NCBI GenBank assembly: GCA_001661245.1
Contig: KV454015.1
Location: 856,924-920,923, forward strand
DNA: 64,000 nt
Direction: 5' to 3'
From: Pachysolen tannophilus NRRL Y-2460
Lineage: Eukaryota
Under the pieces are notes generated by a model. That model saw nothing but the letters and a program-made list of their open reading frames with translations, did not search any database and was not told the DNA's origin. Both the position numbers and the translations under genes were made by a program. Positions 1 to 64,000 of this stretch are shown piece by piece (position 1 is the first letter of the stretch; every line of letters starts with the position of its first letter).

Positions 1-161
1 TGTCTTCTCAACTCTGCCTTATAACCAATTTCTGCTAGTAACTCATTATCTGTTTGTGCATGTTTTGGATCTATATGACCGGGATCAATATTTCTATATC
101 TCGATACTGTGACTTTGATTTCAAGATCTTTGTCCTGTGTAGGAGTTTTCGAAAGTGACAT
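1..161 (-). CDS. UGA4: GABA/amino-acid permease (APC family), 5' part only; runs off the window start
   Basis: Not in the ORF track. ATG at 161 gives MSLSKTPTQ...TDNELLAEIGYKAELRR, matching the DNELLAEIGYKQEL N-terminal motif of Uga4-type permeases. Confidence 0.75.
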   Translation of the reverse strand, partial: MSLSKTPTQDKDLEIKVTVSRYRNIDPGHIDPKHAQTDNELLAEIGYKAELRR

Positions 162-267
162 CGCTAAGGTTGTTGTTCAAGGTGTCTCTATGTTTCCTGG
201 GAAAAATTTGGATCAATATATGCATTGAAGCGATATATATATGTATATATATATAGAGACATATATA

Positions 268-458
268 GTTCCGCTAAGACACTACGAATCTAATCACAGA
301 TAAGCCCTATAATAAGAATATCCGCCTGTAGAATACACGACAACCTGGTAGATCGCAATCAAGATAAAGATTGATAAAAAGATAAATGAAAAGAAAGTGG
401 AAAAAAAAAAATGCCGATGAAAAAAAAAGAAAAAAGTTAGTTCACGTGACTCCTTATC
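268..458. promoter_or_regulatory. UGA4 upstream region: clustered GATA sites, Cbf1-type E-box and a CGG motif
   Basis: GATAAG at 299, GATAAA at 363/373/381, CTTATC at 453, TCACGTGAC at 442-450, GTTCCGCTAAGA at 268-279. Consistent with nitrogen catabolite regulation of a permease. Confidence 0.55.
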
Positions 459-774
459 TCGAAGCTTTCTCAATGGAGTAAGTAGAGATAAAAGAAAATC
501 TGATTGAACCATATATTGACAAAGCGTCAATTGCAGAAATCTTGTATCACAAATTTTGAAAGTGAAATTCCCTTTCGGGCAACTAAGTCCTCAGTTAAAG
601 GCAATGGTATAATGGATTGGGAAACTTAAAGAACTTTTTTTATCAACTAAATTGATTCTTTTTTTCTGTGGTGCAAATTTCTCGTTTGTTAGATTAAAAA
701 AGTCCAGTATGAAAAATAAAGAAAATTTTCTTTAAAATTGAATCTATAATTAAAGAACGCAAAATGATAGTAAA

Positions 775-2504
775 TTAGTAAACTTTAGCTAACATTTTTT
801 CAATTTTTTCATTTATACAGGTCTCAACACTGTGTGCACTTAACTCATTATTAAAAATACTTTTAATTTCTGTACTTGATTCAGGGACAGGATTGTGTTC
901 CTCTGCGACGTTCATTTCACATTTCATCAATAAAAACATACCTCGCTGGACTTCCCTTTTCATTAAATGTAAAGTACTGCTGTAGTTTCTAGGTTTAAGC
1001 CCTTTATTTGAGGTTTCTATCTCTAAAGAAGCAGCTCTAGCTATGTAATCTTCTTCTTTTGGTAAGCCGTCCTTTTTTGAAATTGAATACTGATATTGAG
1101 ATTCCAATATTTCTAAAATTTCAAAATCCGATATGAATCGTTTCATAATATCAAAATCTCTGAGTGAAATCCTTTGCCATCCTCTTTTATAGTCAGTTAA
1201 AAATATTCCTGAATATTGTAAATTGGAAATTATCAAGTCATTATCATTTTTGAAAATATTACCATCATCATCGATGGAAAATGATTTTTTATCAGTTACT
1301 GCAAACTCTTTCTTTGGTTTGAAGAAGTCATTATCTTCTTTATCTTTGTATCCACAATTTCCTATTCGACGATAATTTTCTAAACTATTACTGTTATTTC
1401 CAAATTTATAATTTTTCATTATCATGATACCATAAATATCACTATCTGCAAACCCAAAAATTGGTACATTTGCAAAACTTTTTGATAACAAGTTTAAAAA
1501 TGTTTTTGTTAGATTATCAGGGAAACCTTTCCCAGTTACAATTATTTTGTCTTGATTCTCCCTAGAACATAAGCGTTGAAAGACAGCTTCTTTTTCAATA
1601 ACTAAAATGCATTTTAAGCTGAGAACACTGGTGGATTTAATTTTGATTCCTGGCAAGATTATTGGAATTAATGTTGGTCCATTTTCTGTTTTTATTTCAA
1701 ACTGACCATTGGAGAAACCTCTCAAGTAAAGTGAATTTTCACTTTTATGTTCAACTGGATATTCCAATGCCAAATTCCCATATACTAGACCTTTTTGAGA
1801 AGAAACAGCACCTATCTCATAATTTTTCAGCTCCAAAGTAAAACACAAAGTTTCAATACATTCATCAACAATTGTTTGAGATTTAAATAATGCAACATCT
1901 TGGTAATAAACATCTCTCCTGGTAACTACTTTGCTACTTACCAAATTTTCAAATAATATTTGAATTATTCTTAAGTATGCCACTTATGCACAAAAGAAAA
2001 ATTATTTTTTAAATGTTAGTATAACCTTTCTTGGTTTACTCAGAATTTTCTAACTTACCAAATCTCCATGACTCTGATGAAGTTTCACTGGGAAATTTGA
2101 TTTTCAACTCTGAAGAGTTTGAGCTAAAGTTTCTTTTGGGAGATCTAAAGAAAAAAAAAGCAAAAAAAAAAAAAAAAATGTTCTAGTCAGCTTCTTGTTC
2201 TAATTAATTATTTCAAATGAAGAAGTAGTACCCACTTCTGAGAAACATGCAGCTTTTTGAAATATAATATCAAATCGTCCTTACGCCTTATTCCATTTTC
2301 TACCATTTCCAAGAAATTTCTATATTTCTCCAGTATTGATCGACTATAATAAGGTAATAAAAAAGTTAATATCTTTAGTTCTGTTCCAAGTCTGTTTTTC
2401 ATAACTTACGATTTAGAAATAATCAAATCTGGTGTTAAGTAAATATGTCTAATTTGAGAGTTGACATTGGCAGCATCTTCTGAATTAACTATGGGAAACT
2501 TCAT
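775..2504 (-). CDS. SPO11: Meiotic DSB transesterase Spo11 (Topo VIA), 4 exons, ~498 aa
   Basis: Catalytic-Tyr motif TRRDVYY, Toprim VIEKEAVF, TGKGFPD and ADSDIYG. Exons 2504-2410, 2343-2236, 2144-2059 and 1982-775 join in frame and restore FPSETSSESWRFVAYLRII. The middle intron's 5' site (GTGGGT) is the least certain. Confidence 0.9.
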
Positions 2505-3015
2505 CTTAAAAATTCCAAAGAAATGATTATGAAATAAGAATTATAAAAAGATAAGAAAATGCTGAACTTTGTAATTTCACCTTCTTAAAAAAAAACAGCT
2601 TACAACACTGATTTCGTTGTATTTCCTGATGCGGTAGAGGTGCATATTTCAACTCATCGCTTTCCCCTTTTATACACGAAAAGTACTTGATACAATTTAA
2701 TACATTTGGATACCTCTTTTATTTAGAATTGTCACAATAATTCAAATCAAAGTATAAAAGAGAAAACAAATAAAATGTCATAAAACAAATAAAAGAGTGA
2801 GAAAAAAAAAATATAGAATAAAATTAAAATACTAAAATTTTTTTTTTTAAAAAACCCATATCAAGCAGTGAACACTATTTTAAGACGCCACTTCAACCCT
2901 AACATTCTCTTGTAAGCTTTCAATAGTAGTCCCCAAGCTCATATAAAATATAACAAACCATAATTCCAACCTAGATTGTAAATAAACAAATATAAAAATA
3001 AAAACATAAAATCGA

Positions 3016-6000
3016 TCAATCAATCTCTAGTACAAAAGTTTCGTTTGGAGAATCAACTGGTCTTTCATTACCTTTTGAATAACTGGCACGGCGCAATCTT
3101 TCCAAAGTTGGATCTTCTTTTTCCGATGTGTGCTTTATATCTAAGTTCCCACCAATGAGATTTGATATAGCTGGTTTCTCCGATTTAGGCGAATTTCCAG
3201 ATATTCCACCAGGATAAAGAGGAGAATATTGAGGGTTCATAATCTGATGTTCTTTTTTCTTATGACATGAGTGGGAAAATTCTAGATTCTTATTGCTCAT
3301 GGTATTACTATTATTGTCTTCTAGAGAATTTCTTGAATGTGAATGTGAAGAAGTATTGCATGCAGTACATGAACTTCTCCTCTTCTTCTCAGTGGCAATT
3401 TTAGTCTTAGATACAACTGGATCAGCAATTTTTTTCCTTTCTTTGGCTAATGTTTCAGAAGTCAAAGATTCTTTTCTCAAGGCTCTTGGTTTCTTAAATT
3501 TTTCTCTGAGATTATTGAAGCTACTAAGTAACTCGACATTTTCAGCTCTTAATTGTTGTACAAGTGACTCCAATTCATCAGTTTTTTCCTTACTATCCTT
3601 TTTACATCCTTTTAAAGCATCATTATATTGCTTTATAGTTGAAACAATAAATTTGACAGATCCCAATATTAGCGAGTTGGAATCGTGAAGCATTGTCACA
3701 TTTTCAGTTGAACAATAAGTTTCACCTTGAATTGCAGCAGAAAACGATTTCTTGATAACGAATAACGAAGAACTACTCAAAACTTGAGATAAATCATTTA
3801 CTATACCACCAATCAAATTACTGTAAAAATATTTCAAAATATCGACATTTTTATCTGAGTTATCCAAGTTCCTATTCATTTCAATTGACTTTAATTTATA
3901 TTCTTCAATAACTTGAGATAATTCATCAATTTTCTCGTTTGTCACTTTGATCAAGTTTGTTTTCTCTTCCACAGACTCCGTCAAAGTATCTGCTTGTGTA
4001 GATAGTAACTTGACTTTACCATCTAATAAAGATATTCTTTCTTCCTGAATATTAATGGTATCTTTTGCAACCATCAAAGATTCCTTTTGCGCATTTAAGG
4101 AATCTTCCAAGCTTTTAATTTCCTGTAAACTCTTGTGGTACCTGTTTTCAAGGTCTTCAACTTCGACTTCCAATTTTTTCTTTTGATTTTTCAACTTCTT
4201 ATTTGCTTCTGATAGTTTAACTTCGCTTTGTACTAATAACTCATTCTCTTTTATCAAGTCAACCTCTGAGTATTTAAGCTTCTCGATAACCTTCCTAAGT
4301 TCTTCTTTTGTATTATGGAATTCATTATCAACTTGTTTCAAATCTTCATTTTTTTCATCAATTTCATTTTCAAGTTCCGAGTTCTTATCTTTCAAGCTGT
4401 TGAAATCTTCTTCAAGTTTTAATAAATTTGTTTCTAATTTATCTTTCAAATCTAAAGTTGTTTGAAGCCTGAAATGAGAATTTTTCAATTCCTTATTTAA
4501 AGACTCAAAAGCTTTCATTGTTTCGTTTTTCTCTTCTATCAGCACTTTTAGTTTTTGAGAGTCAAAATGTGACCTTGAAGTAACCAGTTCTAAATCTCTT
4601 TTGACCAGTTCATACCTTTCTACTAATAAATCATTTTTGGCCTTATATTCTTTAAAACCATGATAAATTCTACTTAATATATCAGGAAGATGTGCTTCAG
4701 GATCATCAAATTCTTGTGAAAAGTCATCTGTTTTTTGAACAAATTCCAATACCAGATTAACAATCTTAGTTTTTTCATCAAGATCATAATTAATACTATC
4801 AATTTCAGACTGTTTCAATGTCAATTCGTTTGTAAGTTTGTTGTTCAAAGCTTTTTGATATTCCAATTTATTGGAAACATTATTCAAAGAGTCTTCTAAT
4901 GTACTTATTTGTTCTTCAAGTTTTTCGGAATTAGTATTTGATTCAATAGCATTTTGCTGCAACTGTTTACGAAGCTTTCTTTCCTGTGATAACAATTCTT
5001 CATTTTTGGTTTCTGTTTGTTGAATCATGCCATCTTTCCTTTTAACTTCAATCTCTAAGTCTTGTAAATTATTCTCTGAAACTTTCAAAAGCTTGTTGAT
5101 TAATATAAAAATGGAACCTATAGTAGTATGTTCTGTAATTTTTGCACAGTTATCATCATTTTCCTTTTTTGAAATCCTATTCAAAGTATCAACTGAACTC
5201 TTGACCATCTCAATAAATTCATTATTATCGAGAGCAGAACCATTTGAAGTTAAACTGTATAGTGGAGTATCACAAGAAGCAAAGTTGATTGGTGTTGCAG
5301 AAGAGTGTTCATTTGAAGAAAGAGCTTCATCTGAATTCCCCAATGACAAAGTTGCACTTTCTAATGCTTCATCTTCAGTTTCAGTCTGAACTTCTGGATC
5401 AAAATTTAATCTTGCTTGGAGTTCAGCTTCAAATCCAAGTTCTGGTGATGATGGTGATGTACCCGATGATGATATTTCTTTTGAAACATCAAGATGACCT
5501 TGAACTGATTTTGGAGATTTCATTGACAGTGACAGCGACAGTGACAGTGACAGAGAAATTGGGTGTTGCAGTGACAGTTGTTGTTGCTGTTGCTGTTGCG
5601 TCTTCAGATCAATTTTTGATTTTGAAGCAGAACTTGTCAGGTTTTCATTTTCTCTATAATTGTGGAAAATATCTGGAGTTTCCAATATATCATTATATGT
5701 CATCAACAGCTCTACATCTTCTAAATCAGCAGAATTTTGTGCCATAGCATCCAAATCTTGATCATCAGAATATAAATCATGTGCCAGGACACCATAGCAT
5801 GATTGAACACTATTTGGTCTTGGTGAATGAACATTGTTCATAGTAGCAAGGGTAAGATTATCTATATCGGAAACTAACCCCCCATTTTCTTGACTATAAC
5901 TACTCGAACTAATTCTTTCTGGAGAAGAATTAAATAATGAGTTAGTAATATTCTTATTACTCTTGGAAACCAAATCATCTAATATTGGTGTCATTGAACT

Positions 6001-6474
6001 ATCATTTTTCTCTGTTTCAGACTCTTCTGGCTTAAATAAATCAGTCAAATTACTTGGATTATTTTTCTTTCTGATTATTGGTTGATCAGTTAATGGACTC
6101 GAAAACCTAACACTTTTCTTTTTCATCACAGGTGACAATCTTCCATTATTTGATTCCATCAATGGTAAGTTTACAGATAATCTGGATTTATTCAAATTCA
6201 TAAATGGATCAAAACTATTTGAATCACTTTCACTTGTCCCTGTATCTCTTAATTCAGTCATAAAAGAATTTTTAAATATTGACAAGTTTTTATCATAGGT
6301 AAAAGCATTTTTAAAAGTCGAACCTTTTGTATTTGAACTCTCAGAAATCCAAGAAGGATGAGGTGGAATATTCAACCTCTTTGTATCTTCATGAGTCAAA
6401 TGGATAATTTCTTCACTTGAATCGTCTTTTGAAGAGGAAGAAGTTGATGGACATGAATGAACCAAAGAAAGCAT
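3016..6474 (-). CDS. Large protein with Ser-rich N-terminus and long coiled coil; possibly a meiotic spindle-pole outer-plaque protein (Spo21/Mpc70-like)
   Basis: Open frame over 1100 aa with a long E/K/L heptad region. First in-frame ATG is at 6474 (the track start is TTG). The functional call is inferred only from an upstream MSE and the gene neighbourhood. Confidence 0.6.
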   Translation of the reverse strand: MLSLVHSCPSTSSSSKDDSSEEIIHLTHEDTKRLNIPPHPSWISESSNTKGSTFKNAFTYDKNLSIFKNSFMTELRDTGTSESDSNSFDPFMNLNKSRLSVNLPLMESNNGRLSPVMKKKSVRFSSPLTDQPIIRKKNNPSNLTDLFKPEESETEKNDSSMTPILDDLVSKSNKNITNSLFNSSPERISSSSYSQENGGLVSDIDNLTLATMNNVHSPRPNSVQSCYGVLAHDLYSDDQDLDAMAQNSADLEDVELLMTYNDILETPDIFHNYRENENLTSSASKSKIDLKTQQQQQQQLSLQHPISLSLSLSLSLSMKSPKSVQGHLDVSKEISSSGTSPSSPELGFEAELQARLNFDPEVQTETEDEALESATLSLGNSDEALSSNEHSSATPINFASCDTPLYSLTSNGSALDNNEFIEMVKSSVDTLNRISKKENDDNCAKITEHTTIGSIFILINKLLKVSENNLQDLEIEVKRKDGMIQQTETKNEELLSQERKLRKQLQQNAIESNTNSEKLEEQISTLEDSLNNVSNKLEYQKALNNKLTNELTLKQSEIDSINYDLDEKTKIVNLVLEFVQKTDDFSQEFDDPEAHLPDILSRIYHGFKEYKAKNDLLVERYELVKRDLELVTSRSHFDSQKLKVLIEEKNETMKAFESLNKELKNSHFRLQTTLDLKDKLETNLLKLEEDFNSLKDKNSELENEIDEKNEDLKQVDNEFHNTKEELRKVIEKLKYSEVDLIKENELLVQSEVKLSEANKKLKNQKKKLEVEVEDLENRYHKSLQEIKSLEDSLNAQKESLMVAKDTINIQEERISLLDGKVKLLSTQADTLTESVEEKTNLIKVTNEKIDELSQVIEEYKLKSIEMNRNLDNSDKNVDILKYFYSNLIGGIVNDLSQVLSSSSLFVIKKSFSAAIQGETYCSTENVTMLHDSNSLILGSVKFIVSTIKQYNDALKGCKKDSKEKTDELESLVQQLRAENVELLSSFNNLREKFKKPRALRKESLTSETLAKERKKIADPVVSKTKIATEKKRRSSCTACNTSSHSHSRNSLEDNNSNTMSNKNLEFSHSCHKKKEHQIMNPQYSPLYPGGISGNSPKSEKPAISNLIGGNLDIKHTSEKEDPTLERLRRASYSKGNERPVDSPNETFVLEID

Positions 6475-7009
6475 CTCAGAAAAACCACCCAGCCACAAAC
6501 TAATTCTAATTGAAACTCGACGGCAGCACTAACCTTAACCTTTAACCTCAATCCCAGCTTCAACCTCAATAAAAAACTCTAATTAACCTGCAACTGGCTC
6601 TACAAAGAGAATGATGAACAAGACGTAAAGGGAAAACCGTAATTTCCACTAAACTCTGAACTGAGGAATAAGTTGACGATGAGCTTGTTGCTGTATGACT
6701 AGTATTATACCAAGTTGAATCTGACGATGGATTTCTCAATTTTTCCCTACTATCAAAGCTACAACCAGAGTTGTTAAAGCTGGACATAATTAATTTAGAT
6801 GGTAACAGGAGAAAAAGAAAGAAAGAAAGGCAAAAAAAAAAAAAAAAAAAAAAAGAAAAAGTCTTTAGAGGGGTTAAGATTGACCTAATGATATAGCTTT
6901 ACTATCAATCAACTCACTATACAAAACTTTCTTCAACCGCACGTAGATGCAAAACAATACAAAACAACAGGTGCATAAAAGGGATATTTTAAGATTTAGG
7001 GAGATTTTG

Positions 7010-7018
7010 GACACAAAA
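7010..7018 (+). promoter_or_regulatory. Middle sporulation element (Ndt80 site)
   Basis: GACACAAAA matches gNCRCAAAW and lies upstream of the coiled-coil gene. Confidence 0.45.
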
Positions 7019-7180
7019 CAATAGTTCAAAAGGTGCATGATTACTTTATCTTCTCGTCTTTGTGTAACGCGAAAGATGATCCACAATTCGTTATCTTAGT
7101 TACACGGTGAAAAAATAAAAATTTAACGGAAAAACACGTAAATGGCAGATGGCTTTCCATCCAACAATATGTCCCATACT

Positions 7181-7206
7181 AAAATTTTTCACCCTCTTCT
7201 CTCATC
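7181..7206. promoter_or_regulatory. RRPE + PAC ribosome-biogenesis promoter elements
   Basis: AAAATTTTTCA at 7181-7191 followed by CTCATC at 7201-7206, about 70-90 bp upstream of POP3. Confidence 0.6.
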
Positions 7207-7272
7207 TATAGTATATAGATGCTAGTAGTTACTTATTTATTTATCTGAGACATGTCTGGCTAGCAAGACAAG

Positions 7273-8106
7273 ATGTATACTTCAGGTGGACAGAAGAAAA
7301 GAAAAAATCAAGGGCAGCAAGGTTCTTTGAGGGAGCTGGAAATTAAGAAAAGACAGGTGTATAAACCAATATTAGATAATCCATATACTCAATCGAATAA
7401 TTGGCCTTACGTTGAGCCGAGTGTCGGGAAAGATATATTAGATTTGCTATGCAAGTTATTGGAGCCATTGGGTAATGCAAATAGGATAGCTCATAGTGAG
7501 AAGCAAAGGAAGCAAAGGCGTGATGAGAACAGGCAAAAGGAGGTAGTTTTCAAATTAGAGAAACCAGAGATATTGCCTTACTTGACTATTGGATTTAATT
7601 CTACAGTAGAGGCCTTAGAGTTGAAATCAAAATTAAACAGAGGGGAAATTAAGAAACTAAAGAAACCGGATATTTCGTTGATATTTGTTTGCAAAGCTGA
7701 TATACAGCCACCTTTGTTAACTCAAGGTTTCCCAATATTGGCCGTATTGGCTTCAACTAATGAAAATCCTTGTAAATTGGTTCAGTTACCAAGAAATTCT
7801 ATAGAAAGATTATCACTGGCTTTAAATCAACCACATACTGGTATTGTTGGAGTAAATGGTAAAGATTTCCCCGGGGCAAAGATATTAAGGGACTTTGTAA
7901 TGGAAAAAATTGGTGATGTCAATATTGAATGGTTGAATGATTTAGTGTTTCAACAACCGAATATCAAATTGATAAATACAACTCAACCTATAATGCCAAA
8001 GAAGAATGATCAAAAGGCAAAGAATCTGAAAATGAAGGCTCAAGCTAAACAAGAAAAGGATATAAAGGAAGACTCAAAGGAAATACTGAAAAAGAAAAAA
8101 GATTGA
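7273..8106 (+). CDS. POP3: RNase P/MRP subunit Pop3
   Basis: KKRQVYKPILDNPY, GFNSTVEALE and LVQLPRNS motifs typical of Pop3. Confidence 0.85.
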   Translation: MYTSGGQKKRKNQGQQGSLRELEIKKRQVYKPILDNPYTQSNNWPYVEPSVGKDILDLLCKLLEPLGNANRIAHSEKQRKQRRDENRQKEVVFKLEKPEILPYLTIGFNSTVEALELKSKLNRGEIKKLKKPDISLIFVCKADIQPPLLTQGFPILAVLASTNENPCKLVQLPRNSIERLSLALNQPHTGIVGVNGKDFPGAKILRDFVMEKIGDVNIEWLNDLVFQQPNIKLINTTQPIMPKKNDQKAKNLKMKAQAKQEKDIKEDSKEILKKKKD

Positions 8107-8192
8107 AATCTTACAAATTGTATAAAATAATTATGCAAATATAGTTATTATTTATTCATTACTTCATAATGAAACACTGTTAAATTATTTTA

Positions 8193-10430
8193 TCATCTTG
8201 AAAAATGCAATTTGATAAATCTCATTCCTATTTTTATACCATTTGGAAACTTAAATGCATTATTTTGAAAACCCCACCTTCTTCCTATGTGATAACCACT
8301 TTTATTTTCATCTACTTTATGATGATACATCCTCCTATCAAACTTTTTATTATTTGGAATTAAGAAATTCTTCCCTTGTCTGCGTAAATTATTTGAATAA
8401 TTTTTCAAAAAAATGTTATCTAAGTTAAATCCTCTATTAGAATCATTGTAGTTATTAATCTTAAAAATCTTACCTAACGTCTTTTTGTCAACAAAAAATT
8501 CACTGTTCATATTGCTTGAAAGTAACAGATTACTATGGAAAGAATCATTGTTTAAAACTTTCCCATAGTAAAGTAATTGACTAGCTCTTGTGACAGCTAC
8601 ATATAACTTTCTTCTGTGTGCCTGCAATTCATGAGAATCATAAATCCTATTATCTGCACCCAAGATAAACACTATAGGAAATTCAAGACCTTTAGCAGAA
8701 TGTATAGTAGATAAATTTATTGAATTTTCCTTTTGAGCCAACGGAATGTCATTATAATTCTTCAAGAAAAATTCAATTAATGATGCCTGACTAACATTTT
8801 TCAGCGTAAAACTTTTCTCATAAATGATCCACAAATATTCATAAAATTGATTTAAGTAGTTATCATATTTAACCAAATCCTGTTCAGTCACTATTTTCTT
8901 TGAAGTTATTAATCTTTTTAGCCCATATTTTTTACCCAAATCAAGAAGTATTTTAATCAATTCGTCAGGATTGTTTTCAATCTTGGAATAATTTTCAGGT
9001 GATCTGATTTGCATGATTTCATTTGTAAAATCCATTATCTTCTTTGCAACTTTAGTTCTAGTTTTCATTAAAGACGCAAATTCCTCACTATTTAGGTATT
9101 CCCATATTGAAACAGGGTTGCTATTATTTTCGTTAATTTTTCCAATTTTATTCATCAAAGTTTTCAAAGTTATTGGTCCAACGCCTTCTATCAACCCAAG
9201 AACACATATCAAAGAGTGGTTAGCCTTTTCTGGTTCATATATTATATTTAAATAATCAACTAAATGGAAAATCTCACTGTTGATCCATGGTTGATTCAAG
9301 GACAATTTTACGCTTTGAATATCGTTTGTTTTAAGTAAATGTTGTAATTTATCTAAAGTTTTATTCGTATGGGATAAGATCACAATATCTATTGGTTTAA
9401 TGACCTCTGTAGATACTAACTTTTTAATCTCATCTATAATGAACTGATATTCTTCTTCTTCAGTTAAAAAAATATTTAGAATTGGTAAATAACTTTGTTG
9501 CTTAACTACATGAATTCTCAGAGTATCTGCATCTATAATAGCTTCAGCAACTCTCATGATTTCAGGTGTCGATCTGAAACATTCATTCAAATGAATAACA
9601 TCAATTTGTTTATCTAGGAAGGCTTTATCAATTCTATCTAAAATATTAGGATTCGATCCTAAGAAGCCGTATATGCTTTGATTTGGATCACCTGCAATAA
9701 CCAAATTCTTTTGACGAGACACTATTTCAACTACATCTAACAATTTACCATACATATCCTGGAATTCATCAACTATTACAGTTTTGATATTATTTAAAAT
9801 CAGAGGATTTTTTCTTACAGTCTTGATACAATCAACCAACAAATCTTGATATGTGATAATATTAGAGTTAGAAAGCCATGTCATTATATTCTTAATGGTT
9901 TCGACATCAATTTTTTTACCTGGGTGCTTGACTAATGCATCATTTATTGTCATACCAGCATTAACAGATTCAACAATTTCTTCAATTTGACTCCTGGACA
10001 ACCGAGAAAATGTATTATGACTACTATGCGTACTTGACAAATTGATTAACGTTCTCCAACCTATATCTTCAATGATCCTGCAATCCTTAGCTACATTATT
10101 GCTAGAAACCACTGAACTTGAGAATGAATGAAATGTATGAATATTAATCTGAGACACCAACTCTTCTTCTCCAAGTAATTCATACATCTGATTCTTCAAT
10201 GCCAATACAGCTCTATTGGTCATAGACAAAACTAGAAATTCATTCGGTTTCACTCCCTCATTCAACAAGTAAACAATCCTATTAACTAATGTCTTGGTCT
10301 TGCCAGAACCCGGTCCAGCTATTATTTTCAACAACCTATTGCTGTCTAGTGGATAAGTAATAGCATCGTATTGGGATGGGGTTACATTCAATTCCAATTC
10401 TCTATCCTCCTCTTGCTCCTTTTCTGGCAT
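8193..10430 (-). CDS. HMI1: UvrD/REP-family DNA helicase, mitochondrial Hmi1 type
   Basis: AGPGSGKT Walker A, VDEFQD, GDPNQSIYGF, STIHSAKGLEF, YVAVTRA. About 745 aa with a basic C-terminal tail like the Hmi1 C-terminal targeting signal. First ATG at 10430. Confidence 0.8.
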   Translation of the reverse strand: MPEKEQEEDRELELNVTPSQYDAITYPLDSNRLLKIIAGPGSGKTKTLVNRIVYLLNEGVKPNEFLVLSMTNRAVLALKNQMYELLGEEELVSQINIHTFHSFSSSVVSSNNVAKDCRIIEDIGWRTLINLSSTHSSHNTFSRLSRSQIEEIVESVNAGMTINDALVKHPGKKIDVETIKNIMTWLSNSNIITYQDLLVDCIKTVRKNPLILNNIKTVIVDEFQDMYGKLLDVVEIVSRQKNLVIAGDPNQSIYGFLGSNPNILDRIDKAFLDKQIDVIHLNECFRSTPEIMRVAEAIIDADTLRIHVVKQQSYLPILNIFLTEEEEYQFIIDEIKKLVSTEVIKPIDIVILSHTNKTLDKLQHLLKTNDIQSVKLSLNQPWINSEIFHLVDYLNIIYEPEKANHSLICVLGLIEGVGPITLKTLMNKIGKINENNSNPVSIWEYLNSEEFASLMKTRTKVAKKIMDFTNEIMQIRSPENYSKIENNPDELIKILLDLGKKYGLKRLITSKKIVTEQDLVKYDNYLNQFYEYLWIIYEKSFTLKNVSQASLIEFFLKNYNDIPLAQKENSINLSTIHSAKGLEFPIVFILGADNRIYDSHELQAHRRKLYVAVTRASQLLYYGKVLNNDSFHSNLLLSSNMNSEFFVDKKTLGKIFKINNYNDSNRGFNLDNIFLKNYSNNLRRQGKNFLIPNNKKFDRRMYHHKVDENKSGYHIGRRWGFQNNAFKFPNGIKIGMRFIKLHFSR

Positions 10431-10611
10431 ATTCAATCCTCTAACGAGCTTCTTTTAATTGTAGAAATGTTCTCTTAACCCCAAGCACTCATTCTTTGCT
10501 GTATATATGAAATAAAACAAAAACATAAAAAATAAACACGATTGTTAAAAGTAAATTTTACATCTATCATATTTATTTAATTAAATATTGGATCAAAGTA
10601 GGCAATAGGTA

Positions 10612-11745
10612 ATGGACTTATCAATAGCAGAGAATTTCAATCAGATTAAGAGTTTGAATGAACAGATACTATATGCTATTTTTAAATTGAAAAACAATAA
10701 CGTCGATGAAGAAAATAGGTTGAAATTAGTGAACAAATCGTTGAGTTTAGTCAAAAGTTTCAAAGATTTATTGTTTTTAAACGAATTTAAAATAAACCAA
10801 CTTCCTCATCATGATATCAACTATTTAACACAATTGAGCAAATATAAGGAGGCATTTGATGATTTGAAGATAGAATTAAGAATAGCTCAATTGCAATCAT
10901 ATGAAAATGAAAAACTCCATTTGAATAAACAACGCAATATGTTTTTACAAAACCTGTTTACTACAGGGAATGTCGAAGAATCTTCATTAACTGAAGAAGA
11001 ACTGAGGAATAAGTTATTTCATTATAATCCGGACTCATTTCTGGAGAAAAGAACGCAAGACGAGCTTTTATTGGATAAAAATAAAGAAGTGACGTCTCAG
11101 TTATTCAGGACAAGACAATTAATGGAAGCTTCGTTATTACAATCAGATTTGAATTTGGAAGGTTTTAAAGAATCGACAAGAAGTTTACAGAATTTGAATA
11201 TGAAGTTTGAAAGTTTCAATGATTTTATATCTACTACTAAAAAACTTATCATCACTTTAAATAAATTGAGTTCAAAAGAAAAAATGCAAATAAAATATTC
11301 TTTATGGTTTTTTATTAGCTGTTGTTCATATGTGTTAATTAAACGTCTCTTTGGGTTTACTAGTAAAATCTACTGGTTGATTTCATTACCTTTTAGAATA
11401 ATTTTTTTTCCGCTTCGTTTTTTGCTTTGGATTTTAAGATTTTTCATATCCACAAGATCGTCATTGAACGAACCGCTCACGGAGGCTATTGATAATTTTG
11501 ATAACTTCCTTGAGTTAACTAATGACGTTATAATGCAAGCTACAAATACAGTGACAAATGTATTAACTGATGCTACAATGACAGTTAGTGATGTTGTGAT
11601 AGAAACGTTGTCTAGTGCATCTTCAACAGGTAGTGAATTTGATGGATTAAATGAGTCATTAAGCTCAATTTTATATGGGGATGCTACTGGTACAACAAGT
11701 AAAATAATCAGTAAAGCCACAGGAAGAATTGTAGATGAACTCTAA
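10612..11745 (+). CDS. SEC20: ER SNARE Sec20
   Basis: Coiled-coil SNARE-like region, transmembrane segment (FFISCCSYVLIKRL), Thr/Ser-rich lumenal tail and C-terminal VDEL. Confidence 0.8.
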   Translation: MDLSIAENFNQIKSLNEQILYAIFKLKNNNVDEENRLKLVNKSLSLVKSFKDLLFLNEFKINQLPHHDINYLTQLSKYKEAFDDLKIELRIAQLQSYENEKLHLNKQRNMFLQNLFTTGNVEESSLTEEELRNKLFHYNPDSFLEKRTQDELLLDKNKEVTSQLFRTRQLMEASLLQSDLNLEGFKESTRSLQNLNMKFESFNDFISTTKKLIITLNKLSSKEKMQIKYSLWFFISCCSYVLIKRLFGFTSKIYWLISLPFRIIFFPLRFLLWILRFFISTRSSLNEPLTEAIDNFDNFLELTNDVIMQATNTVTNVLTDATMTVSDVVIETLSSASSTGSEFDGLNESLSSILYGDATGTTSKIISKATGRIVDEL

Positions 11746-11895
11746 GGTCTAAAAGGGCAATAATCATTTATCTGACGGATGTTTGACATCAAAGCAGGAG
11801 CTGGTCGCATTGTATATATTTTAAAAACAAACTAGCTGTATCTTCTGTTAAATAAAAATGTATTAAACTCTATCGAAATTATTTCTAAAAAAAAT

Positions 11896-13962
11896 TCACT
11901 CGGGTTGATAAGCATCAACCAACATTTTGAAATGCTCTTTTTCCTGAATCGCCAACTTTGAATCCATTAAAGACAAGCTAGTGTAAACTAAGTAATAGTT
12001 ATTGTATAAGAATAATTCTTTTTTATTGGATTCATTTTTTTTGTTGATTAGATTGTTTAGCTTGTTCAATACAATTTCAAAATCATTAGTCAATCGTTGG
12101 ATACTACTGCTTATTGGTTCAGTCAATGCTGTTTCAGAGACAGAATTAGTCGTCAAATTTAATAATCCTGTTAAGTATTTTGCAAATTGTTGTGTAAGGG
12201 GAACAGGTATTATACGAGAACTATCATTTCCTGGTAATAATGAAGATTTCTTGGTAAGTACTTTTTTCATATTTTCACAATTCAAATCTACCAATTTTTG
12301 AAACTTTGGCCATAATTCAATCATTTGGAGATTTAAATAATCTTCCATTATTGGAATTCTCCTATGTTGTAATTCAAACTCAAAACTCTGAGATAATCTA
12401 ATGCAAATCAATATACCATATGAATCATATGAATCACTAATGAGGTACTTGGTATAATCGATACCCAATTTAAAAGTCTTGTCAAATATATTATTACAAA
12501 TATCATTTTGTTCACCATTCTGTAATTTAAAAAATTCACCTAAAAATAAATATTCGACACATACATTGTCTAATAAGGCTAGGTTGAAATTCTTGAAACT
12601 AAATTCCATCCAATATGTAAGCTGGTTATTTTCAGCAATTTGTGCTAATATAACAGTGGGATCAACTGTAGTTATTATGGAGCCTCTATCGCCGAGGTTC
12701 AAATATTCATTGAGTAAAATCGGTCTTGATGATCCAGATGCATGGAAGTTATTAGCAGCATTGTCATTATTTGATGTATTAATACTATTCGGGTGTAATC
12801 TATTTGAACTTGAATTAAATAATTTGAAAGAATTCCCATTATTTGTAGAGCTGCTAACTAGATCCTCGTTGCTATTTCCCAATAGCATATGCTTTCCGAT
12901 TTGATGTATATTAAGCCTTTCTAAAGAGTATAGATATTTTGTAAAATAAGAATGATAAAACCATTTCATGGTATTTATATAAGCTTGTCTTAATTCCAAA
13001 GCCAATTCTTTATGATGAATTAAGAGAAATGAATAAATCTCTTCAACTTCTAATAAATGTTGTTGTATCACTTGTGATGGTACTCCACTGGCTCTTAATA
13101 GTTTGACTTGATTTACCATGTAATTTCTTATTCTTTCGATACATTTTAGTATTAATTTTTCCACAATCAGTGAAAGTTCTTTTATTGAAGTTAAGTTTGT
13201 CTCTTCATTTGATTGATATTTTGAATATATTTCTTTCTTTTCAGCAATAAATTTTAAATTTTCACACCATTTCAGATCAATTCTATCGTTTAAGATAGAT
13301 TTTACTACATCTGGTGGAATAATCAAATCATTAATTATTGGAGTCAATTTTTTTTCAATCAATTTTTTATCTTTAATTTCATCATCCAAGGTATTAGATT
13401 TTTTCTGTAAAAATTCCATCTCTTTAGAAAGTTTTGATAAATTTTTTTCAAAATTCCCAAGATAATCTCTTAATGGTTTTAAAAATCTTCTAGATTCAGT
13501 TAAAGTCTCATGATAAGAAATAAAATTATCTAACCCATCAATATAGGCTGTTTGTGAACCATATTTACTATCCAACCAAGTATTGTCCGAAATTGAATTT
13601 GGGTTACTTGTTCTTATTTTAATATTGCTCAAATGTTTTTTCAAATCTTCCTCTTTTTTTTCACTTCTTCTTGTTTCTTCATCTGAATTTTCAACAAATT
13701 GCTGCAACGATTGCAAATCAATATATTTTCTCTTCTCACCATTCTCACCATTCTCACCATTTTCGCCATTCTCATTGGCCTCCTTCACTTCAATATCATC
13801 TGATGAATTCAATATCTTCTTCAAGATTGAAATACTAGATTCATGTTCCATCTTATCATCCATATGTTTTGAAATCGACCGCCTCGATAATCTATGCTTA
13901 TGTGGTATTTCTGGTTGTGACTTATTATCATCATTCTTCATCCTAGACATAGTCCCAATCAT
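11896..13962 (-). CDS. VPS52: GARP complex subunit Vps52
   Basis: DLIIPPDVVKSIL, AYINTMKWFY, LLDNVCVEYLF and DSYGILICIRL...ELQHRRIP motifs of the Vps52/Sac2 family. Confidence 0.9.
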   Translation of the reverse strand: MIGTMSRMKNDDNKSQPEIPHKHRLSRRSISKHMDDKMEHESSISILKKILNSSDDIEVKEANENGENGENGENGEKRKYIDLQSLQQFVENSDEETRRSEKKEEDLKKHLSNIKIRTSNPNSISDNTWLDSKYGSQTAYIDGLDNFISYHETLTESRRFLKPLRDYLGNFEKNLSKLSKEMEFLQKKSNTLDDEIKDKKLIEKKLTPIINDLIIPPDVVKSILNDRIDLKWCENLKFIAEKKEIYSKYQSNEETNLTSIKELSLIVEKLILKCIERIRNYMVNQVKLLRASGVPSQVIQQHLLEVEEIYSFLLIHHKELALELRQAYINTMKWFYHSYFTKYLYSLERLNIHQIGKHMLLGNSNEDLVSSSTNNGNSFKLFNSSSNRLHPNSINTSNNDNAANNFHASGSSRPILLNEYLNLGDRGSIITTVDPTVILAQIAENNQLTYWMEFSFKNFNLALLDNVCVEYLFLGEFFKLQNGEQNDICNNIFDKTFKLGIDYTKYLISDSYDSYGILICIRLSQSFEFELQHRRIPIMEDYLNLQMIELWPKFQKLVDLNCENMKKVLTKKSSLLPGNDSSRIIPVPLTQQFAKYLTGLLNLTTNSVSETALTEPISSSIQRLTNDFEIVLNKLNNLINKKNESNKKELFLYNNYYLVYTSLSLMDSKLAIQEKEHFKMLVDAYQPE

Positions 13963-14161
13963 CTTCCCACTCTTTAATCAATTCAATGCTCAATTCAATG
14001 CTCAATTCACTGCTGAATTCTTCAATTCAATTATATACAAATATTACTTTTAAAACTTTGGTTTGTTATTTTATTTATTAAAAAGGTTTTTTATTTTATT
14101 TTGTATACACTTTGTTACTATTTCTATTCACGACTATTTTTCTTTTCTTTTCTTTTCGGTT

Positions 14162-15154
14162 TCATTGACAACTCAATTGACTTAACATTCCAGCTAATTG
14201 GATATAGGTTCCGACACCTTCTAAGATTCTTAGATGTGTTAGGCCGATGATCTTGATGATTTCCAACTTGAGGGATTCGTTTATATCCAAGTTTTTGGAG
14301 ACTTTAAAACTTGTAGTTATCAAATCTACAGCACTGTAACCTTTCAGCCATAGACTATCTAATAATTGCAAAGATTTATTCAAATCTTTATCAACTGCAT
14401 TCAACAACATTTTCTTGACAATTAGAGGGTGAGGAGAATCAACAATCTTGTAAACGTTATCGCCAGTGACGAATTTAAAACCTGCTACTGTAGATTGTAA
14501 ATTATTGATTGCTTGTCTCATATCTCCTTCAGCAGTGAATAATAATGCTTCTAATCCATCATTTGTATATTCAATATTTTCCATTTTTATAATTTCTAAT
14601 AATCTTTTTAAGACTTGTTCATCATATAATTTTGTATATCTTAGGATTGCACATCTTGACTGTAATGGTTCAATTATTTTACTAGATATATTACATGCAA
14701 ATGCAAATCTTGTTGTATTTGAATAAATTTCCATTGTTCTTCTTAAAGCTTGTTGAGCTCCAGGTGTCATAGAATCTGCTTCATCCAATATTATTATCTT
14801 GTGTCTCCCCAGTGGAAGTGAAACTTTTTTTTGAGCGAATTGTTTAATCCTATTTCTAATCACTTCTATACCCCTATCATCAGAAGCATTCAATTCCAAT
14901 ACTGCATCATTATAATATTTCCCTAATAATTCCCTAGCAAGACAAAGAATAGAAGTGGTCTTACCAATACCAGGTAACCCACTAATGATTAAATGTGGCA
15001 TGTTACCATCTTTTGCAATCATTTTTAACCGTTCAATAGTTTCTTCATTTCCAACTATATCGTCCAAAATATGAGGACGATATTTCTCAACTAGCGGCAA
15101 GTCCAATGTTAACGGAGCCTTGATTTTTTTATCATCATCATCTACCATCTTCAT
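14162..15154 (-). CDS. RFC4: Replication factor C small subunit
   Basis: [34 protein letters not shown] and SRC motifs. Start at ATG 15154 or 15148. Confidence 0.92.
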
Positions 15155-15241
15155 CCATCTATAGTTGCTAGAATAGATCAAAAAATTATGAAAAGAAAAT
15201 GGCTAAAAATAATAATTGAAATGTTTAATTGTATTTTATAA

Positions 15242-15247
15242 ACGCGT
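15242..15247. promoter_or_regulatory. MCB element
   Basis: ACGCGT about 90 bp upstream of RFC4, as expected for a G1/S replication gene. Confidence 0.55.
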
Positions 15248-15428
15248 TTTGAAAAATTCTTAGTTGAGTTGAAAAAAAAAAAAAAAAATAAAAGAGGTGA
15301 AGAATAATAAATACTATATAATATTTTATATTTTTACAGATTTATATATTTGAACTTGTGTTTCTTGTCACTGGATAATAGGAGACTGAGATTGGAATAA
15401 TATAATTAGCTTGGATATTTATTTGATA

Positions 15429-16148
15429 ATGGCTGAAAAGTTGGTAAAAATTTGTGGGTTGAAAACTGTAGAGGCAGCTGAGTGTGCTATTAGTAATGGT
15501 GCAAATTTATTGGGAGTCATACTAGTGCCCAATAGATCAAGAACTGTTGATGATGCTACAGCTAGAGAAATATCTAGAATAGCTAAATCACATCAAAGAA
15601 TTAGTTCTAAAGAGTTGATCGCTAAGATAGAAGAGATAAAGGTTACTGAGAAAGATTATGATAAATGGTTTGATAAAATGGTTGAACTTATTATTGCGAA
15701 TGGTCCATATTTAGTTGGAGTTTTCAGAAATCAAAGTATTGATGAAGTAAATTCCAAGATAGAAAAACTGGATTTAGATTTTGTTCAACTACATGGTTCA
15801 GAGGATTTCGATGAATATATAAATAATATAGAAGTTCCAGTGATAACACGATATGTATTAGATTCACCCAAATTATTGAAATCATTAGAACCTAAGAAAC
15901 ATATTTTAACTTTATTAGATTCTGAAGCTGGAGGTGAAGGTATAAAATTAAACTGGGAACAAGTTGATGAATTTGGGAAAACTGAAAATGCTAGGTATAT
16001 ATTAGCTGGAGGTTTAAATCCTGAAAATATTCATGAAGCTATAAATTTAAATGGTTGTGTAGGTGTTGATGTTTCTGGTGGAGTTGAGACAAATGGTATG
16101 AAAGATTTAGCAAAAATTAAGAAATTTTTAGAGAATGCTAGAAATTGA
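15429..16148 (+). CDS. TRP1: Phosphoribosylanthranilate isomerase
   Basis: VKICGL, VGVFRNQ, VQLHG, LAGGLNPEN and GVDVSGGVET motifs. ATG at 15429. Confidence 0.95.
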   Translation: MAEKLVKICGLKTVEAAECAISNGANLLGVILVPNRSRTVDDATAREISRIAKSHQRISSKELIAKIEEIKVTEKDYDKWFDKMVELIIANGPYLVGVFRNQSIDEVNSKIEKLDLDFVQLHGSEDFDEYINNIEVPVITRYVLDSPKLLKSLEPKKHILTLLDSEAGGEGIKLNWEQVDEFGKTENARYILAGGLNPENIHEAINLNGCVGVDVSGGVETNGMKDLAKIKKFLENARN

Positions 16149-16270
16149 ATGAACAATACTAAATAATTTTGTATTATAGAAATAAAAAAAAAAAAAATAA
16201 AGAGTATATATTTCATATATATAAATGTCAAGCGCAAGCAAAATTTGCAAAACTATGAGAGTACATTTAT

Positions 16271-17146
16271 TTAAGCAGTAGCAGCACCTGAAATGAAGAA
16301 CCATTTATCAATAGACTTATCAATTGGAGCTGGTGGTAATGGTGAAGCTTTTGGAATCTCATTAGCAACAGCTGATGAATAAGATGGTGTATTTTGTAAA
16401 GTAGTATTACTCAAGTCAATACCTTTTGAATCAACTTTACCAGCAATTAAATTTTCCCAAGCTTCTCTACATTCAGCAATGACTTCTTCAGCATATTTTT
16501 TATTTTTACATTCACCACTAAAAGCAAATTGATTTTCTGGTTTACCATCTGGGAACTTGTAAATTCTAAACCATTCATTAGTGGCTCTTAATAAACCTGG
16601 CAAATGTCTTTCAACATCTTCAACATCGTTTAATTTTGGAGCCAATGGATCATTAACATCTATAACTATAACTTTCCAATCAGTTTCACCTTCATCCAAC
16701 AAGGCCATAACACCAAGTACTTTTACTTGTTTAACTTGTCCAGTGTAACCAACTGTTTCACCAATCTCACAAACATCCAATGGATCATTATCACCTTTAG
16801 CTTTAGTTTCCGGATGGACGGAATTTGGATCCTCCCAAGTTTGTGGGAATGCACCATAATTATGAATATAACCATGATGTGGAAAACAATTTCTAACAAA
16901 TCTCAATTTACCCTTCTTAGTATCTTGAATAATTGGATTTAATTTTTGTTCTTTAGAAATTTCCATTTTAGCGTTAGTCCATCTTGGAATTTCAACAATC
17001 ATATTTAAAATTTTTTTAGATTCATCCGCATAAAGAGGGATATCATGGAAAGGAGAAACTGGTTTACCATTTTCTTCAATATAAACTTTATAGTCTAAGG
17101 TGTTGGCAGCACCAATTTGACGAATTGAATAAGGTGATGATGACAT
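16271..17146 (-). CDS. IPP1: Cytoplasmic inorganic pyrophosphatase
   Basis: [14 protein letters not shown] and [10 protein letters not shown] motifs; convergent with TRP1 as in other yeasts. Confidence 0.96.
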
Positions 17147-17764
17147 TCTTTAAATAAAATCTTGATTTATCGTATTAATTTAATTTAATTATTAATTGAT
17201 TAAACAATTTATATTTAATTTTTATTGAAAAATAATGAAAATATGGAAAACAGCGAGAAAGAAAGTAGAAAAATGACAAAATATTTTTTGTTCACTTAAA
17301 ATTTTGGAAAAAAAATCAAAAAAGGATATTTAAGATTGAGGACACGACCCAGTTTTAATTCCAGATTATTTTTTGAACTATAAGAAGAAGATGATGATGA
17401 TGGGGTGGTAGGTCTTTTTAGAACTTGATCAATAATTTTCACAATTGTGTATATGTGTAGCTTGATCTGTGAATTCTTCCAATATTTATTGTGAAGACTA
17501 TGTATAAAAGCAATATTAATCAAAAATAATAAAAATAATAATAAGAGACTCGGAACAAGAAAAAAAAAAGAAAAAAGAAGGAAGGAACAAATATAGATAA
17601 AAAAAAAGAAAAAACAGCAAGATAATATTAATAAAGACCAGGAGTATCATATAATTTACAATAAAACAAGAAAAAAACGCCTAAATCAAAAATGAGGCAT
17701 CTATTATTAACCAAGAGACTGAAAAGAAAAAAAAAATAAGTAAAGTCTTTCCCATGTATCTAAA

Positions 17765-20730
17765 CTAAAGTTTGATTGCTTCCTCGTAATCAGGTGGAGG
17801 ACCAGTATATTCAATCTTACCCTTTTCATCAATCAGAGCATTCTCATCAGTTACAAACACACCATTTTCTTTTGCTTTTTCGATTTGAATAGTGGATAGT
17901 CCTAAATTGTCTCTTGGGACCCAGATTTGTGGTTCTGGGTCTGAAAATGCTGGGTTGACATAGGCATTTTGAGACAAGTAAGCTTCATCGTATTTAACTG
18001 TGGTGTTCAAAACATTTGGTAAGATACTTCTTAATTCTTGTAAACTAAAACTAATTCTTGGATGGAAATAAGCATAGAACCAAGCCTTATTTGTAGGAAG
18101 AGATGACAAGAGACCTTGTTTTTCACCAAGTTGTTTTTCTTCATCATCTCTATTGGTTTGTAGGCCTTGATCCAGAGTTTCATCAACAGAAAGAGTAGCA
18201 GAACGATCATTTTGTTTCAAATTAGTAGTACTACCAAAATCTTTAGGATCATGTAAGCTAGAATTATAGGTTTCATTAGTAATAGATCCAACAGATGTTC
18301 TTCTTCTTCCATCAAGAACAACACCAGCAGAATTTTCTTGTTTGATTTCAGAAGGTGGATAGTCACTAACAGCCGGTAAGGTAACAGTGCCTTGATCTGA
18401 TTCCAGTACTTCTGAATTGTTGCGTTGTTGTTGTTGTTCCTGTCCATGGATAGCAGAGTTATCAACTGCAGGGTTACCTGAGGCTGTATTGAAAGGATTG
18501 AGCTTCTCACCATCACGCTCCTTTTCTTGATCATCAGATTCGGCACTACCAATAGATGTTTGATCAACAAAGAATGATCTACCAGTTTCTTTAATTTCAT
18601 GATATCCTTGATCCTTCATTGAATAAGAACCCAGAGGTAAGGATCCATCCATTTCTCTAATAGCACTAATAGGAACAGCTTCACATAATTCAAGGAATGT
18701 TCTCTTATAATAAATATGTGCCACAACAGTTCCAGCTAAAAATACAGCTTCAAGTACAACTGGACCCCAAGTCTTTGCCATAACAAACAAACCGATAAGA
18801 CAAATTTCTGCCAAGTATAAACCAACAAATGTTTGGAATAATGCTCTAGGGTAATTTCTACCACGAGCATCAACTGAGAAATCCATAACATAAGCTAAAT
18901 TATACAAGAATGCAACATAAATTAAAAAGAAAGCAACTCCTGCAAAAGCAATAATAATTGGAGAGATTATAGCATAACAAAGTAAGATAACAGCCAATAA
19001 TTGATATATTGGATATATGGTTCCCCAACCTGGAGTTGCTAACTTGTAATATCTAGTCCACTTCTTTCTTGGAGTTCCATCCAAGATTTTACCCAAAAAT
19101 TGTGCCAAGATTAATGGAACAATTTGTGCCAATGCACCTGATGAAACGGATAAACCTTGTAAAAGAATATAGGTTATATAGAAATTTGAAGCTTTAGGTA
19201 AATTTGCAGCCAACAATGTCATTGCAGATGATGGTTCATCAATAATTTGTGTAACGGATGAAGTTGCTGCAGAAGCTAATGTGGTAACTAAAAATACTTG
19301 AACAACTTGAAATCCAAAATACCAATTTTGAGTCCATGCTTCAACTTCTTGAAGAGTCATACATCCACCAATCTTACCCATTTTTCTTATAAATGGTGGT
19401 AAGAGTGCCATCAAAAGAGCTAATAAGATAGTTGGCAATAATGCAGTGATAATACCCATTAATACACTTGGCATATTTTCAATAAATTTCAAAAATGGAA
19501 CTTTTGTAGTCAAATAATTGATATTCGAAATACAACCAACAACTGCAACTGGGAAACTCCAAAAGATAATTGTTAAAGATAAAATGGTTTTAGCTAAAGT
19601 TTCTTTAGATTTTCTAACAGCAAAACTTACACCCATATTTTCCCAAACAATATCATCTGGTGAAGCATCTATAATTCTTCTACAAAATTTCAAATCTTTT
19701 GCAAATGGTACAGCTTGATAAGCTCTTTGAGCTTCCAATTGAGTTGGGAATTCAATAAATGCAGAGCCGACTTTTTCAGCATTATCAAAATCCTCTTGTG
19801 ATTCTTTTATATCTTTATTCAATTCACCTAAACGTGTTGGAGCATAATCTAAAGTTTTAACTTTTTTACCAATAATTGGTTTTAACTTATGAGATGGAAG
19901 CTTTTTTTCAGGGATATAAGCAATCAATTCATCTTCTGGACTTGGAGTTGGTTTATTTTTTTTAATACATTTTGCTCTTAATTTAACAGATTTCTTAATT
20001 ACTTTATTTAAAGCAGCTTCATATTTTTTTGCTAATTTAGTTCTTTCTTTAACCAATTTTTGTAATTCTTTTGCATCCCTACAATACCATATTTTAAAAG
20101 CTGCAGGAAATAATGATCTTAATCTAGATTCATCTTGATAAGATTCTGGTAAATTAGTTAAAAGCATTGTTCTTGAACTTAATAACGAGTCATAAAGTGG
20201 AGTTGATTGTAAAGTATGTCTAAAAGAGACATAATAAATCAATTCTCTATAAATGACATAAATTGTTGTTCCAAAAAAATACCATGATAAGAAAACATGA
20301 GCATAAAACCGATTTTTATTTTTAACATTAGAATAACTGATAATATCAAAACCTTGTTCACCATTACCATTTGTTGCATTTACTGGGAAAAGTACAATCC
20401 AAACCAATATACCTCCAACAGCGGAAATTGCTGTAAATATAAATAAATAACGTAAAAAAAAATATCCATCCACACCAACTTGTTGAATGATATAACTTTG
20501 TGGTTTATTTAACAATTGTACGAACCATCCAAAAGCGCCCTTGGATTGAGGTTCAGGTCTTCTTTGTTCAGGAACTGTATCAACAGTATAACGAGGTTGA
20601 TAAACCCTAGATTGTTTTGGTCTTAACAGTATGAAAATCAATAAAAAAATTAAAAAATAACACCATTAAAAATCAATGTTGTAACAAAAGCAGAAACTGA
20701 TGAACCTGTCAGAGTTGTTGAAGAACTCAT
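17765..20730 (-). CDS. PHM7: OSCA/TMEM63 (CSC1/RSN1 family) membrane channel, with an apparent 1-nt frameshift near the 5' end
   Basis: LRPK..RVY.PR, DGYFFLRYL, LPKASNFYI and C-terminal GPPPDYE. ATG 20730 gives MSSSTT..SSVSAFVTTLIFNG and joins the main ORF if one T is added in the run at 20652-20657. Confidence 0.8.
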
Positions 20731-20798
20731 CTTGATCTAATTATTTTGAAAAAAATAATTAAAAAAGAAAAAGTTTAGCAATCTTAATCTAATTCAAA

Positions 20799-20835
<37 letters not shown>

Positions 20836-22257
20836 TCAATAAAGATCAATTTTTCTTTCTTAAAAAATTCAATTGATTAAATAAAAAAATTTTAATTTAA
20901 TAATAAAAGCAAGTTTAAAAACAACATTTATCAGTTTTAATAACTTTCTATATTTCGTCACATTGGAGGGGGTGGGAAGTGGGATTGCTGATTCATTTTA
21001 TAGTTTTGAGCAATTCCACTCTTTTTCTTTTTTTCTTTTCTTTCTTTTCTTACTATTTTGCATTAAAGACAAACACTGCAACTTCCTAATTAAGTAAGGG
21101 CACAGAATAAGGCTGTTCCCGCCAAGCAGAAAAAAACAAGGGGGAGTAGTGGAAATAAAATACACTAGTTAATTATTTATTATTACAATTATTAACATAA
21201 AAATTGTTGTAGAGTCAGCGTTAACTATATAAGCTTGAAATGCACAAACTCTTATATTTGAAAACAGAAAAACAAGATACAGATTTCAAATAATCTTGTA
21301 GGTTTGACTAGAAGAAAAGAAAAGTAAAAAAAAAAAAAATTTTTCCTGTTTCTTTAGTTATTTTAAATTTATCCCATCGTACTTAACGTAATGTAGTACA
21401 TGTTAGTTATAATTACTGTATTAGCAAAGAAAAATTATTATAATGCATATGATGCATGGAAGTGAAGTTAGGTGAAGCATTTTTTTTTTTTTTTTTATTT
21501 TTTATTTTTTTGTTCTTCTTTAAACGCTATTATTATTTTTTTATAATATTACTGTAATGCTTGTTTTTCCATTTAAGTCACTCATGACGACAGAGAAGCA
21601 AAAGCAAAGACAAACGCAAAATCAAAATTAATTGTAATAAAAGATAAAGATAAAGATAAAGATAAAAGAGTCCCGGGGGGTTATAACAATGCCGCGACTA
21701 TCAAGACCAAACTTTTAGTGCGTATACTTTTAGTTACGTATTTATTAAAATGATCGACGGAAAAAAAAAAAAACAGATTACGTAATAGGGTCTGAGACAT
21801 AATTGTAAATTCTCTGCGCCTGTTCACGATGTGCAGCATCATGTTTGTTTCTTCAGTTTAATTAATAGTGAATAAGTAAGTGAGTGTAAAAAAAAACAAA
21901 AAACAAAAAACAAAATTATTAGTTTTGTTCTCATTTGCACTACTATTAGAAATTGGTTTTTGTTGAAAAAAAAGCAAAAAAACAAAATCTGCCAATTATT
22001 ATTTTTTTTTATATCATTCCACGTGTCAGCGATGACGGTTTTAATTTTTTTTATTTTTTATTAATTTTTATTAGGAAAAATAGACTGAAAGACGGTTCAG
22101 GCCATAAATTAAATTTACGCAATAAGATAAAATAAATAAATAAATAAATAAATAAAATAAAATAAAATAAAATAAATATATATATAAAATTTTTTCGTTG
22201 GGTCTAAATGAGAAGAATAAGACGCATATATATGTTTAAAAACGCCAATATTTTAGG

Positions 22258-23561
22258 ATGAAAGTATGTATATTGTGTTGTTTGGTTTAACCGCTGTTAC
22301 ACTTTTTTTTTTTTTTTTTTTTTTTTAATACTGTTACCGCTTAATTGTTATGGATAATAATGATATTGGAAATTGAAAGAAAGAATTGAGTTTTATTAAC
22401 ATTTTTTTTTTTTTTGTTTTGATAAAAATTTAATAGTTTATCGATGAATTTGATATAGAATTGGTTAATCAAAATTTAACTTTTGATACCACTGAAAGTC
22501 ATATTGAAGGCTCTATAGATTTGTTTACAACAAAGCCAATTGGTTCAGATAGAAAATTGTATAAATCAATTGATAAGCATATTGATAATTTATTATTAGA
22601 AAATAATTCAAATTATTTACTGGGGAATAATAATGTGCCTGTGATGTCTTCAATGTCGCCGCCTTTGAATAATAATGGCGGCGGTGGCAGTGGCAGTGGC
22701 AGTGGTAACGAAACCGATGGTAATGGCGGAAGCGGTAACGGCGGTGCTAATAACTTAAAGATTAGATCTTTCTCCACTTCCAATGTTTCCCATAAACCTG
22801 TCTTGATACAGTTGCAACAAAAATCTGCAATAAATTCCTTGAGTAAATCTTTCCAAAATGACAATATTAATCAAAATATTATTAATAACAACAACAACAA
22901 CAACAATAATAATAATAATAATTTATGGCACAATTCTCCAAATGATGTTGTTGTTAAAAGAGGAAATGATAATGATAATCAGGATACTTCTTTGGCAGTG
23001 ATAGATGAAGAAAGCCCCTTTGGACCTTTAACAAAGACAACAAGTAGAAGAACTTTTGCTTATTTGATTGGAATATTAAATACATGTTACCCAGATCACG
23101 ATTTCTCACAGTTAAATCCAGATTATTTCACTCTTTTATCTTCAACTCAATTCTTATTAAATAAAGTTAACAGCTTATTATTATCATTGGGGAAAACAGA
23201 TCAGGATATAAATTGGATTTGGGATGTGATAAATGGTCACATGGATTTGAATGAATGTGTTTGTTATGAATTTGATTCGGAATTTTTAAAAGAAGAAATT
23301 TTTAATAATGAAGGAATATTATGGTGTAATTGTTATTTTATTTATAATAAAAAAAGGAAAAGAGTTGCTTTTTTACAATTAAAATCAATTTTCTTGCAAA
23401 GAAGACCTTCATTCTTATTGGCAGACAGTAGCAGTGGTAAGAAAAAAGATTATTTAATAAATAATAGCGAAAATGAATATGACTTAACAGTGGAAGATGG
23501 TGATGAAGATGCCATTATGGATGAAGCCGATGATGACGTTGTGGGAGATTTAGAATTCTAA
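22258..23561 (+). CDS. MAF1: RNA polymerase III repressor Maf1, 2 exons (~376 aa)
   Basis: Exon 1 is ATGAAA (22258-22263); intron 22264-22436 (GTATGT...TATTAAC...TAG). Spliced start MKFIDEFDIELVNQ; motifs DRKLYK, YPDHDFS and YNKKRKRV. Confidence 0.93.
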
Positions 23562-23862
23562 ATTCAAACTCAATCTAAAAACCCCTATAATGATACCGAT
23601 AATTATTTTATATACTACCCTTTCCATATGAATAGGGTATTTATATTATCTATATACATATATACATTATACATATATACTTATGTTACCTTTTTACCTT
23701 TTTTTTTTTTTTTTTTTTTGTTTTGCCTATTTTACGATTAAATTAATTTTGGAGTTAATATTTTGTTCACGATTATTTTATTATTCATTTCTAATGGTGT
23801 TTTAATATGTCACATTTATTTATTTATGCAAAATTAATAATACAATTTGGTTTGATTTGTTT

Positions 23863-25290
23863 TTATATATTATGTATTCCTCTGATACCTCCTTTCCAAA
23901 GATGAAATTCAACTTTTTTACCATTGTCACCTACTAGATGCCTTTTTAATTCCCAGTTTTTACTTAAATCAATTTCCTCACTCGAACCTATTTGTTCAGC
24001 TGTCGTAGCACCATTTCCATTACCGGCTTCCTCAAACAAAGGATGCCAAATAGGTTTTTGAAATTTCTTCAAAAATATTCTTTGATCTATTTGATTTGTC
24101 CACATTAAACCCAAAGAGGGAATCTTTGATTCAATATTTGGACCTTTATTGTTAAATTTTGCCTGTAGTAAATTATCCTGTGATATTGTTACATTTGAAA
24201 TTTCTGTAGTAAACGATGATGATATAGGTTCAAAATTTTTATTATCATTTTTAATATTTCTTTCATCAGATTCTTTGCCATTGTAAAGTTGTCGATACAC
24301 TATGCTTTTATTTTCCCATGCACTTAGCCATCCTAATTGATAATCAAATGATAGTCTGTCATCATTATAAATCTTAGTTAATGGTTTATCGCTAACTTGA
24401 TTCGCTACAACCACAGCTAATTCCTCATCATTTGCTAATTTTTTTAAAAATTTGGTTAATTTATAAATATACAGTTTTCTTTTTTTAAAATTTTGGAAAA
24501 AAAAATGATCTCCTTTTGAAACCCTTTCATGTTCATCAATTTCTACCCTGATATGATGAGCAATACTATCAATTATAACCAATTTAATTTTTTTTTGTTG
24601 TAATTTTATTAAATTAGGTAATTGAACAAATAAAATATGATCTTGCGTTTCCAAATCGTTACATGTTATTTGGAAAATATTGTTGAAATCACACCAATAT
24701 TTCTTATTTATACCATTTGTAGCCATTAATTGGTTGAAATTTTTACAAATATCATGTAGTCTTCTAGTTTCCAAATTACCTTCAGTCGATATAAATACAA
24801 CTTTCCCTGGAGAATATTTTGAAATTAATGGAGGAGTCGTTTGGGACAATAACAGCTTTTCATCATCACTGATTCTATAACCTAATCCACCCAACTCTCT
24901 GGGAAGTTGAACAGTTATCAGTAATTGCATTAACAAATGTGATTTTCCTGTAGCAGAGGAACCAACAATTTCAGTCAATTTCCCTAAGCATATTCCCCCA
25001 TTTAAAGCTTTGTCAATAAGATCATCTCCAGTTGTAAACTTTGCAAAAACCTCATTATTCGGATCAACTCCATGCTGAATTTTTATCTTACTATTTATCT
25101 GTGAACGAAGAATAGCTAGAAATTTAGAAATCTCTACTGATGATCTTCCACATAATTTGGCTATTTTTAAATGTGATAAAGTTAATAATTCCGTCGTAGT
25201 TATTGAATGTTTTGTTAATGCATTTAGCAAAGAAGAATAATTTTCATCAAATATTAATGATGAATCAGGACATTGCTTATACAAGTCCAT
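23863..25290 (-). CDS. RAD57: Rad51 paralogue Rad57
   Basis: MDLY start, FTTGD, GSSATGKSHLLMQL Walker A, LVIIDSIAHH and VVVANQV. Confidence 0.9.
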   Translation of the reverse strand: MDLYKQCPDSSLIFDENYSSLLNALTKHSITTTELLTLSHLKIAKLCGRSSVEISKFLAILRSQINSKIKIQHGVDPNNEVFAKFTTGDDLIDKALNGGICLGKLTEIVGSSATGKSHLLMQLLITVQLPRELGGLGYRISDDEKLLLSQTTPPLISKYSPGKVVFISTEGNLETRRLHDICKNFNQLMATNGINKKYWCDFNNIFQITCNDLETQDHILFVQLPNLIKLQQKKIKLVIIDSIAHHIRVEIDEHERVSKGDHFFFQNFKKRKLYIYKLTKFLKKLANDEELAVVVANQVSDKPLTKIYNDDRLSFDYQLGWLSAWENKSIVYRQLYNGKESDERNIKNDNKNFEPISSSFTTEISNVTISQDNLLQAKFNNKGPNIESKIPSLGLMWTNQIDQRIFLKKFQKPIWHPLFEEAGNGNGATTAEQIGSSEEIDLSKNWELKRHLVGDNGKKVEFHLWKGGIRGIHNI

Positions 25291-25473
25291 ACTTTCACAA
25301 ATATGTCATAGAATATTAGAATATTAAAAAATTTATTAGTTTATATATTATATAGAATCTATAATCTAGTTAATTAATTGTAAATATATATGTATATATA
25401 TGTTTTTTCTTTTTTTTTTTTTCAACCGCGTCAGTTTGAAAAATACCTTTAGTTAAAATACAAATTATACAAT

Positions 25474-26949
25474 CTAGTTTTCAAGAGATAAATTACCGAT
25501 GGTGACAGTTTTGACCACGGTATAATCTAAGATTCCATATAAGGAACCTTCTCTTCCATATCCTGACTCTTTTACACCACCAAAGGGGATTGCAGCATCT
25601 GTGAAAATACCCGTGTTACAACTTACCATACCGCACTCTAAAGCTTCACTAACCAAATGAACAGTATTAACATTTTCTGAAAAGACATAACTTGCTAATC
25701 CATAGTCTACATCATTTGCCATATCGATGACCTCTTGGCAGGTTTCAAATTTAATCAATGCGCCTAAAGGACCAAAAGTTTCTTCGGAACAAACGCGCAT
25801 ATCATTTGTAATATTAGTTAAGACAGTTGGAGAATAAAAATTAGGTCCAAGTTCAGGTATACGACCACCTGGAACTATTACTTTAGCACCTTTACTAATA
25901 GCGTCTTTGACATGGGATTCTACTTTTTCAATAGCCTTTTCATTAATCAATGGACCATGAGTTGTCAGTTTATCAAAACCATTCCCAATTTTAAACTTGA
26001 GAACAGCATTGGCAAATTTTTGTGCAAATTCATCATAAATACCACTCTGGACATAAATTCGATTAGCACAAACACATGTTTGACCTAACCCACGAAACTT
26101 GGTGGCGATTGCTTGTGCTACAGCTTGATCCAATCTGGCATCATTGAAAACAATCACTGGAGCATTACCACCTAGTTCAAATGAACATTTTTTCAAGCTT
26201 GAGGAAGATTGCTCCATCAAGATTTTACCAACATTTGTAGAACCGGTAAATGAGATTTTCTTGGATTTTTTATTTTTACATAATTTTAATCCAAATTCTG
26301 GTACTTTAGTTGCACTCAACACAACGTTAAATACACCTTTTGGAATACCTGCCTTTTCAGCCAAGAATGCAAGGGCTAAACATGATAAAGGAGTTTGAGC
26401 ATCTGGTTTCACCACAACGGTACATCCAGCAGCGATAGCAGCTCCAGCCTTTCTTGTAATCATTGCAATTGGGAAATTCCATGGAGTAATGATAGAAACT
26501 ACACCAACAGGCTCCAACGACGTATATGCCCTGTTTTTAGGATTTGAAGGCTGAATAGTGTGACCATACATTCTTGGAGCTTCTTCTGCATACCATTCAA
26601 AATATGAAGCTGCATACTTGGTCTCTCCAGTGGCTTCCAGTATTGGTTTCCCATTCTCCCAAGTGACAATCTTTGCCAAATCATCTGTATGTTCAGTCAT
26701 TAAATCAAACCATTTTCTTAATAATCTAGACCTTACTCTTGGTGATGTTTTCTTGAATTCTTTAAAAGCATCATATGCAGCATCAATTGTAGTATCAACA
26801 ACTTCAGGATCTTGGTCAGGCAAAGTCGCTATCTTTTCCTGAGTAGCAGGATCATAGACATCAAATGTCCTTTGAGAACCTACCCATTCACCGTTGATAT
26901 ACGATTTATCACGAACTAATTCTGGAAAATTTAAATCTAAAGTATTCAT
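25474..26949 (-). CDS. UGA2: Succinate-semialdehyde dehydrogenase (NAD(P)+)
   Basis: ITPWNFP, SFTGST, FELGGNAP, GQTCVCANR, EETFGP and GGVKESGYGREG motifs. Confidence 0.9.
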   Translation of the reverse strand: MNTLDLNFPELVRDKSYINGEWVGSQRTFDVYDPATQEKIATLPDQDPEVVDTTIDAAYDAFKEFKKTSPRVRSRLLRKWFDLMTEHTDDLAKIVTWENGKPILEATGETKYAASYFEWYAEEAPRMYGHTIQPSNPKNRAYTSLEPVGVVSIITPWNFPIAMITRKAGAAIAAGCTVVVKPDAQTPLSCLALAFLAEKAGIPKGVFNVVLSATKVPEFGLKLCKNKKSKKISFTGSTNVGKILMEQSSSSLKKCSFELGGNAPVIVFNDARLDQAVAQAIATKFRGLGQTCVCANRIYVQSGIYDEFAQKFANAVLKFKIGNGFDKLTTHGPLINEKAIEKVESHVKDAISKGAKVIVPGGRIPELGPNFYSPTVLTNITNDMRVCSEETFGPLGALIKFETCQEVIDMANDVDYGLASYVFSENVNTVHLVSEALECGMVSCNTGIFTDAAIPFGGVKESGYGREGSLYGILDYTVVKTVTIGNLSLEN

Positions 26950-27367
26950 TTCTTTTTTTGCATATAGTGAGTAAACTTTGAAGTTGAAAAATTATTTAAA
27001 GTTTGGGTATTATTCATTTATAAAGAGTGAATAAATAGTACTATGTATTGTTACGCTTTATTGTTCCTAACTTTAATTGAGCGGCTACTTCTTATTTAGT
27101 TTCCCGCCTTAAAAAATTAGCGTCCCGCTAAGATTGACTGGGCTTCTACCCCAACATTCGCGATGGCGGAAAGTTTTAGTTGTGGACATAATTAGATAAG
27201 CTAGCGAACGATAATAAATAATACTTTGCATATATATGGGGGGTTTTTTTTTTCAGCAGCAGCAGTTACTTAGGATCGACAATTTCTCATTTTTCAATTG
27301 AATTCTTGATGGAAAGTAATACTTTCTTTATGGTAAAACTTCAAATGGAATTTGAAGCAAATTAAAG

Positions 27368-28777
27368 ATGTCACCTTTCAGCATTTTTTTCTACTTAATT
27401 TTCTACCTAATCACTGTTTGTTTAGGTAGTGGCAGTGGAAATCAAGCAATTATAGAAGAATTATTTATCCAAGAGGAAATATTTGAAATTCCTGAGTCTT
27501 ACATTGATTCTATTTATGGAGAGTTGATTAATTCTGTTGAAACGAGACAACTAAAGCTGAGAAAATTGAAGAATGGTGAACTTTTAGCACCAATTCCAAT
27601 CTTAAAGGAAAAGGTTTCAGGTAAATCATTTTTCAATGATTATAGAGGGCTTAATGAATACCCTGCTCAATTTTATGAACTATCTTCAGAAAACTTGAAA
27701 TTAAATAAAATTCAACTACCACAAGATGATGATGTCAGTGACATAAATGGGAACTATCCACTTTTTGGGGGTATTGTATCTTTTGGCCATTTTCCTACAA
27801 TGAGTTGTTTTGATCCAAAAAGTTTACAAAATGAAAGAATTGACATAGCAATAGTGGGTGCACCTTTTGACACGGGAGTATCATATCGTCCTGGTGCTAG
27901 ATTTGGACCCAATGGTATTCGTCAAGGATCAATGAGACTAGGTGTTGGTTTATCACCTGTTCGTGGTAAGAGAGGCTCAAAATTAAGTTCTGTGGATCCA
28001 TACAATAGCGGATTACAAATTGTAGATTGCGGCGATGTGCCCATGACCCCATTTGATAACAGGTTTGCTTTAAACCAACTTTACAGAGCTCAAAGGATTA
28101 TTCATAAACATGACTCATTGAATTCCACTTTTTACGAAAAACCAAGAATTATAACTTTGGGAGGTGATCATACAGTAACTTTAATGAACTTGAGATCTGC
28201 ATATGAGGCATTCAGTAAGAAACCAATTTCAGCACTTCATTTTGACTCTCACATAGACACTTGGGACCCAAAAATTTTGGGAGGTGGTATTAGTAACTAT
28301 GCTGGTTTGAATCATGGTACTTTTCTACATTATGCAGCTGAAGCGGGATATATTAATAAGGATTCTTCCATGCACATTGGTATTAGAGCCCCATATATTG
28401 ATCCATCAGATGCTCAACATGATGAAGATTGCGGATTCAGATTAATTACTTCTACCGACATTGATGAAATAGGTGTCGGGGGTATTTCCAAAAAGATAAT
28501 GGATTTAGTTGGTACCGAAAATCCGGTATACATCTCGTTAGATATCGATGTCTTGGACCCTGCGTATGCCCCAGGAACAGGTACTGCTGAAATAGGAGGG
28601 TTTACCACAAGGGAGTTAATTGGTATTTTGAATGGTTTAGAAGGAATTAATTTGATAGGTGCAGATGTTGTGGAAGTCAGTCCACCCTTTGACACTAATT
28701 CAGGTTTAACTTCTTTGGCCGCTGCTGGGGTTATTGATTCCTTTTTGGGCCTAATGGTATTAAAAGATAAAGAATAA
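27368..28777 (+). CDS. Ureohydrolase (agmatinase/guanidinobutyrase family) with N-terminal signal peptide
   Basis: GAPFDTGVSYRPGARFGP, GGDHT, HFDSHIDTW and DIDVLDPAYAPGTGT metal-binding motifs; hydrophobic first 20 aa. Confidence 0.88.
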   Translation: MSPFSIFFYLIFYLITVCLGSGSGNQAIIEELFIQEEIFEIPESYIDSIYGELINSVETRQLKLRKLKNGELLAPIPILKEKVSGKSFFNDYRGLNEYPAQFYELSSENLKLNKIQLPQDDDVSDINGNYPLFGGIVSFGHFPTMSCFDPKSLQNERIDIAIVGAPFDTGVSYRPGARFGPNGIRQGSMRLGVGLSPVRGKRGSKLSSVDPYNSGLQIVDCGDVPMTPFDNRFALNQLYRAQRIIHKHDSLNSTFYEKPRIITLGGDHTVTLMNLRSAYEAFSKKPISALHFDSHIDTWDPKILGGGISNYAGLNHGTFLHYAAEAGYINKDSSMHIGIRAPYIDPSDAQHDEDCGFRLITSTDIDEIGVGGISKKIMDLVGTENPVYISLDIDVLDPAYAPGTGTAEIGGFTTRELIGILNGLEGINLIGADVVEVSPPFDTNSGLTSLAAAGVIDSFLGLMVLKDKE

Positions 28778-28915
28778 ATCTCAAAATACTTAAAATTTAT
28801 TTTTTTATAACCCCCTTTGTGCAAGTACATCAAAAAATTAAATCAAACAAATCAAAGAGGTCATTAATACAATATAATTTTTATATTAATAGGTTAAAGG
28901 TTTCGAACAAAGAGA

Positions 28916-29822
28916 ATGACTACTTATTTAACGATACTCAGCACAAATAATTTCAGGCCAACTGTTATTTGCAGTGATATGATAATTTCAACAACTTTTC
29001 TTTATCCCATTGCAGTATGTATTTACAGTTACACAGCGGCGGTTAACATGAATTGAATTTGTCTCGGTACTAATAAAGTTATAATGTCTTTTGATCTGTT
29101 AGGGAATTTTCCATTTAATGTTCCATGTGAAAATATGGCCGTTTGTATTTAGTATCATTTTATCACATTTATTGGTATTATTTGTGATCTTCGTGTTCCT
29201 ATTTATGGCACTATATCCCATTCAAAGTTTTGTATTTTTTTTTGTACAAGGTCCAACTTCTTTGTATACATCGTTGCTCTTAGTTTTGCAAGAATCAACT
29301 TCGATAACCAATAGCTTAAGTGAATTATTTTTATTTCCAACCCCTTCGAAGAAATTGTTCGATATGATTTTATTTTCTCAAGGTTATTCAAGATTCCTTA
29401 TTCAGGGAAAATTGAACAATTATGACAAAGTTGGCATCGTACTCAAGATTAAAAATGCATTATTCATAATTCCAAGAAAAATTATTTATCCCACTTGGAT
29501 TATCCCAATTTTGGTTGTATTTCTATTGAACATGATCCCTTTAATTGGTCCTATTTTGGTTATAGTGGTTCGAGCTTCTACTATAGGACCCAAATACCAT
29601 CAGCGTTACTTTACCTTAAAATATCATAGAGATGAACGTCAAAAGAAAAAAATGGAGCATATCCAGTTCAGAAGGGGACAGTACATAGGTTATGGTATTG
29701 TTGCAGCTAGCTTGGAGGCTTTACCTATTTTAGGATTTTTCTTTAAGTTTACTAATTTTATCGGAGCAAGTTTGTGGTGTTGCGATATGTTGAAACATGA
29801 AAAAGAAGCAAAAAGCACGTAG
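28916..29822 (+). CDS. EI24-domain membrane protein (RRT8/LDS-like spore-wall family), 2 exons (~272 aa)
   Basis: Exon 1 28916-29014; intron 29015-29102 (GTATGT...TACTAAT...TAG) restores FLYPIAGIFHL. LNMIPLIGP, HQRYFTLK and FTNFIGASLW are family-like motifs. Confidence 0.7.
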
Positions 29823-30067
29823 TTAGATAATAGCAAAATAAAGGGAAATATTTATCAGCAAATTCCAAAATTGTATTAAGCATAAAATATCTGTGTAAGA
29901 AAGTTAAATTTAAAACAAAAGTAAAAAAAAAGATCGTAAGAAACAAAACACAAATGAGGCTCTTCATCCGAAATTATTCAAAATATCCCAAAAACCAAAT
30001 GAATGGTTTCATATAAAAATACAACATACATTTACATATATAACAATTCATAAGTATATATGGCAAT

Positions 30068-32106
30068 TCAAGAATAATGTTCTTTTAAAAACTTTCTTCT
30101 AAATTTGATGGTTTTAAGTCCATGAAGTTTTACCAACAGTTTAACTTTATTTGGCTGACTATGGAAATTTTGTAGTATTTCATCATCTTCATCAGAAAAA
30201 ATTCCAACTATTCCTTTTGGTGGGTTTAATCCTGTTTTCAAATAAATCTTTACGTATTCTGTAAATTTTGATAAATCACCAGAAACGCGAAACAAAACCG
30301 TCTCACTGAAATCTGTGGAAATACCTAGTTCTTTTTCAAATAGCTGGCAAATTTCAGATCCATTATCAGTAGTACTTGAGTCGATTAGACTAGAAAGTCT
30401 ACTGATGAACAGTTTTGGACCAGAAGATGACAATATTTCTGATGAAATAAATTTATCTTCTTTCACTTTCTCAGATTCCTGCCAATCACTATCATCAGAT
30501 ACATCAGGGACCTCTTCCTCTCCTTCAACAATCAGTTGTTGTTCTTGAAGCTTTTCAGACTGATTTTTACTATCATTAACATCATTTTCAGTTTCCTTGT
30601 CTAATTTACTATCTAAATCATTAGTTTCCAGTCTCTTATGTCCCACTTTACTAGGTGAAACATCAGTTGCCCGATCGTCATTACTATTAGCTGGATTAGA
30701 GGTTTTCAAAACTTTAGATGCACTTTGTAAACCATCCAACGTAGCTCTACGCTTCGCTGATGATTCAGGAATAGGCGACGCTCTTGCCGATTGGAAAACA
30801 TCATCACCGGGATGTTCATGACGGCGGTCTTTTCTAGTTTCTTTTAATAAAACATTCACGGCAACTGGTTCAATATCAGCCTCTTCGCATTTTTCGTAAT
30901 AATTCAAATACTTTTGGATACCGTAAACTGATATAAATTTTCTATACCTATCTCTCCAAGATAATTTTGAATGATCAGGATAAGTACCAGCCAAGTTATC
31001 AAAGAATTTACTAGTAGTCCATGTAACAATTTCTTTCCCTTCTTTATTGGTAGTTATCATTGCACTTTCTGTTATTTTCTTCGCCAATATATAATCATCA
31101 TCTGCGGTAAAAGGAGTTGACCTATTTATTGTCAAGGCAAGATCGCTAGTCTTGATCAATTCATTATTACTATCTTTGATTAAATTATTGTTTGAATCAA
31201 CTTGATAAACATATTTCAATCTTGGTTCTAAATATTGTTTAAACCTTGAACGTATAGATACTGCAGTTCTATTTTTAAGATTTTTGCTAATATCGTTATA
31301 AAGAGTATAACCTTTCCTATTTCTAGGATGCTTTCTAACTTCTTCCAAGATATATTCATCTTCTTCTTCTGTAAAAGCATTCTTTCTCAGAAGATTCTCT
31401 TGCAGCTGTCTACCCAGCTGGCTACTTGAGATAGGAGTACCTTCACCTATCGTTCCCGCTGCAGAATCAGAAGCAGAATTAGAAACAGCAGCAGCAGTAG
31501 CAGCAGTAGCAGTAGCAGTAGCTGCTGCTGCAGATCTGGCTTTAGCATTAGGAGCTTCTTTTGATTTAACTGGAGTTGTAATCTCGTGTTTTGATCCCAG
31601 CTCTTTGGATGGGGAAACAGAAACTACCTTTGGCTCCTTAGTAGGGTTCACTAATTTGAAATAGTTTAAATTCAACGTGGTTCTTTCTCTTATACATTCA
31701 AAAACATAAATAGGATTAAAATAACGCGAAGATGGAATGAACGGGTCATCATAATCCTCCGATGAAGTCAATACGATAATTGATGTTAAAATTTGTGGAT
31801 TTTCCTTAATATCTTCGGGTAATAACCTATTAATCACCCTTCCACCTTCTTCTTGGATCAACTTTGTCAATTTAATCAATTCTGGCTCATCCTCTGGAAT
31901 TAAAAACACATATGGTTCATTAAGTGCATTTGTAAATAATTCATGGTCACTATGACAAATTTAGTAGTGAGTATTTGAGTTGATAAGAAAAAAAAAAAAA
32001 AAAAAAAACAAACATTACAATATAATAACAATACTTACTAGTTAGCAGAACTATTCTTATGAGGTGACTCTTTATTTGAATCTGGTAAAGACACAAAGTC
32101 TGTCAT
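30068..32106 (-). CDS. RAP1: Repressor/activator protein Rap1 (BRCT, two Myb-like domains, RCT), 2 exons (~649 aa)
   Basis: KNAFTEEEDEYILEEVRKHP, FTADDDYILA and HSKLSWRDRYRKF, plus C-terminal GIFSDEDD...HG...RRKFL. Exon 1 32106-32039; intron 32038-31950 (GTAAGT...TAG) joins in frame. Confidence 0.92.
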
Positions 32107-32403
32107 TATCCAAGGCAATTATTCTTTTCTATTAACAATGAAGATAATGTCTTTTAAAAAAATAACAAATTATTAATTTTAATTATCTAATTAACATACA
32201 ATATTTATCTATCTAAGTGGTGTAGAATTTTTTTTGGGGGGGGGAAGGGGCCTGGTGTGATATTTAAAGGTTCACACCAAAAAAAATATTAAAAAAAAAA
32301 AAAATTTGAAAATGAAAACAAACTGGTAAAAACAGACTTCCTAAATAAGTAAGTGTGGCCTAATATTTATTGAGCAAATGCCAAATCCGGAATTTCGGAA
32401 AAA

Positions 32404-32590
32404 ACACCACATGCACCACCCACACCACGTGTATACCTCCGCACACCAGTCACACCAGTCACACCACATACACCACATACACCACAGCAAACCATACGTA
32501 CCACCTCACACCATGTGCACCACATACACCACATACACCACATACACCATTTCACACCATTTCACACCACTTCACACCACTTCACACCAA
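32404..32590 (+). repeat. Telomere-like degenerate tandem array of ACACCA units (9-bp then 10-bp period)
   Basis: 15 exact ACACCA plus degenerate GCACCA/ATACC/AAACCA/GTACCA units, including ACACCACAT runs and four copies of TTCACACCA(C/T/A). Confidence 0.9.
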
Positions 32591-32624
32591 TCACATAGAT
32601 TTATATGAATGAAAAGAAATTAGA

Positions 32625-34181
32625 TTAATCAAATTTAATTTTTTTAGCTTTAACATTCATATCAACGTTTTTGAAAAAAGCACCATAGGCACCATGTTCT
32701 TTCTTCTTAGTGTGTCCTCCGAATTTCATTAATTCGTCAGGTACCGGTTGATCACCAGACCTCAATACGTTCATTAAAGCTCCACTCAAATGTTTTTCAT
32801 GTTCTGTGAATAAAGTATGAGAAATACCTGTTTTACCTGCTCTTCCAGTTCTTCCAATTCTATGAACATAATCTTCTATTGTCAATGGGAAAGTTAAGTT
32901 AATAACTACTTTAACGTTTGGTATATCCAATCCTCTAGCAGCAACATCAGTTGCTAACAATAAGTTTGTTTTGCCATTTTTAAAATCATCCAAAGATTGA
33001 GTTCTTTGTTGTTGAGATAAATCTCCATGGATAGCAGCAACTTTAAAACCTTTATATTGTAAAGTTTTTTCAACTCTAGTAGCTTCTTTCTTATATAATG
33101 CAAAAATTAAAATTTTATCATTCAGATTTTTACCAGATTGATATTTATGTAATAAATTTATCAAGATTTTTTCCTTATTAAAAGGATCAACAACTTCAAC
33201 AATTTGGGTGATTCTCTTATTTGCAGATAATTCATCTCTATTACCTATTGAAATTCTTATTGGAGACTTCATAAAAGTTGAAGCTAATTCTCTAACTTCT
33301 TTTGGCCATGTTGCAGTAAACATTAAAGTTTGTCTATTAATTGAATTTGTCTTTGAAATGATTTTTTTAATATCTTCTTCAAAACCTTTTTCAAGCATTC
33401 TATCAGCCTCATCCAAAACTAAATAATTAATTTTACTCAAATTAATTGAACCTTCTTCCATTAAATCTAATAATCTACCTGGAGTTGCAATTACACAATT
33501 AGAAGTCTTGACTGATTTTCTTTGCTCATCTTTAGAAACACCTCCATAGATACAAGTACAACTTAAACCAGTAATATCAGTTAATATTTTCAAATTATCA
33601 TAGATTTGGGAAGCCAATTCTCTTGTTGGAGATATCACCAACACTTGTAAATCTTTCTTATTCCCAGTAGTCAAGATATGATTAATTGCAGGGACTCCAA
33701 ACGCAAACGTTTTCCCTGATCCAGTTTCAGCAACACCAACCACATCTTTCTTCTGTAATAAATACGGCCATGAAACAGACTGAATCGGTGTTGGTTTTGG
33801 AAATTCAGAAATTTTCAGTAAAATCTTAGAATCAATTTTCCCCTTTAAAATATCAAATGACAAGATAGGTTTTAAACCAAGATTTGATGCATCTTCAACT
33901 TTTACCTCGTTATCCTTCAAGAAAGCATCCGCATCCACTTGTGAAACTTCTTCCCCTGCATCAACATCAATCTCAATCTCGCTCTTTTTTTCTTCAACTT
34001 CCACCAGTCTATTTTCTTCACGTTCTTTCTTATGTTTCTTGTGTTTTTTATCTTTCTTCTCCTTCTTCTCCTTCTTCTCCTTTTTATGTAACTTATCTTT
34101 CTTCGACTTCTTCTTCAACGAAACCTCCTCTTCAACATCCTCACTCTTTCTCTTTCTGTCCTTCAACTTATCAGACCCCAT
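32625..34181 (-). CDS. DBP3: DEAD-box RNA helicase Dbp3 (pre-rRNA processing)
   Basis: KKE-rich N-terminus, [18 protein letters not shown] (TAT variant), HRIGRTGR and C-terminal GGHTKKKEH...KKIKFD. Confidence 0.95.
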
Positions 34182-34249
34182 TCTTCAATCAAAATTTTTC
34201 ACTTCCAAACTAAAAATCTATAAACAATAATACCAACTTCTTTATGGGA

Positions 34250-34298
34250 TGAAAAAATTTTTTTTTTTTTTTCTTTCTTTTTTTTTTATCAAGATGAG
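34250..34298. promoter_or_regulatory. RRPE + PAC elements of DBP3
   Basis: TGAAAAAATTTT at 34250 and GATGAG at 34293, upstream of a ribosome-biogenesis gene. Confidence 0.6.
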
Positions 34299-34703
34299 AT
34301 AATCTCTCGCTAAAAACTGAAAAAGGAAATAGCAAAACCATATTAGGAAACTAATTAATTGATAACCTAATTAGGAAGTCCAGCGATTTTCTTCTGGAAA
34401 AACTAAAAAAAAATTTGTAAGATGATGATAGATCAGCGGATAAAACTTGAAAAATAGGTGATGGGGATGATTAATAAGTAGATAAATAAATATATTATTG
34501 ATATCTTTTTTCTATTTTTTCTTGTTGTTTTCTTTTTTTTCTCAAGTTGATCAGATAAAAGAGGATAGTGAGGTTTATTAGTTGTTTGATTGAGATAATT
34601 TTGGAAAATTATAGAGTTCTTATCTTAGAGTTTGCGGAAGGCAATCATTGGTATTAAACCCGTATAAAAAGAGGTAAAAAACATCAGATCTTTTCTTTTA
34701 TAC

Positions 34704-34721
34704 CACGTATACATCTACGTG
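34704..34721. promoter_or_regulatory. Inverted pair of UPRE-2 (Hac1-type) motifs
   Basis: CACGTA (34704) - 6 bp - TACGTG (34716), about 160 bp upstream of the ERO1 ATG. Confidence 0.55.
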
Positions 34722-34880
34722 TTCATAAACAATTACAATAAATACTCATTAATAAATATATATATATATTTATATATATATATATATATACTATAAATCT
34801 GTATATTTGGGCTTGAAGGTAATTTGAAGTTTGAGTATTGTGTATTCAAGTTAGGTATCAGAAATCGGATAAGGTTTAGT

Positions 34881-36656
34881 ATGAGGTGGTTTCATAGTGG
34901 AATAGTAGTATTATTGTTGGTTATAATTACAACGGTATCGGGGATAAAACCTCCTGTTAATAGCAATGTCAATGCGAATTCTCCCTCATTACATGAGTTT
35001 CGTGATTCTCCATTTAATGATATAGACAGCTTTCATAACTCAGTAATTGAAGGCTCATCTGATATTACGTTTCAACAAATTGATGATGTTAATACTGTAA
35101 TTAGATCAACTTTGAAAAAAATTGTTAATGAACCTTTTTTCAAAATATTTAAATTAAATTTATACAAATCTTGTCCTTTTTGGAAAGATGAAGGTTTCTG
35201 TTTGTATCGTTCATGTGCTGTGGATACTATAAATGATTGGTCTGAATTACCTGAAATATGGCAACCAGAAAATTTGGGTAAATTGGAGAAATCAAAAAAT
35301 GGACTGGAAACAAGAGAACATAAGAAAAATTTGGTTGGTAATTTAAGTGATGATGAATGTATTGATGAGATTAAAGACAATGATTATTGCGAAATCGATG
35401 GTGATGATGATGAAGATTGTGTTTATGTCAATTTAGTTGATAATCCTGAAAGATTCACTGGATATGGTGGTGAACAATCATTTCAAATTTGGAAGGCTAT
35501 TTATGAAGAAAATTGTTTTTATAGTTCTCAAAAGGATAATGGATTAGATAAAAATGATAATGAAATTGATCAATGTATTGAAAAACAAATTTTTTATAAA
35601 TTAGTTAGTGGTATGCATTCTTCAATTTCTACACATTTAACAAACGAATATTTGAATTTAAAAACAAAAGAATATGAACCAAATTTGTTACAATTCATGT
35701 TTAAAGTTGGTAACTTCCGTGAAAGATTGGAAAATATGTATTTGAATTATATCTTAGTTGTGAAATCTTTAATTAAAATTTATCAATTTCATGTCTTGGA
35801 TAAATTATCATTATGTGGTCCTGAATTTTCAGATAAAGAAGTTGAATTGAAAGAAGATTTGAAAAATTTAATTGAACCATTTTTATCTCTTTCGAAAACT
35901 AGTGAAAATAGTGCAGTCTTATTTGATGAAGATTCTTTATTCCAAGAGTCTAACGCAGATGAATTAAAAAATGAATTCAAGACAAGATTCAGAAATGTTT
36001 CATCCATCATGGATTGCGTACATTGCGAAAGATGTAGATTATGGGGGAAATTACAAACTATTGGTTATGGAACTTCATTAAAAATTTTATTTGAATTAAA
36101 TGATAAAAATTTACAAGATAAAAATTTTGAATTACAGAAAATTGAATTAATTGCTTTGATAAATACATTCGATAGATTAAGTAAAGGTATTGAATCTGTT
36201 ATGAATTTTGAATCGATGTTCATAAAGGGTCTTAACGAAGAAAGCTTAGAAACTGGTGGGGATGATCTGGCTCTCGAGCAAGAAGTAATAAATTTAGATA
36301 AAGATAGTTTTAGACTTCCGTCTTTTGAAGATAATGATGATTCTGTTTCCCATTCCAAAAAGTTTGATACGGGAAAACTGGATAATCGAAATTATGGTTC
36401 CTCATATGAAAACTCTTTTAAAAATAGAAAAACTCTCAAAGAATCTTTTTCGGAAGAAATTGAAAATGTTAAAGAAGCCTTAAAGTTAATATGGTTTTCT
36501 TATACTTCGCTCCCTAGAATTATATACTCTTTAGTGGTAGTGAAATTAAACTATTATTGGAATATGTTCATTGGAAGATCCCAATATTATGATGCTAATC
36601 AGCACTTCAAAGAATTGTTTACCGTCAGTACAACAACTCACAGAGATGAATTATAA
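34881..36656 (+). CDS. ERO1: ER thiol oxidase Ero1
   Basis: Signal peptide from ATG 34881; CPFW...C...C, NPERFTGY, SGMHSSIS and MDCVHCERCRLWGKLQ motifs; ends RDEL. Confidence 0.95.
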   Translation: MRWFHSGIVVLLLVIITTVSGIKPPVNSNVNANSPSLHEFRDSPFNDIDSFHNSVIEGSSDITFQQIDDVNTVIRSTLKKIVNEPFFKIFKLNLYKSCPFWKDEGFCLYRSCAVDTINDWSELPEIWQPENLGKLEKSKNGLETREHKKNLVGNLSDDECIDEIKDNDYCEIDGDDDEDCVYVNLVDNPERFTGYGGEQSFQIWKAIYEENCFYSSQKDNGLDKNDNEIDQCIEKQIFYKLVSGMHSSISTHLTNEYLNLKTKEYEPNLLQFMFKVGNFRERLENMYLNYILVVKSLIKIYQFHVLDKLSLCGPEFSDKEVELKEDLKNLIEPFLSLSKTSENSAVLFDEDSLFQESNADELKNEFKTRFRNVSSIMDCVHCERCRLWGKLQTIGYGTSLKILFELNDKNLQDKNFELQKIELIALINTFDRLSKGIESVMNFESMFIKGLNEESLETGGDDLALEQEVINLDKDSFRLPSFEDNDDSVSHSKKFDTGKLDNRNYGSSYENSFKNRKTLKESFSEEIENVKEALKLIWFSYTSLPRIIYSLVVVKLNYYWNMFIGRSQYYDANQHFKELFTVSTTTHRDEL

Positions 36657-37020
36657 ATAAAGAACCTCAAAAGGAAAAAAGAAAAACTACATAGTTGTGT
36701 ATATATCGTCTTTTCGTTTTTCAGTAATGTAAAATAGACTAATATTAAGGTTTAAAAAAAGAATTATACATTTTATTTATATCTTGCTTTTCGCTCAATT
36801 GACTGAGTTTGTTAATCGTTTATTGGGGACAGCTTATACGTAGATAAAGTCACGTACATAAAGACATCAAAAAATGCAAAAAAATAAGAAAACTATTACA
36901 TATATGAATACAGAAAGAAAAAAATAATACATAAACCAATGAGAGTAATTCTATAATTCCTTCTCATCTCATAATCTAAAAAGAAAATTTTTGATTTTAC
37001 CGTTCTTTTGCATAATGTAT

Positions 37021-40000
37021 TCAATGTTCGGATTTGCGAGACTTTCGAAGAACACTAGCAGCTAATTTTCTTAATTCCGTAGCTTGAGATTCGATGGTAG
37101 TAGAAGGCTGTAGTGGGAAACCAGATAAGCTAGATTTGTGATTGCTATCGCCTTTAAATATTGGATGATGTCTTTCATAAGCCAGCCGTAAAGGAGTAGA
37201 TGTTAAAAACAATTTACTATTGTTAACACAGCTATTCTTCTCACTTTTTCTATTATCCACTGAGATCAAACTTTCTGGTGCCTCAGATTTCACACTGGCG
37301 TTAGCACTATTTAACCAAATCCTCTTTGGTGATAATGATTTCAAGTCTAATGAGGGTGAATTTGGAATAAATCGAGATCTGATGAAAGAGATTCTTTTCC
37401 TCCTCTTTTCTTCTAATTTATATTTTTTCATGAGTTCTCGCTCCATTTGCACAGAAGATATATTACTCGACAAGCCTGATAAAAGATGATGTTGAGTTTG
37501 ATCAAATTTCCCTATGTTCAATGATTGCTGTTGTATTGACTCCAGATTTTTTGGATTTAACTCTTCATTGACATTATGAGCTAATTTTGACAAACCGTTT
37601 GTTAATTTTTGAAGAGAATTTTCACCTTCGATAACACCTGGAATACCATTGTTTCTATATAAAGCCATATCACAAATTGAAATTGACGAAATATAATTGG
37701 AATAAGTAACTGAGTTATACTGCGAAAGTTTCAATAACTCGTTAACTTCCTTTAATGAAATATTGGAATTCGAATAATCATAATATAGAATCAATATACT
37801 AACTTTGAATTTGCAATATTTCTTAATATATTCAGTCACTTTTGCCAATACTTTACCATCCGAATTCAATTTTGTTTTAATGGAAACATTATCATCCTTT
37901 TCAGTTACACCAAATTGGAAAATCAAACATGAAACATCTTTAAAAGACTGTTCTTCATTAAACTTGTGAGGTAATCCTGCTAATTTGATTTCAACTTTAT
38001 CGTTTTGTATTAATTTTTGGAAAGTTTCGTCATGCTCATTTTTTTGTAAACTTAAAACTCTTATCAACCACTGTGAAAATATTGAGCACCAATCTTTAAG
38101 TAAAATTAAAATTTTAATATTGCATTTGATTTTCGTTGATATGGCTTGTAGAAAAACGGAATTCATGTCAATTGGGGAAAATATACCTTCAGATTGCAAT
38201 ATATCCCCCGAATGAAAAGAATCTTCATTGTTCACAGTTCTCTTGAATTTTTTATTCAAAATAACACTGTTATTGAAACTGATCTCATGAGGAAATTGTC
38301 TTTTGCGGGAAAGAGAAATTGATGATGTATTTACACCACCTAAACTGTTTTGGAATGAGTCAAACTCTTGCCTTCTTCGGTTTTTGGTATCAGTGATGTC
38401 TTTGCATCTTTTTGCTATTGGCATGATAACTCTAATTAGTTTCAACTTTAAAGATCTCTTACGAAAATTTTCCGCCTTCACTTCTAATAGTGTAATATAG
38501 AGCACTTCCGACATGAATGCACTATATAGTTCTTGGCTCAAGTCATTTATTAAGTTTGATCTTTGTCTCTCCGAGATTAGAGAATTTAAAATCAGATTCA
38601 TTTCGACCGTCAATAATTTTGATAACATTTCAGTATAAATCCCCAAAATAGCAGTTTTATATTTTGATGAATTTTTCATTAGTTGTGCCGGTGTCTTTAT
38701 TGGGGGTGTCTCTAGTGATTGTGTAGCCGTTTCCGATTTTGGTTTAATATTATTTTGAAAAATAGGGACAGCATAACCCTTCTCAGTTTGTAAAGAAAAT
38801 TGTGGGACAGAGTATTCTCCTTTAACCTCATTAGGTACGTTATTACTTGGTTTAGCAGACTCATTGAAAGACTGAAACTGAAAATTAGGTTTGGATTCTT
38901 GTGCTTTGAAAACTGTAGGTTGCAGTTTCATTGACAAAATATTATCGCTGGTAAATTTATTTGATTGTTGTGGCTCCAGCTTTGGTTGCTGGACTTTAAA
39001 TTGTGATTTTTGAATTTCATTGTTTTGTGTTGAGGATGGAGAAGCCATTGATATATCCCTAGAAAATTCTGTATTAGCAGAGGGCATAGCTGAATAATTT
39101 TGACTAACAGATTGAGTTCTTCCGAGTAAAGTTGATGATGGTAATACTGAATTTTTTCCAAAATTGTTAGACCCAATAGAAACATTGTTATTGTTGTTAA
39201 AATTATTGCGATTTCCCCTATTTGCAAAAATATTGAAGTCAACAGATTCAATTCCATCATTAATGAGAAATTTTATATTTTGTGTTGAGGAAATTTTTTC
39301 ATTGGTCCTCAAAGAATATGCTTGTGGATATTTTTCTTTATCTTTTACAAACTGGTATTTAAAAGGATGAAATGATATGCATGTCTTTCCATTTTCTTCA
39401 GATACGCCTAAGTCATAGTATTCAACAAATTTGACCAATTCCTCTTCAGAATTAAATCCTAACATTTCTTTTAATTGTAACGCATAATATGGCTTACCAC
39501 TTGTATGAAAACAACTAGACATAGATTTCAAAGCATAAAATCTAACTTCGTTGAAATGAACTTCTAGTAAACATGTCATTAAAACTGGAATTTCTGGATT
39601 ATTAACTATTTTGAAAAATTCCACAAAAAAATTCAAGCAACCGGGATAATTTTCTGAATCTCTGTTATTTTGTGATAATAAACCTCTAAACATTAAAGCT
39701 TTTTGAACAAAAGGATCATGGAATATATCATCTGGTAAGCTCTGAGCTAGGTGATCTAATTCTGGTTTCTTATAATATGAAAGCAAATAATATGATCTAA
39801 ACTCAGCTTCATTTTTACATTTCCCTCCCTTTCTTCTAACGTCATCATAAATTTCGTTCAAAGTTTCCAATGATTTATTAAGTTGTTCTAATTGCTGTTG
39901 TTGAGAATATTCTACATTAGAACCTGCCATTATATGTAAAGTAATTAAATGCATTCTGCAAATTTTTTCAATACAATATATTGCCTCTGGCCCAGCATAA

Positions 40001-41211
40001 TTTTGATAAGTGAAATCTTGTCTAATAGATCTTGTTCTATTCCATATAAAAGACTCTGCTTCTGGTAATTTGTCAACTATTTTATCAATCATGTAGTCAA
40101 GAGTTTGGACTAAGATATGTGGTGGACGAACATCTGAAGGTAACTGAGGAGCTTGACCTGCTTCTGATCTTGAAAACATCTTTATTGCGGTATTAATTGT
40201 AACTTTTTTCGAAATTGGATCTAATTCATATTGACTGTAGTTATTCAAACTTCTCTTTATTCTTTCATAGGTAGGACACATATATAAACAAGTACCTTTA
40301 AAAGTTATTGCGAAAAAAAGGTTTTTCCTCTCGTCTGCTTTATCTACTAAATTTCTATTTTCCATTTCTTTCCGTTCAATTTCTCTCATTTTATCATATT
40401 CTTCTTCAAGTTTTTGTAAATCTGTTACTTGTGTTTCCAATTCTAACATTTTGTGTTGATTAGCAATATCCCATTCATCTGGTTCGAATTTAGAAGGTTC
40501 TAAGATTTTTTCTTCACTCACTAAATATGGAGGTAACTCTTGTTGTTCATGCTGAATTTTTATATAACCAAGATTCTCAGGGTTCTGTATCAATGGACCA
40601 ATAAATTGATCTTCCACTGTTGATGGGATTGGTAAGTAAACTTTATCTCTACTACCGCCGCTTCGCAGACCAGAGTAAAAATCTTGGACCTTACCAGTTA
40701 TTGTTGATGATTGAGTAATTGGAACGTCACCGTAATTTTGATTTTGATTTTGATTTTGATCTTGATTTTGAGTTCCATCTTTTCCTCGTCCCTTGTCAGA
40801 TTTTCCAGTATTATTTTTATTTCTAATATATGTCTTGTTATGTGAACCATGTGTATTATTAGGGTTTCCTGTTGCTTTTCTATTCTTTAAATCATTTCCA
40901 GCTCTCTTTTTTTGTATATTTTCCGCACCACCATTAACATTCCCATTACCAAACTGGCCTCCTCCTCTATTCCCAGCTACATTGGTATTACCGCTGTTTC
41001 TATTTGTCCTAGCGCCAAGATTATTGGATGCCATCTGTCTATTTTTCGTGAAATGATTCAGTCCAGAAGACGGCCCTCCATTGTTACTCAATCTATTATT
41101 ATTATTATTAATATTATTATTATTATTATTGCTATTGCTCCTATCGCTATTGCTATGATTCGTCAGTGATGAAGAGCTTGCAGATAGAGTCGGTATCCCA
41201 AACGCCGACAT
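37021..41211 (-). CDS. SAC3: TREX-2 scaffold Sac3 (SAC3/GANP domain)
   Basis: GTCLYMCP, PSDVRPPHIL, WNRTRSIRQDFTYQN and EAEFRSYYLL motifs. First ATG at 41211. Confidence 0.92.
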   Translation of the reverse strand: MSAFGIPTLSASSSSLTNHSNSDRSNSNNNNNNINNNNNRLSNNGGPSSGLNHFTKNRQMASNNLGARTNRNSGNTNVAGNRGGGQFGNGNVNGGAENIQKKRAGNDLKNRKATGNPNNTHGSHNKTYIRNKNNTGKSDKGRGKDGTQNQDQNQNQNQNYGDVPITQSSTITGKVQDFYSGLRSGGSRDKVYLPIPSTVEDQFIGPLIQNPENLGYIKIQHEQQELPPYLVSEEKILEPSKFEPDEWDIANQHKMLELETQVTDLQKLEEEYDKMREIERKEMENRNLVDKADERKNLFFAITFKGTCLYMCPTYERIKRSLNNYSQYELDPISKKVTINTAIKMFSRSEAGQAPQLPSDVRPPHILVQTLDYMIDKIVDKLPEAESFIWNRTRSIRQDFTYQNYAGPEAIYCIEKICRMHLITLHIMAGSNVEYSQQQQLEQLNKSLETLNEIYDDVRRKGGKCKNEAEFRSYYLLSYYKKPELDHLAQSLPDDIFHDPFVQKALMFRGLLSQNNRDSENYPGCLNFFVEFFKIVNNPEIPVLMTCLLEVHFNEVRFYALKSMSSCFHTSGKPYYALQLKEMLGFNSEEELVKFVEYYDLGVSEENGKTCISFHPFKYQFVKDKEKYPQAYSLRTNEKISSTQNIKFLINDGIESVDFNIFANRGNRNNFNNNNNVSIGSNNFGKNSVLPSSTLLGRTQSVSQNYSAMPSANTEFSRDISMASPSSTQNNEIQKSQFKVQQPKLEPQQSNKFTSDNILSMKLQPTVFKAQESKPNFQFQSFNESAKPSNNVPNEVKGEYSVPQFSLQTEKGYAVPIFQNNIKPKSETATQSLETPPIKTPAQLMKNSSKYKTAILGIYTEMLSKLLTVEMNLILNSLISERQRSNLINDLSQELYSAFMSEVLYITLLEVKAENFRKRSLKLKLIRVIMPIAKRCKDITDTKNRRRQEFDSFQNSLGGVNTSSISLSRKRQFPHEISFNNSVILNKKFKRTVNNEDSFHSGDILQSEGIFSPIDMNSVFLQAISTKIKCNIKILILLKDWCSIFSQWLIRVLSLQKNEHDETFQKLIQNDKVEIKLAGLPHKFNEEQSFKDVSCLIFQFGVTEKDDNVSIKTKLNSDGKVLAKVTEYIKKYCKFKVSILILYYDYSNSNISLKEVNELLKLSQYNSVTYSNYISSISICDMALYRNNGIPGVIEGENSLQKLTNGLSKLAHNVNEELNPKNLESIQQQSLNIGKFDQTQHHLLSGLSSNISSVQMERELMKKYKLEEKRRKRISFIRSRFIPNSPSLDLKSLSPKRIWLNSANASVKSEAPESLISVDNRKSEKNSCVNNSKLFLTSTPLRLAYERHHPIFKGDSNHKSSLSGFPLQPSTTIESQATELRKLAASVLRKSRKSEH

Positions 41212-42039
41212 CAATCCTAAACACAAGTCAATTTTTAATAATTATTATATAACATATCTATCTTTCTTATTTAAAGATTGTTCAAAAAGGCTTAATTGAT
41301 TGTTTTAAAAACAAACACTCTTTTTTGAGTTTTTTGCGAACGACTTTTTAATTTGGTTTTTAAGAATTTTTGTGAAAAGTTGTTGTTAACGACAAGAGAT
41401 TCAATGAGTAAGATGATTTTTTTGAGAGCTTTGGAGTATTGGAAAGTATGTGATTGCGGTGGTTTTGGAGTTAGGTGGAAAAAAAGTTTAGGTTCTACTG
41501 TGTAAGTTTGAGTTTGAGCTTTGCCGGTAGATGACATTTTTGCCATAGCAATTTGTTTCCTATATAAATAAATATAATATAATATAAGTATAGTCTTGAG
41601 TTGATGTCTTGTTGTCGTTTCATCTCTATCAGTTCCCAGTTTTTCCATGAAAGACATTAATGGAAATAAGATGGGTTAAAGATCCTGATTGTTATAAGTA
41701 GTACAAATATCATATTTACTCAGCGCTGATAGTGTAGCTGTAGTCAGTTGAATACTTGGTCAACTATTGAAAGCTGTTAAAAATTTCATTATTTCTGATT
41801 ATATATAAAAGAAAATTCTTGATTTATTAATATATCTAGCTCTAATCATCTATTTGGATCAAAAAAAGTGAGCTTTGAGCTTCAACATAAATTTAAATTT
41901 GCTTTAATTGTATAAGACGAAATTTTTAATTAATAAAAAAAAAAAATTAAATCAAGTAAAAGAAAGAAGAAGAAAAACAAAAATTCAAATTGTAGGTATT
42001 AAACAATAATATATTAAGAAGATACAATTTTTTTTAAAG

Positions 42040-43302
42040 ATGGAAGATGGTGAGAATATTCATCTGCTCTTCCCGATGATTAGCTCACCTAATGTATTGC
42101 AAGAAGCTCGGTTTCCATCAGGTGTATCTTCGAGTTCTGGTTCTAGAGCTGGTTCTGGAGCTGGTTCAGGTTCAGGTTCTGGTTCACCAAGGTATGAAGG
42201 GATGTCTGGGTTACAATCAGTAAATTCAAAAGAAGATGAATTTGCTGTATCTTCAGATTCGGATATTGGTTCATTAAGTAGTTTCCCTTATGAATTTGAA
42301 AATTCTCTGGGAAATGGAGGGAAACTGAATACAGGACTGAAAGAAATTAATGATGCCGATAGTGATTTTGATTATGATGATTCTATAATGGGTGCAAGCC
42401 GAAGTGGATTTTCTTCTTCTACAACAACAAGTACACCAATAATGCTAACACCCAAATCCCCAGCAAGAAATGTTTCCAATAATAATAATAATAGTAATAC
42501 AAGTTCCCCTAGAAGTAGGAGTAAAAGTTCCAAAAGAAGACCATCAAGGTCAAGAGAAGAATTACCTCCAGTTGCTAAAGTTTTCAAAAATTTATTAATA
42601 CTCGAAGAATCATTAAGACAACAAGTAGCACAACAGCGATCTTTAAGAAATAATTATTTACTGTTTTTAACAGTATTATTAAGTTTCTTGACGATTTCTT
42701 TATACAAATTATATTTCAGTTTGGTGGAACCAACTGGATATTTGAAATTTTTCTATAGATTTATTTCCGTGATATCATTTGTTACATTATCATTGTATTA
42801 TATATCTGGCGATTATCATCGTACAATAGTTCTTCCGAAAAAATTTTTATCATCAACAAACAAAGGTCTTCGACAATTAAATGTCAGATTGATAAAAGTT
42901 AAGACTCCATTAAGTGATAAATATACTGATTTATTTAGATATTCTTTGAAAATTTTATCAAGTTTTTTAAAATGGCTTTTAAACCTAACAGGTCCTTTAA
43001 AAAATTTTAAAATTGGAAAATTTTTTGAAAAAATAATATTATCAATTGAAAATAGATCTCAACCAAGAGTTGGAGCAACAGAAGTTAAACTAGTGTTGAA
43101 TCCAAGAATTTTCAATACTCATACAAGAGAAAATTGGGAAATGTACAGAAACGAATTCTGGTCAAGAGAAGGTGCTAGAAGAAGAGGAGCAAAGTCTTTC
43201 AATACCTTGAATAACCCAGAAGAAAATTTCAAGAATGAGCTAATAGATAAAGATAAAAGAGAACGCAAAGAAAGAAGGAAAAGTAAACTACTACTACAGT
43301 AG
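42040..43302 (+). CDS. SPO7: Nem1-Spo7 phosphatase regulatory subunit
   Basis: KVFKNLLILEESLRQQ, YHRTIVLPKKF..TNKGLRQLN and KLVLNPR..RENWEMYRNEFW motifs. Confidence 0.92.
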   Translation: MEDGENIHLLFPMISSPNVLQEARFPSGVSSSSGSRAGSGAGSGSGSGSPRYEGMSGLQSVNSKEDEFAVSSDSDIGSLSSFPYEFENSLGNGGKLNTGLKEINDADSDFDYDDSIMGASRSGFSSSTTTSTPIMLTPKSPARNVSNNNNNSNTSSPRSRSKSSKRRPSRSREELPPVAKVFKNLLILEESLRQQVAQQRSLRNNYLLFLTVLLSFLTISLYKLYFSLVEPTGYLKFFYRFISVISFVTLSLYYISGDYHRTIVLPKKFLSSTNKGLRQLNVRLIKVKTPLSDKYTDLFRYSLKILSSFLKWLLNLTGPLKNFKIGKFFEKIILSIENRSQPRVGATEVKLVLNPRIFNTHTRENWEMYRNEFWSREGARRRGAKSFNTLNNPEENFKNELIDKDKRERKERRKSKLLLQ

Positions 43303-44142
43303 ATCAACACTAATTTTTAATACGTTTTAAGACTATTACACACAATTTCCATCTGGTTTCACTCTCTTACTTTAACTTACTGGTTGGCCCAACTATTGAT
43401 TAAATGGTTTATATATATATATATATTTCTAACTGAATGGCACAGATGATCCCGAAAATTTACTTTCTAGATCATCAACCATATAATGAGTTTGGGTTTT
43501 ATTGCCATCTTTCTGCTGTGATTCATTCTATTCTATTTCCTTTTTATGCATATATTCATGCATTTTTCATGCAAATAAATATCAAACTACCATTAAACTG
43601 TGTATCCCTATCTCTAAAAAGTCTTTAGTGCTACTAAATTGGTAGTAGCTGAATGTAAATCTGTACATCTTAAGGATCATAGTCTTTTTGTTAACAGAAA
43701 GGGGTTGAACAGTAAAAATCATGTCTTTTTAGCTAGTGGAAATAGAAATTAAGGGTTATATGTTTTCTTTTTATTATTTTTTTTTGGGTTGATCCTTTGT
43801 TCTTTTAACTTAAACCGAGCCCCCTTTTCGTTTTAATGTTAAAATAGTGATCTTTGTCTTGAGGGAACCGGAAATCCTAAGGTCTCGTAGATCTTGTAGA
43901 CTACTGTCGTATTATGTCATTACCTCTTATTGTCAGTTTTTTGTTTATTTGTTTGAGAGCTTGTTCGAAACAGAAATTATACAAATTAAATGAGATGGAC
44001 TTGTCTCTTGTTTTTCCTTTCTCTTTGTTTTTAAATTTTTATCGCAAGTGAGTTTTCCAAGTTAAAAAGTTAAACAATTCATGTTTCTGCTTTGTCAATT
44101 TGAAATTGAAAATTTATTAAAAAAAATTAGAGTTATTTGAAG

Positions 44143-45726
44143 ATGAATCATTGTTGGTTCCATTCTTTGCTCTGTTTTTCATGTTTTGCATATGCTTCCG
44201 TACCAGCCATTACCGATATTAATTATGTTGGTAACTCAAATGCCCAAGGGGTTCTTCAAATTGGGTTTGATATTTTTAGGGGTAATTCCATTCTTGATAC
44301 TGGTATCTCTAGAAAACCTCATTTGAGAAAACCACATTTGAGAAAAAGATCAAACATAGCTGGTACTTTGAATTCAACAATTTTAAATGAACAAAATTTT
44401 TATTTAGCCAATGTTACCGTTGGTACTCCAGCACAGTCATTAGCTGTCTTGATTGATACAGGATCATCTGATTTATGGGTTATGGGAAATCAAAACCCTT
44501 ATTGTGAACCATCGAGTACTTCCTCCGTCTCTGCTTCTCTGACAAATCTGTATTCAAGTGCAGAAGCAACAATAGATTGTAGTTTATATGGTACTTTTGA
44601 CAAGAGTAAATCTTCCACTTATAAGTCAAACGGTACAACTTTTTATATAGAATATGGAGATGGAAGTACTGCACAAGGAACGTGGGGTACAGATGAATTC
44701 ACAATTGCAGGAATCACCATTCATAACCAATCACTTGCTGTGGCCAATAAAACAGATGCATCAATTAGTATTTTAGGAATTGGTTATGTTGGGCTAGAAA
44801 GTACTGAGCAATCAACAACTACAGAAGACTACACATATCCAAATTTACCAGTTAAGTTGGTTGAACAAGGTATTATCAATAAAAATGCTTATTCTCTATA
44901 CTTAAATACTCCTGATTCTAGCAGTGGTATCATTTTATTTGGTGGTGTCGATCACGATAAATATACAGGGTCTTTAGAAACAGTGCAAGTGGTTAACCAA
45001 TACCTTTATGAAGGTGTGTTACAACCAATCACATTGGCTGTGACTTTAAGTGCTATTACTGTAAATTCCACTGTGGTATCTAACTTGCCTGCAGTTGCAT
45101 TACTTGATTCAGGAACTACAGCAATTTATGCTCCAGTGACAGTTTTCATGGCAATTAATCAACTGCTTGGTGGAACTTATAACAGTGAATACGGTGTTTA
45201 TACTAGTGAATGTGTAAAAGAGGACGATACAACTCAAGCTACTTTTGATTTTACAGGAGCTAAAATTAATGTCTCTTTATATGATTTACAAGTTCCGATT
45301 AGCGAACTTACAACTGGTACTTCTTCCAGTAGAAAAGGCACTTGTGTTATTGAAATTTTTGCATCATCTGATTCCAGCTATATCTTGGGCGATGCTTTCT
45401 TAAGATCTGCTTATGTCGTTTACGATTTAGACGACTACCAAATCTCGTTAGCTCAGTCCAACCCAAACTCCACAAGCGAAAACATTGAAGTTATCAAATC
45501 ATCTGTTCCTTCGGCAACATCAGCTTCAGATTATAGTCTGACTTGGACAACCACCAGTGGATCTACCTCTGCGACTAAACACGCTATTATTCCACATGAA
45601 CTGTTGCCATCCAAATTGCCCAAATTAATAGCAAGAGACTCTGGTGTCGGAAAACTCGAAGCTAATACTGCAAAAATAATTTTAATCTTCATCATAACGA
45701 TCATTATGAGCTTGATTTTACTTTAA
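44143..45726 (+). CDS. GPI-anchored aspartyl protease (yapsin/SAP family)
   Basis: Signal peptide, KR pro-region, catalytic DTGSSDLW and LLDSGTT, ILGDAFLRSAYVVYDL, Ser/Thr tail and hydrophobic C-terminus. Confidence 0.9.
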   Translation: MNHCWFHSLLCFSCFAYASVPAITDINYVGNSNAQGVLQIGFDIFRGNSILDTGISRKPHLRKPHLRKRSNIAGTLNSTILNEQNFYLANVTVGTPAQSLAVLIDTGSSDLWVMGNQNPYCEPSSTSSVSASLTNLYSSAEATIDCSLYGTFDKSKSSTYKSNGTTFYIEYGDGSTAQGTWGTDEFTIAGITIHNQSLAVANKTDASISILGIGYVGLESTEQSTTTEDYTYPNLPVKLVEQGIINKNAYSLYLNTPDSSSGIILFGGVDHDKYTGSLETVQVVNQYLYEGVLQPITLAVTLSAITVNSTVVSNLPAVALLDSGTTAIYAPVTVFMAINQLLGGTYNSEYGVYTSECVKEDDTTQATFDFTGAKINVSLYDLQVPISELTTGTSSSRKGTCVIEIFASSDSSYILGDAFLRSAYVVYDLDDYQISLAQSNPNSTSENIEVIKSSVPSATSASDYSLTWTTTSGSTSATKHAIIPHELLPSKLPKLIARDSGVGKLEANTAKIILIFIITIIMSLILL

Positions 45727-47117
45727 AGTGATTTTACAGCTTTTTTTTTTTAACGGTAAGATGGTTTACAGTATTCGCTACATTGCAAAATAGCTATATA
45801 TAATGCTCCACCCATCCACTTATTGCTACTTTCATATTTTCAAACTAGTGTTGGTTATAAAATAAAAAGCCAAAGTTAAGTTCTATCGTAGGAGAAACTA
45901 ACCTATATCTTCACTTACCTTTTATCAACTTCAAAAACACATCTTCCTAGTAACTAAAATATAAATTGAACTAAAAAAGGAAAACCTGATGATATGCCTC
46001 TCTACTTGCGGCTTGAACTTTAAAGTTAGCAGTTTCGGTTAAACCTTAATCTAGTGATTATTCTTCAATCTGATTTGCACAAGATAACATTTACCTAAGT
46101 TTGAAACTGTGATAAAAATCTGTCAAACAAAATGTTTTATAAACCTAGGATTCACTAGAGAGAAGCTAAAATATTTCAAATATACCTACATATTTATACA
46201 TGAAAACAAAGTTTGATTTAAATCTTTATTGAAATCAACTAACAAATAATTAAATTTCAAAGTTTTTCAAAAATCTTCAATGATTCAAGTTTTTCAAAGC
46301 TATACGTAGATAGGTACACAGTGTTTCTCCAAAAATTGCATACCTCAACATAACTCATCGAACTTTCTACAAAAAAAAAAAAAAAAATTCAAACGCTGCA
46401 TGTATTAGATCGTGAGTCGAACGTTGAACTAAGACAAAGTAGTAAATTCTTTTTCAATCTATAATAAAACTGAATCTGAAAACAATTAAAAGCAAAATAT
46501 ATCGGTGGATTCCAAAAAAAAAAAGCAAAAAAAAAAATTCAAAGAGTCTTGATTTTTGAACCTTAGTTTAATTTTTTGGAAAAATTGTGCTGAATTGATG
46601 GTTTCAAAGATTCAAAGGACATAGAAAAGCATCCAAATCTTACAAAAATAAATATAGCAACATAAAAATCCAACATATTATAGCGGGGTGATATCATGTA
46701 ATTAGAAAGAACTACAAGAAGATTTTAAATACTTCACAACTCTATCTAGTAAGATTTTGAGATAGTGAATTAAATTATTTGACCTAGAATTAGTGAAAAC
46801 TTTTACCATTTGTTATAAAAAACTCAAAACTTTTTAAGAAAAAACCGTAAAAAAACACTTTGAAAGAAACCAGTTCTCTTTATTTTCAAAACGCCGTTTA
46901 AACTCAGAACCATACCTAGTGATAAAATAGCAAATCGGATATAATACAAGATAAACTTTTAAACTGAAAAACCAAAGAAAAAAGAAAATCAAAGGACGAA
47001 AGAAATGAACTTATTTGTTTATATAAACACCGAGGAGATGAAATGAATGATTGATGTGAAAAAAAAAAAAAAATTTTTTTCTCTTGTTTATTTGTTATTA
47101 ATTTTTTTTATTTTTAT

Positions 47118-49889
47118 CTAAATCTTGGTCTTGAATAATCTTGTTCTCGTATAAACTTGAATGTCAACAATTAAAGAGTCCAATTCTTTAAAGTATTTTG
47201 GATCGCGAGTTAAATACCTGACTGCGTATTTGAAATGACCCAATGATAATGCCCATACAGTCAAATTTTTGTAATAGCTTAACAAAATTGCAACAATTTG
47301 TTTTGAATGGAATTTCATTAATTTGTGAATATTTTTGGAAACGGATAAAAACTTGAAGTCACGTTCACTAAATAAATAAGCAATTGAAGATGAAGTATTG
47401 CGGCCATCAATGTATAGCTCTGTTCTTGTAATCAAGCTTTCATATAACAATAAACATGAGAGATGATAATTGATATTTATCAATGCCGATGTTTCATCTT
47501 TGAAGAGAACCATTGGAAAATTAGAGTTTAATTTTTCTCCATTTTCTGCTTCATATTTGTTATCACTATATTTATTATATCCAATTTTCCTTAAAGACTG
47601 TGGAATTGCTTTACCAAAGCTATCGACAATTTTTTTTAACTCAATCCATTTTTTAACCATTTTTTGACTTACAAAATCGTCCTGTGTTAGACAAAAATTT
47701 TGGTTTAGGAAATCATTAATCATTTCTAAGTCAAAAGCAGATTTTCTTAACCACCACAAATCATCTTTTTCAGCGCAAAATGATCCATCAGAACTTTTGA
47801 AATCGACATCAAAATAGCGACTCAAATACTCAGAAATCTTGGAGTTGAATAATTGATCATGTAAAGTTGAAGGAGGAGCTAATGTCAATATTGTGGTATT
47901 TGGATTTTGTAATGACCATCTGTTAGGTAATTCCCATTTCAAAGAATCCGTTAAATCGTTGATGGTGATAATCCAAAATAGTGATTCCAAAAATTCTGTG
48001 TTTTCCAAACTATATACTTTGTTCAAATCAATTTTTTTCACATATTTTTCAGAAAGAAGAAAACTATTACTATCTCTATTCTTCTTTTTACGGAACTGTA
48101 CTTTTTTCGAATTTGCTTCATTGTTTAAAATTTCCAACAAGATAATTCTTGAACCAGTTATATGGTTTAATTGGTTGATATCTAAAAAATCACCAGCAAA
48201 ACTTTCATAAAGATTAAGCAACACAGAACTGATCAAAGTCCTTGTTAAGATTCTATTTTTTTCGCCAAGTTCCATACTCATTTGTTTTAATGCGGTGTTA
48301 TAATATTTCATGGAAAATGCAGAATCATAAGTATTTGGTTGATCACGATGCAAGTATAATGCACCACAACTCAACATACAGTTCATTATCATTCCACTCT
48401 CTTCGAATAATGCGATATGGGGTAATAATTTAGTAAAGAAAGGGACTGAACAATATATATCTAGCCAAGCAGAAATATTATTGATAAAATTATCTAAAAG
48501 TAATGCGTCTAGTGGATCACAAATATAAGGATCGCTACCGTCTGATTTCTCAATATTTTCCGAATCTATTTCTAATAACTGTGAAATGTTGAAGAATGAA
48601 GAAGAACTTGATTTTGCTTTTTCTTTCTGCAATTTTTTCATCAATGAATATAAATATTTTCTACTATAGATATTATTATGAATAACATCAAAACTAGGAG
48701 ATGTCGAGGAAGATGACGAAGATGAATCAGGTGAAGATGGAATTTCTTGGCCTTCACCCATTTGCTGAGAAGGTAGAACGTATTGATGTTGCTGTTCTTC
48801 AAATGAACTAACAAATTGATGTCGCACGGGTGTCAAATGTGTCATACCTTGCTGTTGATACATCATTGGGGAAACACCACTTGGTACAGACATTGGAGGG
48901 TATGTTACTACTTGCTGAGGTTGGGGAAGTGGTTGTTGTGCTAATTGTGTTAATTGTGTTTGCTGCAGTTGTTGCTGTTGTTGCGATGATGATGATGATG
49001 ATGATGTTGCACCAATGGGATTATATAGTTGAGTATGTTGAATATTATGCAGATGCAATGGTGGAGGATTTTGAGATGTGTTCATTAAAGGTTCGTAAAT
49101 AACTTGAAGTGGTGGTGGAGGCAGGTTAGACGGAGTTTTGCTACTAACTGTTGGGACAGTTAAATTTGAAACAAAACTAGGCCGTGATTGATATGCTCTG
49201 GATTGGTTTATCGAAGAATCAAATGAACCTGGTGTAGATGATTGTGATGTCGGAGTCGCGGTGCTAACTGATTGGAAACGTGGATGCTGTGACAGATGAG
49301 AACCTTGATACAGTGTTCCAGAAGTTCTCATCATAATATTTTGTTGTGTTAAATTCATGGGCAGCTGTTGTGGTAGAATTTGCGGTGGTACTTGCAGCTG
49401 ATATATAGGTGTTTGATATTGCAGGTAATTGAGCATCCCCTGCTGCTGAGGCAAAATATGAGGTTGCTGTTGTTGCTGTTGCTGTTGTTGTTGTAAAGGT
49501 AAAGTTCTATAAGGTGAGGATGAGGAAGTTGAAGGTTGGAAATTAAACTGTTCTGGGATAAATTGTGGATGCGGTTGATGTTGAGGTTGAGGTTGCTGCT
49601 GATATTGCTGCTGAAACTGAAGCAGAACTTGATCTTGGCCCAACCTCTGTTGTTGTAATTGTAATTGCTGCTGTAATTGTTGCTGTTGCTGTTGCTGTTG
49701 GAAAAATGGATAAGGTTGTTGTGTATACTGTTGGTTTGGATTAATGGTAATAATCGGATGTTGGTTTAAAGCTATATTCTGTTGTATGTCTTGTTGATTT
49801 CCAGCGGCACTTTCTTCATCTTGACTACTTGTCCTTCCCAAATTCGGGTTATAACTGGGTGTATTAGGATTGTGGTTAAACCCAGACAT
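47118..49889 (-). CDS. Q/P-rich protein with a C-terminal fungal transcription-factor regulatory domain; no Zn2Cys6 visible
   Basis: Long polyQ N-half. LLLDNFINNISAWLD...MNCMLSCGA...YYNTAL...SVLLNLYE...HITG resembles the Fungal_trans_2 domain. Confidence 0.65.
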   Translation of the reverse strand: MSGFNHNPNTPSYNPNLGRTSSQDEESAAGNQQDIQQNIALNQHPIITINPNQQYTQQPYPFFQQQQQQQQLQQQLQLQQQRLGQDQVLLQFQQQYQQQPQPQHQPHPQFIPEQFNFQPSTSSSSPYRTLPLQQQQQQQQQQPHILPQQQGMLNYLQYQTPIYQLQVPPQILPQQLPMNLTQQNIMMRTSGTLYQGSHLSQHPRFQSVSTATPTSQSSTPGSFDSSINQSRAYQSRPSFVSNLTVPTVSSKTPSNLPPPPLQVIYEPLMNTSQNPPPLHLHNIQHTQLYNPIGATSSSSSSSQQQQQLQQTQLTQLAQQPLPQPQQVVTYPPMSVPSGVSPMMYQQQGMTHLTPVRHQFVSSFEEQQHQYVLPSQQMGEGQEIPSSPDSSSSSSSTSPSFDVIHNNIYSRKYLYSLMKKLQKEKAKSSSSSFFNISQLLEIDSENIEKSDGSDPYICDPLDALLLDNFINNISAWLDIYCSVPFFTKLLPHIALFEESGMIMNCMLSCGALYLHRDQPNTYDSAFSMKYYNTALKQMSMELGEKNRILTRTLISSVLLNLYESFAGDFLDINQLNHITGSRIILLEILNNEANSKKVQFRKKKNRDSNSFLLSEKYVKKIDLNKVYSLENTEFLESLFWIITINDLTDSLKWELPNRWSLQNPNTTILTLAPPSTLHDQLFNSKISEYLSRYFDVDFKSSDGSFCAEKDDLWWLRKSAFDLEMINDFLNQNFCLTQDDFVSQKMVKKWIELKKIVDSFGKAIPQSLRKIGYNKYSDNKYEAENGEKLNSNFPMVLFKDETSALININYHLSCLLLYESLITRTELYIDGRNTSSSIAYLFSERDFKFLSVSKNIHKLMKFHSKQIVAILLSYYKNLTVWALSLGHFKYAVRYLTRDPKYFKELDSLIVDIQVYTRTRLFKTKI

Positions 49890-50013
49890 GTAGATATTTT
49901 TATTTTAATATTAAAACTAAAATAAAATTAAAAGTATTATAAAAAATATTATAATAAAACAGGTAAACAATAGTACCGAATTCTGTTAAATCATATAGCG
50001 AGTGCGCATAAAA

Positions 50014-50067
<54 letters not shown>

Positions 50068-50383
50068 NNNNNNNNNNNNNNNNNNNNNNNNNNNNNNNNN
50101 NNNNNNNNNNNNNNNNNNNNNNNNNNNNNNNNNNNNNNNNNNNNNNNNNNNNNNNNNNNNNNNNNNNNNNNNNNNNNNNNNNNNNNNNNNNNNNNNNNNN
50201 NNNNNNNNNNNNNNNNNNNNNNNNNNNNNNNNNNNNNNNNNNNNNNNNNNNNNNNNNNNNNNNNNNNNNNNNNNNNNNNNNNNNNNNNNNNNNNNNNNNN
50301 NNNNNNNNNNNNNNNNNNNNNNNNNNNNNNNNNNNNNNNNNNNNNNNNNNNNNNNNNNNNNNNNNNNNNNNNNNNNNNNNNNN
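50068..50383. other. Assembly gap
   Basis: Run of N preceded by a long poly(A). Confidence 0.99.
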
Positions 50384-51976
50384 GATTGTTGACAGGAAAT
50401 CTAAGACTTAAAACCAAGGGTGATTAGTAACTTATTTTTCCAGTTCTTACCTAAGTTTTTAATTTTTTATTTAATAAAGAAGAAATAGGGGACTAGTAAT
50501 GTAATATTTCAAAGCTCCACCTTCTTTAAAGAGATTATTATAAAATTATAAATATATATCTAAATATATATTTATATATAGGTATAGATATATATATATA
50601 TATATATAATATGCAAGATAATATAATAAAAATGAATTTCGATTTAGATTGTCGAATAACAATGCCTGTCTAACTAAGAAATTACTGTGGGATAATACAG
50701 AAAAGAAAAAAAAAAATTATTAATTGACTTTAAGTAAACTTTATTCAACATCTTATTGTTATAACGTTATTTAATGTGATAACTGAACACCGCGGTGAAC
50801 ATTGCAGCGAAGGTAATTCTGTTAATTTCCTCCGTCCTACCTATACCTACATACCTACATTCACCTACTTCTTAATTTCTTTTTATTAATTTGCAGCAGA
50901 AGCAGTACTAGTTCCGAAAAAAGTTTATCAGAAATAGACTTTTTTTTCTTTTTTTTTTTTGATATTTTATTTTTATTTTTTATGGCTGCACTTTACGATT
51001 AAGCGTCGAACTTACTCGGTTATCTATTATTCATCTACAGGACAATACTATTTTACTTTTTAAGATGAAACATTTATCTATTATCTACCTATCTTTTATC
51101 CATATTGCTTTAATATATTTAGTACCGACTCATCAGCTAATTTTATTTTCTGCTTTCATTTCTCTTTCCAAAGATGCAGCAGCCCTACGAAAAAACGAAA
51201 ATCTTTCTCGGTTGTCGAAAGAAAAGTGTAGACGAGAGAAGAAAAAATTTTTTTCTTTTTTTTTCTTTTTCCTTCTTTCAAAGTTTATTTTAAAAATCTC
51301 GTTTGATTTTTTTTTTTGCTATTTAAAAGCAAAAAAGGCTCGAAGTAAAAAACCAATCAAGAATCAATCTCAAAATCACAATCATTCTTAAAAATAAGGT
51401 GCAAGGTCTTAATGTGTAAGTAAAACAAAAAAAAAAAAAATAAGGAAAAGTAGATGTCATGTACTTTTACGCCTCAATAGTTTTTTTCGTTACATGTGAT
51501 TGCATTATGTGATCAATAACGTACCAAGAAAAAATGCGAATATATGCTCAGTCTAAACTATTTTTTTAATTTTTAATTTCATTTTATTTTACGTTATTTT
51601 CATAAGCATTTTATTGAATGTGATAGGACCAGATTTGAAGTTATGTTTGACATGCAGCACATGCCTTATTCAAAACGAAAAAGTTCCAAGATAATTCTAT
51701 TATCTCTAATCTTCAATTTTTATTGTTTTCAAGTATAAATATGAATTTATGCACCTTAATTAAGAGAGAAATCTTGTCATATGCAAGGAAAAAAAAATAA
51801 AAAAAAATAAAAAAAAAACTTTACCCTGGTTACATATTGTTAAAGACCGAAGAAAAATTTCTATTTTTTTTTTTTTTTTAATTACTTTCCTTCCTTTTTG
51901 GCCTAAAATGGATTATTTCAAAGTTAAAAATAAAAAGTACATGAATTATTATTATATTGTTTGTCTATTTAGTAAC

Positions 51977-53356
51977 TTAAAACTTTTCTCTATTAACAGA
52001 ATATACACTGGGGAAAGCTATTGAGCTTGCAAATTTTATCAATTTTAACCTGGAGAAAATATGTCCTTTAATTAATTTTTGATCTATTAGACTGACTAGA
52101 ACGTTTTCTACTATTAAGTCGTCAATCATTTCTGTATTTTGAAATGTAGATGGAAGAAATATCTTGTATGCATAATATGTTTCATCTAAATTATCATTCA
52201 ATAATGAAACTGTTAGGCCAGTTTTAATTGAATCAAATGATAACGTATTTCTTGTCAAATCTCTACAATTCAAATAAACTTTATAAACCAAATTTCTTAA
52301 TATGATTATTCTTATTCTTTGTATGAATAATATTGATAATTTTTCATTTTTCATAAAATGATCATGTTGTATTAAATAATTATTAAATTTTTGGAAATCT
52401 CCATTTTTCACATATTTTGTTATAGGTAAATAAAATAAGAGTAAATTTTGAATCTTGTCATTATTAAATTTTTGTAATAATATTGAAAATTCTTGTAAAT
52501 TAGGAAATTTACCTATTAATATTGCACATGGTAATAAATACTTTAAAATTATTAATACATTTTTCAGTGGACAAGTATATATGTTTAAATTGTTAAAACA
52601 CCAATAAAATTCATCAAAACTTTTAATTAAATCATTTTGGAAAAGATAAAATTTCCCAATTAAAAATCTATAATTAATTTTATTAGATTTTGTTAAATTG
52701 TTAAATTTTATATTTAAATTCTTAATATTTGTTAAAATATTATTACATAATTTGGGTTTATCAATTAAAAAATAAATTTTCATCAATTTAATTGCAACAA
52801 ATGATATAACATTTTCATCAATAACAGTTTTAGAAATTATCAATTTGGTAAATATTGATAATAATAATTCAGTCAAATACTCTAACCGACAAAATTTTTT
52901 ATAATTCTTATTAATCATTAATAATTTTCCATCAATCTTTACAAGTAAAGGTATAAGGAAATTTGTTAACCTAATTAAAGTTTGTTGGAAAAGTTTGATT
53001 AATTCTTTATTTTCAAAACATTTAGATAAATTCTTAAAATATGCTAAAATAATATCTATTGATTGTAAAATAGACCAAGGATTAAAATTTTGAACAAATT
53101 TTAAATAACTAAGAATTAATCGGTTAAAATTGTTATATTTATTACCTAAAAATTCTTGAGATTCAATCTTATTTAAAAGTACTTCATCATTTAAACCATT
53201 ATTTGAATTTAAATCTTTCTGTAAACTAGCAATCTTAACATCGTTTAAATTCGATAATGACAAGAAATTTGATAGATTTAATTCACAGTCTTTAGCAGGA
53301 AGCTTCAAATAATTATGAATTGAAACAAAAAATGATTCCAAATCAAACGACGACAT
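51977..53356 (-). CDS. THP1: PCI-domain TREX-2 subunit Thp1/PCID2
   Basis: IASLQKDL, FNPWS, KIYFLIDKPKLCNNI, YRFLIGKFYL and ENVLVSLIDQKLIKG resemble Thp1. Confidence 0.75.
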   Translation of the reverse strand: MSSFDLESFFVSIHNYLKLPAKDCELNLSNFLSLSNLNDVKIASLQKDLNSNNGLNDEVLLNKIESQEFLGNKYNNFNRLILSYLKFVQNFNPWSILQSIDIILAYFKNLSKCFENKELIKLFQQTLIRLTNFLIPLLVKIDGKLLMINKNYKKFCRLEYLTELLLSIFTKLIISKTVIDENVISFVAIKLMKIYFLIDKPKLCNNILTNIKNLNIKFNNLTKSNKINYRFLIGKFYLFQNDLIKSFDEFYWCFNNLNIYTCPLKNVLIILKYLLPCAILIGKFPNLQEFSILLQKFNNDKIQNLLLFYLPITKYVKNGDFQKFNNYLIQHDHFMKNEKLSILFIQRIRIIILRNLVYKVYLNCRDLTRNTLSFDSIKTGLTVSLLNDNLDETYYAYKIFLPSTFQNTEMIDDLIVENVLVSLIDQKLIKGHIFSRLKLIKFASSIAFPSVYSVNREKF

Positions 53357-53769
53357 TGGGTTTCAATAAATCATATTTGATCAATTGATGAATTTTTGTT
53401 TCACATCTTCATCTTCCTTCATCTTGATTTTAGCTTTCTTTTTTTAAAATTATGGTCGTGCTCGAAAAAACAAAATGTGCGTACGCACTTTAAAAAAAAC
53501 GCGCACAAATTGTGGGCACAAAATTGCACAAAGTGCGCAGCATTTTTTTTTATTTTTATTTTTTTTTGCTTTGTAAGAGCTCGTCTCGTCTATAGCTAGC
53601 CAGATACTGGTTTGGTTACCTGCTGTTTTATGAAAACTACCACCACCATCAAAAACACCACCAACACTAGAATCACCATTAGCATCTAGTGTTACCGAGA
53701 CTAAGTTTGTTTTGTTATTCTTTGAGTGATAATTTTTCATTTTGGTAGATATTTCTTAATTCATGAAAG

Positions 53770-55083
53770 ATGAATATTGCTTCAGAAAGAGTTCCCGGTG
53801 CTAATAGAAAGCCCATAGTTTTGAAAAGAACTCAGGTACAAAAAAAACTGGCAACAGCATCATCATCATCAACAACAACAACAACAGCAACATCATCAAC
53901 ATCGTCGTCATCGCTGAATAACAATAGTAATAATTCGAAGAAACCCTCATTGAAGATTGTGGTCAGACTTCTTCCGCCTAACTTGGTGCTGGATGATTTT
54001 TTCAAACAGATTTCGAATGAAGTAAATCAAGATACTATTGATGATAAGTATTATGTTCAGGGGAAATATTCATCAAAGCCATTTGAGCTTCCAACATATT
54101 CAAGAGCTTACATTTTGTTTAAATCGGAAAATTATTTAAATAATTTCAAAAAGAGATCATATGAGCCTGATTTTATATTTAAAAATAGTTTACAAGAAGA
54201 TAATGAATTACCACAAGAGGTACTACTGGAAAAACTGATAAAACAAGGAAAAGAACAAAATTTTAATCAAGATGAACAATTTAGACCTATTGTTGAGATG
54301 GCATTATATGAAAAGATGACAAGTCGAAACCTGCTAAAATTCAGTAATAAAATGAATAACAGTTTAAGGGACGATCCAGTTTTCAAGATTTTTCAAAATT
54401 GGATTCAAAATAAAGATAAGGAAGAAGAACCAGAATCATTTATAAGGAAAAATATAGAATTGATAAAGGAAGCAGAAAGAAAAAAACGTTTGCTGAAAAA
54501 GCAGGAACTGGTAAAATTAAAGAGATCTTTGAATAAGGCCAAGAAATCTCAAAAGTCTACAGAAACACAAAAACTGGATTCAAAGAAACAGAAAAAACTT
54601 AATGCTAAGGGAGCGAAAAAAGTAAATGATCATGGACCAAAAAAAAACAGCGACGCTACCGTAGAAAAGAAGAAATTGGGAAATAGGAAAGAAGATGTGT
54701 CTACCAAGAATAATAATAATAACAACAACAACAACAACAGTAATAATGTTAAAAAGTCAGAGAATCGCCATAAGCATAGAACTCTGAATAAAAAGAAAGA
54801 ACCAAATTCGACAGCACCAGAAAATTCTTCCCAAATATCTTCAGCCCCACCAAATAATAAAAGCAACAACAAGAAACAATCTCACCCAAAGAAGGAAAAA
54901 CCTGACAATAATGTTGTTAAGAATGCACACACTAAAAGAGGTCCACGTAAGAAAAAAAATAATAGTTCAGGTAATAATAATGATGGATCTAGTATGACTG
55001 ATGTAAATAGATTAAATGACGAAGGAAAAAAATTACAAAAGCCAAAGATATTGAAAAGAGCTACACCTCCTTCAACGGAATGA
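53770..55083 (+). CDS. UPF3: Nonsense-mediated decay factor Upf3
   Basis: KIVVRLLPPNL, YYVQGKYSSKPF..PTYSRAYILF (Smg4/UPF3 RRM) and a basic tail. Confidence 0.9.
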   Translation: MNIASERVPGANRKPIVLKRTQVQKKLATASSSSTTTTTATSSTSSSSLNNNSNNSKKPSLKIVVRLLPPNLVLDDFFKQISNEVNQDTIDDKYYVQGKYSSKPFELPTYSRAYILFKSENYLNNFKKRSYEPDFIFKNSLQEDNELPQEVLLEKLIKQGKEQNFNQDEQFRPIVEMALYEKMTSRNLLKFSNKMNNSLRDDPVFKIFQNWIQNKDKEEEPESFIRKNIELIKEAERKKRLLKKQELVKLKRSLNKAKKSQKSTETQKLDSKKQKKLNAKGAKKVNDHGPKKNSDATVEKKKLGNRKEDVSTKNNNNNNNNNNSNNVKKSENRHKHRTLNKKKEPNSTAPENSSQISSAPPNNKSNNKKQSHPKKEKPDNNVVKNAHTKRGPRKKKNNSSGNNNDGSSMTDVNRLNDEGKKLQKPKILKRATPPSTE

Positions 55084-55485
55084 AAATTACATGCTATAGT
55101 ATATAGAATTGGAAAAAAAGAAAAAAAAACTTTAAATTTATCTCAATTACTTTTTCATAGATTAACAGATTAGTAAAATAATTTGCTGTAAATATTAATC
55201 GTAAAAAGTATATATATTAAAAAAATTTAACATCCACATCAAAAAGAAAAAAAAAAGAAAAAAAAATAAAGCCTACTTATAAGTAATCAAAATCATAAAC
55301 TATCAACAAGATTATTAAAAAGAAAAATTGAAAACAACAACAAAAAAAAAAAGAAACATCTTCAACAGATTTATACAGTTCAGATTCATTTTTATTAAGT
55401 TTCTTAATTTTTGATTTTTTTTTTTTTTTTTTTTTATTTATTTATTTATTATTATTTGTTTATCCTCATGTCCCTTCAAACCAAA

Positions 55486-57066
55486 CTAATTCACTTCAAT
55501 GTATTCAACATTTTCCTTTGCTTTCTTTATGGCATCAGTTGCCTCCACACCTGTCAACCCATGTTTAACTCTGATGTGTCTAGATAATGCATCACCACGA
55601 CTAAATGTCTTTTTTGCAGCTCTGATATTTTTTGTTTTATTGTAATCGTCTTCACAGAGAGTACATTTATAAATTTTCTTTCTTTCCGCATGAATTGTTT
55701 CTTGATGTCTAACCAAGTCATAAGGTCTTGAAAATTGTTTCAAGCAAGTTTTATTAGTTAACGGATTAATTAAAAAACATTGATGAACACCGTCATTACC
55801 TTTCGGAGTGTTCATAGATGACTTTCTTCTTTGTCTATTTAAAGAATCTTCATTTGAAGAAATTTCAAAATCAATCTCATGTTTTGAAGGAACAACTTCA
55901 ACTGACGAGGAAGATGAAGAAGATGAAGAGTTTGGTGGGGTTTCTAATGACAAAGTTTCATTTTTTAAAGGAACATGATTATTAGTAAATGGTGCTTGAT
56001 TGCTGTTATCATCTTCTATCTTTATATGATGCTGCAGTTGCTCAATATCATTATTATTGTCCCCTTTACCGAGATGTGTATCTTTTGATTGTGGAGTTAT
56101 GGGCAAGATATCATCGACATTAAACGATAAGGGAGAAGAACGTAACAGTCCACCTGCCGATTTAGAAGCAGTACTTGTTGTATATAAATCGTCATCTTCA
56201 TTAATGGTTGTTGAAGGAGGACTAAAAGATTGATCATTTTGAAGACCAAAATCGGTATCCATTAAGTCGTCCTCATCTTCATCTTCATCATCCTCGTCTT
56301 CATCTTCAGATAATTCCTCGTTGAATAATTCCTCGGGTGTCAAATAAACTTTTGACTCCTCCGGTAATATGTAAAAATGAGAATCACTTTGACCACTAAA
56401 TAATCCATTAGACAGAGCACCTCCCAACATCAACTCTTCGGGTAATTTCAAATGAGCATCTCTTGGCGACACCGTTAAAGGATCATCTATATGCTGGATT
56501 GGAAATCCGAAATTCTGTTGCAGATAATGATGAAGATTATATTGCTGTGGGTGCTGCTGGCTGTGGTGATTATGATGCTGATTCTGCTGCTGTTGTTGCT
56601 GTTGTTGATGTTGCTGATGATGGGTTTGATGATTTTGATGACTTTGATGATTTTGATGCTGCTGATTCTGATGATGATGATGATTATTAAATGTGTTGAA
56701 GATCAGAGGATTAGCATAAAGGTTAAACGGTTGCACCGAATCACTTCTATCATCATTTGTAGTACTAGTATAAAAATCCTCCAAGTTCTCATCATCCTCA
56801 TTTCCAGAAAACATCTCCTCATCTTCATCGTTTATCAACAGCGGGGTATCAAGCAACAAGTTATGATGCTGAATCATAGAATCAGGAATTGATAAATATT
56901 CCTGCGAAGAATTTTTTTGAAGTTGATGATGATTCAATAAAGCATGTGGAAGTAAAGGACTAGAAGAATTCGATCTACCGTTAGAACCCGGTATATGGTA
57001 TAATTCATCTTCCATCACATCTGTTAAAGTCCTTCTTAACTTTGGTAAATTAGCTAATGATGCCAT
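55486..57066 (-). CDS. RPN4: Proteasome-gene C2H2 zinc-finger transcription factor Rpn4
   Basis: Start MASLANLPKLRRTLTDVMEDELYH (ATG 57066), acidic tracts, CLKQFSRPYDLVRHQETIH and KTFSRGDALSRHIRVKH. Confidence 0.93.
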   Translation of the reverse strand: MASLANLPKLRRTLTDVMEDELYHIPGSNGRSNSSSPLLPHALLNHHQLQKNSSQEYLSIPDSMIQHHNLLLDTPLLINDEDEEMFSGNEDDENLEDFYTSTTNDDRSDSVQPFNLYANPLIFNTFNNHHHHQNQQHQNHQSHQNHQTHHQQHQQQQQQQQNQHHNHHSQQHPQQYNLHHYLQQNFGFPIQHIDDPLTVSPRDAHLKLPEELMLGGALSNGLFSGQSDSHFYILPEESKVYLTPEELFNEELSEDEDEDDEDEDEDDLMDTDFGLQNDQSFSPPSTTINEDDDLYTTSTASKSAGGLLRSSPLSFNVDDILPITPQSKDTHLGKGDNNNDIEQLQHHIKIEDDNSNQAPFTNNHVPLKNETLSLETPPNSSSSSSSSSVEVVPSKHEIDFEISSNEDSLNRQRRKSSMNTPKGNDGVHQCFLINPLTNKTCLKQFSRPYDLVRHQETIHAERKKIYKCTLCEDDYNKTKNIRAAKKTFSRGDALSRHIRVKHGLTGVEATDAIKKAKENVEYIEVN

Positions 57067-57384
57067 ATTCAAAAAAAAAAATAAAGAAAAAATATCCAAA
57101 TAATTTAAAACTAATCAAAAAATAATAATTCTTTTCTAACGGCGTTTAATTTTTTTTGTTTTTTTTTTATATAATCAATAAAAATTGGGTTGCTTGCTAT
57201 CTTTTAACGCCAATTCAAACAGATCTCTCTTTTTTAATACGAGACCCGAATCAAACCAATAATAAAGAATAAAAGAAAAAGAAAAATAAAAAAAAATAAA
57301 AAAAAGATCAATATATAAAAAAATGTAAAGTAATAATTTAAAAAATATATATATATATATATATTATTTGTTTGATTGTATTAT

Positions 57385-57821
57385 TTACTAATTTTAAATA
57401 AGACAAATAAAAAAAACAAAAAACAGTGACTAATTAATAATGTCAAACTCCTTTAATTCCTTAAAGTCTTTGTCTTTTCCTCATTTATTTTTTCGCTATA
57501 AATGGACTTGTTACCGAATGCGGCAATTATCTTTGTTTCAGTTACAGAACCTTCTAGAACTTTAGTGACAGAATACACGACTACAAGGATTGAAATTTAA
57601 GAGAGAACGAGAGATAGATAAAGAAAAAGCGCTTTCACTATCGCATGTGCGTGTGCACTTAGTAACGCAAAAAAAGAAAAAGAAAATGAAAAACTTAGAA
57701 AAGAGAGCGCGCAGATACTCTTTTACAAGTAACATTTTCTTCTCGGAAATAAGTATGATCCTAGAAGTAATGTCCGAGAGATAGAAAATATTGGAGATCA
57801 AATTGACTCAATTTTACGTCA
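57385..57821. promoter_or_regulatory. RPN4 stress promoter: HSE, Yap1, Gcn4 and CRE-like sites
   Basis: aGAAccTTCtaGAAc at 57546-57560, TTACTAA at 57385, TTAGTAA at 57659, TGACTCA at 57804, TTACGTCA at 57814. Confidence 0.65.
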
Positions 57822-57924
57822 ATACCATACATAAAATAGTTATATAATGAATGAACATATAATTAATAATAGTTATAGCAGAAATTTGTAGTTTCCCTCC
57901 GGTAACTCTCAGTAAACAAAAATG

Positions 57925-57955
<31 letters not shown>

Positions 57956-58065
57956 GATAAAAAAAAAATTAAAAATAAATATTATACTAAAATTGGGTGT
58001 AAATAAAATAGAGAAAAAAAAAAAAAATAAAAAATTCACATTGGCAATGGGCTATGTGAACTTGG

Positions 58066-61000
58066 TTATTCCTCATCATCTGTATCCACCGGTTTTGGTG
58101 TACCTTTTGGAGAACTTAACCACTCGATATGACGTAATCTTCTTCTTTCTTCTTGTAATTTTTTCTCATTTCTAGTCATCTTCTTCTTTCTAATTCTTAC
58201 TTTAATATTAGCTGGAGAATCATCATCATCAACTCTTTTCTTTGTAGATGTTGCCTCGGTTGCATTACCTCCGTCTTCAAATCTTGATTGATCGATTTCA
58301 GCAACACCTTTTTGAACCATGGTTCCGTTTTCAACAATCCATTGTTCTGGACATAAAGCACCAACAAATTCGCTATTATGAGAAATCATAACAACACCAC
58401 CAGACCAATCTCTAATTGCTACAGCCAATCCTCCTAAGGAGTCTCTATCAAGATAATTGGTAGGTTCATCTAAAACCAATAAATGAGGGTTGTTCCACAT
58501 AGCACCTGCAATAACAACTTTGACTAATTGTCCTCCAGATAATGATCCAAGTAAAGTATGATCAGCAATATCACCATCTAATCCAACATCTTCAAAATGT
58601 TTACGAATAACTGTAGGAGTCAACTCACGATATCCTAAACCTTCTCTTGAGGCTTCATGATCATCAAATTTTTGTACTAATTTAGAAAAACCTTCTTCAA
58701 CTAATAATTCTCTTGGTACCCATGAATTATATTTTGGTAACCAAAATTTCCATTTAACTTCATATTGGAAAGATTTTTTCAATTTTTGTCTACCAACAAT
58801 GGCTTCAATAGCTCTTTTACCTCTTCCATCATTAACATCAATTTCCTTTTCCATCATTTGTCTTTCTTCATCAGAAATCTTACGAGATTCTTTTAATAAA
58901 ACTTCTCTATCATCACCAAATTTATATCTCCATTGTAAATATTGATTAGCTGTTTTCTCCTTATGCATCTCAACATGTTGTAAAGCATGTTGCGCTATAT
59001 AACCAATACGTAAATTTGGATGTTTTTCAACTTTCCCCTCTTGAGGAACTAATTCACCTGTTAATAATTTAATCAAAGTTGATTTACCTGCACCGTTAGG
59101 ACCTAAAACAGCAACCCTTGAAGATAAAGATAATGAACATGAAACACCGCTCAACGATGGCTTTGAAGCTCCTGGGTAAGTAAATGAAACATTTGACATT
59201 TTAGCAACAGCTCTAGTATTAGATTTGACACCAGTTAAAATACCAGGAGGAGGGAAAGCCATCTTAACATTTGAATCTGTTAAAGTATAGTAGGATTTAC
59301 CTTCTGGTTTAACTTTAACAAATTCAGATAAATTACCTTTGTAATAAGCCAATTTTTTATTTTCGTAATGAATGATATCGGTACAAACTGTATCCAAAAA
59401 TCCAGAATCATGGGAAACAATTAAAGATGTGATATCAGTGTGAGAGACCAAGTAATCTTCTAACCATTTAACATTTGAAACATCCAAATGATTAGTAGGT
59501 TCATCTAATAATAAAACATCCGCCTTCATTAACATGGCTCTTGCTAATTCCAATTTCATCTTCCATCCACCAGATAAAGAACCAACATGCTGTGATCTTC
59601 TAAATTCATCGAAACCAACTTCATTCAAAGCATTAGATATATCTTCTCTTGAAACTCCTTGTAATTCTGGATCAGAAGCAATAAATGAAACCAAATCCAT
59701 ATCAGCTTCTGAACCTTGCAATTTATGTTCGACAAAACAAGTTCTCAATTCTGATTTATCTGGGAAACCTTCTAATTGGCCATTGGCAATGGATCTCATT
59801 AAAGTCGATTTACCAGCACCGTTACGACCACATAAACCATATCTATGACCTTTTAATAATCTCAAGTTAGTCTTATTTAATAACATTCTACCACCATAAG
59901 CTAAAGAAAAATCTGAATTTACAATTTCAATACCATCATCATCATTACTTTCTACAGCTGCTGGTGTGAATAATTCTCTCAATTGGTGTATCAAATTTTC
60001 AACAAATTCAGTTTTAGTTGTCTCATTTTCCAAATAACTAGATAATGCCATTTGTAAATATTCTTTCAATCTTTTCCAATCATTAACGTTAGCATCTGCA
60101 GCCAAGATAACACTTAAATAGTTTAAGATTACTTCATCAGTAATACTTAAACTGTCAAAATATTTTCTAGCGTCTTCTGGAGCAATTCTACCGTGGAATT
60201 TACCATCAGATTTCTCAGCATCGGCATCTTCCAAGACTTGTAAAGCTTTTGCAGCTAATTCTCTAACTTCCGGTAATGATGCAGTATCAACGACTTTCTT
60301 AACACCTGGTAATAAGATTGGTATAAAACTTTCAATTTCTCTCTTGTTATTAACTAATCTTGTTAAATTTTCAGTAACAATAACAGTTTGTCTTAATTGT
60401 TCTTGTGAAGAAGAGGATAATTTTAAAGAGGTGGATAAAATTGGTACTAATAAGGATAAAGCAGGTTCTGTAACTTCAGCAACAAATGTAACAGATGCAA
60501 ATGATTTGATACAGTCTGGAACTTTTCTTGGATCTGCTAAAGTTTCAACAATTGTATTATAACGTGGAGATAAATCCAAATTATCCAATACTTTTACAAA
60601 ATCATTCATTGTCTTTAATCCAACTTTTGCTAATTCAGGTTTAAAGTCAACCGCCATATCGGTTAATATAGGAATAGCATGAATAAATGTCATTTCTAAT
60701 AAATCATTTGGAGCATCTTCAATTAATTTATCAACCATTTTTAAACAACCAACTTTACTTTGCCATTTTGCTGAAGATTTTAAATAAGCCAACAACCCTG
60801 GAAATAATACTGAAGGTAAAGCTTCAACTGGGAACATTCCATAAATTGAGTCTATACAAGATTGTGCAGCTCTTTTTACATTATTTTCTTTATCTGCCAA
60901 CAAATCAAATGCACATGGTAAAAGTTTAACAAAATATGCTTCTGAAGGTGTTTGACCACCAAATTTCCTGGCTAAAGATGATAATAACAACATACTTGAT

Positions 61001-61437
61001 TCTCTTATCAATGGAGTATTTTTCTGTTTACCTAAAGATTTTAAAACTTCTAATATATTCCATTCATTTATAGCACTGACACCATGTTGAGCAATAACAT
61101 CTACAATTACATCACATTCTTTTCTTACATCGGCAAGTTGTTTAGCATTTTGAATATTCTCCAAATTCCCAGAAATTGGAGATATTTCTAATTTCTTCAA
61201 CGCAGAAGTTAATGAAGTTAACGAAGTTGTTGAAGGTGCATGACTGATTGGAGTACTTATACCACTAGTAGAAGCAGATGACGAGTCAACAGTAACATAA
61301 CCACTACGCTGCTGATCCAACGATGGCGATACACCCAGCACCTTCCTATTCAAACCTCCTCCTTGTTTCTGCTTCATATAATCCTCATAAGATAACTGCG
61401 GCTTTCTACCACCACCAGTTCTATTATTTTGGGACAT
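58066..61437 (-). CDS. NEW1: ABCF/eEF3-like ATPase New1
   Basis: HEAT region, two ABC cassettes (GRNGAGKST, LSGGWKMK; GPNGAGKST, LSGGQ), chromodomain insert, STTSLTSL N-terminal motif and the New1-type C-terminus. Confidence 0.9.
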   Translation of the reverse strand: MSQNNRTGGGRKPQLSYEDYMKQKQGGGLNRKVLGVSPSLDQQRSGYVTVDSSSASTSGISTPISHAPSTTSLTSLTSALKKLEISPISGNLENIQNAKQLADVRKECDVIVDVIAQHGVSAINEWNILEVLKSLGKQKNTPLIRESSMLLLSSLARKFGGQTPSEAYFVKLLPCAFDLLADKENNVKRAAQSCIDSIYGMFPVEALPSVLFPGLLAYLKSSAKWQSKVGCLKMVDKLIEDAPNDLLEMTFIHAIPILTDMAVDFKPELAKVGLKTMNDFVKVLDNLDLSPRYNTIVETLADPRKVPDCIKSFASVTFVAEVTEPALSLLVPILSTSLKLSSSSQEQLRQTVIVTENLTRLVNNKREIESFIPILLPGVKKVVDTASLPEVRELAAKALQVLEDADAEKSDGKFHGRIAPEDARKYFDSLSITDEVILNYLSVILAADANVNDWKRLKEYLQMALSSYLENETTKTEFVENLIHQLRELFTPAAVESNDDDGIEIVNSDFSLAYGGRMLLNKTNLRLLKGHRYGLCGRNGAGKSTLMRSIANGQLEGFPDKSELRTCFVEHKLQGSEADMDLVSFIASDPELQGVSREDISNALNEVGFDEFRRSQHVGSLSGGWKMKLELARAMLMKADVLLLDEPTNHLDVSNVKWLEDYLVSHTDITSLIVSHDSGFLDTVCTDIIHYENKKLAYYKGNLSEFVKVKPEGKSYYTLTDSNVKMAFPPPGILTGVKSNTRAVAKMSNVSFTYPGASKPSLSGVSCSLSLSSRVAVLGPNGAGKSTLIKLLTGELVPQEGKVEKHPNLRIGYIAQHALQHVEMHKEKTANQYLQWRYKFGDDREVLLKESRKISDEERQMMEKEIDVNDGRGKRAIEAIVGRQKLKKSFQYEVKWKFWLPKYNSWVPRELLVEEGFSKLVQKFDDHEASREGLGYRELTPTVIRKHFEDVGLDGDIADHTLLGSLSGGQLVKVVIAGAMWNNPHLLVLDEPTNYLDRDSLGGLAVAIRDWSGGVVMISHNSEFVGALCPEQWIVENGTMVQKGVAEIDQSRFEDGGNATEATSTKKRVDDDDSPANIKVRIRKKKMTRNEKKLQEERRRLRHIEWLSSPKGTPKPVDTDDEE

Positions 61438-61639
61438 CCTCCTTCAAATAATTAATTCAAATCCAACCGTAACAATATTCAAATCAAATTTTTCACAGAA
61501 AAACCAACAAGCAAAATTAAAAAAATAATATAGCTTTAGTCCACTCTCAACTTTCAAACAAACAACAATCCCACTACTTTGATTATTCTTTTTGTTTTAT
61601 ATATTGTATGGTCCTTTTAAAAGTTATACAATTCTCACA

Positions 61640-61650
61640 TGAAAAATTTT
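61640..61650. promoter_or_regulatory. RRPE upstream of NEW1
   Basis: Exact TGAAAAATTTT about 200 bp upstream of the ATG. Confidence 0.55.
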
Positions 61651-61774
61651 CTTTTAATATTTTTCTCTTTACATACATTGTATTACTTTTCAATCTTTTA
61701 AACTGTTTAACGGTATTAAAGATTTCTGCCCCCATTTCATTTTTATTCGCTAACGTGCCCTATGCCCTATGCCT

Positions 61775-61805
<31 letters not shown>

Positions 61806-61901
61806 CTTAAAAGAGTGTTTTGAGATTCTGTGCACGATGGTTTGGACTTCCTTTTTTGTTTTTTCCATTTTCGGATTTTGTGATTTTACACAGACGACTA
61901 G

Positions 61902-61928
61902 AGTGGTGCAAGTGGTGCAAGTGGTGTA
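61902..61928 (+). repeat. Three 9-bp units of AGTGGTG(C/T)A followed by a (GT)n tract
   Basis: AGTGGTGCA AGTGGTGCA AGTGGTGTA; reverse complement of the RAP1-array core. Confidence 0.8.
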
Positions 61929-62035
61929 GTGTGTGTGTGTTTTTTTTTTTTTGATTTTTATTTTTCTTTCCTATATTAAATTAAAGTATGGAGGGAAGCA
62001 CAGTAATTAACTTATCTTTATTTCTTTGGTGAGAA

Positions 62036-62577
62036 ATGAAGACAATCAAGGAAGAGAGTTGTTTGAATGACGGGGCCAGGGATGGCGAGGCCATTGATTC
62101 AATGACTGCGGTGGAATATCTTGAAAAACAGCTAGAATTGTACGTTTATTAATTATACTTTAATGATTTATTTTTTATTTATTTAGTTTTTGAGTAATTT
62201 TGGTGTAACTAACAATTTTTTTTTTTTTTTCTTTTTTTTTTTCATGTAGAGAGAAAGAAGCTAGGGAACTTATGCCTTATGATCCCAATATTTGTACCTA
62301 TACAATTGGTGCTTTACACCAGCAAGTTTATGCTTGTTTGACTTGCCGAGAAAATGATACAAAGAAACCTTATCAGGTATATGTTATTCTTGTTCAATTC
62401 AATGTCATTCTTCTCATGAATTAGTGGAATTATTTTCAAAAAGAGATTTTACTTGCGATTGTGGAACCACTAGAATGAAGTATAATGGGGGTTGTCGGTT
62501 GAGAAATAGGCCAAGTACGAGGAGATCTTCGTTTGCTTCACAATCGTTGTTGGATCTCAATGGCAACGGGAACAACA
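62036..62577 (+). CDS. UBR-box zinc-finger protein (UBR7/Mlo2-like); spliced, with a 1-nt frameshift, and truncated by the gap
   Basis: Exon 1 62036-62139; intron 62140-62249 (GTACGT...AACTAAC...TAG). Gives QLELEKEARELMPYDPNICTY...VYACLTC, then GICYSCSIQCH..HELVELFSKRDFTCDCGT after a shift near 62370. Confidence 0.82.
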
Positions 62578-63352
62578 NNNNNNNNNNNNNNNNNNNNNNN
62601 NNNNNNNNNNNNNNNNNNNNNNNNNNNNNNNNNNNNNNNNNNNNNNNNNNNNNNNNNNNNNNNNNNNNNNNNNNNNNNNNNNNNNNNNNNNNNNNNNNNN
62701 NNNNNNNNNNNNNNNNNNNNNNNNNNNNNNNNNNNNNNNNNNNNNNNNNNNNNNNNNNNNNNNNNNNNNNNNNNNNNNNNNNNNNNNNNNNNNNNNNNNN
62801 NNNNNNNNNNNNNNNNNNNNNNNNNNNNNNNNNNNNNNNNNNNNNNNNNNNNNNNNNNNNNNNNNNNNNNNNNNNNNNNNNNNNNNNNNNNNNNNNNNNN
62901 NNNNNNNNNNNNNNNNNNNNNNNNNNNNNNNNNNNNNNNNNNNNNNNNNNNNNNNNNNNNNNNNNNNNNNNNNNNNNNNNNNNNNNNNNNNNNNNNNNNN
63001 NNNNNNNNNNNNNNNNNNNNNNNNNNNNNNNNNNNNNNNNNNNNNNNNNNNNNNNNNNNNNNNNNNNNNNNNNNNNNNNNNNNNNNNNNNNNNNNNNNNN
63101 NNNNNNNNNNNNNNNNNNNNNNNNNNNNNNNNNNNNNNNNNNNNNNNNNNNNNNNNNNNNNNNNNNNNNNNNNNNNNNNNNNNNNNNNNNNNNNNNNNNN
63201 NNNNNNNNNNNNNNNNNNNNNNNNNNNNNNNNNNNNNNNNNNNNNNNNNNNNNNNNNNNNNNNNNNNNNNNNNNNNNNNNNNNNNNNNNNNNNNNNNNNN
63301 NNNNNNNNNNNNNNNNNNNNNNNNNNNNNNNNNNNNNNNNNNNNNNNNNNNN
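62578..63352. other. Assembly gap
   Basis: Run of N. Confidence 0.99.
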
Positions 63353-63426
63353 AAAAAAAAAAAAACAAATTCTTCATAAATATATACTTATATAATTTGC
63401 ATTTAATCGAAATAGATGGATTTAAT

Positions 63427-64000
63427 TTAGTGACTAACCACAACCGTCTTAATATTTAAATATTCATTAACACCATATTTAGAACCTTCTCTACCAAAAC
63501 CTGAATATCCAACACCACCAAATGGCATAGCTGCTTCAGAAATAACACCCGTATTGGCTCCAATCATACCAACATTAAGTGCTTCTGCAACCCTCAAAAT
63601 CCTACTATAGTCTTTCGAAAAGAAATAGCCAGCAAGTCCTAAATCTGTATCATTTGCGTATGACAAAACTTCTTGTTCTGTCTTGAACTTGATCAAAGGA
63701 GCAATTGGACCAAATGTCTCCTCTTTAGCAATTAACATATCTTGAGTGACATCACCTAAAACGGTTAAACTATGAAAAAATGGACCCAATTCAGGAACTG
63801 ATACACCGCCAGCTAAAACTTTTGCATTTTTGCTCTTTGCATCTTGAATTTGATTTTTAACTTTTTTCAAAGCATTGGCATGGATCAATGGTCCATGAGT
63901 AATACCTTCTTCAAAACCATCCCCTAGTTTTAAACTTTTAACTTTCGAAACCAATTTCTGAGTGTATTCATCATAAACATCTTCGTGAACATAAATCCTA
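63427..64000 (-). CDS. Second succinate-semialdehyde dehydrogenase, 3' part only
   Basis: RIYVHEDVYDEY, THGPLI, EETFGP, LGLAGYFFS and PFGGVGYSGFGREGSKYG; the frame is open to the window end. Confidence 0.85.
   Translation of the reverse strand, partial: RIYVHEDVYDEYTQKLVSKVKSLKLGDGFEEGITHGPLIHANALKKVKNQIQDAKSKNAKVLAGGVSVPELGPFFHSLTVLGDVTQDMLIAKEETFGPIAPLIKFKTEQEVLSYANDTDLGLAGYFFSKDYSRILRVAEALNVGMIGANTGVISEAAMPFGGVGYSGFGREGSKYGVNEYLNIKTVVVSH

Follow-up and report, generated by a model that had tools for sequence, protein, structure and literature searches.

The RAP1 promoter of Saccharomyces cerevisiae is reported to contain multiple binding sites for Rap1p, the product of the gene itself (Graham & Chambers 1994, Mol Microbiol 12:931); these are a few canonical 13-bp sites, reportedly non-essential for activation. 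The locus described here, from the yeast Pachysolen tannophilus, resembles that promoter in having sites (here candidate sites) for the gene's own product family upstream of RAP1, which is the basis for possible autoregulation in both cases. Unlike the S. cerevisiae promoter, it carries about 20 tandem units in a 9-bp telomere register, and it belongs to a species with two Rap1 paralogues.

Telomeric sequence inside chromosomes is the other close comparison. In S. cerevisiae, long tracts of telomeric sequence inside chromosomes have a silencing effect (Stavenhagen & Zakian 1994), and interstitial telomeric sequences have been reviewed (PMC6410037); the P. tannophilus array is likewise an internal, telomere-related tandem and a potential Rap1 array. 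The tracts known as silencers are exact telomere repeats, engineered or natural, whereas the P. tannophilus array is degenerate (none of its 20 units is an exact telomere repeat), 186 bp long and situated in a promoter.

In H. polymorpha, duplicated Rap1 proteins with diverged specificities, Rap1A and Rap1B, have sites at subtelomeres and at the promoters of ribosomal-protein genes (Malyavko et al. 2019, PMC6510891). Two points of that work come near to the present case, namely telomere-like motifs as promoter elements and the recognition of the P. tannophilus telomere oligonucleotide by the B paralogue. The H. polymorpha sites are single and 12-13 bp long, and the words autoregulation, own promoter, RAP1 promoter and interstitial do not occur in that paper. 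It also calls the A/B assignment of the two Rap1 homologues of P. tannophilus ambiguous, and it gives the putative telomere repeat of the species as GGTGTGAGT, the major variant, which is 9 bp long and accounts for 59 of 64 repeats (PMC6510891 Suppl. Table S5), the putative telomere repeats of that study having been drawn from genome ends.

Telomere-binding proteins are also shared between telomeres and promoters. It was reported in the cited part of PMC6974733 that yeast Rap1 freed from shortening telomeres moves to new promoters, and for human TRF2 promoter occupancy depends on the share of the protein that is held at telomeres (Mukherjee et al. 2018, PMC6264879), although this case differs from ours in the protein, in the kingdom and, in the passages cited, in concerning the promoters of genes other than the one for the telomere protein. 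Roadblock termination by Rap1 and Reb1 (PMC6602560) has in common with the present locus a general regulatory factor site (here a candidate one) between tandem genes; each roadblock known so far consists of one site, and the passages of PMC6602560 used here report no array.

Interstitial telomeric sequences are already known, as are RAP1 promoters with Rap1 sites, and the array is a variant of both. Our literature search returned no report joining GGTGTGAGT, or the telomeres of Pachysolen, to an array in the RAP1 promoter.

Results

The window, that is, the whole stretch of DNA that was analysed, comprises 64,000 nucleotides (64 kb), and all positions refer to it. The protein encoded by the gene below the array contains the Pfam domains BRCT_2, Myb_Rap1, Rap1-DNA-bind and Rap1_C, and its DNA-binding domain aligns to the solved domain of S. 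cerevisiae Rap1 (ScRap1) with E = 4e-33. It shares 99% identity with the protein PACTADRAFT_34678 from Pachysolen tannophilus NRRL Y-2460, and the inspected differences are all at CTG codons, which P. tannophilus reads as alanine. Judged by these domains and alignments, the gene is a bona fide RAP1.

RAP1 lies on the minus strand and is composed of exon 1 (32039..32106; 68 nt, with the ATG at 32106-32104 and 22 codons plus 2 nt), a 5' intron (31950..32038; 89 nt, GTAAGT...CATAG) and exon 2 (30068..31949, stop codon included), which encodes the BRCT, the two Myb and the RCT domains. The true ATG is missed by a plain ORF scan, because the first exon has only 68 nt and the intron follows after codon 22; the ORF of exon 2 is without an ATG, and the N-terminus MTDFVSLPDSNKESPHKNSSANY of the NCBI protein agrees with our exon model. 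Between its BRCT and Myb domains, the protein has a run rich in Ala and Thr, which is encoded by a GCA/CAG-type triplet repeat at 31461-31533 (minus strand); assembly contigs break at this repeat. Upstream of RAP1 on the same strand is a DEAD-box helicase gene (32625..34181, minus; stop codon 32625-32627), which in our own reading of its sequence is possibly 'Dbp3-like'. The two genes are arranged in tandem, and about 35 bp separate the helicase stop codon from the array, a closeness on which the original prediction was silent; since the array also stands in the 3' flank of the helicase gene, a barrier or terminator role is possible.

The telomere-like tandem array occupies 32404..32590, with its G-rich strand on the minus strand, and consists of about 20 units in which a TGGTGT core alternates with variable spacers of 3-5 nt. 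A script scan of the plus strand of 32404-32590 gave 19 xACCA units, of which 15 are exact ACACCA (the whole 64-kb window has 40 ACACCA on the plus strand), and the count of 19 becomes about 20 if a degenerate unit within the sole 21-bp step is included. The 18 steps between units are 9, 9, 21, 9, 9, 9, 9, 10, 9, 10, 9, 9, 9, 9, 10, 10, 10 and 10 bp, i.e., 9 bp in 11 of 18, 10 bp in six and 21 bp in one, and the 10-bp units are grouped at the end of the array that faces the helicase gene. The G strand (TGGTGT) is the coding strand of RAP1 and runs 5' to 3' toward that gene, the array edges being 298-484 bp upstream of the RAP1 ATG (32106, minus). On the G strand, the units are, in order, GGTGTGAAGT twice, GGTGTGAAAT twice, GGTGTATGT three times, GGTGCACAT, GGTGTGAGGT, GGTACGTAT, GGTTTGCTGT, GGTGTATGT twice, GGTGTGACT twice, GGTGTGCGGA, GGTATACACGT, GGTGTGGGT, GGTGCATGT and an end unit formed by a terminal GGTGT. 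These values agree with the original prediction, which had described about 20 units with 15 exact ACACCA, a 9-bp period that changes to a 10-bp period, a distance of about 300-480 bp from the RAP1 ATG and no equal array elsewhere in the window.

The last of these points is supported by Tandem Repeats Finder, in which the array, with a score of 158, ranks highest of the 11 rows with a score of at least 70 in the window; none of those rows is longer than its 186 bp, the runners-up being a 58-nt poly-A and a 66-nt TA run. The periods that the program reported for the array are 9, 10, 18 and 56. The longest chain of ACCA at steps of 8-11 bp has 16 members, while 100 simulated 64-kb sequences (order-1 Markov) reached a maximum of 2 (95 of 100) or 3 (5 of 100). 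Outside the array, no pair at 7-11 bp was present among the 43 ACACC and 41 GGTGT on the plus strand of the window. The array is far above chance expectation.

When the 20 units are aligned, the core columns have T in 19, G in 20, G in 20, T in 20, G in 17 and T in 17 units, counts that are partly circular because the phase of the units was set from GGT, although the recurrence of the core at 9-10 bp is not circular. The columns flanking the core carry 0.2-0.8 bits. A core that is kept while the spacers drift is the pattern expected of half-sites under constraint. The runs of identical adjacent units and the 56-bp higher-order period point to slippage or segmental duplication, as in a neutral minisatellite.

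The array is internal in the chromosome, as ordinary genes extend for more than 30 kb on either side and contigs from two samples span both flanks; its sequence is identical in all four of the DNA runs whose contigs were compared (two samples, of which one is possibly the source). A coding role was rejected, the array holding only stop-to-stop frames without context. An RNA role was rejected too, as Rfam gave no match at E<=1 in 31800-32800 and the fold of the array was nothing unusual (z-score -0.22).

The published telomere repeat and the array have the TGGTGT core and the 9-bp period in common (11 of 18 steps for the latter), and their spacers are partly alike. Exact GGTGTGAGT is found in none of the 20 array units; when edits from GGTGTGAGT were counted (computed, save for two merged units scored by eye), six units were at one edit, seven at two, three at three and three at four, the remaining one being the terminal partial unit. 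A tandem of GGTGTGAGT aligned locally to the array with a score of 156, compared with 12-62 for the telomere units of six other yeasts taken from that table (Suppl. Table S5 of PMC6510891). Additionally, the spacer GAGT of the telomere repeat ranked 3rd of the 256 GGTGT+NNNN repeats that were aligned to the array, and the only spacers ahead of it, ATGT and AAGT, are matches or near-matches of the commonest spacers of the array itself. By these alignments, the likeness to the telomere unit reaches past the core and the period. Since the core, the 9-bp period and a part of the spacer are shared but no unit is identical, the array is best described as a degenerate interstitial telomere-like array. 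The original prediction had suggested a comparison with chromosome-end repeats and had guessed that the array may reveal a 9-bp register and the telomere repeat of the species; this was largely right as regards core, period and alignment, and it did not hold for the exact repeat.

The repeat type is present elsewhere in the genome. Within the array, a 32-nt stretch of GCACCACAT followed by ACACCACAT units (32518..32549) is present twice in the genome: the 32-nt unitig at this position has a depth of 237, about two times the 118-120 of its neighbours (run X1), and a 4872-nt contig has 32520-32553 with one difference and then diverges, remaining CACCA-rich. The doubled depth together with this contig indicates at least one further genomic locus with this repeat type, and the element is consequently not unique to RAP1. 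Inside the window there is a mini-array of three units with a 9-bp period at 61901-61940 (plus strand; GGTGCAAGT, GGTGCAAGT, GGTGTAGT, then a GT run and poly-T). A NEW1/EF3-type ABC translation-factor gene (58066-61437, minus) has this mini-array about 470 bp upstream of it. In S. cerevisiae, Rap1 classically targets translation genes, as stated in the cited passages of PMC6510891. The mini-array is related to the RAP1 array but smaller, and it is a candidate Rap1-type promoter element; its place before a translation-factor gene fits such units serving as promoter elements. One more 9-bp repeat with TGGTG, TTCTCACCA in 4.7 copies at 13733-13774 (minus), was rejected as unrelated, being coding (a GEN tripeptide in a Vps52-like ORF). 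The window has runs of N at 50068-50383 and 62578-63352, and the ORFs listed across 62475-63459 were discarded as artefacts of the latter run.

Several known motifs can be seen in and beside the array. With at most one mismatch allowed, the motif bound by H. polymorpha Rap1B, GGTGYGAGGWGT (PMC6510891), matches the 64-kb window just once, and this match, GGTGTGAGGTGG at 32501..32512 (minus), falls inside the array. The irregular 21-bp unit contains GGTGTGCGGAGGT (32435..32447, minus), the sole intergenic site that comes within two mismatches of the HpRap1A core and of the S. cerevisiae-type Rap1 consensus with its 8-bp spacing. The same irregular unit holds a CACGTG E-box (32426..32431, no strand assigned), which we take to be a possible Cbf1-type site. 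A CACGTG motif of this type is described in the cited passages of PMC6510891. Between the array and the ATG there are three isolated TGGTGT cores, at 32218 (+), 32253 (+) and 32279 (-), or about -112, -147 and -173 from the ATG. A CCG-N6-CGG everted repeat at 32387-32398 adjoins the RAP1-proximal end of the array and resembles a zinc-cluster factor site. The consensus sequences of Tbf1, Reb1 and Abf1 do not occur in the RAP1 intergenic region. Some 125-145 bp before the ATG, with an isolated TGGTGT core on either side, the region also has a T8 G8 AAGGGG tract at 32231-32252 (+), which contains AGGGG, a STRE-like word. Long poly(dA) runs are found at 31988-32012 and 32279-32304.

The second Rap1 paralogue of the species is PACTADRAFT_2194, a protein of 508 aa with the same four domains that is encoded on another scaffold. 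The Myb1 recognition helix of the window Rap1 reads NRTAVSIRSRFK, compared with NHTGNSIR in PACTADRAFT_2194 and in the other aligned homologues. The Myb1 signature was scored in the 96 of 127 sequences in which the motif was located: RTAVS is unique to the window Rap1 (two entries, one protein), and HTGNS is present in 76 of the 96. The linker between the Myb domains is two residues longer in the window Rap1 than in five aligned homologues, helix and linker being at about 225-240 and 270-285 of the 627-aa Rap1 translation. Assignment to the Rap1A or Rap1B family by the Myb1 helix was tried and rejected, as deviant helices are found in Komagataella and CUG-Ser yeasts alike. The 8-bp half-site spacing of the ScRap1 consensus, quoted as KRTGTRYGGGTGT in PMC6510891, is approached in the array by the match at 32435-32447 alone, and the half-sites of the array are 9-10 bp apart, like those of the species' own telomere. 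In Table 1 of PMC6510891, the P. tannophilus telomere oligonucleotide is graded '+' as a competitor for HpRap1B and '-' for Rap1A, '+' being the weakest positive grade for HpRap1B and the protein being heterologous.

For comparison with other yeasts, metagenome contigs were searched with a profile of 28 Rap1 proteins, which gave 11 Rap1-encoding loci; 10 of the 11 have upstream DNA (one of them just 143 bp), and L011 is a fragment. The encoded proteins are all distant (27-45% identity), so that the comparison covers distant rather than close relatives. Arrays upstream of RAP1 in other genomes, for which the original prediction had suggested looking, did not turn up at these distant loci: a tandem array of period at least 5 and comparable size within 1 kb upstream was present in none of the 10, and the sole repeat near an ATG, at L007, has 2.3 copies of a 29-bp unit. 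This implies that the array is lineage-specific or recent.

Rap1 sites before RAP1 have a precedent in the report on S. cerevisiae, and candidate sites are present at the metagenomic loci. Sites with at most two mismatches to the ScRap1 consensus are found no more than 160 bp before the predicted RAP1 ATG at 6 of the 10 loci (L005-L010) and at none of 13 control ORFs (at least 200 aa, same metagenomic loci), which corresponds to a one-sided Fisher p of about 0.002 (hand calculation). Predicted starts match independently called homologues in five of the six loci, L007 being less certain, and at L007 an identical 13-mer is present twice, 29 bp apart. The G-strand orientation of the P. tannophilus array to its gene is opposite to that of 8 of the 9 consensus matches upstream of metagenomic RAP1 genes. 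On the basis of these consensus matches, Rap1-type sites before RAP1 look recurrent, with Pachysolen as an extreme version in telomere register.

Discussion

The array probably lets Rap1 proteins bind and tune RAP1, as far as the sequence can tell. As the best explanation we propose that it may be a platform with many sites at which one or both Rap1 paralogues bind, which would lead to auto- or cross-regulation of RAP1, and we give this reading a rough probability of 0.45, i.e., somewhat below one half. In this reading, the array would repeat the telomere unit of P. tannophilus in a degenerate, interstitial form, and the Rap1 protein or proteins would load onto it. With the two Myb domains of each molecule spanning two units, there would be room for about 9-10 Rap1 molecules, and since the array is at a normal UAS distance (-298 to -484), its occupancy would tie RAP1 transcription to the free Rap1 pool. 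The pool that is sensed may be that of the gene's own product or that of the paralogue PACTADRAFT_2194, and regulation of this kind would sense Rap1 dosage. A few Rap1 sites activate. The effect of the array could accordingly have either sign, activation as at ribosomal-protein promoters or repression as at long internal telomeric tracts. The release of Rap1 from telomeres (PMC6974733) and the partitioning of TRF2 (PMC6264879), in the passages cited, make the idea of titration reasonable. The original prediction that 'Rap1 counts itself' leaves out the second paralogue, and both the counting and the RCT-mediated silencing that went with it are hypotheses.

The platform reading draws its support from the likeness to the telomere, from the constraint on the core, from the HpRap1B motif and the competition by the telomere oligonucleotide, from the alignment of the DNA-binding domain to that of ScRap1, and from the candidate Rap1 sites before RAP1 elsewhere. 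The lack of a Tbf1, Reb1 or Abf1 consensus and the mini-array before the translation-factor gene also speak for it. It is weakened by the absence of exact units (0 of 20), the 9-10-bp spacing, the low grade of the heterologous HpRap1B competition, the second locus and the lack of arrays at the other RAP1 loci (0 of 10), and further by the signs of minisatellite-like slippage and by the orientation opposite to 8 of the 9 metagenomic sites.

In a different role, Rap1 or another tight binder on the array would act as a barrier or roadblock that halts read-through from the helicase gene, keeps a nucleosome-free region and shields the RAP1 promoter, with no dosage sensing. The position of the array about 35 bp past the helicase stop, between two tandem genes of the minus strand, speaks for such a role, as do the long poly(dA:dT) runs between array and ATG. 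According to the cited passages of PMC6602560, which refer to Colin 2014, Candelli 2018 and Yarrington 2012, Rap1 and Reb1 bring elongating RNA polymerase II to termination and guard against interference by read-through. One or two sites are enough for this in S. cerevisiae, however, so that the twenty units are left unexplained, as is the fact that the shielded gene should be RAP1 itself, and we consider the barrier role rather unlikely. To the same degree we doubt that the array is a neutral relic, i.e., an interstitial telomeric sequence left by a telomerase-healed break or a captured telomere, which then drifted and was expanded by slippage, with its adjacency to RAP1 a coincidence. A relic would account for the absence of any exact telomere repeat among the 20 units, for the blocks of identical neighbours and the 56-bp higher-order repeat, for the second locus with the same repeat type and for the lack of an array at the 10 other RAP1 loci. 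Against it, the decay is uneven, as the 6-bp core is near-invariant and the spacers are nearly saturated with change; three further isolated cores occupy the 300 bp from the array to the ATG, and chance siting at one of the two paralogue genes whose product family binds the motif seems unlikely.

A platform for some other factor, such as a zinc-finger or bHLH protein that binds CACCA/TGGTG or an E-box and has no link to Rap1, appears to us the least probable of the explanations. It could be argued from the shortness of the conserved core (just 6 bp), from the CACGTG E-box and the CCG-N6-CGG repeat in or beside the array, and from a spacing that departs from the 8-bp ScRap1 site. The similarity to the telomere unit exceeds the core, however, the 9-bp register is the telomere period, and the consensus sequences of Tbf1, Reb1 and Abf1 are absent, all of which speaks against this explanation.

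Returning to the platform reading, a bolder form of it would be a homeostatic loop in which the array serves as a 'telomere proxy'. Telomeres and the 20-unit tract would compete for Rap1, and occupancy of the tract would report the supply of the protein versus total telomere length and so set RAP1 transcription; possibly one paralogue senses and the other is regulated, and the altered Myb1 helix with the linker that is longer by two residues would be an adaptation to the 9-bp spacing. We hold this full loop to be improbable, falling in likelihood between the barrier or relic and the platform for another factor, and that the helix and linker changes are related to the wider half-site spacing is speculation.

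Conclusions

The array should be of interest to telomere and transcription specialists alike. If Rap1 does load on a miniature telomere before its own gene, P. tannophilus would offer a natural, compact system in which the supply of a telomere protein is set against telomere length, and also a system for the switch between activation and silencing as a function of the number of Rap1 sites. The sites at 6 of 10 RAP1 loci of uncultured yeasts suggest that candidate Rap1 self-binding is widespread. For the clade of P. tannophilus, the array would, if the proposal is true, be a second, internal substrate for learning how its Rap1 paralogues read half-sites that are spaced by 9 bp.
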